Assembly (NCBI GenBank): GCA_030704615.1
Contig: CM060734.1
Span: 36,890,001 to 36,954,000 of the forward strand
Reading direction: 5' to 3'
Origin: Takakia lepidozioides
Taxonomy: Eukaryota > Plantae > Bryophyta
Length of the DNA stretch: 64,000 nucleotides
Shown: piece by piece, positions 1-64,000 of the stretch
Layout of the letters: every line of letters begins with the position of its first letter
Numbering within the stretch: position 1 is the first letter of the stretch
Made by a program: the position numbers and the translations under genes
The notes under the pieces: model-generated
Database searches by the model: none
What the model was told of the DNA's origin: nothing
Seen by the model: only the letters and a program-made list of their open reading frames with translations

Positions 1-1356
1 ACCTTGTGGATCAGCTCGCACCAATGGTCCACGGGCAAACCTCTCACACCCTCGCTTCAAGTGCTGCCACTTTGGCCCCTCGAAATAATGCAATGAGCTG
101 TCGTGACAACCAAAAACAGCTTAGTTTTGAATCAATTTAGAGGTTACAGTTCAGGCCTTTAGACGTCTACTAATGTCTGCCATCCACAGAAACAATTCAG
201 ATATTGGTTGGATTTTTAAAAATGGATGTTACAGGGATACCCATCTCTCTCCCCCTACAATTCACCAGCTACCACCATTACTGTGACTGTCAGATTTATG
301 GCTGTGTTGTTGAGCCATTGTCATCCTCTGAAGGATACATTTGGGCCGCAGCATGTTATATAATGCTACATCAATCCAGTTATATGAGGATCTCCGGCGG
401 ACTAGTGACTATGACTAGAAAGTCATGCCCAGGTGCTTAAAAAGCCCATAGTCTGCTCCAGAAGGATTGTCCCCAGCTAAACCTGCATATACAAGATATT
501 GAAATCCCACCCTATGTAGGGAAGGTAGAACTACTTGTTTGTCTCCAGGTGGGGACCCAGACACACACGAACTGGGCGATAAGTATGGAACTCCATGTAC
601 TATAATAGAAAGCTGCAGATGGGGTGGTGAAATCAGACATTAAAGTGATTCCCACAGATTTACCTGGTACAGAGGCCATGTATTGAGTCATCGAATTCAA
701 GAACAGAAACTTTGGCGTCACGAAAAGCAAGCACAATGGCATCACGAAGTCTCCGTCCTTCATCGCGTCGATGCGACAAGACTGCCATGCTCTCCACGTT
801 CCCATGCAATCTGTGAAAACACAATGCACAGGAACATGGTACAATTTGAGAAATGGAACATTGTATACAGTGAGAGGAGTGAATAGATTGGCCCTTACTG
901 ACAGCCTAAAACCCTAGGGTTTTCAGTGAATAAACTTTTACACATGTAATGCTGAAGTGCTCATCAGGAAACAAACCTGTAATGACAGACCAGTTCAAGT
1001 TTGACAGAAAAAAGGCCATCCATGAGGCCACCCCGTGGAGCCGACTCCGGGTTAGCTGCTCCCTGATTGGCGCCATTGTCACTCCTCTCATCCCCTTCAA
1101 GCATACGAACATGGAAAACTTCGATAACGTTTCCTTTGGTGATTACTAGGTTAGGCGGGAGTCCACCCCCTGACCCACCCTCCTTCACGGCAGAGCTGCT
1201 GCCCCAGTACCCAACCCCGCCACCAAACTCTGGGCCGCTGCTAACTACAGCAGCCTTGTCGATATCAGCGTCCCCCGCACAGTGCGTGAGGTAAGCAGCT
1301 GCACATGTCTCGACTCCCGTAGGAGCATGTACCATTTTGAACGCGGCATAGCTCAT
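1..1356 (-). CDS. CPSF160: Cleavage and polyadenylation specificity factor 160 kDa subunit, 5' exons (1356-977, ~811-664, ~97-1); gene continues beyond window start
   Basis: Translations MSYAAFKMVHAPTGVETCAAAYLTHC...PNLVITKGNVIEVF...LELVCHYR, LHGNVESMAVLS...RDAIVLAFRDAKVSVLEFDDSIHGLCT and SLHYFEGPKWQHLKRG..FARGPLVRADPQG, with GT-AG boundaries, match the plant CPSF160 N-terminus. Confidence 0.93.
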
Positions 1357-1558
1357 TTCTTGTACACCAATCAAAAGAACTACAGAGACAGAAACAGAGA
1401 GAATGTGTTGGCGTACGTTAGAGCCAATTCAGAGAAACTGGCAGGGCCCCAGACAGCAGGCAAGCTCTAGGCCAAACATGGATAGGCACACGCACATATC
1501 CTTTCCTCGCTATCGATACTCCTATCTACTATCAACACGGCTCCAGCATGGTGACGTG

Positions 1559-1575
1559 GGTTTAGGGTTTAGGGC
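1559..1575. promoter_or_regulatory. Telo-box (TAGGGTTT/AAACCCTA) upstream of CPSF160
   Basis: GGTTTAGGGTTTAGGG lies about 200 bp 5' of the CPSF160 ATG. Confidence 0.5.
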
Positions 1576-1639
1576 TCAAACCAACTGTTCCACGATTTTT
1601 TTTTTTTAAATAAAAATAATTGTTTTTGTTTTGTTCAAG

Positions 1640-1843
1640 GCCCTCCCCGGCCGGGTTTCTCTGCTCCTTACCATAACTAGGTGGGCACTGACCATGAGTA
1701 AGGTAGTATCTGATTGGCCACTGCCAATCTAACCATTCATCTGCACTTCCTTGCACCTCCATTACAAATAAACTCGCATCAGGTAACTGATCGTCTATTC
1801 CTGTGGCGGCTTCTCCTGTTGTTACTGATTTGAAGGGGACCAA
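1640..1843 (-). mobile_element. Ty3/gypsy retrotransposon pol fragment (RNaseH-integrase linker)
   Basis: GIDDQLPDASLFVMEV...DWQWPIRYYLTHGQCPPSYGKEQR resembles the gypsy 'IDD.FPDE.LF...W...I..YL..G..P' linker. Confidence 0.6.
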
Positions 1844-3829
1844 TTTTAGTTAGTTCAGGACAAGTGTAGATGGAATATTTCATCCATGTTTACAGATGAA
1901 CATTCAAAAAATTATAGCGATTTATTCTCTTCTTCTGTCTTTCTTTTCTCCTTGAAATATTTTCTTCTTCTAGTATTTTTTTTTTTTCCTTTTTCCTTTA
2001 AAAAAAAAAAAGAGAACAAGGGATACTGGACCTGGTTTAATTTTATTTGGTTTCTTTTTCTTTTTCTTCGGTCGTTGAAACTTGACACACACTCACTGAG
2101 ATTAAGCTTATAATAAGTTGATTTTCATACCTCTTCCATGCTTAGGAGTAGGAATTGCAGCTACCACCAGTCCCCAGCTCAGTTGCAGTGTTTATTTAAG
2201 GATAACGAGGTGGCATGGTAAGGAAAGTGGCCATCTAACAGGTGACATGTTTTAACGGGTCCACGATCACAAAATCAGGCTCCTGAATTGAACTTGCGGT
2301 GTTTTTTGATGAATTTTTTGGATTTTACCCCGCATAATTCCCTTGTACAAATAGCTGATCCATTTTCCAGACCTTCAAAATCTGGCGTTCTTTTGCCAGG
2401 AAAAAAGATCGGTTGAATAAGAGCTGGCATTGAGTGCCACCCAAGTGGTTTTATGTTCAAAACATGCTACCTTGTGAGGTGCGGTGTAATCTTCTCTCCC
2501 TTCCTTTGGGCAGTGTCACATGAGCATTTTTCTGGACGCCTCATGGCAAGGGTTATGTGAAAGATTTTATTTCTCCTCTCACTATAATTATGTGGCCTAG
2601 TGAGCCGTGCGCTCACAGCTCCTAGGTGTTTGTCTTTTTGAAAATTTATTTATTTTTAAATATAGGTGAAAAGAATAGAGAAGAATACCAAAAATATTGA
2701 CTAAGTAGCACTTGTAGACAATGTATGCTTCAATTGGAAGACCCTCATCCCAGAGAGAAGGACTTGGGATGATTCATGTAGTCAGTTCGCTATTGGCATA
2801 ATTTTACTTCTTAGTTGCTCGTTTTAGTGCGACAAGAGGTATGTCTTTCTCCAAATTTTGTCACCAGCAAACCAACCACCCATACCAAAGATGATGGTTT
2901 ATACCAACTGATGATGGTTCACCCCAAAAAAAAATGAACCTAACTTTCGTGCAAAGTAGAGAGAGCAAAGAATTACATAGATCTTTGGTGGGACTTAGAA
3001 CTAAAGCTTTCATAGTCCACATCCTACTAGTATTTGCTATGTAATTGCAGCTTGCTTGCGTGGTTTTAACTCAGGAGCCATGTAACAGGCCTGAAGCCTC
3101 ATGTGAAAATCTTGCAGATAGCCTCCTCAAGCATTTGCAATAAGAAATGTTATGGGCTCTCATTTTAGATTAATTGGGTCTTAAATTCTCACGTGTGGGC
3201 CACGCAGTGCACGGACGAGGTCACCCCGCCTTTCCCCGGACCACCCGGCGGGTCTGCTCGCCGCACCGTAACCCACCTTGGGTCGCCGCGCCGCAACGCG
3301 CCTTGGGACTTAGAATTTTTTTTGGGAAACTCGCCCACAAAAAGACCATCATTAATGCACATTCAACACCAGCCAGAGTTGAATTCGCAACCACATGGAT
3401 ACGATTGAATGTGCCTAACCACCACAATACCTACTACTTGCACTATATCAATGAACTTTTTATCCCTTATCCTAGAAAACTAGGGCTTCGCGTTGCTCCG
3501 CACTACTAGCGACGACTTCTGAGAAGGACGTCCAGACGGATGGGCCATACTCGAGGAACTTGAGAGAGAGTACGGATCATGCAGCCTGCCAAAATGTCGG
3601 TCACGTAGTTCCGATTGGTTGGGGAGGGGGGAGGGAGTTGGAGGGGTTTTCCATGGGTCGTCTTGGTACAACAAGTAGATTTGGACTATGATAAATCAGT
3701 AGTTTTTTATTATCCGTTGTGAGCATGCATTGGGACAAAATATAGACTTTTTGAAGAGGAGAAGGAGGATGGTCTTTATAAAATATGGTGGCCCTTACAT
3801 GGAACGTTTAGATGTGTCTAATTTAAGCT

Positions 3830-4140
3830 CTACCAAGCTATGCTTTTGCTCCAGTTGTCGTCATTCGACTTTGTCTCATCTCATGCTTTGGCCAACAATT
3901 TGACCCCTTTTAGTTGGAATGAAAGCCTGTGTTTCTTTTGACGGAAATTCATCCAATATCGGATGTTACACTTGACTGCAACGAGATCCCCTGAACGTAC
4001 GGATTCTCCATCCATTTTTTGGCCATTTTCGTTAAGGACTTCTATTGTATTGTACATCTCGTCAAATCCCGGTGGGTTATTTCCTGGATTTGTTGGTCCA
4101 TTACAGTGTCTATTGTGTCGGCTATTTCCGACGTTGACAT
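3830..4140 (-). pseudogene. OB-fold ssDNA-binding-protein-like fragment (T7 gp2.5/DUF2815/DUF2738-like), disrupted
   Basis: IEVLNENGQKMDGESVRSGDLVAVKCNIRYWMNFRQKKHRLSFQLKGVKLLAKA*DETKSNDDNWSKSIAW*. The strand pattern and acidic tail ending in an aromatic residue resemble gp2.5-type SSBs. There is an in-frame TGA at 3881-3883. Confidence 0.45.
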
Positions 4141-4158
4141 GGTTGTTTGTATATATGG

Positions 4159-4160
<2 letters not shown>

Positions 4161-4195
<35 letters not shown>
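4161..4195. repeat. (GA)n microsatellite
   Basis: Direct inspection. Confidence 0.95.
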
Positions 4196-4196
<1 letters not shown>

Positions 4197-4729
4197 CAGG
4201 GGCACATGAAAGTATATATCAGTGGGTTTTTTAGGAGAATTAAACCCTAAGAGTGCGACTTTAAAATTAATCACGCTAATCTATAGAACTGTGGCTTTCT
4301 CTCTCAGACCGAGGTTGATGCTACACCATTTTGCTGGGAAGTTAGGTGCAAGGTGCGATGTAACTGTATGTTATATTCCTCTGCTTCACTTGTACCTGTA
4401 AGCATCATTCGATTATGGACCCTCTCACAATCGGTTATTTTTTTAACAGCAACACCTAGTGAAGACGAAAGGCCTAGTCCATTGATGTTTGATTCAGGCC
4501 CAGCTATGTTGATTGATGAATTCCAATAGGAGATGGCCCTTCACTTCCTGTGCTCATGCATGTTGATTGTCTTGCAGGTATATGAAATACGTGCTACTTA
4601 AGACAGGGGCCTTGGCGCAAGAGAGACGATTTCGATAAGAGGGGAAAACAGGGTAAAATATTTTGAGGAAGGTGCCTTCATTAGCAGTGCCTGATTTTAT
4701 GAATTGTGCTGCTGCTGCTGAATCTAGAC

Positions 4730-6990
4730 CCACATTTTTCCCTTTTCCAGGGCTGCCAGGCTTGCACAAGCATTGCCAACGCACACAAACGTGATGTGGT
4801 TGCACTTCACATTTTCCCTAGCATTTGTTCATAGGTCTGCAAGGCCTCCATCCTGCGCCCCTGCTGGCATATCCTGCAAGCAATAACACTGCCTCCGCAT
4901 CCTCAATGCTCCCACATTTGGCATCCATGTCCATGAGGGTATTGTTCATAATCACATCTGGTACAATTCCAGCTTTGGCAATGCAACCATGCACCTTTTT
5001 GCCCTTCTCCAGGGCTGCCAGGCTTGCACACGCACTGCAAATGCACACAAACCTGATCAGCCCAAAACAAATGGCCAGCTTCTCACTGTGGTGGCAAAGA
5101 GAAAATTCCTTTTCCTCCTTCCCCACATCATGAAATACAAAGCGCGTGTCAGGCACATACCCCGCCTCCTTTCATCTACCCAGACAATCTTCTCAGCTCA
5201 GCATGGATTTTCCTTAATTCTGGGATGCAACTTGTCATCTACAGCGAAGGTGTGCACCCTGTTGCAAATCTCAATGCAGCAGCGACTTGGCCCTAACCCC
5301 TCTCACCTTCATCATTCTTCTCACCAACTCCTGCTTTTGCGATGCAACCATGCACCCCCTTCCCTCATTTCCAGGGCTGCCAGGCTTGCAAACACACAAA
5401 CGTGATGTGGTCGGGCTTCACCCCTTCCCCCATCATTTGTTCATAGGTCTCCAAAGCCTCCATCCCACGTCCCTGCTGTGCATACCCTGCAAGCATCGCG
5501 TTCCATGACACCACATTTCATTCAGCGATATAGTTGAACACTGCCTTCGCATCCTCGATGCTCCCACATTTGGCATACATGTCCACGAGGGCATTGTTCA
5601 GAATAACATCGGGTACAATTCCAGCTTTGACGATGTTACCATGGACCTCTTTTCCCTTTTCCAGGGCTCCCAAGCTTGCACACGCATTGCAAACACAAAC
5701 TAAGGTGATGTGGTTGGGCTTCACCCCTTCGCAGAGTACACATAAGTTCCTTGCTTTGCATCCTCAATGCACCCACATTTGGCATACATGTCCACCAGGG
5801 CAGAGTTCAGAATGAAATCTGATACAATCCCAGCTTTGACAATGTCACCATGGACCTCTTTACCCTTTTCCAGGGCTGTCAGGCTTGCACAAGCATTGGA
5901 ATCACAAACAAACGTGATGTGGTTGGGCTTCACCCCCTCCCCCATCAATTGATCATAGGTTTCCAAAGCCACCAACCCACGTCCCTGTTGTGCATACCCT
6001 GCAAGCATAGCGTGCCACGACACCACATCTTGTTCAGCCATAGTGTTGAAAACTCCCTTCGCATCCTTGGCATGAATCCACTTTGGATAATGTGAGTGTG
6101 CACCTGTTTTCCAGCTTCCAGACCTTTCATCTTGATGCACTTAAGCAAGAGACAGACAAACGTATCTGAATCTACTGAAATGCCTCCCACATTAATTGGC
6201 ATACATATCCACGAGGGTATTGTGGGCTAGGGAAATGTATTGAGCGAGGAAAAAATAACCTCGGAGTACAGACCATGAGGATGAGAAAGGGGACACGGGG
6301 ACACCGCCCCAACCTAAAAACAGGAAGAGCTGCAGGAAACTAAGGACAAGAAGATTCCGCAACGAGGGTATGGAGCTGTGAAGGACTAGAAGCTGGCGTT
6401 CACGGTTCTAGTGCCTAGAAGAAAAGAAAGAAAGATGGGCCATATTTTTGAACACTCCCTTTGCATCTTCGATGCTGCCACATTTGGCATACATGTCCAC
6501 GAGGGCAGTGTTCAGAATGACATTTGGTACAAGTCCAGCTTTGATTACGTCACCATGGACCTCTTTGCCCAGGGCTGCCAGGCTCACACACGCATTTTCC
6601 AGGGCTGCCAGACTTGCACACGCATTGCAGACGCAAACGAACGTGATGTGGTTGGGCTTCACCCCTTCCCCCATCATTTGCTCCTAGGTCTCCAAAGCCT
6701 CCACCCCACGTCCCTGCTGTGCATACCCTACAAGCATCGCGCTCCACGACACCACATCTCATTCAGCCTGCATATTGTTGAAAACTGCCTTTGCATCTTT
6801 AATGCACCCACATTTGGCATACATATTGTCCACCAGGGCAGTGTTCAGAATGACATCTGGTACAATTCCAGCTTTGACGAGGTTATCATGGATCTTTTTC
6901 CCCTTTTCCAGGGCTCCCAAGCTTGCATACACATTGCAAATGCAACCGAACGTGATGTGGTTGGGCTTCACCCCTTCCCGCATCATTTGC
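4730..6990 (-). pseudogene. Scrambled PLS-class PPR fragments with an internal truncated DYW piece (~5052-5293)
   Basis: Repeated P/L/S motifs ([47 protein letters not shown]) in shifting frames. [34 protein letters not shown] is joined directly to an L motif. Confidence 0.9.
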
Positions 6991-6999
6991 TCATACGCT

Positions 7000-7940
7000 T
7001 GTATCTCTGTTTACCAACTTTGAAAGTCTCGAGGCTGAGCCAAACACCCAGGCCCTTTTGGGGCCTAGTTATTAGGCAAACCACACATAGCAGGTTGATG
7101 CTTGAGTAAAGGGATTTCTAGAGGATATCTGGAAAACCCGGATCAATTGTTTATTCCAAGGTAAGTCTAACTACGGGAGTCGGCCCCTAACAAAGGTAGG
7201 TTCTGTCCCTTTGTGTTCCGCTCAAACTGGGCGCGGAGTCAATGGCCACAATTAAATCCTGGCGGAAGAAGCGGTTTTCAGGGATCTGATTCTGAGTCCG
7301 CAAGTCTTGACCCTGCTGGATAATTCTGACCTGGAGGCTGTGGGGTCCAAAGCCATGTCTGTTGTTAGGATCTTGATTTCCTTCATTTAGTAGGCCAGAG
7401 TGGCTGCATGCAGAGAGAACACATATAAAGGTGATACGATGGAGGATTCAACCAACCCCGAATCCAAATAACCTCTAGTGTGCGTTGTTTAGGTGTGTAG
7501 TCCGATGATCTTGGGTGGGTCTGTGAGAACCACCACGGAGTTGCTGAGCAGCCATAGTTTCAAGACGGTCTCCCAAAATTAAGAAGATCCTCCCAAGTAC
7601 CTTGTAAACACTAAGAAAAACCCTTGCGCAATGCAATTTCATGGCCTGTTTAGGAACAACAACCTATGATACAGACAGGGACAACCACTTTTGCAGAATA
7701 GAAAACCTTCTTTACATCATGTAAGAAGAAAACCCACACCTTGCTATGTAGGTTGTCCCACCATTGTGAAGGATAAATATGCTCACCTTTTTTCCTCTGG
7801 AGAACGCTCTCCTGGATGCGCCGTTTAAAGAAATGTCCTCCGCACAGTCGAGCTCTTTCTAACCCTTCTTGACACTTCATGGCTGTATATTATAGATCGC
7901 CTCGGCAAGCCAAACCTAGCTAAACCTGCTCTAAATGCCA
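7000..7940 (-). mobile_element. Possible degenerate LTR-retrotransposon remnant (PBS plus gag-like piece)
   Basis: Minus-strand TGGCATTTAGAGCAGGTTT (~7921-7939) resembles a tRNA-iMet primer-binding site. The ORF that follows contains SQWWDNL (gag-like WW). Confidence 0.3.
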
Positions 7941-9399
7941 GGCCTTATCAACCTATGTAGCCATTGCGCTCTCTCTCTCTCTCTCTCTCTCTCCTTTGAA
8001 CATCAAACAGAAGCAGGGAGGAAAAGGGTCAGTCTCGACAAAGTACCGTTCAAGAAGTTAGTTTTGGATTTTTCGGGCAATCCGGGCAGATAGAAAGAAA
8101 TTGACGACGTACGAAATGTGGCTACGACAGGTGGCGACGAAACGTGGCGATGATGACGTGGCACTATGGTACCCTATTCCTGCTCTATGCTAATCTAGCT
8201 CTCGGTCGTCGCTAGAATTGCCCTATTTAGTCCACCTTTGCAGTAGACCCTACGTCAGCAGACCCGGGCCGGGTCAGGGTGGCGGCAGGGCCACCCAAAA
8301 CCACGGGCCACTACTATCCAGGGCCCACGTGAGCCTTAAAGACCCAATTATTCAACAATGAGAAGCAATGTTATGAGCACTCATTCGTTATTTGTGGTTT
8401 GAGTGCAGTTTAGTTGACTATGTCATTTTAGATATGAGTCAAATGTTTAATCCTAAACCCTGATGCCATGTGTCCTTCAAGAGTTGACGCCTTGGAGATA
8501 TAGCATTATGTACCACTCACATAACATTTTATATACTACCCTAGGAATAGAATAGCAAAATTCCGGAGAATAGAAAATTGGTGTCTCACACTAAGCATCT
8601 TTCACTAGGATGAGTAACGAGGACCTTTCTTCTTGGTTCATAGACTGATCATTGCAGGTCGGAAAGACACGCACTCATGATGTTTCTTGTGAGTGAGGGA
8701 ATGTATGGTGTTTTTTTATCTATGGAATACACAAGCTGATAGGGGCCGCAAACATGTGAAAAGCCCGTTCTCTAGCTCTTTACCAAGCGTAAAAAATAAT
8801 TTTAAATTTTTTGGCGTTCCTCTTCAACTTTTTGGGCAAACTGGTCTTTCTCCTTCGTGCTTCTTGGTTTCTGTGCACGCTTGGTGCTGGTTTGCTTTTG
8901 CTGTCTGGTTTCGTGCTGTTGTTTCGATTGGTTGTTCTTCGTGCTATTGGTTGTAGCCATAGGATATGGTTCTAACACGATATTGGAGAGAGAAGAATTT
9001 CAGCAGAATAAAAAGCACTGTATCGCGTCAATTTCGGATGTTACTACAATCTCCATTTTTGTCGCAGATCCGCTTATTTTAGATTCGCAGACTATGGGGA
9101 CTGCTGGGATCTATTCCGTTGAATGAAGAGTACAAGGCTTTGATGCAACTGGTTTTGAATGCATCCGAATTGATTGAAGAGTCGTTACCTGCTATTCACG
9201 ATGAATTTGGTTCTGTTCCAAATTTATATTCTGAGGAACCTTTGATGTTGTGGACAAGGTTGTGGAACTTAAAGTCAAGGATGACAAATTCGAGGATGAA
9301 TTCGATGATCATCAAGACTATACAACTAGACTTTCTCGTTTTGAAACTGACAATCTCTTCAACCCTGAGGAAGACTTTGATGACGATGGTGACATAATA

Positions 9400-10024
9400 C
9401 AGTCTGCCCTGGATAAATGTTAACAGTCGGGAGTAGAAAAAAAATAACATTTAGACAAGGTTAACACATTAACAGTTTATGACGGGGTTAGTTGTAACAC
9501 ATTAACATTTACAGATGTAACATTTAACAAATGTAAAAATTATGAAAGTAACACTTATGAAATAAAGTGTAATATATTCTATTTCTCTCTTTGTTTGTGA
9601 GTTGTCTTTCATCTTTATTAATCACCTAATATCTAACTTATTAGTACAACACATCTATCAACCATATGTGGGTGGGCCTACCTATCAACAACCAAAAAGA
9701 AAACTGCATAGGTATTTCAAGAATATTTTAACTACACTCACTAAAAGACAATGGATACCATCTACTTGCAAAATAGCTAACGGAGGTACAACTACCACAT
9801 ATCTTATGTGCTCGAAAACATCCTACATGTCAAGTCTCAAAATGCTGAACAGACATTTGTTGTATCTAAAAAATAACCTTCATATCAACTCTCGAAATGT
9901 TGTATATACACTTGTTTCATCTATTCACATTGCCTCCCACTCACTTTCTGGTCTTCTGATTGGTTATGTTTTAAGATGGAATCTTATCATAATCTAGTTG
10001 GTAACATTTATCCAGGGCAGACTG
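9400..10024. mobile_element. Tc1/mariner-pogo-type MITE (625 bp)
   Basis: Perfect 23-bp TIR CAGTCTGCCCTGGATAAATGTTA, with TA target duplication at 9398-9399 and 10025-10026. Confidence 0.9.
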
Positions 10025-10390
10025 TACATAGGTGAATCAGACAACGATGAGGATATGGATGCTGCTGTAGATCCTAGAATGCTAGGCAATAAGAGGTTTG
10101 GTGCTATCAACCCTAAGGAGGTTGAAAACATTAAGAATGGAGGTCGCCATTGTAGCAAGGCGGCAGAGACCTGGGCACGAAATATGTTTGACGAATGGTG
10201 TTTTTCCCGGGGTTACGGTACTACAAACACCATTAAGGAACTCTATGAATCTGCGAATAAGAAGCCATTTTATCACACTGCTTAAAGATTTTAGGTTACA
10301 AGCGCGAAAGAAAGACGACTCACTCTACCCTCCGGAAAGAGTCCGTCGCAAACACCCCCCCCAAGGATGTAGTGATACAAGGGTTATAAA

Positions 10391-11244
10391 CCCCTAAACG
10401 CCCACGGGACCCATTTCGGGTCGCTTCTTTTTTTGTCCCTTTTTTAAGTCCTACAACTGCTGTGGATGACTTTCGCCGAGGTCTCGCCCTAAACATAAAT
10501 TGTAGCCCTTGAATAGAGGAATCCAACACATTTATTATTGGCCCCATTGAGTAAATGCATTGTCAGATATAAAAATCCGCATGCAAAGGGTCCACTTTTT
10601 GTGTGGTGGGGACAGCTTCCACGCGGGTAGACCAGCATACGTGGCAGCCCCTGAAAGGCCAGCGCGGCTTCTTTTCCCCGGTGGTCGAAAATCCAGCCTG
10701 AGCTGGCGGTGGTCGGAAAATTCACTAAATACTCCATCTTAGGTGGAATTTTTTAGGTTTTTTTGCCAGTGGCTTTCAATGCTTCCATGCTATAGATTGA
10801 CCATTGCAAATTCCATTTCACTTAGAAATTTAATCCCCCATTCGGATTTTGTACCCACTACTTTTCACATACAAAGGGACCCACCTAAAAACATGGAATT
10901 TGGGTTCCAAATTTGGAGAGCACATTTTATACATGGTAGGCAATGAGTCTGTGGTGGTGCGTTGGCAGGAAAACAAATAAATCATAGAGCAAACAGTTGG
11001 TCAACCCTGATGTGCAGGTGGATTTTTTGGTGGACTTGAAAAATTCACCATCTTCATTTCTTATAATCTTTTGATTGAAATGGTGAAATCAGCTGCAAAT
11101 TTCTGACCACCTGCATGATGACCTTACCTTTCTTGCTGTACGGTTCATCCACTCTGGTAAATGTTTCCTAAACTTACATCCAATCGTGTCAGGGTATATA
11201 CCCTTTTTTATCTAAAGTCCAAAACAGGTCTGGACATTTAGGGG
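10391..11244. mobile_element. piggyBac-like non-autonomous insertion
   Basis: Ends are CCCCTAAACGCCCA and revcomp CCCCTAAATGTCCA (12/14). The right flank is TTAA and the left flank TAAA. Crypton-like coding resumes exactly at the right TTAA. Confidence 0.45.
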
Positions 11245-11991
11245 TTAAGAGCAATTAACAGAATAATGCGGGGTTGTCAAGCTATACGCTATATGCAGAC
11301 TGGATTGGCATATATTCATGTGGACATCTTTAAAGATGTGATTTTCCAACATTAAGTGAAACTTGCTGGAGATGAGGCTGTTATAATTGGTGTCACAATG
11401 GTATCCACCTTCCCGCCATAAGGCGGTAGCCCTTCGGGGTAAAGAGACACCATAAATTATGCTTGCTTAAGGAGGTGTCACATATATTATTTCTAATGTG
11501 CATAAAAGGCCGTCCTCTCGATCACAACGTCTACCCCACCATGGTTGTGCCTTTGCACCTGTCCCACTGCATTATGTTGTTGACTTGCTACACTTTGCCC
11601 CGACATACTCCTAGTCAGCGGGCTCTCCATCAACGCCATCCTCCGCAACCCATGCCCTCCAACAACGCTAGGTCATCCACTTTATATACTCTCATGACCA
11701 CTACCTAGGCACTGACACCACGCAAAGCACGTCGTACTCATTCTAGCAATTAGGCATAATTGTTGATGGCCTATTGGTCCACTTACCATCTAGTAGGCAC
11801 AAGAGGTGGAATACATACTGATAACATAAGTGCTCTCTACAACAACTAATATCCCGATTACATGCATTACCAAATGCTTTAAGATATATCTATTTCACTG
11901 CTACACGATCCCTCACGACCATCATTACTAATAAAAATAAATTAGATATGTACCAATTCTATGGCTGAGATATAGGCGTTGCCTGAATCAT

Positions 11992-12406
11992 GGGGCCGAC
12001 CGCAGAAAGGACAATGTGAAAATGGCTCTTAGTTATACCGGCTTTTGTCGTAGTCTACTCTCTCCCCTCTATTATGTATACTTGATCGGCAAGGTTTGCA
12101 AAACTATGCCTTCAGAGTACATCTCAATGTTCACTTTTAGAACCTATTCAGAATTATAATAGGGTAGGTCTTACATGTATTCCATGCATTTGTTTTTAGT
12201 ACTTGGTTAAGAAATATGTGGAGACATTTTATTAAGATAAAACATATAATTTACAAAGTTAGTAGAATTAATTAAAATTTTGAAATTGGTAAGTTAAATA
12301 GTTCGTTCTTACTTCCGATTTTTTTTTAGCAATTTATAGGTAGGTGATGCTCATAATTCATTATGATATGATGACTCATGAAAAGAGAAAAATGTGGAAT
12401 GTTTAT

Positions 12407-12439
<33 letters not shown>

Positions 12440-12509
12440 CCGGCCAAAGCCGGCGTAATTAAGAGCCACTTCGCCTTGCAGCTACTGCCCCCTTTCAGGG
12501 GTGGGCCCT
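11992..12509. mobile_element. MITE with ~75-bp degenerate TIRs (GGGCC ends, PIF/Harbinger-like)
   Basis: GGGCCGACCGCAGAAAGG...TGGCTCTTAGTTATACCGGCTTTTGTCGTAGTC vs revcomp GGGCCCACCCCTGAAAGG...TGGCTCTTAATTACGCCGGCTTTGGCCGGAGTC. TSD unclear. Confidence 0.55.
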
Positions 12510-14004
12510 CTAGGGGGGGAGCTGATTAGTCTAGGCAACACTTAATTAGTCAAAACTCTAGTGTAGATAAAGTTGCTCTTGCCCTAGACAAAATCAAAAT
12601 CTGTGATAATTAATGTTGACACCTTTGATCAAAACAATATGCTCTCATTGGGAATTTGTCGGCTACTGGGGATAATGGCATCGAAATTAACTAACATCAT
12701 TGTAAAACTAGAGACTCTAAATTTAAGACAACTGAGTTTTGAATATGTTACAAAACATTAGTTAAATTGTGTTGATCCATAATGTGGTTGCTTCTTTGTT
12801 TTGATGTTGATTTTTTGTCTTGATTGGAGCTCTTGTTGTTGTTGTTGTTGTTTGTTTTTTTGTTTTGTTTTGGCTTCGGCTCTCAATTTCTTGGATGCAT
12901 TGTCTCTTAGTTTGGCTATCATTCATGACTTTCGACCTTTTTTTTGCTTGGATATTGGTTATGGGAGGTTTTCCCTCTGTTAGCCGAATCACAACCTTGT
13001 GTGGTTTTACTTTTCTCACAAGAAAAGAACAAAGCTCATAATAACAATGAGGAAAAATAACCTCAAGAGCCATGAAAGTTTGTACTCAGAACTAGCATTT
13101 GTTAGCATTTTTTCCTCAAGTGTTCAAAATTCAAATGCGCCTTGAATTTGATCCTATGGTGTTCCAATGCTGCCAGTTGATATTCTCATCCAATTCCAAG
13201 GAGGTCCCCATCGATTAGGGAAGACTGAAGAACCACAATGTACCTTGACATCTATGCAAATAGAGGTTGGCTACTACATGCGTAGGCTCACGCCTCAGTG
13301 CACCTGCTCACTTGAGCATAAGAGGATATGTCGTATATTCTGAAAATATTCTTGGAAAAATACTTTAGCGAAACTAAAATGTGCTCATGCCAAACGAAAT
13401 GGGAAACATTTGGAAATTTCTGCTCACGTGAGCACAAGCCACAAAGTTGGGGCATAGGGAATTTCCTGTCAGTGCCATCTCCATCAACAATTTTTTGTTT
13501 ATTAATAGTTGCATATTTAATCATGTGATGTTGATGCTCGTAGCAATCACTAATATGCGAAACTAGACACAATTCATTTTGTTTTGCCCACGAAAGCATG
13601 GGTAATGACCTACCGCAATCAAAATGGACCCCTATTTTTGGGGTGTAAAGTGGTTTTGCCTGCCCTTAAACGACGACCTTACTGCCAACGGGCTGATTTA
13701 GGTTCCTTCATGGGCATTGTGGGCCCCATGGTGCTTTGTCAGGTGAACAAAAACGTACTGAATACTGTGACCAGCGTATTTGCCAAATGGAGGCGTATTA
13801 ATAAAGCTGAATGCTAATGTACACACGTTGTTATTCTAATTAACTCTGCATGGGGTTTAGGATTGATCAGATATGCTTTGATTTGTTTTTTAAAATGCCT
13901 TGGCGGCTGCTCAATTTCAAATTCACAGGGTTCCATTCACTCTGCCTGCATGTATAACTTCATTACGACTATTGCACACAACTTCGCAACTACAGGTTCT
14001 CATT

Positions 14005-14227
14005 CATGTGCAGGGAGCATAGTTTGGAGATTGGCTCAACATTGATTTATACTTCAGTTAATCCAGTCCATTACTATTGATTGATGTGCAGGGAGCATAG
14101 TTTGGAGATTGGAATCCCATTAGTTTACGCTTCAGTTAATCCAGTACATTATTACTAATTCATGTGCAGGGAGCATAGTTTGAAGATTGGCTTAGTTTAC
14201 ACTTCAGTTAATCTAGTTTATTACTAA
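14005..14227 (+). repeat. Three tandem 78-bp repeats
   Basis: ATGTGCAGGGAGCATAGTTTG...CTTCAGTTAATC starts at 14006, 14084 and 14162. Confidence 0.9.
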
Positions 14228-14237
14228 GTGTATAATC

Positions 14238-16626
14238 ATGAGTGAGGAGTGTGCAAGAGCGATGGACTTGAATTTCAGGCCCAGTCAAGCTTTTCGATTG
14301 TTGCCAGATATCGAGGTAGCTGATGATAGCGATGGAACGCAGATCAGTAGCCAACCACTCACAAGTGACTCAGATGACGGATACAATGAAAGGTATAAAC
14401 ATGCAAATGATGGAGGTCAAAGTGAGGATGATGGCCTTGAAAATTTCTAGTGGGGCCAGGGAGAGGATTCCCAAGTTGAATTTTAGGTGGGCCAAGGCCA
14501 AGCCCAAGATCAAGTTGAATTTCAGGTGGACCAAGGCCAACGTCAACCAGAATCTGCAGTACATCTAGACCAGACAACAACATTGCCAGAGACAAATACT
14601 GAAGGACCTGCCGACATTAACACTCTTCGATCTGATGGACCTGCTATGCGTGGGGGCCGCCCAAGGAGATGGAGGAGGCCTCTCAAGAATGGAAACTGGA
14701 CTGATGAACAGTTGCGAGGTGTCGTGGCTGCCGTTGACCGTGGAGACAGCATCAGATCCGCAACAAGGATGTTTGAAGTGCCTGCAACAAGTATGAGAAA
14801 CCACGTTTATGGCGTTACTACCAGTAGGAAGAGAGGCAGCAAAGGGACATTAAACGCCAAGGAAGAAGCTGAACTAGTCCAGTATATTGAAAAAATGCAA
14901 GATATTGGGCATCCATTGACACTAACTCAACTACGTCTGAAGGTGGCTGAAGTTACGCAAGAGAGAGTCACACCTTTCACAAATGGAATCACGGGCTGGG
15001 GGTGTGAGATGGTTCAGGTCACGACATCCACATCTTTCATTGAGAGTAGCTCAAGGACTAGAAACTGGGAGGGCCAAGGGACTATGTCCAGAGAACGTAA
15101 AGCAATCTAACCTGAAACTGATGTATGAGAAGCACAACTATGGGCCAACAATGATATGGAATTGTGACGAGTCCGGGGCCCAAGCTGGGCGAAACGGAGG
15201 TGCTGTTGTGCTGGCCAAGACCGGATCCAAATTTGTTCATTCTATAACACCAGATCAGAGGGAGTGGCTGAGCGTCCTCACCTGCATGAGTGCTACAGGA
15301 AGTTACATCCCAAACTTCTACATATTCAAAGGGAAAAGATTCCGTCGCAATTACATTCACAAATGTGAATCTGGAGCAACAATGGCAATGCAAAGAAAAG
15401 CATGGATGACTGCAATATTGTTTCACAAGTGGATATCACATTTTCTGGAATCAGCAAAGGCAATGGGCAATGACATTACTGTCACAAAGCAAGATCAGTA
15501 GGACTTGATGTCATTACACTTCCTTCCCACACATCCCATGCACTCCAGCCCCTTGATGTGGCAGTGTTCAAGCCCTTTAAGACTGCCTTCAGGAAATATA
15601 GAGATGTTTGGACCATGGCACATAAAGGAAGAGGAGCGTTGAAAGAAGATCTGGCCCAATGGGTCTCCCTTGCATTGAAAAAAGGACTAACCCCTACCAA
15701 CATTGCCAAGGGATTCAAGACCTCTGGGATCTGGCCTCTGAATCCAGAAACCATGGCAAGAAAGATGGGGCCGGCAGAATGTTTCTCAGGGCCGGGGACA
15801 CCAGACCTGCACGCCGAGGAGATCAGGCCAGAATCAATGGACGAGGATACACTTGAGGGGGAGGTAGAAGACGTACTTTCTGCCCTTCATGTGGAAGAGG
15901 TGTTGGGCAACCATGTGCCCAGCATACAAGAGAATCACCACCACTACTTTGTGGTGGTCAAAGAGCTATATGAGGATGGGCGCAATGACCAGGAAAGGGG
16001 CGATGACAACCAGCCACACTTTCGCAGTAGCCAGGAGTCCTTAGTGCAGCTCGATGATGACGCAGACTGGGAGAAGGTTCCTAGCCAGCCAGAGGTCCCT
16101 TCATCAATCTCCCGATTCTTGACGCTCCCAGAGGCTCCTGCAGTCAATCGAAGGGTAAGAGCATTAGGAGATGAACCTATTATAGACTACAACAAGTCAA
16201 TTATAATGACATCTGATGTATACTTGGCAGCACTAGAGCAAAAAGTGAGACTAAAAGAAGAAGCAACCCAAGCTCGTGAGCAGAAAAAAGAGGAGACCCT
16301 GCACGGTAAAGCAAAGCGGGCAGCCGAGAAGATCGAGAAAGATGCTCTCAAGAAGGCCCGAACACAAGAGCGACTGGCCAGGAGGGCCTTCGATGCAAGT
16401 GGTCGGCACGAGCCTATAGCGAGGCAGGAGAATGTCTGCATGCAACAATCAAAGCAAACAACCCCTCCCCAAGCATGCATGGATCGCCCCATTGTGCGGG
16501 TGGGCTCCACCAATCTGTAAACACAATAAAAAAATTGCTATTGCTAAACGTCGGGCAAAGGCTCGAGGGGAAGACACAAGTCATCTACAGCATCAACCAG
16601 GTTCGGGACCACCTGTTGTAGAGTGA
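14238..16626 (+). mobile_element. Degenerate pogo/Fot1-type DDE_1 transposase (HTH-psq, CENP-B HTH, DDE)
   Basis: NWTDEQLRGVVAAVDRGDSIRSATRMFEVPATSM, LNAKEEAELVQYI, IWNCDESG and LPSHTSHALQPLDVAVFKPFK. It has a stop at 14448, several frameshifts, and lacks the middle LILDGH motif at ~15490. Confidence 0.9.
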
Positions 16627-17639
16627 GTTGCTGTCATGGCGGGCCATGGTGGGAAGGAGTTGCTGGGAGGCGACAGAGATGGCGGGAGGAATCAAGGTGG
16701 TGGCGGGAGAACAATAGGTGGAGAGCCGTGGCCTGTGACACTTGGATGGTCCAAATTAGTGCAGTGAGAGGTGAGGTTTCAGGCTAGAAAAGCACGCAGT
16801 TTGGCACACTTTGGATCACTACGTGCTTAAATAAGAATCCAAATCTAGGAGAGTGGGGTCCACTTTACATGCAGGATTGACCATTTGGCACACATCCACG
16901 GTTTCCAAGGGCTTACTAGAGTTCATGCATCCGATCTCCATTATTTCGCTACTGCACCATAGGATACCTTTTGCTTTTGTGGGCCGAGCTGTTGGGTGAG
17001 TTATTGGGTGTAGTAGTTGGTGTGTGGGGGCCATTTCAAGTGCACATCTCGTGCATATCAGGTCACATGTAGGCTTCATATTAGATAATATTTCAGTGAG
17101 TTATGGTACCCTCTATAGCTCAGGCATAGCATTTTTGTGCCCTGCCACTTTGATAATATATATCAATTAGCCACTTCGTCCAAAATTCATGCAATTCATA
17201 CCACAAGCTGTTTGTTCAATTGCTAATCCAGTCATATAATTTTTCCCCTTACTGCACCAATTGTATGGGCATATCTGCTTATTTGGGTGTAACTACCTTA
17301 TAGTGAAACATATTCTATACGTTTGCAAAGTCAAAGCTTGTTGTGGGTACAATATATACACACACCCACACCCATCTTTTCTGCAGTGGCACACCCACAC
17401 AATAGGCGGGGCCTAGACGCAACTTGAACAACTATATGATCAAGTAAGTACGATAGCAAGCCACCAAATCCTTAAATACACTTAAAGACCCACAAGCACA
17501 TTGATAGCATGCCACCAAGTCCTTAAATATACACTGAGACCCACATCTCCAATGTCCTAGATCATAAACTCTCCAACTATTTCTGGTGCACCCAGAGCTA
17601 CCCCGAACACATCATATATCTCAGTGTGTGTGTTTTTTT

Positions 17640-17870
17640 TTTTTTTTTTACAAAAGATGAAGCCCCGAAGCGTAAAATTTTTTGAAATTTGGAAAACAAC
17701 ACATGTGGCTACAGAGTTTTGCAAAACAATAGCCATACATTATGTTCATCCATTCAAATTAGGATAGATTCATCCACCTCCGTACTTGAATCCATTTATA
17801 TAATCCATAATTGGCGAATTCATCCATAATTTATCCATTTGGTGAAAATTCGCCAATAAAGAAATCGCTG
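17640..17870 (-). mobile_element. Terminal fragment of a hAT-like non-autonomous element
   Basis: Minus-strand end CAGCGATTTCTTTATTGGCGAATTTTCACCAAA with repeated ATCCA/GGCGAA subterminal motifs. The partner end was not found. Confidence 0.35.
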
Positions 17871-18979
17871 CCATATAAATCTCAAACGAAAACACCTAAT
17901 CTGGCCCTCCCTATACCCTATACCCTCACCCTTTTGCCCCTTTTACAACACCCACACCCCCACTGAAGACACCTCGCCACACATGGTCACTCAATGCATC
18001 CACCCAATCATACATGGCACCCACCCACACTTTTCCACAATGGCTTTTGAGCCTTTGCTCCTTGCCCACCTCTTCACACTATTGTTGTTTCTGGTTTTGG
18101 AGGGGGGGGGGGGCAAGAGTATGTTGGCCACCTAATTTGCTTTGGGGGACAACTGTGGCAGATCCCCATATTTGGCTCCTGTTTGAGAGCCAGCAGTGTA
18201 ATGGGACTGCGTGTCCAGAGTATTTTGGTGGAAGTGATGGATATGTGGGGTATGGCAGGTATGGCAGATGAGCTTTCGTGTGTGTGCTTGATACAGTGTA
18301 TTCGGGGGAGGGGGGGAGATGAGGCTACATTACAAAGCCACTAGAGCCCAGAAAACAAGAGTGAGTTTGTAGAAATTTGTGAGAGTGAGAGTGAGAGCGG
18401 TACTAAAAAGATGTTGGGCTCACTTGCGGATCTTCTAAAGCGATTCAAGCTTGCAACATATCTACTGGAAGGGGTGGTTTCCAAGGGCTTGTAAGGGGTG
18501 GTTTCCCATTCTCAAGATACGGCAATGCAGCTGACATATTGGAGCTGTACCTTGGTTCATGTAATAGTGCTGCATTGCTTCCGGTTGGAAATTTGATAGT
18601 AAGAAGTAGATGCCAGTGTCCTTATGAACACCCCGCTCAAAGGAGCTTCCATGTAGACCACCTATGACTTGAGCAGTTGCCACCATACTCGCAGTGGTCA
18701 CCAACATACCCGATCCACTTATTAGGAAACGTCCTTAAATGTCCAGCCTGCCCGGCGGCTGCAGTCAAGCTGCCCCAGCTGTTGGACTTTGATAGGGCTC
18801 TACCATATCACTCTTATATTCCATCTCTCGCAAACACAAGTGGATGAAACTGCTTCATGTAGAAGTAGCTTCCCCTCATCTTATCTGTCACCATTAAAGA
18901 TGTCTAAAGGGTCTCAAACTGTCTGTGAGGATATAGTACAGCCCTATGTATGAGTTATGGAAAGTGGATCATGGCTAAC

Positions 18980-21072
18980 GTACCAATGTCGAGCGCATCA
19001 GGACTGATTCCATGCCTTCTCACAATTCTGTACAAGCCTGCAAACTTTGCATCAAACACAATCAGAACTTTCGCATAGGTACACTGCTTGATACTGAAAG
19101 GTTAGGAAACCTGTTTCTCAAGTAATACTTAAAGCCATGCCTTGCATTCACACAAGGGTGTGAAGACTTACAGAGATGGCAGGAATTACATAGAGCTTTG
19201 CAAAACTGTCATGGCCCTCTGCCTCAGCATAGCGTCCTACAAAAAACTGCCACAGGAATAAACTCCAGTCCAACTTTGTACATACCACCAGATGATAACC
19301 TGCAATTGTAACCACAGCTTTTATCCTTGAGGGTCCATGAACAGCAGTGGCAGCTAGTTAAAGACCACAACTGAGTCTAGGGTTGACCTGTATAGAGATG
19401 ATCTGAGAGAGTGTGGTGTTCTTGTTGAAATGCGACAGAGCACCATTAAACAAAAATTGTCTCAGTACTCAGACCAACATGCCTTGTGGTGAGGTAAAGA
19501 AGCTAATCTAATACTATTGTTTCTACTTCAGTGAAGGCAGCAGCAAGAGCTTTCGGCTGTTCCTCAAATGGGGACTAATTTGTAGCAGCTGCAGGGGTCA
19601 TAATCAATGTCCCCAAACATTGGTACTTATCTTCATCAACCAAGCAATGAATACCAAAGGTTGACCCTGCCAAACTCCAAAGGAACTACTGCCTCAAGGA
19701 CTGGAGTCACTGATACTAGGTGACTGGATGACCTTGGGTTGGCTATAATGGGTGATATCGAACATACATTTATGTGGCTTTGAACACACAACCACTTATA
19801 AGGCAGCCTTGTGCCCTAGCCACTGGGCCATCTGTTGGATGCTCAATGAATACCAGACAAGTAAAATAGATGGTTTGGTAATTTCTTCAGCTAAATAACA
19901 TGCATGCAAAGTGGCGCATATAATCTACCTCTGACTGCTTCCAAGAAGGAAACTGAATGAAAGTAGTCTGAAGACATGTAAGAGGTGTTGTGAGCTATCA
20001 AGAAGTGCCCTGTAAAATTTGGACAATCTGAATTGAAATTCTACCTGCCATCACCGGCTTCTCGGATGTTGACTGCACCTAGAGAAGATGATCCTCCTCA
20101 AATCCATGTCATTTGACCTGATGGTCCAGTGGCCCGTCCCTCAAGCCGACAGAGTTAACTGTGCAGTTTCCAAAAGAAACCCAACCATATGACATTGAAA
20201 AATCGGGAAGGAATAAGCAGATTGGCACTGATAGAGCACACAAAAAGAATGGAGAAAGATGGCACCTTGGTAGCCGGCACTACACTGTCACTCGGAATCC
20301 TGAAACGCTTGAGCCACCGTCGCACATACTCGTCTGTTCTTTCCTGGGTCTCTGCACCGGGTACCTGCACAGCGCATTCACTGATTAGTAAAAGTAAGAT
20401 CAGGTTCACTAGTTCACTTGCTGGAGGTGACCGATGACCCACATTCTTCAAGTATGTATGGAATCGATAAAATTGTGAAATAATGGAGAAGACTTCAGAT
20501 ACACTTTTAGGTGCAACTTCTCCACATCAAATTTAGCTCAGATTCTCAGACGACAGGCGGATGGTACTCGTTCACTTGATCCAATTGCTACTGCAAAAGG
20601 TTCTGTAGACTTGCATATCACAATACACTTGCAACTTTCTTACTGGAGCTGGAGATACTCGGCCAATAGACCCAACTCACATCCAAAACCACCACACCCC
20701 CGGTATCAAAAGATGGCAGATTTATCTACAATGGTTTCGTAAATGACCCACATCCAGTAATGCACTCACGTTTCCGTGTGGAAGAAGTTGATACCTGCCT
20801 CAGTGGGCATCTTCAGCTGCTCGCAAGCTTCAGCATAATTGTTCTGCTCCCCAGATGTCATCGTTCCCGCATCAACAAACGTTGGCCATGGTGAATAAGC
20901 CCAACGTTAAAAGGAAAGCCATACGTGCCCTGCCGACTTCATGAACCTTACAATCAATGCAGAGGTATGAGGGAGAAGTTGAGAACCGAGGCATGATCTG
21001 GAGACTTGCAAGCTGGGCCGAACGTCGAACATTCCAAATTCCAATCCCATCGTCTTCTTCCTTGCCTTCCAC
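18980..21072 (-). pseudogene. Tas-like aldo-keto reductase pseudogene (intron-containing)
   Basis: Ordered fragments PSLQVSRSCLG, GTMTSGEQN...AGINFFHTE, VPGAETQERTDEYVRRWLKRFRIPSDSVVPATKV, GPSGQMTWI*GG, MFGDIDYDP..FEEQPKAL, GRYAEAEG, RRHGISPDALDIG, with stops and frameshifts. Confidence 0.8.
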
Positions 21073-21292
21073 CTACCATCACGGCCACAAGCCCAGCTCA
21101 TATAAGTGGATGTGTGGACCCCACGCAGGCCAACGGCCCATGAAATCACTGTGGGCTCCGGCGGCCGTGTAACGGCAGCCACCGGCGCCGGCGCCGGAGG
21201 CCCTCCGACAGCCCTCCCATCGTCTCTCTCACTGCCATTCAGGACTGGAACTGAGAGTGTGAGGACTGAGGGGGAAAGAGAGGCGGGGAAGA

Positions 21293-23034
21293 ATGTCCAG
21301 GCCCAACTCTGGGGCTCCCAGAGTTGTAAGTTATCCCCCGCCTCCAAGAGTTCAAAGTCATCACCCGCCGCTGCATACATTGCATCATCCGACATTGCAT
21401 CCACCTCCACATTATCAAGCTGTTTTGACCCCAGACGTTGGAAGCTCAGGAATAAGCTCAAGCAAGGTTCACATCAGTCCAAGTGTGTTAGTGATTGTTG
21501 TCATTCTGAGTGTGGTGCTCATTCTGTCAGGATTTCTCCACCTGCTTGCTCGATGTTTGGGTAGGCGGTCGGCGCAGCCAAGGGGAAGCCCGCCTCTGAT
21601 TAGTCCTGTGAGTTCTCTACGTGGGCAGCTGCAGCATCTGTTCCACTTGCATGACTCAGGTGTGGAACAGGCATTCATAGATACACTACCTGTGTTCTTT
21701 TATGGGTCTATTCGGGGGTTGAAGGATCGTGCTGACTGTGCGGTGTGTCTGACTGAGTTTGGTGAAGATGAGCGCCTTAGGCTTCTCCCCAAGTGCAAGC
21801 ATGCGTTCCACTTGGAATGTATCGACACCTGATTGCTATCAAATTCGACTTGCCCCCTCTGCCGGCAGACCCTGTTGCCAGAGGCTCCTTCCGCGGTTCC
21901 TCGGCCGGCCAGTAGTTTTGAATCGAGCATGCGTGAGAGGACTGGAGAAATGGAGATGGTCGAAGGGGGTTGTGCACAGGGGCTCCTCCTTGATGAAAAA
22001 ACCAAACAGGGCCCCCGCTACGCCATGGGAGTTTCCGTAACTTCGAGCCTAAGGAAGCGGAACTCGAGGGCGAGAGAATGGTGGAGAGTGAAGATCCCAC
22101 GCTGCCTACAGTTTGTGTGACCGAATCCGACGGTTCGGAGAGGATATTGACAGTGGAGTTAGGGAATGTGAAAATTGATGCCAGGAGAGTGAGTAGTGGG
22201 AGCAATGGAACACGCAGGGCGGGCCGGTCTTACTCAATGGGTTCTTATGAATATATTGTGGATCTATCCAATCTTGAGCTGACCATTGCTCCCACTCCAT
22301 TTCCTGGTCGCCCGCAGAACTGGGCACCTTCGAGACCTACTCACCGTAGTGCCCTTTCGGATAGTATACCAGAACTGGGGAGTGCTGGGGGAACACCTGC
22401 GAATGATGATCTTTTCTGGGCCAGCAGAGGCCTTTACACACCCCAATCTCTCTCTAGAGTGAGAGAGATCATGACACCAAGCCCAGGGCGCGTCGCCTAC
22501 TCCCCGCTTTCAGAATGCCGTGGGTAAACTTCCCCAACATTGGCCAGGAGCTACCAGATCCAGGGGAGCAGTGGATAGCGATCCACAAGGAGGAGCATGT
22601 AACGTGAGCCGATCTTACGTTCTTTCAGGAATGAATGTTGAAATCGACATACCTGTAGACGAAGAGTCCAAGGCAATACTCTTCTCAGCAGCTGAATCGG
22701 TAGCAGAGAGAGAGAGAGCGATTGCTCGCAACGTTCTTCCTCGCTCAGGTTACCCGAAGGAAAAGCTAGTGTGAGTCGATTTCGAAGAACATTATCTGAA
22801 ACAGCAGGTTTGGAGTCAGCCTCAGAGCATGTCGCCCCAGAAGTACCATCGAATGGATCTCTTCCTTCCAGTAGAGGTGAGAGTAGCAAGAACTTATTAC
22901 CAAGTTCAAGGAAGTACACATTCAACTGGCTCATGGGTAGAGACAGAAGGGTGGGTTCAGCTGCTACTCCATCTCCGGTGGATGCTTCCCACAGCATTGA
23001 AAGCAGAGACACAAGTCAAGTGTTGTCTTCCTGA
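21293..23034 (+). pseudogene. ATL-family RING-H2 E3 ligase (ATL13/46-like), disrupted
   Basis: TM helix, HLHDSGVEQAFIDTLPVF, CAVCL...CKHAFHLECIDT*LLSNSTCPLCR (TGG>TGA at 21830) and the RSYSMGSYEYIVD motif. Frame changes occur near 22040, 22520 and 22770. Confidence 0.88.
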
Positions 23035-24199
23035 CTATTTGTGGCTCCTCAACCAGGATTGTATCTTTACTTCTACTGAGAATTATCTAGTCCCCTTTTG
23101 GAACCACATGACCTATTTTTCTCGCAAATCCAAGGAGTGTGGAATTGGGATGGATTCACTGTGTCCTCCTTCTCCTGACTTTGTGTGATCATTTCCATCC
23201 AATAGTTAGCCCTGGGTGCCGGGTACTGATAGTGCATTTCACTGGCACTGTGCTTCTCCATCTGTTGCTGTTGGTTGTGTGTCTCTCATTAGCAGGCTTG
23301 GTTGGACTCCCCATTTTACATGAGGAGCTATAAGACCCAATCCCCTCATTGTTGGTGGCTTCTGAATCTGTGCACGCCACTCTGAATCTGCACAATAGTG
23401 TCACAACCATTTGTCACAATACAGCAGTGCAGCTCATGAATGAACTTTGGCTTGATCCATGTGTGGAAATAGGCTGTCCATCACAACTCTGGATCACTGT
23501 TAGTTGCCGTGGAACTCTGCATTCTGCCTCAAAACTGGCTTGCATCTCTGTAATGCGAGAGACAAATCTGAAATCCATGAGTTCGTCCACTTGGTGCCCC
23601 TCCACTGGTTAAGCTCAGACTTCGGATCCAGATTATGAGCCAAACTTAGTCTTAGTCTTCACACCTTTGTTACAGATCTTTGGAGATTAGTCATGGGTGT
23701 TTGTCACAGCTGGATACAAAGTATAGCTTGCCAGCGACATGGTGCTCAATGAATAGTTTGTTACAAGTTGGGAGCCTGCAAGTTGGCATTACTAAATTAC
23801 TTTCCACCATAGTGTGTGGCAATCAGTGCAACACACATTCCAATATCCAACGTCATGCAGCCTAAATCTTAGGATTTCCTGATCTTTAGTCTCCTGCATC
23901 GAAGCCTACCACCTGACACTTGCCCATGCAAGATGCAGGCCATCAACATAGGGCCAACATTTGGAAGGATGTACACACAGTCACAAGTCACAAATGTTAT
24001 ATGTCAATTTGCACACCAGCAGAGTTGCATCTTTGTGATGTCTATAGACTCTTGAAAGTAGTGTGTTCTGCTTTTGCATTCTGCTTTTCAAACGGATATG
24101 CCCCGGTCCAATTGGCTACTTGCGAGAAAGCAACCCCAACTGAAAACTGGATAAAGGAAAGTGTGAAAGAGGTCTATCTGTGAGCTAAGCAGCTGGAGC

Positions 24200-26950
24200 T
24201 GCTATAGTTGGTGATTTGATGCTGTTTCTCCCTCATGGCCACAGCTCGCGCTGCTGTGAGTGTGATATAGGTGATGATGTCTGCAACTGTGCACCCTGCT
24301 GAGTCATTGACTGTCTTTCTCAAGCCTTGCAGCAAGGGTCCCATTGCTACTGCTCCTGTGGACTGCATGACCAGTGACTGTGTCCAACTTCAGAGAACAA
24401 AGAATAGCTTCACCATGGTTGAGGGAAAGGGAGGTTGTCCGAAAGCTGTGCACCATGGAAGAGAAGTACTTCGTTTGTAGTCATTCAATGAGGGTTGCAA
24501 AACCCTCTCAGAAGCCTTGTAGTTATGCCTGGCACAGTCCCATCAAGGGCATCCAATTTAAATCTGTCATAAAATGCTCATAGTAACATAACAACTTTGT
24601 GCAGAGCATATGCCTCAGCAGAGCCATAGAAGCAAGCAATCGCCCAGTGCATGTATATTACATGCCAAGTTTCACACATTAAGAAAAAACGATGGGGGGA
24701 CGAATGCAAACCTGCTGGACAGCCTTGTATGTGTCGTTCCCAGTATTAAGGTCTGGGAAGAACAAAACTGTTGCCTGCATCAAACAACACCATATTTAAA
24801 AAACTGTCTCCACACATAAGGATGCAAGGATCCTGGATGAACGAATGTTCAATGTCAGGCAAATCGGATTAGCCTCTTTATTTTGGCAATGTCTGGCATG
24901 ATCTAAGGCATCAGCAATCCATAATCTGATGCAGTGATTCACAGACTGCACAACTTCATGGCTTTACAATCAATCAACTTTCTGGCAGCCCAGCATATGT
25001 CCATTGGTAAAACAGTAACACTACGAGACATACACTGCTCCAATAGTGGCACTCTTAATGAGTTCAGTTTCGATAACCATGCCATGTTGTACGTACCAAC
25101 ACTGCATTTTGAAGACAGTTCAATTGCTTGATGTAACACATTATTGGCAGTCCAGTGCCATCACAGCCTCGTCTGAATCTGGGTATAGAAGATTACCAGA
25201 GTTCTTTTCAAACCTTGTATGCAGCATAGAGAGAAAAGGAGAGAGAACAGAATTATGGTCTCAGCTCGCCCCATTCATGGTGCCTTTTATTAGAGAAAGA
25301 TGTGATGCCAAAGCTTACCTTTCCAGCCACTGCTCCTTTCATCTTGGTCTATGCAATATCTGGATCTACAGCTGGCATCATACTGCAGCCAGGACCAAAT
25401 ATTGAACCATAGTAAGACAAAAATAAAGACACCAGAAAGCTCTCATTGTTTTAGTCCGCTTTGATGCAGGGTTTAGGGTTTAAGACTGGTGACATTTGGT
25501 GATAGACCACTGATTGTTAACTCAGGTCAGCAAGAGCTGTAATGCATGCATTCCACTCTTGAGAATATTCTCTCACAGCACGACTTGCATATGGTGCCGG
25601 AATTTGCAAAAGGAGTGGGATCTACAGCAGTGGCTTCTAACTTCGTGTGATATTCTAAAGCACCTGCTTCTCAAGGAATCTCAACTGATTGTGGTTGAAT
25701 GCTTGTCTAATTGGCTGCTACACAATACAATAGACTACCTGAAAAAGTAGGGTGCTGCTGATCAAATTGGTGGAAAAGATGAACGACCCACAGCTTTGAC
25801 CTGAGAAGAAACTATGGTGTGGATGAAATGTGCATTTGGTACTTAAGCTACATGATGCTTTATTGAAAAAGATTACTCTTTATCTGCATACTTTGTATCG
25901 AAGTGTAGTAAGAACCCCTGCCCATGGCCTAGCTGCTCCAGGAGGAGTCACTACTGCCAGCTCCTCATTTTCTTGTGATACAAGATCAGTATGCTTTCTC
26001 AGACAGATTAATCATGATATTGAAATTCACAGTACCTGGAGGTGTCTTCAATAGGAGGATCTGGACATCTCATCTTGGTGATTGCAGTTGCATCTACTAC
26101 CTTTTGTATGATAATGACCAGACAAAATACACAACCTTCTCATTAGAATACATTTATCAAGGCCACAAGGCATCCACTTACTCCTGCTGGAACACTACAT
26201 CACTCATCTTGGCACTGTTCACTACTTTGTCTCTCCCATTCCCAATTGTTCCAGCCAGCTACGGTGGAAGCAACGCAACTCTAGTGAGTAATATCTTGCG
26301 AAGTCTACAAATTTCATCGAAAAACAGTTTGTAATGTCCTAGCATTAACAGCCAAACTCTATATAACATGTTTTGGGGTTCTCAGATCTGTAAAGGGAAC
26401 ATGCTTTACCTGCATCAGTGATGCGCAAAGCTGATGCCTCAAGTGTTGAAGGAATCTTGGTGCTCAGTGTAATTGTGTCATCTCTAGCACCCTTCAAGCT
26501 CGTCCCCTCTACCACCACGCTGTCCTGGTTGGTCTTGTAGGTTTCATAGGCTGTGGACACCAATCAGAGGTCAAGACCTCACATCTTAAACGAGCTTGAA
26601 GGGTGCTAGAGATGACACAATTACACTGAACGCCAAGATTCCTTCAACACTTGATACTTCACAAATTTGAAGTGTAAAGGTCTGCACCCACAACCGAAGA
26701 ACACAGGGATGTCCCCAAATCGTCGTTTGATCGATCGGCCTGAAGTAGCCAACGCCAGGTTGCAACCTCTCCAAAGCATGCAGCAATCCCAATGTAAGTA
26801 CAGCCAAATCACGACCAACTCCGCCAATCGCATGATGCACGTACAAACCAGTCGAATGTGCTTGTCTCCTACAATTCCATGATAAAGCCACTGACAATCC
26901 TCCTCTCGAATGCGCGGTTCCGATATATTTCCCTGCAATGCTGTAAAGAG
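24200..26950 (-). pseudogene. PTA: Phosphate acetyltransferase (long form with BioD-like N-domain) pseudogene
   Basis: LGLLHALERLQPGVGYFRPI, DSVVVEGTSL, ATVLFFPDLNTGNDTYK (~24723-24775) and QSTGAVAMGPLLQGLRKTVNDSAGCTVADII. Much of the catalytic domain is not recognisable. Confidence 0.8.
26439..26654. repeat. 65-bp inverted duplication of PTA exon sequence (arms 26439-26503 and 26590-26654)
   Basis: Arms are identical at 63/65 when reverse-complemented, with an 86-nt spacer. Confidence 0.92.
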
Positions 26951-27429
26951 TCTTGCAATGCATTCATTTTCTATCCGGTCTTGACTTTTTCGCCGATGCA
27001 GTCAGCATTATCGGAAAGAAATTTTTGAAGTGAAGTAAAGGCTCGTTACCTTGGATATGGAAGGACTTGAGATCCGTGAAGCCACCAGCAAGCTTGCCTC
27101 CCACTTGACAAAGGCTTGCCCCAGTAGTGGAAAGAATCTGGGTTTATATTTGGTGCACCTTCAACCTTGTCATCTCACTCGACCTGAATTCTTCGGCAAG
27201 TTAGTGCGTGGATCCCAAAATCCAAAAAGAATTGACAAGCATATTAGCCCTCTGTGCCATGTCACTCTCTCACAGGAGAGATTATGGAACTGCAGGAATG
27301 TGGGATGGGCTCCTTTGGAGCATGCTTGAAGCTCCAAGCTATGGGGGCCTGCATTTTCAAACCCCCTAAAAACACCAACAAAGCACCCTCTGCCTAATCA
27401 TGGAATTCTGCCCTCAAATTTGGTGAGTG

Positions 27430-28110
27430 CATACCAGTCTTGGACTGGTATATGGTCTGAGGCCTGGTCTTTATATTGGTATTCATACTAGTATTTGATA
27501 ACAGACCAGCTTGCCTGGTCTACCGTTCGGCAATACCCATGCCCATACCAGGGTACCCACATATTAGTCTTTGGAAGATATGCGTAGATACAACACCAGT
27601 CTAGTATTACATTCAAGGTACCAGTATTCATACCAGTTTCCTGCAAGCCACCTCTCTTGCCTGGTATGAACATGTTGGCTATAAGGTGTTGCTATATGTA
27701 GTTTCAAGGCACTGTTTTTGGCTTGAGGTAGATCAGGAGGTACTCTTATTTTGCTGCATCGCTTGAAACTTTGGGACACGTGAGTTTGAATGCTGCCTTC
27801 TACTTGTATGCAGATTCATGTGATGTGTGTCGATTTTGAACATGGTTGGCTTCTCATCAATACCAGTATTCATTACATATACTTGATGGTATCAAGTTAA
27901 GCATACTTGCCTGGTACCAGTTCTAGTCTGGTATCTCATTGCTTAAGAGACATATATATACCAGGACCAGACTGGTATGTAATATACTTGATACCAGTCC
28001 AACACTGGTATGTTCTTCAGTACACATACTCATACTTGTATTTTATACCTAGGTTCATAGTTCATACTGGTCCAACAGTGGTGCATCATACAGGTGCCAG
28101 GTAGGTACTA
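27430..28110. repeat. Degenerate ATACCAG/CTGGTAT-rich repeat, probably TE-derived
   Basis: Many TACCAG/CTGGTA motifs in both orientations. Confidence 0.5.
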
Positions 28111-28307
28111 GGTACCTTTTTTTTCTCAAGAAGAAAACAAAAAGAGAAGTGCAGCCGCTTTGAAATTCCCGGACTTCAACTGTTGACCTCACAATCGATG
28201 GCACTGCTTTCAAACGCAACTGATATTTCTCGAGAGTTTGTGCCCACTACGAAGGCAGCCGCTGGATTCCCAGAGTTGGGCTGCATGAGAGAGAGGAGAG
28301 AGAGGCA

Positions 28308-30991
28308 ATGAGCGTGAGAAGCAATATGGCATGTCCTGCTATGCAAGATTGCACAGGCAGGGGCAGTGCTTTTGCGCAGCTGGGTTGCCTGCTCCTGGAC
28401 ATCATCTGTGCTGTGTCCATGTCCTTCTTTCGGTCTCTGTCTCTAGCAGCTCGCCTCTTTTTGGTCTGGTTAAGGAAAGAATTTCCACCAGCAGTGTCAG
28501 ACGAGGTGCAAAAGGGGGAATTCTCATTGTATGAGGGCAAAGTATGGCACGAACGGCGGAAACCAGTTTTACACAGCTTTGAGTACCGCGTGCGCTATGC
28601 GCTCATCAATTTGGACCACCCTCCACCGTGGTTCGATTCCTCTCACCACCTCAGCGCTTCCCAGGCCCGCGCAATCTCTGCCACCACCGGACCTGTGTAA
28701 TTTTCCCTCCATACTTGTTGTGTGATAAAACGCTGATGTTAAGGACGTCCGCTTGCTGCGTTGAATCAGAAAAAATGTTAAGTGGGCACACGTTTGAGGG
28801 ATTCGTTCTGAACACATATAACTGCGTCATCGGAAGCTGCTGAAATGTGGACACAAATGTAATACACCAGATAACGAAATTTGCTTTTTCTCTCCTTATG
28901 GACTTCTCTGCGATTCTGCATCGCATCAAGGCCCGATTGCAGCTGATGGGTTCTTAGAGAGAGAAATGTATAAGATCTGATGCGTGAAGGATTTAGGCTT
29001 TTCAACTTGTGAAAGAGAAAGAGTACACTTTCTGCATGGACTCCCAGCAATTGTGCTGGGTCTCCTTGAAGCAGGGAACCTGAATCGAAGCAATAACAAG
29101 GTCCTGGTCAATGTGAAAGATTCTCGTTAGCAAGATTCCTGCACCTTTTAAGGGCGCCTATCCCAGTTTGGGAGTAAGGTTTTCGAGAAAGAGCTGAGGG
29201 TACATGTCTGTCGTCAAAGAGGGATAATTTATGATTTGGTGATATGTTGTAGGCACCTGCTGACAATGCCAACAAGCGTGGGTTATGAGCAGAACCCTCT
29301 GAGTGTCTACTACTGTTATGATGAGCAAGGTCGCCTTGTCCAGTGCATAGCAGAGGTACATTCCTACTTCAGTTCAATCTTATCAAGCAACTCTTCTTGA
29401 TTTCATGAATTACCTTCTCCGCCATTCTGTTCTGGTTTCTGAAAAATGGTTCACCATACAGCTATGGGAATTATACAAAGGGCACTCTGACATCCATCAT
29501 AGTGTGGAAGGGGTGACGCTCAGTTTGCTTGGGGCCTTGAAGTGTAGCTGAGGTCTAACAAGGTGTTCAAAGTCTAGAATGAGGGATATGTATATGTCAT
29601 GTGGTTGTCAGTGCACAGAAAATTGAAACTTTTATAACCTGGCACAAACTTCTTCCATACATACTGCCACCTTTGAGATGGGTACCTTCCATTCAAATCC
29701 CCTCTTCTATCCAAAAAATACAGTGGTAGTTGTGTTCAACAGTGCAGGCTTTGCCATCACCTTATCCTATTACTGCAGGTACAATGGAAGACAAGAGGGT
29801 TGATTTTTGGTAGGACCACAGTTTCCAGTCCTATCAAAGGGTAGTCTTGTGATTCCAGTCCTGCACTCACCTGCACACACAAGGTCTACACATGGTGGAA
29901 GTTCTGCAATAGAACACATGTTTCCAACTACAAACTATTTGAAGAGGGAGCCTCACCAAAGTACAACTGCCAGTTTCTTTGTTACTTTTAAGCAGGCCAC
30001 CTCAGCATAATCGAAATCAGACTGATCAATCCCATAGGGCAGGGTGCTGTCACACGGGAGTACTTTCAAACAATGTAGCACTTGGTTGTGTTTACAGGTG
30101 ACAAACACTCCTTGGGCAGAAAGAGTTACTTTTTTGTTCAGTCCTGGCTTGGACCTGGTTGCAAAGCCACTCCATGTTAGCCCATTCATGGTGGGTCCTC
30201 TGTGAACCTGCTAAAAGATCTTTTCTATGCATACCGTCTGCTGTCTTATCACTTTTCCACTAATTTTATTTTACAGGATGAGAGAGCTTGATGAGTCTTC
30301 CTAGGTAGAAATCCAAACTCTTGCCAGATGTATGACGTGTAATTTGTCTGCCCTTGTAATGATCTATGGTTGGGTGGGCCATATGCCAGGATATGAAGGG
30401 AGTGTGGCAATTGCGGGCTGCACAACCTGGCCAAGAGCTGCTCCTTCACATTTCAGTGCAGCATCCTGAATTGGGTACCTACTTCCGGGCCATCTTACAG
30501 GCCCAGCGTGTGGATCAGGATCAGGTGTCGAATGCTGAGGCCTTCACATGGCTGATGCCTCACAAGGTGGCCCTTTGGATCTACTGGCAGGTATGGCACC
30601 AACTTGCTTCATCTCTTGTCATAACGCCACAACACAGTCTATGAAGCTGCACTTGGAGTTCAGCTGTTGCTAAGATACAAAGCTCAGAGTCTATTTGAGT
30701 TAAATGTAAAGAGAATGTAGAGTTGTGTCTGTAGTGTGCCAATCAAGGGGAAGTCACAAGGGTGCGGAGGGTGGGATGCAGGCACTATTACTAATTTGGA
30801 AGGGAGTGGCCTTCATACCTCACCCCAAGTACACTGATGGTGATGCATACCGCAAACGTGCTCAACATCATGACACCCACTTGCATCCCACTGCTTCTCA
30901 AGAAGAGAAGATTGACAGAGCAAATGGCCATAGGGCTATATCTCAACGCTACTGCACATGGCAGGAGGCAGCTGCCTGGCCATGGAAATAG
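28308..30991 (+). CDS. DUF1365 family protein (5 exons: ~28308-28696, 29252-29355, 30098-30190, 30390-30589, 30782-30991)
   Basis: SLYEGKVWHERRKPVLHSFEYRVRYALINLD, VGYEQNPLSVYYCYD, VTNTPWAERVTF...KPLHVSPFM, WLMPHKVALWIYWQ, WKGVAFIPHPKY. Start codon uncertain. Confidence 0.88.
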
Positions 30992-32166
30992 AAGTACAGG
31001 TATTATCCATATTCACAATCAATTTGTGTACTGGCACTTCCAAATGTGCAATTCTTCACATGATTCATCTGGAAACCAAGTTTGCAACCCTTAAAGTTTG
31101 AACTTTTCAACTGGCAGTTGCCTCAGCATGTGCTGTAGAACACTGAATGCTAAGCAACACCATTAGGCCACAATGATGGGGTTGCAAAATGAGATGATTT
31201 TATGCTTGATACAATGCCAACACATTTCTCTCCCATTCAGAAGGTACAACTGTTGATAGTGGACAGCATGTTGTCCTCTGCCTGTAAATGATGGCTTTAC
31301 TCAAAATTAATATATAATGCGGGGACTTTGGATACAGTGCTTCCTGTCTGTTATCTGCAGAATTACCAAGACCAGCCAAATTGTTGCTGTGCTAGTAGGG
31401 TTTCTAAACTCTCCGTACCGCATGGGTTCACCTACGCCAACCCTTCCGCTTTGTTGAACCAAACAAAACCTTGAATTAGCATACTAGAAAATCCATTTCT
31501 CTGTGGGAACAAATCAGTTACCCATTAGGCCCCTCACCCCTCCAGATTTCACCTATATTCAATGTAAAAGAGACTGCACATCCAAAGATATATACTGCAA
31601 TCCGCGTATCAAATACGTGCCCTCTTTTCAACCACCATGGATTTCTAGACCTCTGCTCTCCATAAGAAAAAAAAGGGGAAATAAAGATATAGTTACTGAA
31701 AAAGCTAGGAAAAGGCTAGAAATTGTCTGCAATTTGTCAGCAGTCAATCTTGCTGACATACAGAATGACATCCGATATGTTGGGTGCATTGACTCGCAAA
31801 CCTGCCACAGACTTCTTCATGACTTTGCCATTCATGGGGAAGGTTCCACACCATAAACATCAATGTACAGTGCACTAAGAACTCTCGCCATCTATGGGGC
31901 TACAACAAGCCTGGGCACACAACCAATTTGTATGGGACTTTGTTTGGAATGTCAAGTCACCCTCAAGAATGATGTCCAGTACAACCACTACCTTGATTAC
32001 AAGTAGTGTAGTCACAATCTACTATAAAGAGAGGCCAGAGCCACTGCAAACTTCCCCTTGCGGGTACTGCCCCCTTTTGGAGATGGGCTCTATTGTGAGA
32101 GTCTAATTATGCAACAATATACTAAAATGAAAAGGCAGTGAACCTTCATGTGGTTACAAACACTAC

Positions 32167-35100
32167 TTAGACCAAAACTAATGAGTTTCGACCATGAGGT
32201 CTCAGTAGTGCACTTTCATCCACATCCCTTGGCATGCTAGGACAAATGCCACCAGGATTCAGGGGAAACAGTACTCCGTAGTAGCCTTGTAATATAACTT
32301 GTAAATCGCATGTTAAAGCAATTTTTGGTACCTGTTCCACCACCAGCAAACAAATGGTTGAAGTATTACAGATGACATCTATTCTCTGACGGTAACCTCC
32401 CAGAAGCATTCCATCTGAACACACGTAATAGGCTGAGGTTAAAGTGAAGAGGTGACAAGATGAAAACCCAACTTTACTGTTAATGCAAAGACTAGCAAAG
32501 TGGTTGATCTTAAGATTAGTAAGTGGGAAAGGTGGACTCCTGCTGAAGCAAGCGTAAATAATGGCTCTTCAATCTGAAAGGGGCTACTGTATTTGGAAGG
32601 CGGACGTCTTCTAATGGCCATAACAAAGGCAGCATGGTTGCCAAACACCAACCCCACCCCCCCGCCCCGCCACGAACTCAAAAGACCCAGGTATCCACAC
32701 CCCCTTCTTTCAACTGGGTTGGTTACAATGGTGACATTCAACATACTAGTGAGATGGCCTTGTGCCCCAACCACACATGCCGAATGAGTTGGCAACCTCT
32801 CTACCAAAAGCTTTTTCTTTCCGATGAAGCTATAATGAGTTTATCCCACATCAACTGGTTCCATTTGTCCATCAAAAAATCTGTTCAGGCGACTTTTAAC
32901 TGCTGCAGCACTATCCATGCCATGACTTCTGATCCTCAGCTTGTTCCTAGAACACAAACAGGTAGTAGCAGCAGCAAACCTGATAAATGTCGCGCATGTA
33001 ATCATAGAGGTTATGGTATTCTGATAGCTTTTGCTTAGAGCACTTGAACAGGATCTGATAAACAGGGTCGAACCGAAAGAGCGTTGTGAATAAGCGAACA
33101 TCTGCCAACGTCAACGAGTCCCCACAAAGGTAGCGGGAGGTGGCTAGATGTTGATCAAGCATGTCCAAGGTGGCAAATAGGCTCTCAACTGCCATATCAT
33201 ATGCCTTCTGTCCCTGTGCAAAGCCACACCTGCATTTGAAAGTGTCATTACTTGCCCTAAATATACTCATGCAGCACAGCTTCCTGTTAAAATTGACCTC
33301 TCACTGAAAGAAATTGTCTTCTCACTGCAAGAGCCCACCCCTGACCAGGGCCACTACCCTGGCCTGCTATGGAAAGTGGTTCTTCTTTATGCTGGCCTGG
33401 ACCAGAGTCTTCTCTCTCTCTGACTCTTCACAAATTCGAAATATGTCAAGTTCCTCTGAAAGATAAGAAAAACCAAGACTATAGCTGTGGAGATGGCTGC
33501 AGAGATGGAAAACTTGGACAGGCAGGCAACACATGTGCTACCCTTGACTTGACAGAATGTATGAGCAATGCTACCAAATCAAAGAAGGAAAAACATGTGG
33601 ATAATCATGTACAGCCTGATTGAAACTGGGTGGGTATACAAACCAACTCTAAAAATTGCTAATCTATCCTCCCTTGCTGATGGTGCATGGGATATTGATA
33701 GTGTTCTACCAGAGAAGAGAGGTACCCAATCCATATACAAGAAATAAACCATAAACTGCAGCTGATTGCTTTGATTTGCCAAATCAGTTATATGGCTCAC
33801 AATTTCCATAAGTCACATTGCTAAATGTTGTAGCTCCCACTATGATCCATCACAAATGCAACTCAACTCTAAAGCGACTAGGACCTACGTAAGCACATCC
33901 TCTCCCCAGACGTCACTGGGGGAAAAAGAAACAAGTGGGCTTTGGACATGATGAAGGAGCCCAATAGTCTTGAGCAGAGAAGCACATACCTATATACACC
34001 ATTATTGACATCTGGATAGATCACTTCGTTCCATCTATCAATGTCCACCTTCAAATGCGAGGGGGCCAGATCCAGGCCTGGGTTCCGGGCAAGATCATTG
34101 AAATCAGAATTAAGAATTTCAATTATATCTGCACTCTCATTGTTCACAACCTCCTTCTGATGCGCATCCCACAGCATGGGGACTGTTGAGCGCCCCTTGT
34201 AGCCCCCCTTCTGTGACTGATACACATCAACCAGCCGTTTCTGCCCATTTGCCCTGTCCCCAGTTGGGATCAGCCTTCCCTGCAACCCTTCCCCTGCACA
34301 AGTGTGAGTACAGTGAATCGTTCCCTCTAGAAGCAACACCTCCCATGGACTTAGGGTCCTCCAATGTTCAGGAGTGTGTAAGACTTGTGGGGGATAGATG
34401 CAGGTCTGCTTAAGAAAATTGTTCCCACCACTTTGCTTATCAAACCTAAATTCCACATCATCAAGGTCCTAACAAAGTTGGATTACTGGCATGATGCCTG
34501 ATAGAAGCTAGCAAAATTTATTACCACCCAAGGGAGTTGCTATGTGAGGAATTCGTCCATGTCTTGTTTCAGTAGACCTACCTGAATCAACAGGCATGTC
34601 TACTATGTTGACGTGAACAATGAAAACTTTTTAGTTTGTAGATTGGGAACCCCACCTCTGGATTCGCAAGGGACTGTGGGTGAAACTCCCACAAGCCTGT
34701 GGGCCCAGGCACAGCGATGGAGAGAGGTACAGCATCTTCAAGACCTTTGAGCACATGGACAATGGCACATCTGGACAGCAGAAACTTTATTTTTAAGAAC
34801 CTTCATTTCCTCAACCCTTTGCAGTCTCCTTCTGCAGCAGCATGTCTCTATGTCTCTCTCTCTAAAACAAGACAAGAATAGCAATAGTGCAGAAAACCAA
34901 AGCTGGTACCTTCCTAATGATCTGTCCTACAAGGACAACAAGGACGGAAGACTTGACAACCTGGTACACATCTGATATATCACCGCTCTCACCAGAATAT
35001 GCAAACTCACCGGTGTGCCCACGGACATGTGAGCGCAACGTAAAGATGGTATCGCCCACTTCGTGCAGACTCGATAGATCGACTGCGAAATTGGCTCTTG

Positions 35101-35435
35101 GATCTTTTGAATTCTCGGTCATTCCCACTGGGCGCCAGCTGACCCATCATCGTCAGCCATCCTGTATTCCACACCTCGCGGACAATTCCCACAAGAGCCC
35201 CTGGCGGAAGACCGCCACCCCAGACTTTTTGGCCTAGCACTTTCACAAAATCTGGGGCATTCCATGGGTGCGCCCTAGAGTCGTCACTCGCATCGCATCG
35301 CACGAATCCTCCGTGCCTGCGCTTACATTGCAACGATGTTCTCGAGGACGTCTTTCCCGCAAGAGGTTGCAACGAGAATGCGCCAGGACCCAACGACAGG
35401 GCAGAAGCAGAAGAAGCTGGGGAAGAAACAGCCAT
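32167..35435 (-). CDS. Glutathionyl-hydroquinone reductase (GHR/Xi-class GST, YqjG-like), probably plastid-targeted
   Basis: GRYHLYVALTCPWAHR, YKGRSTVPMLWD...NNESADII, IYPDVNNGVYR, CGFAQ, LTLADVRLFTTLFRFDPVY, LFPLNPGGICP. Ser/Ala-rich N-terminus. Confidence 0.92.
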
Positions 35436-36095
35436 AGCTAAAGCCACCAGTAACAAGCAGGCTTGGAGCTCAAGTTATCATTGCGATCTGCAACTTTGTA
35501 TCTACAAACAGCATTTCCGGGATGGATGCAGTGAGAGGATTCTCTAAATAAAAATGACATCCAGAAACAAAGTAGACTTATCTGATCCATCTTGCCGAGC
35601 ATCTCCGTAAAAAGGAGGAATCATTCGTCTATAACATACTGGAGCTCATAACTGCCTGATTTGAGCTGCGAATTCAGACAAGAGTTGCGGTAGGAATGGG
35701 AAATCATGAACTCGAGACTTTTAGAGATGGGATTTTCTAACCAGAGCGAGAGAGAGAGAGAGAGAAGTGTTTCCTAACTTTTAGAACCCCCCAAGATTTT
35801 TCTACGAAAAAGAAGAACCCTAATAGAACGGTGAAGAACAAGCAGATGCGGAGACAGCTTTGGAGGGCCAGGGAGATAAGAGGCTGCTGACGGAGCTCCC
35901 TGCTAATACCGCTGTGGACTGCTCCGTTGTCTGTTTATAGCAAGATCTGTGGGCAAACGTAAACGTAAATTCCGGAGGGAGTGTCTCCTTTCGCAAGGAT
36001 TCTTGGCTGCATTAGGTAGCGTGCCTATCCGTGCGTGTCAAGAGGGTTGTTGGCCTGTGGATGCAGTGGGTCTACGTGCAGCGACTCTTGCATCC

Positions 36096-39000
36096 ATGTC
36101 TTACTGCGCCTGCCATTCGCGAGGGAACAGCGGGCAATTGGCATCTACAAGTCGGCCATCGGGGGAAGGCTGTACATGGGGGCCGCGTCTTGGAAGGGTG
36201 ACACTCAGCAGTAGTAAGGGAATGGCACAGGTCGCCTCACTCATGCATCAAGGTCAATGGGAATCGAGGAAGGCTTGTCAAGCTCCATTTCATATGTCAA
36301 AGGTGAAACTGCCTTTAGCAGCGTGTACAGCCACCAACACAAGTGTGACACCCACTTCTCATGGGACGAATGGCTGCGCAGATAGAGGACATGAGAAATG
36401 GTTGAGAACAAAGTCTGTGGATGTGACCACACTGGGAAATATGTGTGTGGACATTGTGCTAAATGTACCTGAGCTTCCACCACAGTCAATGTCAGAGAAA
36501 TTCGACTACATGCAGGAGTTGGTATCATCTCCTCCAGATGAGGTCAGCTCTTCATTTCATCTCAGCCTATCCCTGCGCTCATAATCTCAGTTTTGCGCTG
36601 ATAATTCACTGTGCAAAGCTGCGGTGTGTGTGAGGCATGGTTCATTGGTCTAAGCCCCAATCATTAGTGGTGTATGTGGCTGCAGAACTCCACTTTGTGA
36701 ACTTGCTGTAGAAGCAGTACTGATGGGCTCCATAGCATGCGGACCTTTCATGGCCAGATTCGTGTGATCGTTGTCCCGAGCTTTTCACATTTTGAAATGG
36801 GGTTAGGAAGTGGGGATCAGTGAACTTTCTCTTTCTTGAGTCTGGTCGTCTGGTCCCCCTTTGTGGGCTAGGTTTAGGGTTCTATGGAGGTTTGGTGTGA
36901 CCCCTGTAAAGAAAAGCTTGACGTCTCTGCCAATGTGTACTATAGTGGCTTCCTAGTCTCTGTTATAACGCCAAGGCATCTGGCTCTGGCAACATAGCCA
37001 GCAACTGCATGTGGTTGATGATAGTGCAGTGATGGTAATGCAGAGTTGCTGGGAAGCAGGTGGAAACTGTAATTTTGCTATCGCAGGGGCTAGGTTGGGC
37101 TTGCACTGCGTTACCCTGGGACATGTTGGAAATGAAAAGTTTGGCCACTTCTTGCACCGTGTCCTGGACATAGAAGGGGTGCAGCTCATGGGTATTAAAG
37201 GCGATGATGGCACACCGATTGGTGATGAAGATTATGATGGTACCACTCTTCTCTGCTGGGTGCTGGTGGATCCACAACATCAGCATGCCTTTTGCAGGTC
37301 AACTCTCTTACTCCTACGTGATTGATATTTTTAGCGTTGCCACACACAATGGCAACTATGAGGGCAGTAGTGGTGTACGATAATTAGAGTTAAGCACACC
37401 ATGCATTTGGTGAGGTGCACTTGTTCAATCAAGCTTGATATTCGGATCCACGCTGGGGCCATGGTTCATCTTCTTTTTTGGATGTGCTTGCAAGCAATCC
37501 TTCAGTATGGTCACTAACTTGGCTTGCTGAGGCATTCTATAGTTTTAGTATAATGGAGCACGGCAACACCACATTGAAGTAATTGTTGCAGCAGCAGTGT
37601 TGATTACCAAGTGGAGCAACTCTTTGGGGAGGTTTTAGTTCCTTTTTGGCTCTGAATTGACACATTGGCCTCCCTTTCTGACAACACTTTTGCTGCAGTC
37701 GATTTGACTTCAACAAGAACCCAGCTTTCAACCGAATCCAGCGATTGCCAGAAGGTGCAGAGGCATTGCTACAGAGGTCCAAGGCCCTGTTTATCAATGG
37801 GTTTGTGTTTGATGAGCTGGCACCGCCAGTGGTGCTAGCTGCTGCAGTGTGTGCTCAAGCAGCAGGTGGTGCAGTCTTCTTTGACCCTGGTCCTCGTGCC
37901 TACACTCTCTTTCAGGGCCCTGACCAGCAGCGGTGTGTGCTGGATCAGCTCTTGTGCCTGTGTGATGTCCTCCTTCTCACTGCTGATGAGGTAGGAGAAT
38001 CCTTGCCAAGACTGTCTTTTGATCTTTCTATCATTAACCAAAGCAAGTTTTGACATCACATCTGCATGAATTGGAGAGGACTCAACTATTGTAATGAACC
38101 AGTATAAATATTCATAGCAGAGGCAAAGACATATGTAGCTATGTAGGTGGTTTGTGTTAGCAGTCAGTGAGTTTCCTTCACCAGATTATCTGTTGGAAGT
38201 AAGTCTTAGGTAGCAAGAGAAGAGGGAAAAGTCTGGCCCTTGTGACACTTGCAGAAGTTTTGGGGACTGCATTTGTGGAACCTGTGGCTGAATAAAGCTT
38301 GTGGCTGGATCAGGTGTGTAATCTGGCACATGAGAGTGGGCAGATATAGCTTGGTGGATATAGACTGTATTTGGAAAGGTCTGGCTTGGTTAGAGGCGGG
38401 GGTAAGAGTTGATAATGTGGATGTGCAGGCGCAGGCATTGACCGGAATAGCGGATCCTCGAATATCAGCAAGAGCACTCTTAGAGAAAGGGAAAGGAACA
38501 AAATGGGTGGTTCTCAAGATGGGAGCCAATGGTTGCCTCATAGCAACAGCGGAGAGCTTTTACGATGTGCCTGGTTTTAAGGTAGGTGCCATCAATTGAG
38601 GGTAGTAACACATTGGCTTTTGGCATTCGGGAATTGCTGGCACCCGGGATTCTGTCTTAATTTACATATTAGCAAATGCTGGAAACTTGCCTACTTTGTG
38701 GGGATGCCAGCTGACATGGTCTGAGGCCAAATTATATGCCTGCAGGTCTTGGTGGTTTGTGTGATCTTTTCTATCATGAACCAAAGCAAGTTTGCCCTAT
38801 ATGGTACCAAAATTTCCTATTAAAAATAAGCTCTGAAGTGCTTGAAACTTTTAGCAAACCGTCACAACTCTGTTATGTCATGTGAAGGTGGAGGTTGTCG
38901 ACACAGTCGGGTGTGGGGACAGTTTTGCTGCGGCAGTGGTGCTGGGCTACATTATGCGGGCTTCAGTGCCTATCACCACCACTCTTGCCTTGGCCAACGC

Positions 39001-39268
39001 TGTGGGTGCCGCAACAGCGATGGGGCAAGGAGCTGGCAGGAATGTGGCGAGTGCTGCCAAAGTGGTGGAGCTTTTGGCAGGAGGGCAAAACTCTACCGAT
39101 GCATTGCTGGAAGAGCACCCCAGCTTGTTTACCCCGGGCAAGATGACAGCAGACACATCATTTGTCACTCCATTGACATTCCCCATGCAGGCAGCTTCTC
39201 ATGATGCCCTAAGTCTGCTTAAGGGTTTATTAAAAGAAAAGGCTCCCCAGAAGGAGCTATTGGTTTGA
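36096..39268 (+). CDS. pfkB-family kinase, plastid nucleoside kinase (PNK1-like); exons ~36096-36542, 37043-37297, 37699-37990, 38429-38581, 38888-39268
   Basis: DVTTLGNMCVDIVLNVPELPP, WEAGGNCNFAIAGARLGL, VFFDPGPR, VVLKMGANGC, VDTVGCGDSF. Confidence 0.9.
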
Positions 39269-39829
39269 GCAACTCGCCATTGTTCAATTTTGGCATTGTT
39301 AGCTTCGAAGTTGCTACAGATGAAGTGACGAGGATAAATCCACTTCTTTTGTGGGCGGGGCCTGGAGGCCTAGCTCACAATTTGACTTCACTCTAGAGTT
39401 CAGCTGCCGGTTGAATATACTGTCTGAGGGCCAACACTGATTATTAGGGATATCCTCAAGAAATTCTTGTCAGACCGAATCATTGGATTGGTCTGATCTT
39501 TGGCATCATGAAGGCACTTATTTTGTCTGATTGCGGGTTGCACTGTCATGTAGCCTGCCTGGAAGATCTTAATGGCATGTTAGCTGAGCATGTGAACACT
39601 CACCACATTATTGATACCTTGGGGAGAAAAGTTGGGGCACATGATTGTGCAAAAGGTGACAGAACTAGTGAAGCAGAGAGATCTGTCAAGGTAAAACTTG
39701 TTATTAGCCTGCAGGGTTGTTGGATCATTGCATAACATTTCTCTAAATTTAGTAATCCCACATTGAGTCAACAACAAGTTCATCCCAGTGGGCAGCATGA
39801 TTGGGTAATTTCACCAAGGGTTAGACTTA

Positions 39830-40233
39830 GGGCCTTACCACATGAGCGACAGTGAGCTCAAGTGACATGGAAGTCCCTGGCTAGGATTGTAGCACCTGTA
39901 TGTTATGGAGAGTAGGCCCATGTCACTAAAATCAAAGCAACGCTACCACATGAGTGGAAGTCGGGCACGGGAACAGATCGTTATGAAGCAAAATTGAATG
40001 ACTCAGATGAGCTCCACAGCGAGAAGGAGCAGATCGGGACAAAGAAGTTCCCTAAGGTTTCGGATTTCCAAGCAATAGTCCATGGAAATCGTACTTTCGC
40101 GGAGAAGCTCCACATAAGCACCACATCACATTGCCGTTCCTCCCCTGTGGTAGGTGAGGGTGTCGGTTTACGATCCATCAACCAAGCCTTCAGCAGGTTG
40201 CAGGGATTTCCACTGCCTCGTGTGGTAAGGCCC
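39830..40233. mobile_element. Tourist/PIF-Harbinger-like MITE (404 bp)
   Basis: TIR GGGCCTTACCACAYGAG (16/17), flanked by TTA and ATA. Confidence 0.65.
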
Positions 40234-41090
40234 ATACTCAATGTGGCAGACACTCTAGTCTTGATGGTTTTTTGGAAAAAAACATCCAAAAAGCATTGGT
40301 CTTATCCCCAGTTGTGTGTAAATACAACAGTTTGTGATAGCAGTAGGTACACCTACCCCGATATGCATTTGAGAGGTATCTTCCTCAGATAAATTTTAGG
40401 GTCATTCCTCATATAGATATGCTCAGAGATGTTAGGGATTGCTTCCTTAGTACCATACAGGAGCTTCTATTGTTTCTTTTGGTGTAGGAAACCACAGAAG
40501 AGAGCCCATAATCTCCAAGTTGAAGAGAATCAACTAAATGCACAGCCAGGGTTTGTGCTGATGAAATCTGGACTTGTCATTCTCGGCCAAAGATTTTAAG
40601 TCAAATCAGTCTGAATCTGGTGAAGGAAGGTTGAAAACGACAGTACATACATGGCAATCCTCATTGCCTGAACACTTATAGTTGTGGTGCTTGGAATCTG
40701 ATTTTCAACTCCTCTGGAATTTACAGAACCTGCTGAAGACTGCTCAATCTACAGACTTGTAACCTCGCTGCAGAGATTGCAATTTTCGAACAATTGCATT
40801 TTTTGCACCAAATAGGTTTGAATGTAGAGAAATATGTACTGCTCGGTAACAAAGCAAATGGTGAGCCAACTGATGCCAGTCTGTCCGAAAGCATACAAGA
40901 GCCCTGGAATGATATTTCTCTAAGCATGAGCATGAGAGGAGACTCTTTGAAAGCATCAAACAGACTGTCACTAAACCTCTTTTTCGCTCAAGAACTCGAG
41001 AACCTCAAAACACCGCTGAAAGCTGCAGCCTTCCTTGGGTTTGAATTGTGAAGTGAATGCTCACATTTAAGCGAGTGAGCCCATCCTCCT

Positions 41091-42089
41091 TCACTCGTCA
41101 TCATTGTCATCATCATCACCACCACCACCACCAATCATACCTCTGTCTGGGGCAGACCATGAACCGGACAGATAGAAGGGATCAACAAGGGCATCTACGA
41201 TGCGACGCTCTAGATCCTTCTCCTCTATCCACATGGAGCTTTGCTGCCGCACTGCCTCCTTCTCCTTAGACCGCACCCGAGCCAACCTCTTCTCCCTCCA
41301 CTGCCGGCGTCGTGCTCTCGCTACCCTCTCTTGTTCCTACACGTCACACATGATACAGATCGCGTGTAAGATGAGTTTCAATCTCAACCTATCAGAGCAT
41401 TCAACTTAGCAGGAAACTGCCAAAGCGCTCGCACACCGCAGCCGACCCGGACATGAAACACAAATTTCAGGGTGGACCTTGACATCTTGCTGCAAACAAT
41501 GATGCTGATCCCGGCACTGCCCTGGCATCCTGCCTAACACAGCAATAACGCACTTGGATGTGAATGTCCTCCAAATTGTAGCAAACAGAGACGAAAAAGG
41601 AAAAGGAATGCAAGCTCAACATACAAGCATAATGCGAAGAGCTTTGGCCTCCTCCTCCACTTCGAGCGCACGAGACTGCGACCGCTGTCTCCTGATCACC
41701 AACCGTTGTTCTTTCTCTACCAAAATGCGCTCCCTTACAACTTTCTGTACCTGCATTTCCTCTTTCCTCTTTCTCTCCTGCTCGGCCGCATACTTCTTCC
41801 GCAACACTGACAACTGCTCCTCATACTCTCGTTTCAACACCGACCCAGCACGCGCCTTTCCTTTAAAACCCTTCAGACCCCCACTATCATCAACACCTGA
41901 CTGACCCGGCGCAGTGCTTGATTCCGGCTCCGAGTCGAGTACCGCAGATAAAGGTGCTGCTTGAGGCAAATCGTCTGGAGACGCAGACGATGGAGTTGTT
42001 TCCGAGCTGAGGAACCTGGCACCCACTGTGCAGATTCTCGCGTGATGCTGTAGCAGTGTGCGTAGGTAGGCAATGCGAGAGACTGCCAT
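41091..42089 (-). CDS. Mitochondrial ribosomal small-subunit protein mS26-like (exons 42089-41625, 41336-41091)
   Basis: Presequence ending ...GARFLSS, a long charged helix LKREYEEQLSVLRKKY..., and C-terminal RQQSSMWIEEKDLERRIVDALVD, similar to plant mS26. Confidence 0.7.
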
Positions 42090-42289
42090 GGATCTGCCAC
42101 ACTCTTCTTTCACAAACCCCCTTCTCTTCTCTGTCTCCCCCCCAAACCTTTTTAGGGTTTAAGCCAAGTCTGGAGTCATGTATTTACCTACTCGAAAAGA
42201 ACTTAGGCTAAGTGGGGTCTATCGTGGAAATCTGATTTATCTCAACCGTTCAAAGTCTTTAAATGAACAGTGTACACATTTCCCCAAAT

Positions 42290-45200
42290 TCTGAGATCTG
42301 GCGGCTGTTCGTTGGACCTTGGCTTGTTCTCAGGCAGTCGCCATAGACAAGGCCCTGTCTTGCTCTTGTGATGAAGGGGATGGAGGCTTCAAAGAATGCA
42401 GAAGATGGAAGGGTCAGGATGGGGAGCTGAAATGCGAGCACATCCTGATAATGCCGGGCCAGAGAGCTTTGCAAGTGATTGCTTTGACGGATTCCGAGCC
42501 TACAGGGGAACGGACGAGAGGTATAAAAGTTAACTCTGTTGCCTGATTTTCGGGTCTCTAAACTGTGTGAGTCTGACCCCACATTTCCATCAGAGTTTAC
42601 ACCAGTCTTGGTCGTGGAAGTCCATTTTTGGGTCATACAAGGTGCTTTGGATGCAATTGAAACCTTTCTTTTCCTTCCCTCACCTCCTTCTATATTATGG
42701 AAATCTGTGTAATATTTCTCATGTCCCTTAGTGTGTGTGAGAGAGAGAGAGAGAGGGAGAGGTTACTTTTTGCTTGCCTTTCTGGGTAAGATACTCATCA
42801 GGTTTTAGCTCCTGGGGGAATTTTTGACAGGGTTTCAATTGCAGTTCCCATGTTCTTGCAGTTCGTCCAGCAATGAGCATTGAACAGCTCTGGCAGGAGT
42901 TTTTCGTAGATCCTCCCCAGTGGTGGGACCACAGCTTGGGTAAGGTGAGGCGATCTTTATTTAGGACGTGAAAGCTTTTGTTAAGGAGGGCTTATGACTG
43001 ACGCTTGCATGATACTTGCTGACGGGATTATCTCTCCAGTTGCTTATATGAATGACAATTTTGGTGCATTTGGAGGAAAAGTGGCAAATTGGTTCTTACT
43101 GTTGCTTAGCTTCGTCTTCCTTGTCAGTATGGATGAGTGTGGGCAAGATTCTTGGAGCTTTGATGATTGTACGCTGGTCGATGGGGTGGAAAACATTGGT
43201 GCTCACGTAACCGGTGGTTTCTACAGAAAAGTTCAAGGCCACCAGACTTCAGGCATAAGCGCACACGGGATGTCCTTAGGATTGAACACTGGCGGAATCC
43301 TCCTGGGGTGAACGCAGAGCTAGCTGCCTCAATACAAGGTCGAGCACAGTCTGTTGGACGATTGCATGCTGAGGTACACCATAGTGCTCCAGGCCGAGGA
43401 TACAACGGGTATTGTTTTTATGTCGATTTATGGTTCCAAGTCATATAGATATGGACAGAGGTTATTCACAAACCATAGGACTGGACTAGTTTGAGATGCT
43501 GTTCCTAGGTGCGATGAGTGTCCTCATGAAGAGATCTTTTGTTGAAGTACCTGGAAGGTTTCATATGTGTTACTTTTGAATCATGCAGGATAGCAGGGTT
43601 GAATCAGGCACAGTTGTTAGTTGGACATCAGGCTGGTGGCAGGGGTAACACCTCCACTATCACCACTGCTTTTGAGAGAGGACCAAGAGAGGGAATCAAC
43701 GGGAACTCTTTTGGCACCAGTGGAGATGTGAGGACACTATGCCAGACGGGACGACTGAAAGATGCACTACACATTTTGAACCAACCAGGCATTTGGGCAG
43801 ACTCCACAACCTATGTCTGTGTCTTGAAAGAGTGTATCAACACGAAATGCCTAACAGAGGGAAAGCAGGTGCACGCCCACATCATCAGAAATGGATTCAA
43901 GCCAAACATCTTCCTACTCAATACCCTCATCAACATGTATGTTAAGTGTGGGAGCATGGTGGATGCACGCCAAGTGTTTGATAAAATCACGGCACCAGAT
44001 ATGTATACGTGGAATTCCATGGTGGCTGGATATGCCAAGCTTGGGTACACTAAGGAGGCTTTAGAGATCTATGAGCAAATGCAACTGGAAGGGGTCTCTC
44101 CTGATAAGATCACATTTAGTTGCGTTCTGAATGCAGTTGCCACCCTAGGTGCCTTGGAAAAGGGTAAAGAGGTGCATGCTGACATCATCAGAGCAAGGAT
44201 TGTACCGGATATCATTCTGGAAACAGCCCTAACTGACATGTATGCCAAGTGTGGGAGTGTAAAGGATGCACGTTACGCATTCAACAATATGTCTAAACCA
44301 GATGTGGTCTCATGGAACGCGATGATTGCAGGATATGGTCAGCATGGATGTGGTAGAGAAGCTCTCGATATCTATGAGCAAATGAAATGGAAAGGGGTGA
44401 CTCCCAACAGGAGCACATTTATTAGCCTTCTGCATGCATGTGCCAACTTAGGAGCCCTGGAAAAGGGCACAGAGATCCATGCTGACATCATCAAAATGAG
44501 AATTGCAGCAGACACCAATCTGGAGACTGCCCTTGTTGACATGTATGCGAAATGTGGGAGCCTAACAGATGCACGTAAAGCCTTCAACAAAATGGCTCAA
44601 CCAGATGTGGTCTCATGGAATGCCATGATCACAGGATATACACAGCATGGGTGTGGCAGGGAGGCTTTGGAGATGTATGAGGAAATGATCCGAAAAGGGG
44701 TGACGGCTGACAGGATCACATTCGTATGCATTCTCAATTCATGTGCCAGTCTTGGAGATCTGGAGAAGGGCAAAGAGGTCCATGCTCATTTGAGCAGAAG
44801 TGAAATTGTGCCCAATATCATTTTGGAGAATACCCTTATTGACATGTATGCCAAATGCGGGAGCATAGAGAATGCACGCCATGTGTTCAACAATATGACG
44901 CAACGAAATGTGGTCTCATGGAGTGCTATGATCGCAGGTTGTGCTCAGCATGGGAGTGAAAGGGAGGCCTTTATGTTCTATGAGCAAATGCAACGGGAAG
45001 AAGTGATGCCCAACATTATCACATTTGTTTGCATTCTGAATGCATGTGCCAGCCTAGGAGCCGTGGAAAGGGGTAAAGAGGTTCATGCGGACATCATCAA
45101 AGCTGGAGTCACTCCAGATATCATTCTGGAGACTGCCCTTGCTGACATGTACGCGAAATGTGGGGACATAAAGGATGCGCGTCAAGTGTTTGACACTATG

Positions 45201-46135
45201 GTTCAAAGAAACGTGGTTTCATGGAATGCCATGCTTGCAGGATATGCCCAGCATGGATGTGGTAGGGAAGCCCTTCAACTATTTGAACAGATGCAATATG
45301 AAGGTTTGAAGCCAGATAACATCACCTTTACATCTCTTCTCTGTGCATGTAGCCATGTAGGCCTACTGGATGAAAGCCGTCACTATTTTGATTCCATGAG
45401 TCGAGTTCATTGCCTCACTCCTACATTGAAGCATTTTAGCTGCATGGTCGACCTTCTTGGCCGTGCAGGACAATTGGATGAGGCAGAGGCTTTGATTACC
45501 AGAATGCCAATCGAACCAGGGGGTTCGGTTTGGGGGGCTTTGCTTAGTGCCTGCAGGATTCATGGTATGTGGAGGTGGCAGAGCGTGTGACTCATTGCCG
45601 TCTCAAGTGGGATCCACAGCATGCTCCCACTTATGTGCTGCTATCAAACGTCTATGCTGCAGCTGGCAGGTGGGATGATACAGCAAAGGTGAGGAAAATG
45701 ATGGAGGACAGAGGGGTCAGAAAGGAACCAGGGCGCAGCTGCATTGAGGTGGACAACCATGTGCATACATTCTTTGTCGAAGACACAACTCATCGACAAA
45801 TTGAGGAAATCCATGCTGAGCTAAAGAGATTGTCTGGATGGATGAAGGAGGCTGGGTACATGCCTGACACTCGCTTTGTATTGCATGATGTGGAGGAGGA
45901 GCGAAAGGAATTTTCGCTGTGCTACCACAGTGAGAAGCTGGCCATTGCTTTTGGGCTCATTAGCACACCCCCTGGGACAACTATCCGGGTCATGAAGAAC
46001 CTTCGTGTGTGCGGTGACTGTCATACGGCCACCAAGTTCATCTCAAAGATTGTTGGCAGAGCAGTTGTTGTCCGGGACGCCAACCGCTTTCACCACTTTC
46101 AAGATGGGGTTTGTTCTTGTGGGGATTACTGGTGA
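42290..46135 (+). CDS. PDF-motif + PLS-PPR (17 motifs)-E-DYW protein, paralog A; exons ~42290-42520, 42862-42944, 43227-43408, 43589-46135; 1-nt deletion at ~45567 (pseudogene or assembly error)
   Basis: Splice phases 1/0/2 are all in frame. Contains [19 protein letters not shown]|[16 protein letters not shown] triplets, PGRSCIE, HSEKLA, CGDCH and CSCGDYW. CATGGTATGTGGAG lacks one A relative to HGNVE. Exon 1 has no in-frame ATG; one exists at 42873. Confidence 0.85.
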
Positions 46136-48315
46136 AACAAGCAACATGCATGAAAGAATTGTGTGCACAACCAATGCGACAGTCAGTACTGCATTTCTAT
46201 TAACTGTAATTATTTATCTGATGCACAGGAACACTGAAGTCACAGAAAACATTGAGTTGTCCAAGAGATTGCAGGAAACATATTGTATGAAGAAATCTGA
46301 AGTCACATGGGTGGGAAGTTTGCATGATTTCCGAAGAATGAGGGTGAATGTCGTCGGAGGAAACATCGAGTAACATGACAGGCTGCCAAACCAAACAAAC
46401 ACTGTGTCCTAGCATACTAGTTGAACATGCAAATTGGGTTTTGCGCTCCTAAGAGGACTAGAGTCAAGTGAAGACCTGCAGTACACTTCATTTTCAGATC
46501 ACCCATGGTGGTGCAATCGCCGCCAGCTCCATACCCTCCTCTCTATACCAGAAGATGTGTGATGCCGTCATGCTCACTTCAAAAGCTGCACTTGAGGAAT
46601 GTAATTTTCCAAGTTGATCACATGCTAAAGGACACGTTGCATTAATGCATTGATATTGTGTGTAGATAGCTGGATAGAGAGACTAGTTGTATATAGAGTC
46701 AGCTGCAGAGAGACTAGATACTTCTTTGGAGAAAATGGAAACTCAAATAAACGTCGAAGACTTGTTCTTGTGTTTACTCCCATTGTCTTGCTTCATTTCA
46801 ACACATTCCTTCATAATATTTATCCTTCAAGCTAAGCACTGTGACTATATCCTTGCAGACCTCATGATTTCTATGGGCGTCATCCCCCCTCGGCTCGCCA
46901 TAAGGAGCAGGACATGTCGTTCTATGCTCAACAGGGTTTTTCTCCTAGCCTTGCAAAGCCTTTCGTTCTACCGTCTTCCCAGATAAACTTGCTCACTTGC
47001 AGATGAGATTCAAAGCCTAGCAAAGTGCAATACAAAGATAGAAAAATAGAGGCTAGGATTTCTAGATACTGCGTCTGAGAGGGTTGATGTAGAGGATGAT
47101 TCCTCTCGAGAGTAGTTCAGAGCCAACTTCATCTCACTAACTTATACTCAAGACCTTGGGTTTGACCCCTTGCTACATACTATCACCTAAAAGGCCAGCC
47201 ACCAAGCTTACATATCTAAGCCTTACATATCTAAACCAAAGCCAGTGTACAAGTCTAACGATCCAGCAACAGCCGCCTTCTACACCATCACTAATACGTA
47301 GGTACTAATCTAAAATAATGAGCCTAAAGGAGAGAACCCAACATCACAACCCTTTCCCTTATGAAGGAGGTTGGGTTGCACTGATGACTAGTGGAGATTG
47401 GTATACATTGAGTGACATATTGTGAATGAGATAAATCCAAGAGCCAAGCTGTAGAAAGGATGGGTGGAGCATTGCACAACATGCACATCTTCCCAGACTG
47501 GGGATCCCAATACTTCCCATCAGAAAAGTTGAGAACCTTAGATCTAGATTGTAGACCATTGACGGTCGACATTAAACAACAGATGATTGGCATGCATATA
47601 CACATAATGTGGTCTTATTCGACATGTTTGATTTATTAACCCTATGCAAACAAAGACTTAGAAAATCAACGAATTTGGAGAGGTTACAATTCCAGTTGAA
47701 AGCCTCGGATCCTGTTTCTGGTTTCCACCAGGCTTTCAAGTCAATGTTCCAGGGGTCTGTTGAACCACTTGCACTGTTGAACCACACTGTTGAACCACTG
47801 TTAAATAACCTGGAGAAGATAGGAAATCACATCCATAGCCCATCCTCCAGAGTTAAGCTCTCCAGTGAGAAGGCCCACAAGACACAGGACACTTGGGCTT
47901 AGTCTTGGCGCTGGAAAATTTGGAAGACGCATCCACATGTCTGTTTGGTCCTGTTTTGTCTTGGGAATTTCATACAATAAAGGAACCATTCCACACAGCC
48001 TGATAACCATAAATCAAGATTCACTGAGATAGCTGGTTGGCGTGAAACTTGCATTCAAATCTCAATTCTGTGCCTGCACACGAGGATATCGAAGCTTTTG
48101 AAAGTAATCCTGTTCAAAGAAGATTGCTGCATTCAACATTGTAGTGGTCTGATGGTTTCTCTAAGAGTCCTTTTTAAGTGCAGCTCCAATCAGTGTGGAG
48201 AAAAGGTAATGAGTGATACAAGATTATAATAGAAGCATCCATTAGCTCTTCGACAAAACTGTTTGGGAATGTTTGTAAATGAGAAAAGGAGAGATCCTCA
48301 AGTGGGACAAGTGTG

Positions 48316-51300
48316 TCAGGGAGGGATGTTCTCTGCTTGGAGCGTGGAGCACACGGCGTCCTGGACAAGCGTGGGACGCCCATTTAAGAGCAGCTGCTGT
48401 GGAAGATCCACGCGTATGGCTCTGTACCGATAATCCTGCTACCAATAAATTATGAAACCCGGATGAGAAAACATTAGAAGGTGTTAATTATGAACTTGAA
48501 ATCGCTACTTACGAACTAAGCTGTTTTCCCCACATCTGCTGTATGAAACCAGAAGCCAACACCTTCTCACCCTCACTTTCTAGACCAAAAGGAGCACATT
48601 GTTGTCTCTACCAGTTTGTGAACTGCCATACCTTCTCCCATGAGACACACACATGGTGAAAGAAGGGTTCCAGCAAGGTCACGGTATAACCCTCTCTTAT
48701 CTGCACAATCCAAAGCAGGAGTTGGTTAGGCAACATGGCATGCAGTCATCCAGAATGTTTGAACTTTCCTCATCTACTTTTGGAGCGAGGTCACCCTGTT
48801 CTCCTCTGTGAAATGCACGGAAGCAGCATGGGGGATGGAAAATATGACAGCTAAGAGACCAATATGAGCTTAAGCAGTCATCCTGAAAGAGGTTTCCAGT
48901 AAGGCCACCCTGTTTTCCTCTGTGAATGCACAGAAGCAGCAGGGGGATGGGCAATATGACAGATAAGAGACCAATATGAGCTTAAGTAGAAGATAACCAC
49001 AATGTTTGAACTTCCCTCATCTACTTTTGTTTTGCATCTCAGTTGGATCAATAGAACAGGGCATGCCCCTTACTCAAAGCATCTCTCTTCAAAGAACTGT
49101 AAAGACTGAGCTGAATAGAAGTTGTCCTCAAGGTAACAGGGAAGTGAAACACATACCGCGCCCTCGCGAAGTGCATACACAGAGAGAGCAAAGCAGTTAG
49201 TTTCTCGATCAGCCACCAAATAGAATCTGTGCCCCAGAGGTCGAGGTCAATCAGTAGGACTCGGGTCCTTAAAGGTTTGACACCCAAGGCCTCTGCAACA
49301 TTGACTAATCGCTTTCAAGAACCCATAGGGCAACGGCTAATTTAATTGCTGTTTGGACCTGCCCCAGCACCTGCCTCTGTGATAAGACTGCATGTAACAA
49401 TTCTGTAGTATATTACATCCAATACACAAACATGACCTTGTCTTATAAGAAAGCACACAAGAGGTACAGAATAGGAATGGGGCATACAGAGGCACTGAAT
49501 TGTCATGAGTAACAGCCTGTAACACCTTCCCTTGAACAGCCATGCCTTTATTGCACCCTTCTTGCAATGCTGCCACTCCTACTTGCTTGTGGGCCCCTAC
49601 AGCTGCCCCCCAACTAAAATGACATGCAGGCTTTGAGCACTCCTATGAAACAAAAGAACCCTAATGTTGAACCTACTTGTTAGAGAGACCAACTGCTCTC
49701 ACCAAAACCTCTCTTCCACTCTGTCATGCCCTGTTTCATCCACACTGACCAATGGTGCAAGCACAGCCACATTTTCACATCTGCGGTCAGCAGAGGGTTA
49801 GAGCAGAGGGTTAGAGCAGCAGTTCTGGAATCAAACTCAGGCCTCAAAAGTATGAGCTGAATGCCAGTGTGAGTGTCAACACTTAATTCCCTGTAACCAG
49901 ACTGTGATTTGCTGTGCCAAAGCCATGATGCTTTCAAATTGATTCTTACTGGGCTGAACCCGCATGGCTAGGACTATGCTCTTAAGGTACATTGTAGCCA
50001 ACATTTGCGGACAAAGTCAAGAAGTCGATTCACACATGCTCTCTCTCTCTTTCTTCACCCCCCTTCGTTTTCAGTCATCATTTCAGGTTTAGTCCTTTCT
50101 TTTGTTCTACTTCGTCTCATGGGTCCTCAGGGCCCCATGTGGACATTATGAAGTTTCTTTCACTTTGCACTTGAGCAGGCAGAACAGTGGTTGGGTATTT
50201 GTGCTTTGCTTGCGCAACCTGGGTGATCCTGCGTTCAATCCTTCAACATGTGCCTTCAACCATCCATTGGCCCCTCGATGGGCTGTGCGTTGAGCAGTAG
50301 GCTCTGTAAATCCACTGGACGTTAAACAAACTTTAACTTTAACTTCTCTTTATTTTCTATCGGATACAAATTTTATCTTTTCCTTTCTCCTTTCACTTCT
50401 CTCACGATTTCATGAACCTTCTCAAGCTTTGAACAGGCTGCAGGTTGGGCAAGGGTCTGAGGGCCATTCCAGTCCAAGGGTTCAAGTCATCCTACATACA
50501 GAAATGAGAGAATCTCCCTCTCTCACTCTCCTCCCACCCAAGGAAGCGAACTGCAAAGGTGGACATGATGCCCAAAACAATAGTCATGTTCAGACTCTAC
50601 TCTCAAACTGCCCTCAGTGTCCTGGTCAATCAGCTAACATTGTAACAAGCAGCATTAAAAAAAGCCTTTCAAAGTGTAAAATACAGCTCACAGGTATCCA
50701 AGGGGAGGGAAGACAACAGTGATGCTAGTCTCTTTGGCTTGATCCGTCCCTGCCACATCCACAAACTACAGAACTCAAAACCTGATCTGAAGATGGTTGG
50801 AAGGTTAGAAACAAACATAGTTCAATTCTCACCCCACGCTGCTATTTATTGGGGTTGTTGGGGGAGGGCATCGAGAGCAAGTCTGATGGAGATGCAGAAG
50901 ATAGACACACTGAGAATGGCACCTCTCAGACACAGTGGACCAGGTCACAAGTTGGAAACAAGTAGTACCTTGTTGAGGGTGAGATCTTCAAGTTTTCTTA
51001 GGAGGTTGACAAGCTTACTGACTTCATGTTCAGCATGCAGCCCCGGGTCACGGACACTGGCAGCTTGAAATCCACGCAGCGCCCTTTCATAGTCTTCCAG
51101 ATATTGATGCACCTGCTCATCCCCTTAGTTCCATTTCTTCCTCAGTCCCACCTCTTGTGTAGCACTTCGTTCTCCTCTATACAATCTCTTCAATAGATGC
51201 ACTATGTACCACCATTGGTACATGGCGCAGCATGTTACTTCTCTGCCTCTCGTTTAAGAAACTTTGAAATCCTATGAACATAATGTTGTGTATCAAAGGC

Positions 51301-54300
51301 GCAGTTGCCTTCATTCGGCCTAAAAATCAGTAACTTGGACTATACAGAACAACAACTCTATACAGTCATTTAAAGCTTAGCCAAACAGATACTGCACCAG
51401 TCCAAGTTAAAACCTAAACTAGCAACATAGAGAGTGCAGTCTTAACATAGCATTGTCAATAAAAAAGACTTGGACCATCAACTTCATCATGTGTGGCAGT
51501 GACAAGCTGCAAACACTCCCCACTGACTTTATCAGCTCCCAACAGTAGGTTGTATATCACAGTTAATGCCACACTCATATTCATGGGCATATACCATTCC
51601 GCAAATCTTCATTCTGAGTTTCTGCCACCTTTCTGAGCACTGATCTGCAGTGATATCATCACTCAATTTGTCTTTGGAGTATAATGGGAGTACCTATATC
51701 GAAGGCGTATAGACATCACAAGAAGAGTCTTACCGTGGCACTGTTGAAGTGGAGGTCAGGATTTGCACTGGCCATCTCATCTTTCTCCTGCACCACAGAT
51801 CCATGACTACTCCATTATAGAACATTGTCCAGGACCCGTAGTACCCACCTACCCGAAAAGGGTGCAGCTTCAAATGAACTCATTGAGCTTCATGGACATC
51901 AACATGCCAAAACAAAGTGTGGAAATGACTGAAGAAGGGACATTGCCTTGAAAAGGATAGAAGACTCACTGCATTTTGGTATGCCTTAAGGGACTGATGC
52001 AGCTTACTTCGGTCCCAAGCCCCCGACACAAAAAAGCTTGTCAGATATGCATTTCCTAAGATATCTGCACCCGAAAATTTGCAAGTTAGTCCAGCTGACC
52101 TCACTCACAGACATCCCTTGGCTGCCAGAGGGACCTACCCATAAATGCATCCAGAAGCCTTGGATAATCCCTCCCAGCAGCCAGAGTAAAAGTATTGGAT
52201 GTTGATTTGTTGCAGGAGATCCACTGAAGGACTGTGCTTGCAATAGCCTGGGGCAAAATTGCAATGGCCATTGTGCCTTAATTACATTATACATCGAACC
52301 TGGTTTTGAGAAGGTACAGAGGCCTACACCAAGACTGGCCATCTTTGATGTCAAGAGTGACAGCTTGCTTGGCATGGCGGATGCTCTCTTCCACTGTTTC
52401 AGCCTCCTCTGGGCTACCTGCATTGACCACTTCATTTGTTTCAAACATCAACGATGATTTTCAAGTTGCAGATCATCAGTTTTGTTCCTCCTCGTTCCTT
52501 ATGAAAATTGATGGCATGTTGTTCATAAACAAACCCAAGACTCCAAAAACGTATATGGAATGGGTGGTGCATAGACAAGAATTCCAACTGAAAATTACAT
52601 GTTGTACCCAGATATATTAGACATGTCAGCCTTTAGCCTGTTTTAGAACAACAACAAACCATCAAATGCTATTATTTCAGCAAACCTATGCCAGACCTAT
52701 GTTGCAACAAGCTCACATCATTAGCTGTGAGGCACTCATGGCAGTTTCTAGTAAGAGTGCCACCAAACTGGCAGGGTATACCTGGGTCCAAATCAGCAAA
52801 TATCTTATGTTAATTGCATAGTATTTCCCATTATACATTCTCTGTTGATGCCACGGAGGAGCTAGGATGAAGAAGGAGAGCAATACCGAAATTTCTCTCC
52901 TACAAAAGGTATACACTTGTGAATTAAGTCAAAAGCAAGCGTGTGCCATGTGGTCAATTTTACTGTAATATTGTTACCACCAATGCTGGGGAAGGGCTCA
53001 GGGACAGGCCAAGAAAAGCTCGCCTTTAGCAATGCGCCGCTCCAGCATGGAGAGTTGTTGAAGGGCCTTTTTGTTCAATCCCTGACCCCATTACCCAGCA
53101 GCACATGTGGCCCATTGTCAACTCTTCTAAACCACATTTGCGACATACAAAGGAAATTACTCCTTTGGACACATTTCAAATCTCCCTATCAAGTGTCAGT
53201 GCTTACATCTAATCTTGACGTGTCAAATCATGTCAACTCGCTAATTTCAAGATAGGGAGAGAGAAGAAAGAGGCCAAATATCAGCTGTCAATTAAGTTAC
53301 TTGCAGCACTGATAAAATGCTGCATACCTTTCGAAGTGTTGCAGAAATGATGTGGAGAACATGTTTGAAGACCTTGGTAGGATAAAATGGTGGAAGTGGA
53401 GACCTTGCTGAGAGCGATATTAAAGCAATTCTTGGCAGATGAGAGGTCCCCTTTCTTCCAGAAGCAATTGCCCAGACAGCACCATCCACCAATCATCAAA
53501 GGGTCCAGCTTTACCTGGGTCACATCCATTCATTGATCAAGATACCTCTCACTTCAGAAGAAAAAGATCGCAGAAAGGAATTACTAAAGAGGAAAAAGGC
53601 ACATGTAGGAAGGATGTGTCACAATGCGATGTAAAGCCTGACAACACATCTGCAATCTCCCTCTCTGTCTGTCTGTCTGTTCCGCCCAAACTGGGCACTG
53701 GGTCTATGGCGACAAGGCTCCGGCAAACACCATCTTATGAGTACACCTGTGAGAGAATGGCATGCCATCACGTCGAACGTCAAACATTAAGCTTAATCCA
53801 GCTGGATGTCTAAAATGAGGTCAATGCCACCCCTCATGATAGCACTCAGTTCACTGTAATTGGACTGCCATGAGACGTTCAAGAGCACCCTCACATTTCC
53901 TGGATTAAGTTTCACACTCTGGTGACACACTACCCCACAACCTCGTGCAACTATGCGGGCACATTATAGCCAGCATCTACAGGGAACAACAAAGCACTCA
54001 TCATAGAGCTTCCTAGAGCATCAATTCGATTGCATGCAAATATAGGAGCAGGGAAGATCCAATACGGATTTTGATAGGTGGCCTTCGGCGTCCTTGCAGT
54101 AATCAGGTCTTACATCGAGGGCTTTCCCTCTGAGATACTCCCATTGAGCCCTCCGCTGAGGCTGCTTCTTGCATTCTATACCCAGTAGACCCCATTCAAC
54201 TCCTGACGTATCAGTGCAAGTTTCAGAGAACAGGACCTTAATTATTCCAAAATACAAAAGAGAGCAACATTGCCCCCTTTGGCAAGTAACAGGCGGAAAT

Positions 54301-54792
54301 GACAGCCATTCACTGGTTGGAGCCATAGCCCGACTCAGTATTGAGGATATGTGTGTCTAGTCTCCATTCTCAGTTGCATTGGCATGCCTCGATGCCTTGA
54401 ACATTTTGTCTCACTGTATTAGCAGGGAGAGAAACTGAGACAAAATTTCTGGCAGCGAGAAGCCACTTGCCACAGCCGTTGACCCTACAGCTTCAGCAAA
54501 AAATATCCATGGCCACACGAGGAGGACCGAGAGCAAAGAAGATGTATGACTCTGGCATCGGCCGGATCTCAGCCAAGAGAATACAAAAGCAAGAATCGAA
54601 AATACCCGGAGCAATGTCATCGAGAACCGAAAGTACTTCTTGCATTGAGCTGTCAAGGCGCGCCTTCTTGATAGAAGGATCAAGTGGGAAGAAGGTGTCC
54701 CGCACAACATAGAGGCCCTCAATTTTTTGCGCCAGGGCTTCATAGGGCTCCCTGCTCTCCACTGTCGTCACGCCTGTCGCTGTCTCTTCCAT
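48316..54792 (-). CDS. TTC5: Tetratricopeptide repeat protein 5 (TPR plus C-terminal OB fold), multi-exon
   Basis: LYVVRDTFFP, EYLRGKALDVRPDYCKDAEGHLSKS|VKLDP...WCCLGNCFWKKGDL, HAKQAVTLDIKDGQSW, LGNAYLTSFF, NPDLHFNSAT, YLEDYERALRGF, LQEGCNKGMAVQGKV, AIRVDLPQQLLLNG. Confidence 0.88.
48745..49030 (+). repeat. Intronic imperfect tandem duplication (~110 bp)
   Basis: CACCCTGTT..CCTCTGTGAA...AAGAGACCAATATGAGCTTAAG occurs twice, and AATGTTTGAACTT.CCTCATCTACTTT occurs twice. Confidence 0.8.
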
Positions 54793-55059
54793 TCTCCTTC
54801 CTCCCCTCTCTTTACGTGTATTTTTTCACTTGGCACGCTCTACTTCACTCTTCTTTCACCTACCCTATCCTATCATACACTGTGCTTTCTGCCTGTCCTC
54901 CTTACTCCTCCATATCGGATTCTCATACTCCCATTATCTAATTCATGTGCATTTAGCTTGAGATCCCGGTCCCCCTTCTCTCTTTCCCTTATTTCCCTCA
55001 TCACAGGAGAATTCATATACGCCATCGGGACCAAATGCAAGGCCCAAGAACCATGATTC

Positions 55060-55112
55060 CTAACCCTAAGCTTTAGGGTTAGGGCTCGGGCCCTAGTGTA
55101 AAGTGGGCCTTA
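55060..55112. promoter_or_regulatory. Telo-box and site-II-like (GGGCC) elements upstream of TTC5
   Basis: TAACCCTAAG..TTAGGGTTAGGG..GGGCCC..TGGGCC about 270-320 bp 5' of the TTC5 ATG. Confidence 0.45.
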
Positions 55113-56139
55113 GAGGTGAAAACGTATGTGCACACTATATAGAGGCGAAGTTGTAGCTGAAGATGATCAAGAACAACCAGTATTAGAGCATATGAATCGA
55201 CAAAGGGCTATCACCAATACCCGGATTGAAGAGAGAGTAGATGATAAACAATGTCTGAGATCCAAGTTGAGGAGATACTATGGATGGATCAGTTTATTCA
55301 ATTTGATGTTGCTTCATCAATGTCTCCCAAGCACTTGGCACAATGACACTATACACTTTGTGTGCACTTATTGCACAACAGCGATAGATATATTCAATTG
55401 TTAGATCGAATAGTAGTAGGTAGCAGGAGAGCAAGAACAGCGAAAAAGTCTCCGAGCACAGACAAGTGTGACGCGAGATGGTGAAGAGGAAGCTGATGCA
55501 CATCAACTGGCAACAGAAGCAAGAAGCAACGGATATGAGGTAAGGAAATATATAGGTCTATCAATATTATGAATTGAGGGTTAACTTGAGACTTGAAAAT
55601 CCTGGGGGAGGACAGTGCCATAGTTGTGACATGAACCCCTACAAGCGGATCATTACATTCCATGAACCCACTCATCCTCCTCCTGTAGATTCATCTCTGC
55701 ATTCATCAGGTTGCAGGGTAGGGTGAACACAATGCCTCTTGGCTACTGCAGTTCACTTGACAGGCGACCAGCCGACTTTTCTATAAGAATGCCAATCTGC
55801 CAACAGAAGCCATTAACACCAACTGCTACTGACTAATGGCCGTAAGAATCTGAACACTTTCATCTTATCATTGACACTCTGCATTCAGGATACATGTTGC
55901 ATCTACTTGACCAATCTTTTTTATGTTTGCGATTCTAATATATCAGCTTCACCCCTGACCCACTTAGCACAAGACATGTCTCTGAAAGAAACCTACAAGA
56001 GAGCATGCAACCATTGGCGACAATGTTACAGTGTAACAAATGACGATCTTCCAGTGTAAGACGCTGCAAGTTACCCTGGGCACAACAAATAGTTGAAATG
56101 AGCTGGAAACCCCAAACTAGGGTGTATATGTTGCATGTT

Positions 56140-59100
56140 TCACCAGTAATCCCCACAGGAACAAACCCCATCTTGGAAGTGGTGAAAACGGTTGGTATCC
56201 CTTACAACAACTTCCCGCCCAGTAATCTTAGAGATAAACTTGGTGGCAGTGTGGCAGTCGCCACACACACGAAGGTTTTTTATGATGCGGATAGGCATTC
56301 CGGGTGGTGTGTTGATGAGCCCAAAAACAATGGCCAGCTTCTCACTGTGGTAGCGAAGAGAAAATTCCTTTTGCTCCTCCTCCACATCATGCATTACAAA
56401 GCATGTATCAGGCACATACCCAGCCTCCTTCATCTGCCCAGACAAGCTATTCAGCTCATTATGGATTTCCTCAATTTGTGGATGCAATTTGTCTTCTACG
56501 ACAAATGTATGCACTTGGTTGTCCACCTCAATACAGCTGCATCCTGGCTCCTTTCTGACACCTCTCTCCTCCATCAATTTTCTCATCTTTTCTTTTTCTT
56601 CCCACCTGCCAGCTGCAGCATAAATGTTTGATAGCAGTACATAAGCTGCAGCACATTGGGGATCACTCTTAAGAAGGCTTTTTGCTGCATGTTCTGCTAG
56701 CTCCAGGTTACAATGGATTCTGCAGGCACCAAGTAAAGCCCCCCATACCGAAGCATCTGGTTTGATTGGCATTTTGGTAATGAAGTCCTCTGCCTCATCC
56801 AATCGCCCTGCACGGCCAAGCAGCCCCACCATGCAGCCAAAATGTTCCACTGTAGGTGTGAGGCCATAGTCTCGACTCATGGAATCAAAGAAGTGACGAC
56901 CTTCATCCACTAAGCCCACATGGCTACATGCGGAGAGAAGAGACATAAAGGTAACATTGTCTGGTTTCAAGCCTTCCAGTTCCATTTGTGCAAATAGTTT
57001 CAGGGCCTCCCTACCACACCCATGCTGAGCATATCCTGCAATCATTGCAGTCCATGAAACCACATTTCGTTGAGTCATGTTCTCAAACACTTGGCGTGCA
57101 TCTTTCATGCTCCCGCATTTGGCATACATATCAACAAGGGCAGTCTCCAGAATGATATCTGACGCAATTGCAGCTTTGATGATGTATGAATGGACTTCTT
57201 TGCCCTTTTCCAGGGCTTCTAGGCTGGCGCACACTTTGAGAATACAAGTGAACGTGACCCTGTCGCATGTCACCCCTTCCCGTTGCATTTGGTCAGAGAC
57301 CTCAAAAGCCTCCCTACCACACCCACGCTGAGCATATCCTGCAATCATTGCATTCCATGAGACCAAATTTTGCTTAGCCATGTTATCAAACACTTGTCGC
57401 GCATTCACCATGCTCCCACATTTGGCGTACATGTTGACAAGAGCAGTCTCGAGAATGACATCTGGTGGAATTCCAGCTTCGATGATGTCAGCATGGACCT
57501 CTTCGCCTTGTTCCAGAGTTCCTTGGCTTGCACACGCATTGAGAATGGAAGTGTACGTCACCCTATCAGGGGTCACACCTCTCCTCTTCATTGTATCGTA
57601 TATCTCAAAAGCCACCCTGCCACACCCCTGCTTCGCATATCCTGCGATCATTATAGTCCATGTGAACATGTCCCGTTCAGGCATTTTGTCAAACACTTGA
57701 CGTGCCTCTACTAAGCTCCCGCACTTGACATACATGTTCACAAGGGCAGTTTCCAGTACAATATCTGGTGCAATTCCAGCTTTGATGATGTCAGCATGGA
57801 CTTCTTTGCCCTTATTTAAGGCTCTTACGCTGCCACATGCATTGAGAATGCATATGAACATCACTGTGTCGGGCATCACCCCTTCCCGTTGCATTTGTTC
57901 ATAGATTTTGAGTGCATCCCTACCAGCCCCATGTTTAGCATATCCTCCTACCATAATAGTCCACGTAAACATATTACGTTCAAGCATCTTATCAAAAACT
58001 CGGCGTGCATCGACCATGCTCCCGCACTTGGTATACATGTTGAGAAGGGTGTTGAGTAGAAAGATATTTGGCTTGAATCCACTTTGGACAATGTGGGCAT
58101 GTACCTGTTTTCCCGCTGTTGGGGATTTCATGTTGATGCACTCCTGCAAGAGGCAAACATAGGTACTGGAGTCTGCCCAACTGCTTTGGTTCAAAATATG
58201 GAGTGCCTCTTTCAGTCGTCCTGCTTTACATAGTGTCCTCACAGCCCTCCCAGTTTCAGAAGCCTTCATCTTCACTACGTCTCTGGGTCCAAGTGCATTG
58301 GTGTTGGTGAGACCCGTCTCATCTCCTACCAAGAAATGTGCCTGATTCAACTCTGCCATCCTCCATGACACAGTTTTACATTTGTTAACACTCCAAACAC
58401 ACATGATACATCTCAATCCTCCTGAATACCTCAAAGATAGCCCTCTCTCTTAAGGACAGGCTTTTTGCTACATATCAGCAAAGTTGCAAAACACTACTGC
58501 AGTCACTTTCTTCGAGTTTAAACGGTACCATTTCTATCTGTTACAGTTGGAACCTTTGAATGATCATCAAAAAAATACCAGTTGTCTTTTAGCCCTGGAG
58601 CTCCATGGCGTATGGCGACCTTAGAAGCATCACCAGCCTGTGATCGACCTTTTACCATGGAAATAAATTCTGCTTTTAACCAAGGAGGGCCCAACCGACG
58701 CTCAATCCAAAGGACCTCCTTTATGCGCTCAAGTCTGAAGTCCGATGATCGTGGATTTCTCTGCAACCACCATGAGCAGGAAGCTGAGCATCCACAGTTC
58801 CACCAGGGAACCAAACTACCACCACCCAAGCTTCAATCTTGAACAGCCCACTTTCATGCCCTGCAAACAAGGAAGAATCTGCTGCTAGCACCATATGATT
58901 TTGATTTTGCTGCTTTCCACCACAATGAGAACAATGCCATTAATGGTAAGCAATTGTATATACAGCCGACTGCGCAAAACCAGCATGCCATCTGTCACAA
59001 ACCCTTATTGACAAATTACCTTACATTATAAATGAAGATAATTTTACCTTCTCAAACTTGTTGTCCCAACGCCATGAAGGATCCGAGAAAAACTCCTGCC

Positions 59101-59908
59101 AGAAGTGCTCTTTGCTTCCGGCTTGACCTGTGTGCAAGAACTGCAAGAACATCAGCTTTGACAGCTCCAATCACCTTAGCCACTCTGAGGAGTGCTACTG
59201 TTGCATTAAATGCTTTTTCGCACACACAATGAGAATACAAACAGAAGCTTCCAGGTGTTGCAGAAGTTACTAAAGGAAATTCTGGTGGCAAGGTTTTACA
59301 TCGGACTTTACAATTAGTCTTCACAATCCACTTTGGCACTGGCCTCTCTTTCTTACTCTTGTCCCACACGTAACGAGTCCTTCTTTGTTTCTCTATCTCA
59401 ATCAAGGAAGACATGTACATCAGAAGTTTCACACATTTCGAGAGATAACGCAGGAGCTCATGGACCAAGGACAAGGATATAGAATACACTTACTTTCCTC
59501 TACAGCCCTTGTGTGACTGTAAAATTGAGCTAATTTGTTTTATAAAATGCATGTAGCGCCTTCTGGGATGGGTAACAGATAAATGAAGCCTGGATCGCTC
59601 CCTTGCAAACAGTGAGACCAAAGAACATATGCAAGGACTTGACCTTTCCTCGCTTTCTCTGGATGAAGGGGAGAAGTCGCAGCCCTCTCTTGCAAGGGTA
59701 TCCAGCCCGCTATCGCCAAGGTGGATGCCCACCTGAGCTCCACACCCTGACCCGTAAATTTTCTGCATTGTGTAAGGCCTCCAGCTCTTTGGTGGCAAAG
59801 ATACGAACAAGCCTCGGGTATGGTCTTACGCTTTGCGCGCAGGAGAGCACCCGCGCACGTTGCTGTCCGTGTGCCTATATCCACACGACACAGATTGCTG
59901 CGAGCCAT
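56140..59908 (-). CDS. PDF-motif + PLS-PPR (14 motifs)-E-DYW protein, paralog B; exons 59908-59644, 59127-59048, 58760-58579, 58360-56140 (915 aa if spliced so)
   Basis: Exon lengths 265+80+182+2221=2748 nt keep frame. Contains a presequence with [27 protein letters not shown]|[20 protein letters not shown], and intact PGCSCIE, HSEKLA, CGDCH and CSCGDYW. The last acceptor is a weak GAG. Confidence 0.88.
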
Positions 59909-60479
59909 CCGTAGCAGCCTCACGTCCCTCCTTCCGAGTTGTCAATTACCAAAGTAGATCCCTCTCTGCAAATTCTGCTTGTATATTGTCCAAGCTTACA
60001 GTACATGATAGAATTCATAATGATCACAGCTAGGTAACCCATGGTGTGGGATACTTCTAAGAAATGCGTGTCCGAATGCGACGAAAACAAACCCTGCTAT
60101 CAGAAGAAGAGCTGAAAGAGAGACTTTTGGATCAGTTCAATTAACAAGAAAGTGAAAGAGATCTGTTACTCTATCAGTCATGAGGGATGCAAGTAGAAAG
60201 ACGAGTCTCTCCATACCCTTTAGCTTGTTTTAGGGTTTGGAGCACAGCTAAATGAATCACCACGTATGCATGACCAATTCAAATTGAAAGTTTACGCGCG
60301 AAGAGAGAGAGAGAGAGAGAGACTCTCTCTCTCGGAGAAAGCAATTGCAGTGTGCGAGAGTGATGCAGAGAGAGGATTCTGACTAAGTAACTGATGCACA
60401 GGCGAGAGGGAAGAGAGGGTTTAAGGCAGACATTACGGGTAGGGAGTGCAAAGCAGGGTATAAGCGGCTGAGAGGACGA

Positions 60480-61487
60480 ATGGAGGGAGTAGAGGAGCAG
60501 TCAGGTGTGCAGGAGGAGCAGCATCATGGGCCTTACACTGTGGACCAGCTTCAGGTATGTGGGATTGCAGCAGTGGACATAAAAAAGCTGAAGGAGACAG
60601 GTTATTGCACTGGGGAGGCCGTTGCATTTTCTTCAAAGAAGGAGCTTTTGATGATCACAGGCATGAGCGAGGCAAAGGTCGATAAGTTTACTGAAGCTGC
60701 TACTAAGCTGGTGCCTACGGGGTCTACAGGTACCAGACAGATGCATGAGCAGCGCGCAAGGACCATTAGAATCTCCACGGGCTCCAAGGAACTGGACAAG
60801 ATTCTTGAAGGCGGCATTGAAACAGGGTCAATCACTGAAATCTATGGAGAGTTTAGGACTGGAAAGAGCCAGTTATGTCATACGATGTGTGTCACTTGCC
60901 AGCTTCCTCTTGACCAGGGGGGAGGTGATGGCAGAGCTCTGTACATTGATACAGAAGGCACCTTCAGACCGCAAAGGCTGTTGCAAATTGCCGAAAGGTA
61001 TGGATTGAATGGAACTGATGTCCTAGACAACGTCGCATATGCCCGCGCCTACAACACAGATCATCAATCAAAGCTCCTGATGGAAGCAGCATCGATGATT
61101 GCTGTCACAAGGTTTGCTCTGATCGTGGTAGATAGTGCTACTGCTCTGTACCGCACAGATTACTCAGGCCGTGGTGAGTTGTCCGCCAGGCAAGTGCATC
61201 TGAGAAGGTTTTTAGGAAGCCTCCAGAAGCTGGCTGATGAGTTTGGAGTAGCAGTTGTTGTTACAAATCAGGTGGTGGCGCAAGTTGATGAAGGAGCGGT
61301 GTTTGATGGTCCTCGTATCAAGCCAATTGGTGGCAACACCATGGCCCATGCTTCAACAACCAGATTGGGTTTGCGCAAGGGGCGGGGCGCGGAGCGGATC
61401 TGCAAGGTGCATTCCTCTCCCTGCCTGGCTGAGCGGGAAGCAAGATTCCAAATCGCTGCCGAGGGTGTCACAGATGTAAAATATTGA
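60480..61487 (+). CDS. RAD51: RAD51 recombinase, intronless, divergent
   Basis: 335 aa with N-terminal HhH, Walker [19 protein letters not shown], Walker [28 protein letters not shown]. Confidence 0.95.
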
Positions 61488-62641
61488 TTGATGTCATCGG
61501 CTCTATACACCCTGCAGACAGCTGAACACATACAAATGTGTTTGCTCTTCAGGTTTCACCATTTGTACCCGTTTCAGGTCTACACTCTCTTTCCACCTTC
61601 ACCTGACTTGAAGATCAAAGCTCAACCTGGTTTAAACAGTGGAGAAAATAATGGTGTATGTTTATTTACAAATACGTGAAGTTTTGTAGTTCCTTCCATC
61701 CACTAAAGACTGATTCCTGGGAAGAATAACAGTACATGTTGATCTCCAAAGCAACAAATCTAGCATTACAAAAGTGTTGTGAGCATATAGGTGTATGTGC
61801 GGTTGTGGTTTACTGGTTGTGTTTGGCAACCATGATCCAAAGCGAAGACACTGATAGACAGACACCAACAGCACTGCCTACATAGTACCATCCTCCCAAT
61901 GGTCCACATGGAATACATTGGAATTACAAACTAGTCCTAGCATCACTTCAAATCACCTACAAGGATCCAGTAAGATTGGTAGTCTACAACTCCTAAATTA
62001 CATCCCGTTACTACCTAGTATATGTACAGCAATGGATCAGGGCTAATTTTGACTATGACTGGTCCAACTCTCAAGTGTCACAAGACACATCTGTCTGCAA
62101 AAAGCATTCAGAAAAATGGCATCTGGTGAGAAAAGACTAGAGCTATTACACTCTGTTGATGCTCCTTGGTACCAAGACCGCAGCTTCATTCTGCAAGTCA
62201 TGTCCATGTTAGAAAGTAAGCAAGAGCTGCTACTCCATCTTCACCATTACCTTTAACCTACAGTTCCATATCAGTAGTTTCTCATGACCATTGATCCAGT
62301 GCTGTCAAGATGGTAGCACTGGCTCGTCTCATCTGGAATGCAACAGTTCAGTAACAAGCCTACATCAAAAAGCTCTGCATTACTCCACATGTGTTCCCCC
62401 AACTGCCAGGTAGGCAGATCAAAAACGGAACGAAATTTTCCGCTGGGTTGATGTGCAACAGTTAAGCATGAAGGATTTGAAACATCTGCATTGCATTTCA
62501 TTCCTCCTTCAAGACACCTAAAGATGTTTTTACCCAAAAACCTCCATGAAAGGTATCGCGTATGAATCATGCAACAATGTGCACCACAAAATGCTGTCCT
62601 TGAGGGGAAGAGATTCCGCACAATGTGGTTGCAAGAAGAGA

Positions 62642-63563
62642 TCAAACAGGTATCCCATCGACCTTCGAAACTTCCTCACACCGGAGAATGATGCCTTCCA
62701 TGCTGGCTGGCAGAAGGAACTTGCTCCACTGGCAGCCTGTCGTCACAGGTGAAGGCGGAGGGACAATCATCAGCACGTTTTCGTGCCGTTGTACCACCCC
62801 CATCACTGTCACTGTGCTCCCTTCTTTCACATAACTGCCAACATATACCAACTTTTCCGATCAGATCCTCCTCATCAGGAAGACTCCAATTCACTGGATT
62901 AACATGCATTGCAAAAACTTTCAAGGGCATATTCCAACGATGAATGGAAGGGAAAACAAAGAAAGGAAGCTACTACAGCCCTACATACAGGCAGAGAAAA
63001 AATGGGGAGTGCACACCCACCTTTGCACACCCAAGTCTGTCTGTGGGGAGCTTGTGAATGATGTACTCGCTATCATACTATGGCCAACACTAGGGTCAAG
63101 ACTGTAACATCTACAAACATCTTTTGTTACAAGATTCTTATTTCTCACTGGAGAGCATAAAAACTTCCCTCAGAGAAAGCACTGCACAAATTGTTTGAGG
63201 GAAGCCACAAGTACTAAGGAAAATCCAAGTTCAAGGTGCAGTACCCCTCACTGTTCTACCATGTTATGCAAAAATACGCCCAAATATGTTATAAATGCCC
63301 AAACTAGCTTAAATTCCTCCTGCTGCATGAGGAGAGCATCAAAGTCCTTACCCTTCCTTAAGTTGCACTACTCGGTCATCAGCAGAGAGGTTTCGCTCTG
63401 TCAACCAACGAATGAACTCTGACGGCAACTCCTTGTTCTTTGGATTGACATCCAAGACTGCACTCTCCGGTACATAGGCGCTCACCCGGGCTCCATAGCC
63501 GGCTTTGACCAAAGCTCTAAGACCACTCTGAAGATCTGAAATGTAGAAGTCCACGACATATCT
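62642..63563 (-). CDS. SHOU4/At1g16860-like membrane protein, last two exons (63563-~63352, ~62835-62642); 5' part lies beyond window
   Basis: RYVVDFYISDLQSGLRALVKAGYGA...WLTERNLSADDRVVQLKEG|YVKEGSTVTVMGVVQRHENVLMIVPP...TTGCQW..LLP...DGIPV*. Confidence 0.85.
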
Positions 63564-64000
63564 CTGCAGGAATGACGACAAGTTAGTATGCAGAGGCAGA
63601 TTCTACATAAATTGCAGGGAGAAGCTGAAAGAGTAAGAGAGCAGAACAAGAGATACTGAGATGAGACGGAAGTAAGAGAAAGTAACAATTAGCGGAAGAA
63701 CAAGGAATCAAACTCATCAATCCCTTTCCTTAGGCAAAATTCATAGGCCAGTCACAGCTACAAGCCAACACGAGTGACCAGAGCATGTGCAACTTGTACT
63801 GCAGAGCAACTTCCACAACTGTTGCTTGAGTGAACAAAAAAGCAAACATATATTGCTGAGGTTGAAATGGATCGCTCTACTCTGCTCGTCCTCTTGAGAA
63901 AATATATGATGTGGTTCCTGCCCTATCCAGTTTTATTGCAAACAGATGAAAGACGGAAAAGAAGCCGCCATCTGCAATCCAGATTTAATGCCATGCTCAC

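What the first reader, a model, noticed from the sequence alone, without database searches (positions are those of the whole stretch)
42290..46135. Second PDF-PPR-DYW paralog with matching exon architecture indicates a gene family, not chance adjacency
Seen: paralog A has the same four-exon layout, the same intron phases and an identical 182-nt exon 3. Its leader exon is homologous ([12 protein letters not shown] vs [12 protein letters not shown]). Its motif [53 protein letters not shown] keeps a literal PDF. The PPR array differs in length (17 vs 14 motifs) and in code residues. Inference: the fusion predates the duplication, and the PDF exons stayed in frame while the arrays were re-targeted, which suggests selection on a modular family of editors.
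Basis: partly seen in the sequence, partly recalled or inferred. Interest (0 to 1): 0.8.

Follow-up and report, generated by a model that had tools for sequence, protein, structure and literature searches.

The report
Damaged PDF-PPR-DYW RNA-editor gene copy
This is a second copy of a plant gene for an organelle RNA-editing enzyme (PPR-DYW type) that carries in front the small 'PDF' module of OSB single-stranded-DNA-binding proteins. The combination is an old gene family of seed-free plants, but this copy as assembled has a one-base deletion and no start codon at the expected place.

Summary
The exon layout is real. Copy A (42295-46135, +) and copy B (56140-59908, -) share four exons, GT-AG introns, phases 1/0/2 and a 182-nt exon 3.

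A PDF profile built only from other species hits six of 3356 reading-frame segments in the window. These are the two halves of the motif, in order, upstream of A, of B and of a third decayed copy C (about 4736-7780, -).

The fusion is old. About 100 annotated PPR proteins of Diphasiastrum, Sphagnum and Calypogeia carry the motif. It matches the C-terminal PDF of a Marchantia SSB-domain (OSB-type) protein at E 1.6e-16.

- A 1-nt deletion at 45566/45567 cuts the E-DYW deaminase out of frame, with a stop at 45588.
- A has no ATG where B starts.

The downstream frame is still open and has not evolved faster than B's. The damage is therefore very recent or an assembly error.

Selection on the PDF codons is modest (dN/dS 0.45, against 0.23-0.27 for PPR and DYW). 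The linker and leader evolve neutrally.

I found no paper on this architecture. The scan has already noted it many times elsewhere in this genome.

The parts
42295..42520 (+). Copy A exon 1 (leader, presumed transit-peptide exon). It is open after TGA 42292-42294, and has no ATG at the site homologous to B's start.
   Evidence: The donor GAGAG|GTATAA aligns with B's donor. dN/dS against B is 1.0.
42862..42944 (+). Copy A exon 2 (83 nt): first half of the PDF motif, ...[24 protein letters not shown].
   Evidence: PDF HMM positions 1-23, E 1.5e-9, 35.5 bits. AG acceptor and GT donor present.
43227..43408 (+). Copy A exon 3 (182 nt): second half of the PDF motif ([32 protein letters not shown]) plus a 28-codon linker.
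   Evidence: PDF HMM positions 19-53, E 8.8e-10, 36.2 bits. No Pfam family matches.
43589..45590 (+). Copy A exon 4, first frame: PLS-type PPR array (five 101-aa P-L-S units plus P2-L2-S2) ending in a premature TGA at 45588-45590.
   Evidence: Pfam PPR families, E 1e-97. Periodicity and code residues.
45566..45567 (+). Site of the 1-nt deletion relative to copy B. It shifts the frame between the PPR array and the E1 motif.
   Evidence: Pairwise DNA alignment of A and B. ORF list.
45569..46135 (+). Copy A exon 4, second frame: E1/E2, E+ and the DYW deaminase (HSE and CGDCH present, ends ...CSCGDYW). It is open for 188 codons.
   Evidence: Pfam DYW_deaminase E 1.9e-45, E_motif 4.4e-14, Eplus 0.0019. 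dN/dS 0.23. No rate excess against B.
56140..59908 (-). Copy B. Exon 1 is 59908-59644 (starts with ATG), exon 2 59127-59048, exon 3 58760-58579 (182 nt), exon 4 58360-56140 (open PPR-E-DYW, 739 codons).
   Evidence: PDF HMM gives E 6.6e-8 for exon 2 and 6e-8 for exon 3.
4736..7780 (-). Copy C: a decayed pseudogene with the same layout. It has a remnant of PDF half 1 (about 7778-7740, ...PSQWWDNLHSK|GT), a remnant of PDF half 2 (about 7520-7420, THPRSSDY...), and PPR and DYW fragments in several frames with stops.
   Evidence: tblastn pieces in different frames. Three-frame translation. PDF HMM E 7.9e-5 and 0.034. Junction sequences.

Best explanation
Copy A belongs to a local cluster (A, B, C within 55 kb) of nuclear genes for organelle-targeted PLS-class PPR-E-DYW editing factors, which convert C to U in organelle RNA. 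In front of the RNA-reading repeats these genes carry one PDF module, the about 50-residue motif that binds single-stranded DNA in OSB proteins.

Shown:
- The module is encoded by two small exons split by a phase-0 intron at a conserved point of the motif.
- The fusion is ancient and shared with lycophytes, Sphagnum mosses and a liverwort.
- After duplication, A gained or kept one more P-L-S triplet and a different recognition code than B, so it was aimed at a different RNA site.
- As assembled, A cannot make the full protein. One base is missing before the E1 motif, which cuts off the deaminase, and the start codon used by B is absent.
- The downstream frame is untouched.

Inferred:
- A is most likely a very young pseudogene, in a family that turns over by birth and death.
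- In intact members the PDF module adds non-specific binding of single-stranded nucleic acid at the N-terminal (5') side of the PPR tract. That could raise affinity for the transcript or hold the editor at the nucleoid.
- The PDF module is under weaker constraint than the PPR and DYW parts.
For: - Layout, splice sites and phases.
- Motif significance: a PDF HMM built from 129 instances in other species hits only the six predicted exon pieces of A, B and C among 3356 segments.
- Cross-species fusion, first sample: 13 of the 120 best PPR-DYW relatives carry the motif N-terminally (Diphasiastrum, Calypogeia, JGI sequences).
- Cross-species fusion, region searches: these gave about 100 PPR proteins of Diphasiastrum and Sphagnum.
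- Link to OSB: the Marchantia 'single-strand DNA-binding protein' P0208 has Pfam SSB PF00436 plus a C-terminal PDF. It matches at E 1.6e-16 with 65% identity over 55 residues.
- Same split point elsewhere: P0105 reads through an intron at HMM positions 21/22. Truncated models P0003, P0114, P0172 and P0174 start at HMM positions 20-23.
- Lesions in A.
- dN/dS: PPR 0.27, E-DYW 0.23, PDF codons 0.45, linker 2.1, leader 1.0.
- Different codes in the arrays: read with the PPR code given in PMC10482289.
- PDF binds ssDNA in OSB1: PMC6963530 and PMC4166229.
Against: - The E-DYW frame after the deletion is open for 188 codons. It has low dN/dS and no excess of A-specific changes (9-15 against 10-15 for B). 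The deletion could therefore be an assembly error.
- No reads and no transcripts could be consulted, so splicing of A and B is inferred, not seen.
- A could start at the ATG in exon 2 (42873). Several Diphasiastrum models begin at the equivalent Met.
- Nobody has tested what PDF does in a PPR protein.
- OSB proteins prefer ssDNA to RNA (PMC4166229).
- Moss editors work in E. coli without any N-terminal region (PMC6397227, PMC10482289).
- Both A and B have lost conserved motif residues.
- AlphaFold gives only low confidence for the module.
Confidence: 0.6

Rival explanations
1. Copy A is a working gene. The 1-nt deletion is a sequencing or assembly error, and translation starts elsewhere, at the exon-2 ATG, at ATG 42451 or in an unseen upstream exon.
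For: - The frame after the shift is open for 188 codons with dN/dS 0.23.
- There is no rate acceleration in A.
- A's PDF halves score better against the cross-species HMM than B's, 35.5 + 36.2 against 30.2 + 30.4 bits.
- Catalytic HSE and CxDCH are intact.
Against: - Two independent defects fall in one gene.
- The deletion is not in a long homopolymer (GGT-ATG), where assembly indels usually fall.
- A start in exon 2 would leave no transit peptide.
- A dead copy C lies in the same cluster, so gene death is common here.
Confidence: 0.3
2. In this genome the PDF exons are vestigial. They are still spliced in but no longer functional, kept in frame only because a frameshift there would kill the editor downstream.
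For: - dN/dS is 0.93 over the whole of exon 3 and 1.0 in exon 1.
- Exons 2-3 are barely more conserved than the introns.
- B has SDF and RLE in place of PDF and KHK. A has lost two conserved Trp residues.
- Known moss editors need no N-terminal domain (PMC6397227).
Against: - The 53 motif codons alone give dN/dS 0.45, p 0.02.
- Each copy still matches the cross-species consensus at 30-31 of 53 positions.
- The motif is strongly conserved in about 100 paralogs of Diphasiastrum and across mosses and a liverwort.
Confidence: 0.25
3. The PDF exons are not part of the PPR gene. They would be a separate small gene, or a chance juxtaposition.
Against: - The same order, strand and phases occur three times in the window.
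- The conceptual junction restores the exact 10-residue spacing of the contiguous motif.
- Annotated proteins of other species carry PDF and PPR in one chain.
- No OB-fold/SSB domain lies nearby.
Confidence: 0.03

Closest known systems
PLS-class PPR-E-DYW organellar C-to-U RNA editing factors (e.g. Physcomitrium PPR56, PPR65)
   Same: Alternating P/L/S repeats with a 101-aa period, then P2-L2-S2, E1/E2, E+ and a DYW deaminase with HxE and CxxCH. These genes are nuclear, with a presumed transit-peptide leader. Best matches are such proteins at 50-55% identity.
   Different: A PDF module encoded by two extra exons precedes the array. The characterised moss editors in my hit list (Physcomitrium and Funaria entries) lack it. 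Copy A is also frameshifted before E1.
[quoted passage not shown]
   Same: They share the about 50-residue PDF motif (LWQxFFxDPxQWWDNRxxKxxPxxPDFKHKxTxExLW...NPxWV). The match of the PPR-borne motif to the Marchantia protein is E 1.6e-16 with 65% identity.
   Different: OSB proteins have an SSB-like OB fold with the PDF at the C-terminus, and they act on DNA recombination. Here there is no OB fold, and the PDF sits N-terminal to an RNA-binding array and a deaminase.
Unnamed PDF-PPR proteins of Diphasiastrum complanatum, Sphagnum spp. and Calypogeia fissa in public proteomes
   Same: The same architecture: one to four PDF copies, then PLS repeats, often E-DYW. The same split point of the motif is seen where gene models are truncated or read through the intron.
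   Different: They are only about 50-55% identical in the PPR part. Their motifs are much closer to the consensus than those of A and B.

Membership tests
PLS-class PPR-DYW editing factor | Tandem PPR repeats of P, L and S types | tested here: met
   Pfam PPR_2 1.4e-97, PPR 6.1e-92. Five P-L-S units at a 101-aa period.
PLS-class PPR-DYW editing factor | E1/E2 and E+ motifs followed by a DYW deaminase with HxE and CxxC zinc ligands | tested here: met
   E_motif 4.4e-14, Eplus 0.0019, DYW_deaminase 1.9e-45. HSE, CGDCH and a C-terminal DYW are present.
PLS-class PPR-DYW editing factor | One uninterrupted coding frame from the start codon through PPR to DYW | tested here: not met
   The 1-nt deletion at 45566/45567 gives a stop at 45588-45590. 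There is no ATG at the start homologous to B. This holds for the assembly as given; reads were not available.
PLS-class PPR-DYW editing factor | C-to-U editing of a defined organellar site | not testable with these tools
   This needs an editing assay or a knockout. Only the code residues could be read.
OSB (organellar ssDNA-binding) family | PDF motif | tested here: met
   The cross-species PDF HMM hits A exon 2 at E 1.5e-9 and exon 3 at 8.8e-10. The HMM family includes the Marchantia SSB-domain protein P0208, which scores 93 bits.
OSB (organellar ssDNA-binding) family | Central SSB-like OB-fold domain | tested here: not met
   No PF00436 or other OB-fold hit in any exon of A or B. A is therefore not an OSB protein; it only shares the module.
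OSB (organellar ssDNA-binding) family | Binding of single-stranded DNA by the PDF motif | not testable with these tools
   Known for AtOSB1 from the literature (PMC6963530). Untested for PPR-borne PDF modules.

The most novel reading that the evidence does not exclude
The PDF module is a working accessory domain of RNA-editing factors throughout seed-free land plants. It would be a single-strand nucleic-acid clamp that tethers PPR-DYW editors to nascent transcripts or to the organellar nucleoid. That would make it an ancestral helper function in lineages that edit heavily. It would also show exon-level exchange between the organellar DNA-maintenance and RNA-editing machineries.
Probability: 0.3. 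Interest if true: 0.75.

Novelty: new variant of a known kind. Interest (0 to 1): 0.5.

Why it matters
PPR-DYW editors are intensively studied and engineered as programmable RNA base editors. The characterised editors in my hit list carry no extra module, and I found no description of one.

A conserved extra module, taken from proteins that bind single-stranded organellar DNA, occurs in about 100 annotated PPR proteins of one lycophyte proteome and also in Sphagnum mosses and a liverwort. Its role could be tested directly: editing assays with and without the module, and binding assays on RNA and DNA. No Pfam family matched the motif, which may be why annotation has not flagged it.

This locus adds a smaller point. 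The family turns over quickly, and here the PDF part is less constrained than the PPR and deaminase parts.

Tried and rejected
- Pfam on exons 2 and 3 of A and B: no family.
- PDB sequence search with each exon 3: nothing meaningful; the best hit was E 0.36 to RecF, which is chance.
- ESM Atlas with a complete motif (P0033 residues 1-62): no usable hit.
I could fetch no genomic DNA of Diphasiastrum, Calypogeia or Marchantia genes. Intron positions outside the window rest on protein-level clues only, and the comparison with a real OSB gene could not be made.
- AlphaFold2 of a Sphagnum PDF-PPR protein (P0209, 40-sequence alignment). The PPR solenoid is confident, but the PDF region has pLDDT of only 43-73: a helix, a two-strand bridge (WWD with FKH) and a helix. 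That is too weak for a fold search, so none was run.
- Relative conservation of PDF against PPR among Diphasiastrum paralogs: 0.84 against 0.83 against 0.87 for DYW. This is uninformative, because the sampled paralogs are all recent.
- Literature: searches for PDF motif or domain with DYW or pentatricopeptide, and for the motif strings, returned nothing on the fusion. A 2026 OSB family survey (PMC13393729) does not mention PPR.
- The word search had already given the relatives.
- The joined (spliced) protein model was never built or searched. Every exon was searched and scored separately by reference.
- A reading frame starting at the ATG conserved in both copies (A 42396, 'MQK...') was considered and rejected. 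It leaves phase 2 at the donor, which does not fit exon 2.
Full report
**What is at the coordinates**

The window holds three PPR-DYW genes.
- Copy A runs from about 42295 to 46135 on the + strand. This is the finding.
- Copy B runs from 59908 to 56140 on the - strand.
- Copy C is a decayed copy at roughly 7780 to 4736 on the - strand.

Pfam finds PPR families (E 1e-97), the E motif, the E+ motif and the DYW deaminase in A and B. It finds nothing in the small upstream exons.

**Check of the layout**

I located the boundaries on the sequence.
- In A the leader exon ends at 42520 (GAGAG|GTATAA). Exon 2 is 42862-42944 (83 nt), exon 3 is 43227-43408 (182 nt), and exon 4 starts at 43589.
- In B, exon 1 is 59908-59644, exon 2 is 59127-59048 (80 nt), exon 3 is 58760-58579 (182 nt), and exon 4 starts at 58360.
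- All six introns are GT...AG, and the junction phases are 1, 0 and 2 in both copies.
- A pairwise DNA alignment gives 70% identity in exon 2 and 64% in exon 3, with no indel in exon 3.
- The 3' 125 nt of exon 1 are 63% identical. The introns are 51-60% identical, with many gaps.

'Identical exon 3' means identical length, not identical sequence.

**Is the PDF motif more than chance?**

Each was searched on its own by reference, and the joined model was left out.

I built a profile from 129 motif instances found in proteins of other species. None of them came from this window. I ran it against all 3356 stop-to-stop segments of the six frames of the window. Six segments stand out:

| Piece | E-value | HMM positions |
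|---|---|---|
| A exon 2 | 1.5e-9 | 1-23 |
| A exon 3 | 8.8e-10 | 19-53 |
| B exon 2 | 6.6e-8 | 1-23 |
| B exon 3 | 6e-8 | 21-52 |
| C exon 3 remnant | 7.9e-5 | 19-48 |
| C exon 2 remnant | 0.034 | 11-21 |

The next best segment has E 4.6. The two halves lie in the right order upstream of each PPR array. The conceptual junction leaves exactly 10 residues between WWD and PDF in A and B, as in contiguous proteins of other species.

**Is it the OSB motif, and is the fusion a family?**

- A word search with B's exon 4 returned PPR-DYW proteins at up to 55% identity. Of the 120 listed, 13 carry the motif N-terminally. Nine are from Diphasiastrum complanatum, one from Calypogeia fissa and three are JGI sequences.
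- None of the Ginkgo, Cryptomeria, Pinus, Phoenix, Physcomitrium, Funaria, Ceratodon or Adiantum entries in that list has the motif.
- Two region searches with complete motifs of Diphasiastrum proteins returned about 100 proteins. All but one are PPR proteins, of Diphasiastrum and of three Sphagnum species.
- The exception is P0208, which NCBI names 'single-strand DNA-binding protein' of Marchantia polymorpha. It has 387 residues, a Pfam SSB domain (PF00436) and the motif at its C-terminus. It matches at E 1.6e-16 with 65% identity over 55 residues. This is the OSB architecture described in the literature (PMC6963530, PMC4166229, PMC13393729).
- Of all 210 proteins fetched, 103 carry one to four PDF copies.

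**Conserved split point**

The JGI protein P0105 reads through an intron exactly between HMM positions 21 and 22. The truncated models P0003, P0114, P0172 and P0174 begin at positions 20-23, which is where exon 3 starts in A, B and C.

This is protein-level evidence only.

A is not intact as assembled.
- Against B, one base is missing between 45566 and 45567: GGT-ATG in A against TGTAAC in B.
- The PPR frame therefore runs into TGA at 45588-45590. E1, E2, E+ and DYW continue in another frame from 45569 to 46135.
- A also has no ATG where B starts. An in-frame TGA lies at 42292-42294, the first in-frame ATG is at 42451, and another ATG lies in exon 2 at 42873.

B is open throughout. However, B has a 10-nt insertion behind the acceptor it shares with A. 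Only the distal AG (exon start 59127) keeps the PDF frame. The proximal AG (59140) leads to a stop inside exon 2.

C has stops and at least four frame changes.

**Selection**

The table gives dN/dS between A and B, exon by exon.

| Region | dN/dS |
|---|---|
| Leader exon | 1.0 |
| 53 PDF motif codons (counts pooled, sequences not joined) | 0.45 (one-sided p 0.02) |
| Linker part of exon 3 | 2.1 (not significant) |
| PPR array | 0.27 |
| E-DYW | 0.23 |

- In the E-DYW part, downstream of the frameshift, A has no more lineage-specific changes than B. With ten different outgroups the counts are 9-15 for A and 10-15 for B. The lesion is therefore very young or an artefact.
- Both copies match the cross-species consensus at 30-31 of 53 motif positions.
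- B has SDF and RLE where the consensus has PDF and KHK. A has lost two conserved tryptophans.

The PDF part has been under some constraint, but clearly less than the rest of the protein.

**Re-targeting**

A has S-type repeats starting at residues 107, 208, 309, 410 and 511 of exon 4. B has them at 99, 200, 301 and 402. A therefore has one extra 101-aa triplet. Residues at positions 5 and last, in order along each protein:

| Copy | P-type repeats | S-type repeats |
|---|---|---|
| A | ND, NN, ND, SN, ND | ND, TD, TD, NN, TN |
| B | TD, TD, ND, TD | NN, TD, TN, TN |

With the code given in PMC10482289 these specify different RNA sequences.

**How it most likely works**

Intact members are nuclear-encoded, organelle-targeted editors. 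The PPR array reads the RNA upstream of the target C, and the DYW domain deaminates it. That follows from established knowledge of the family; moss editors work alone in E. coli (PMC6397227).

The PDF module sits at the N-terminal end, which faces the 5' side of the bound RNA. In AtOSB1 the motif is sufficient for ssDNA binding (PMC6963530). I infer that here it adds non-specific single-strand binding or nucleoid tethering. This is not shown.

AlphaFold gives only a low-confidence small helix/strand/helix unit for the module.

**Novelty and context**

I found no paper that links PDF and PPR.

The scan has noted the same architecture many times on other DNA of this genome. 322 notes hold the words searched, and follow-up agents reached the same family-level reading. 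I used those notes as leads only and repeated the tests.

The organism is not identified. It is a seed-free land plant. No protein in the database exceeds 55% identity to B's exon 4.

**Verdict**

The family claim is right, and the architecture appears unpublished. This copy is a damaged member, and the evidence for selection on its PDF exons is modest.

Noticed in passing
window 59127-59140 (-): Copy B has two AG acceptors 13 nt apart in front of exon 2, created by a 10-nt insertion relative to A. Only the distal one keeps the PDF frame. The acceptor homologous to A's gives a stop inside exon 2. B's intactness therefore depends on acceptor choice.
   Followed up: partly
window 4736-7780 (-): A third PDF-PPR-DYW copy (C), heavily decayed. 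It has stops, at least four frame changes, and a DYW fragment followed by extra PPR pieces. It keeps remnants of both PDF exons with their GT and AG sites.
   Followed up: partly
window 60480-61487 (+): An uninterrupted 335-codon RAD51 ORF (Pfam Rad51, E 3.5e-124) lies head to head with copy B, about 570 nt from B's ATG. It has no intron, which is unusual for a plant RAD51 gene. From memory, intronless RAD51 genes are known in the moss Physcomitrium.
   Followed up: no
window 14487-16520 (+): Three consecutive ORFs in shifted frames, with a DDE_1 endonuclease match (E 1.2e-6). This is probably a decayed pogo/Tigger-like DNA transposon.
   Followed up: no
window 21293-21832 (+): An ORF with a Pro-rich N-terminus, a hydrophobic stretch and a C-terminal RING-H2 finger (zf-RING_11, E 7e-11). 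It looks like an ATL-type ubiquitin ligase gene.
   Followed up: no
window 42733-42770 (+) and about 7960-7990 (-): A (GT)n(GA)n microsatellite lies in intron 1 of copy A, and a (GA)n run lies at the matching place upstream of copy C's PDF exons. B has only a degenerate trace there.
   Followed up: no
window 41616-42113 (-): A 165-codon ORF with a Lys/Glu-rich coiled-coil tail starts about 180 nt from copy A's leader, on the opposite strand. It has no Pfam match. A and B each sit head to head with another gene.
   Followed up: no
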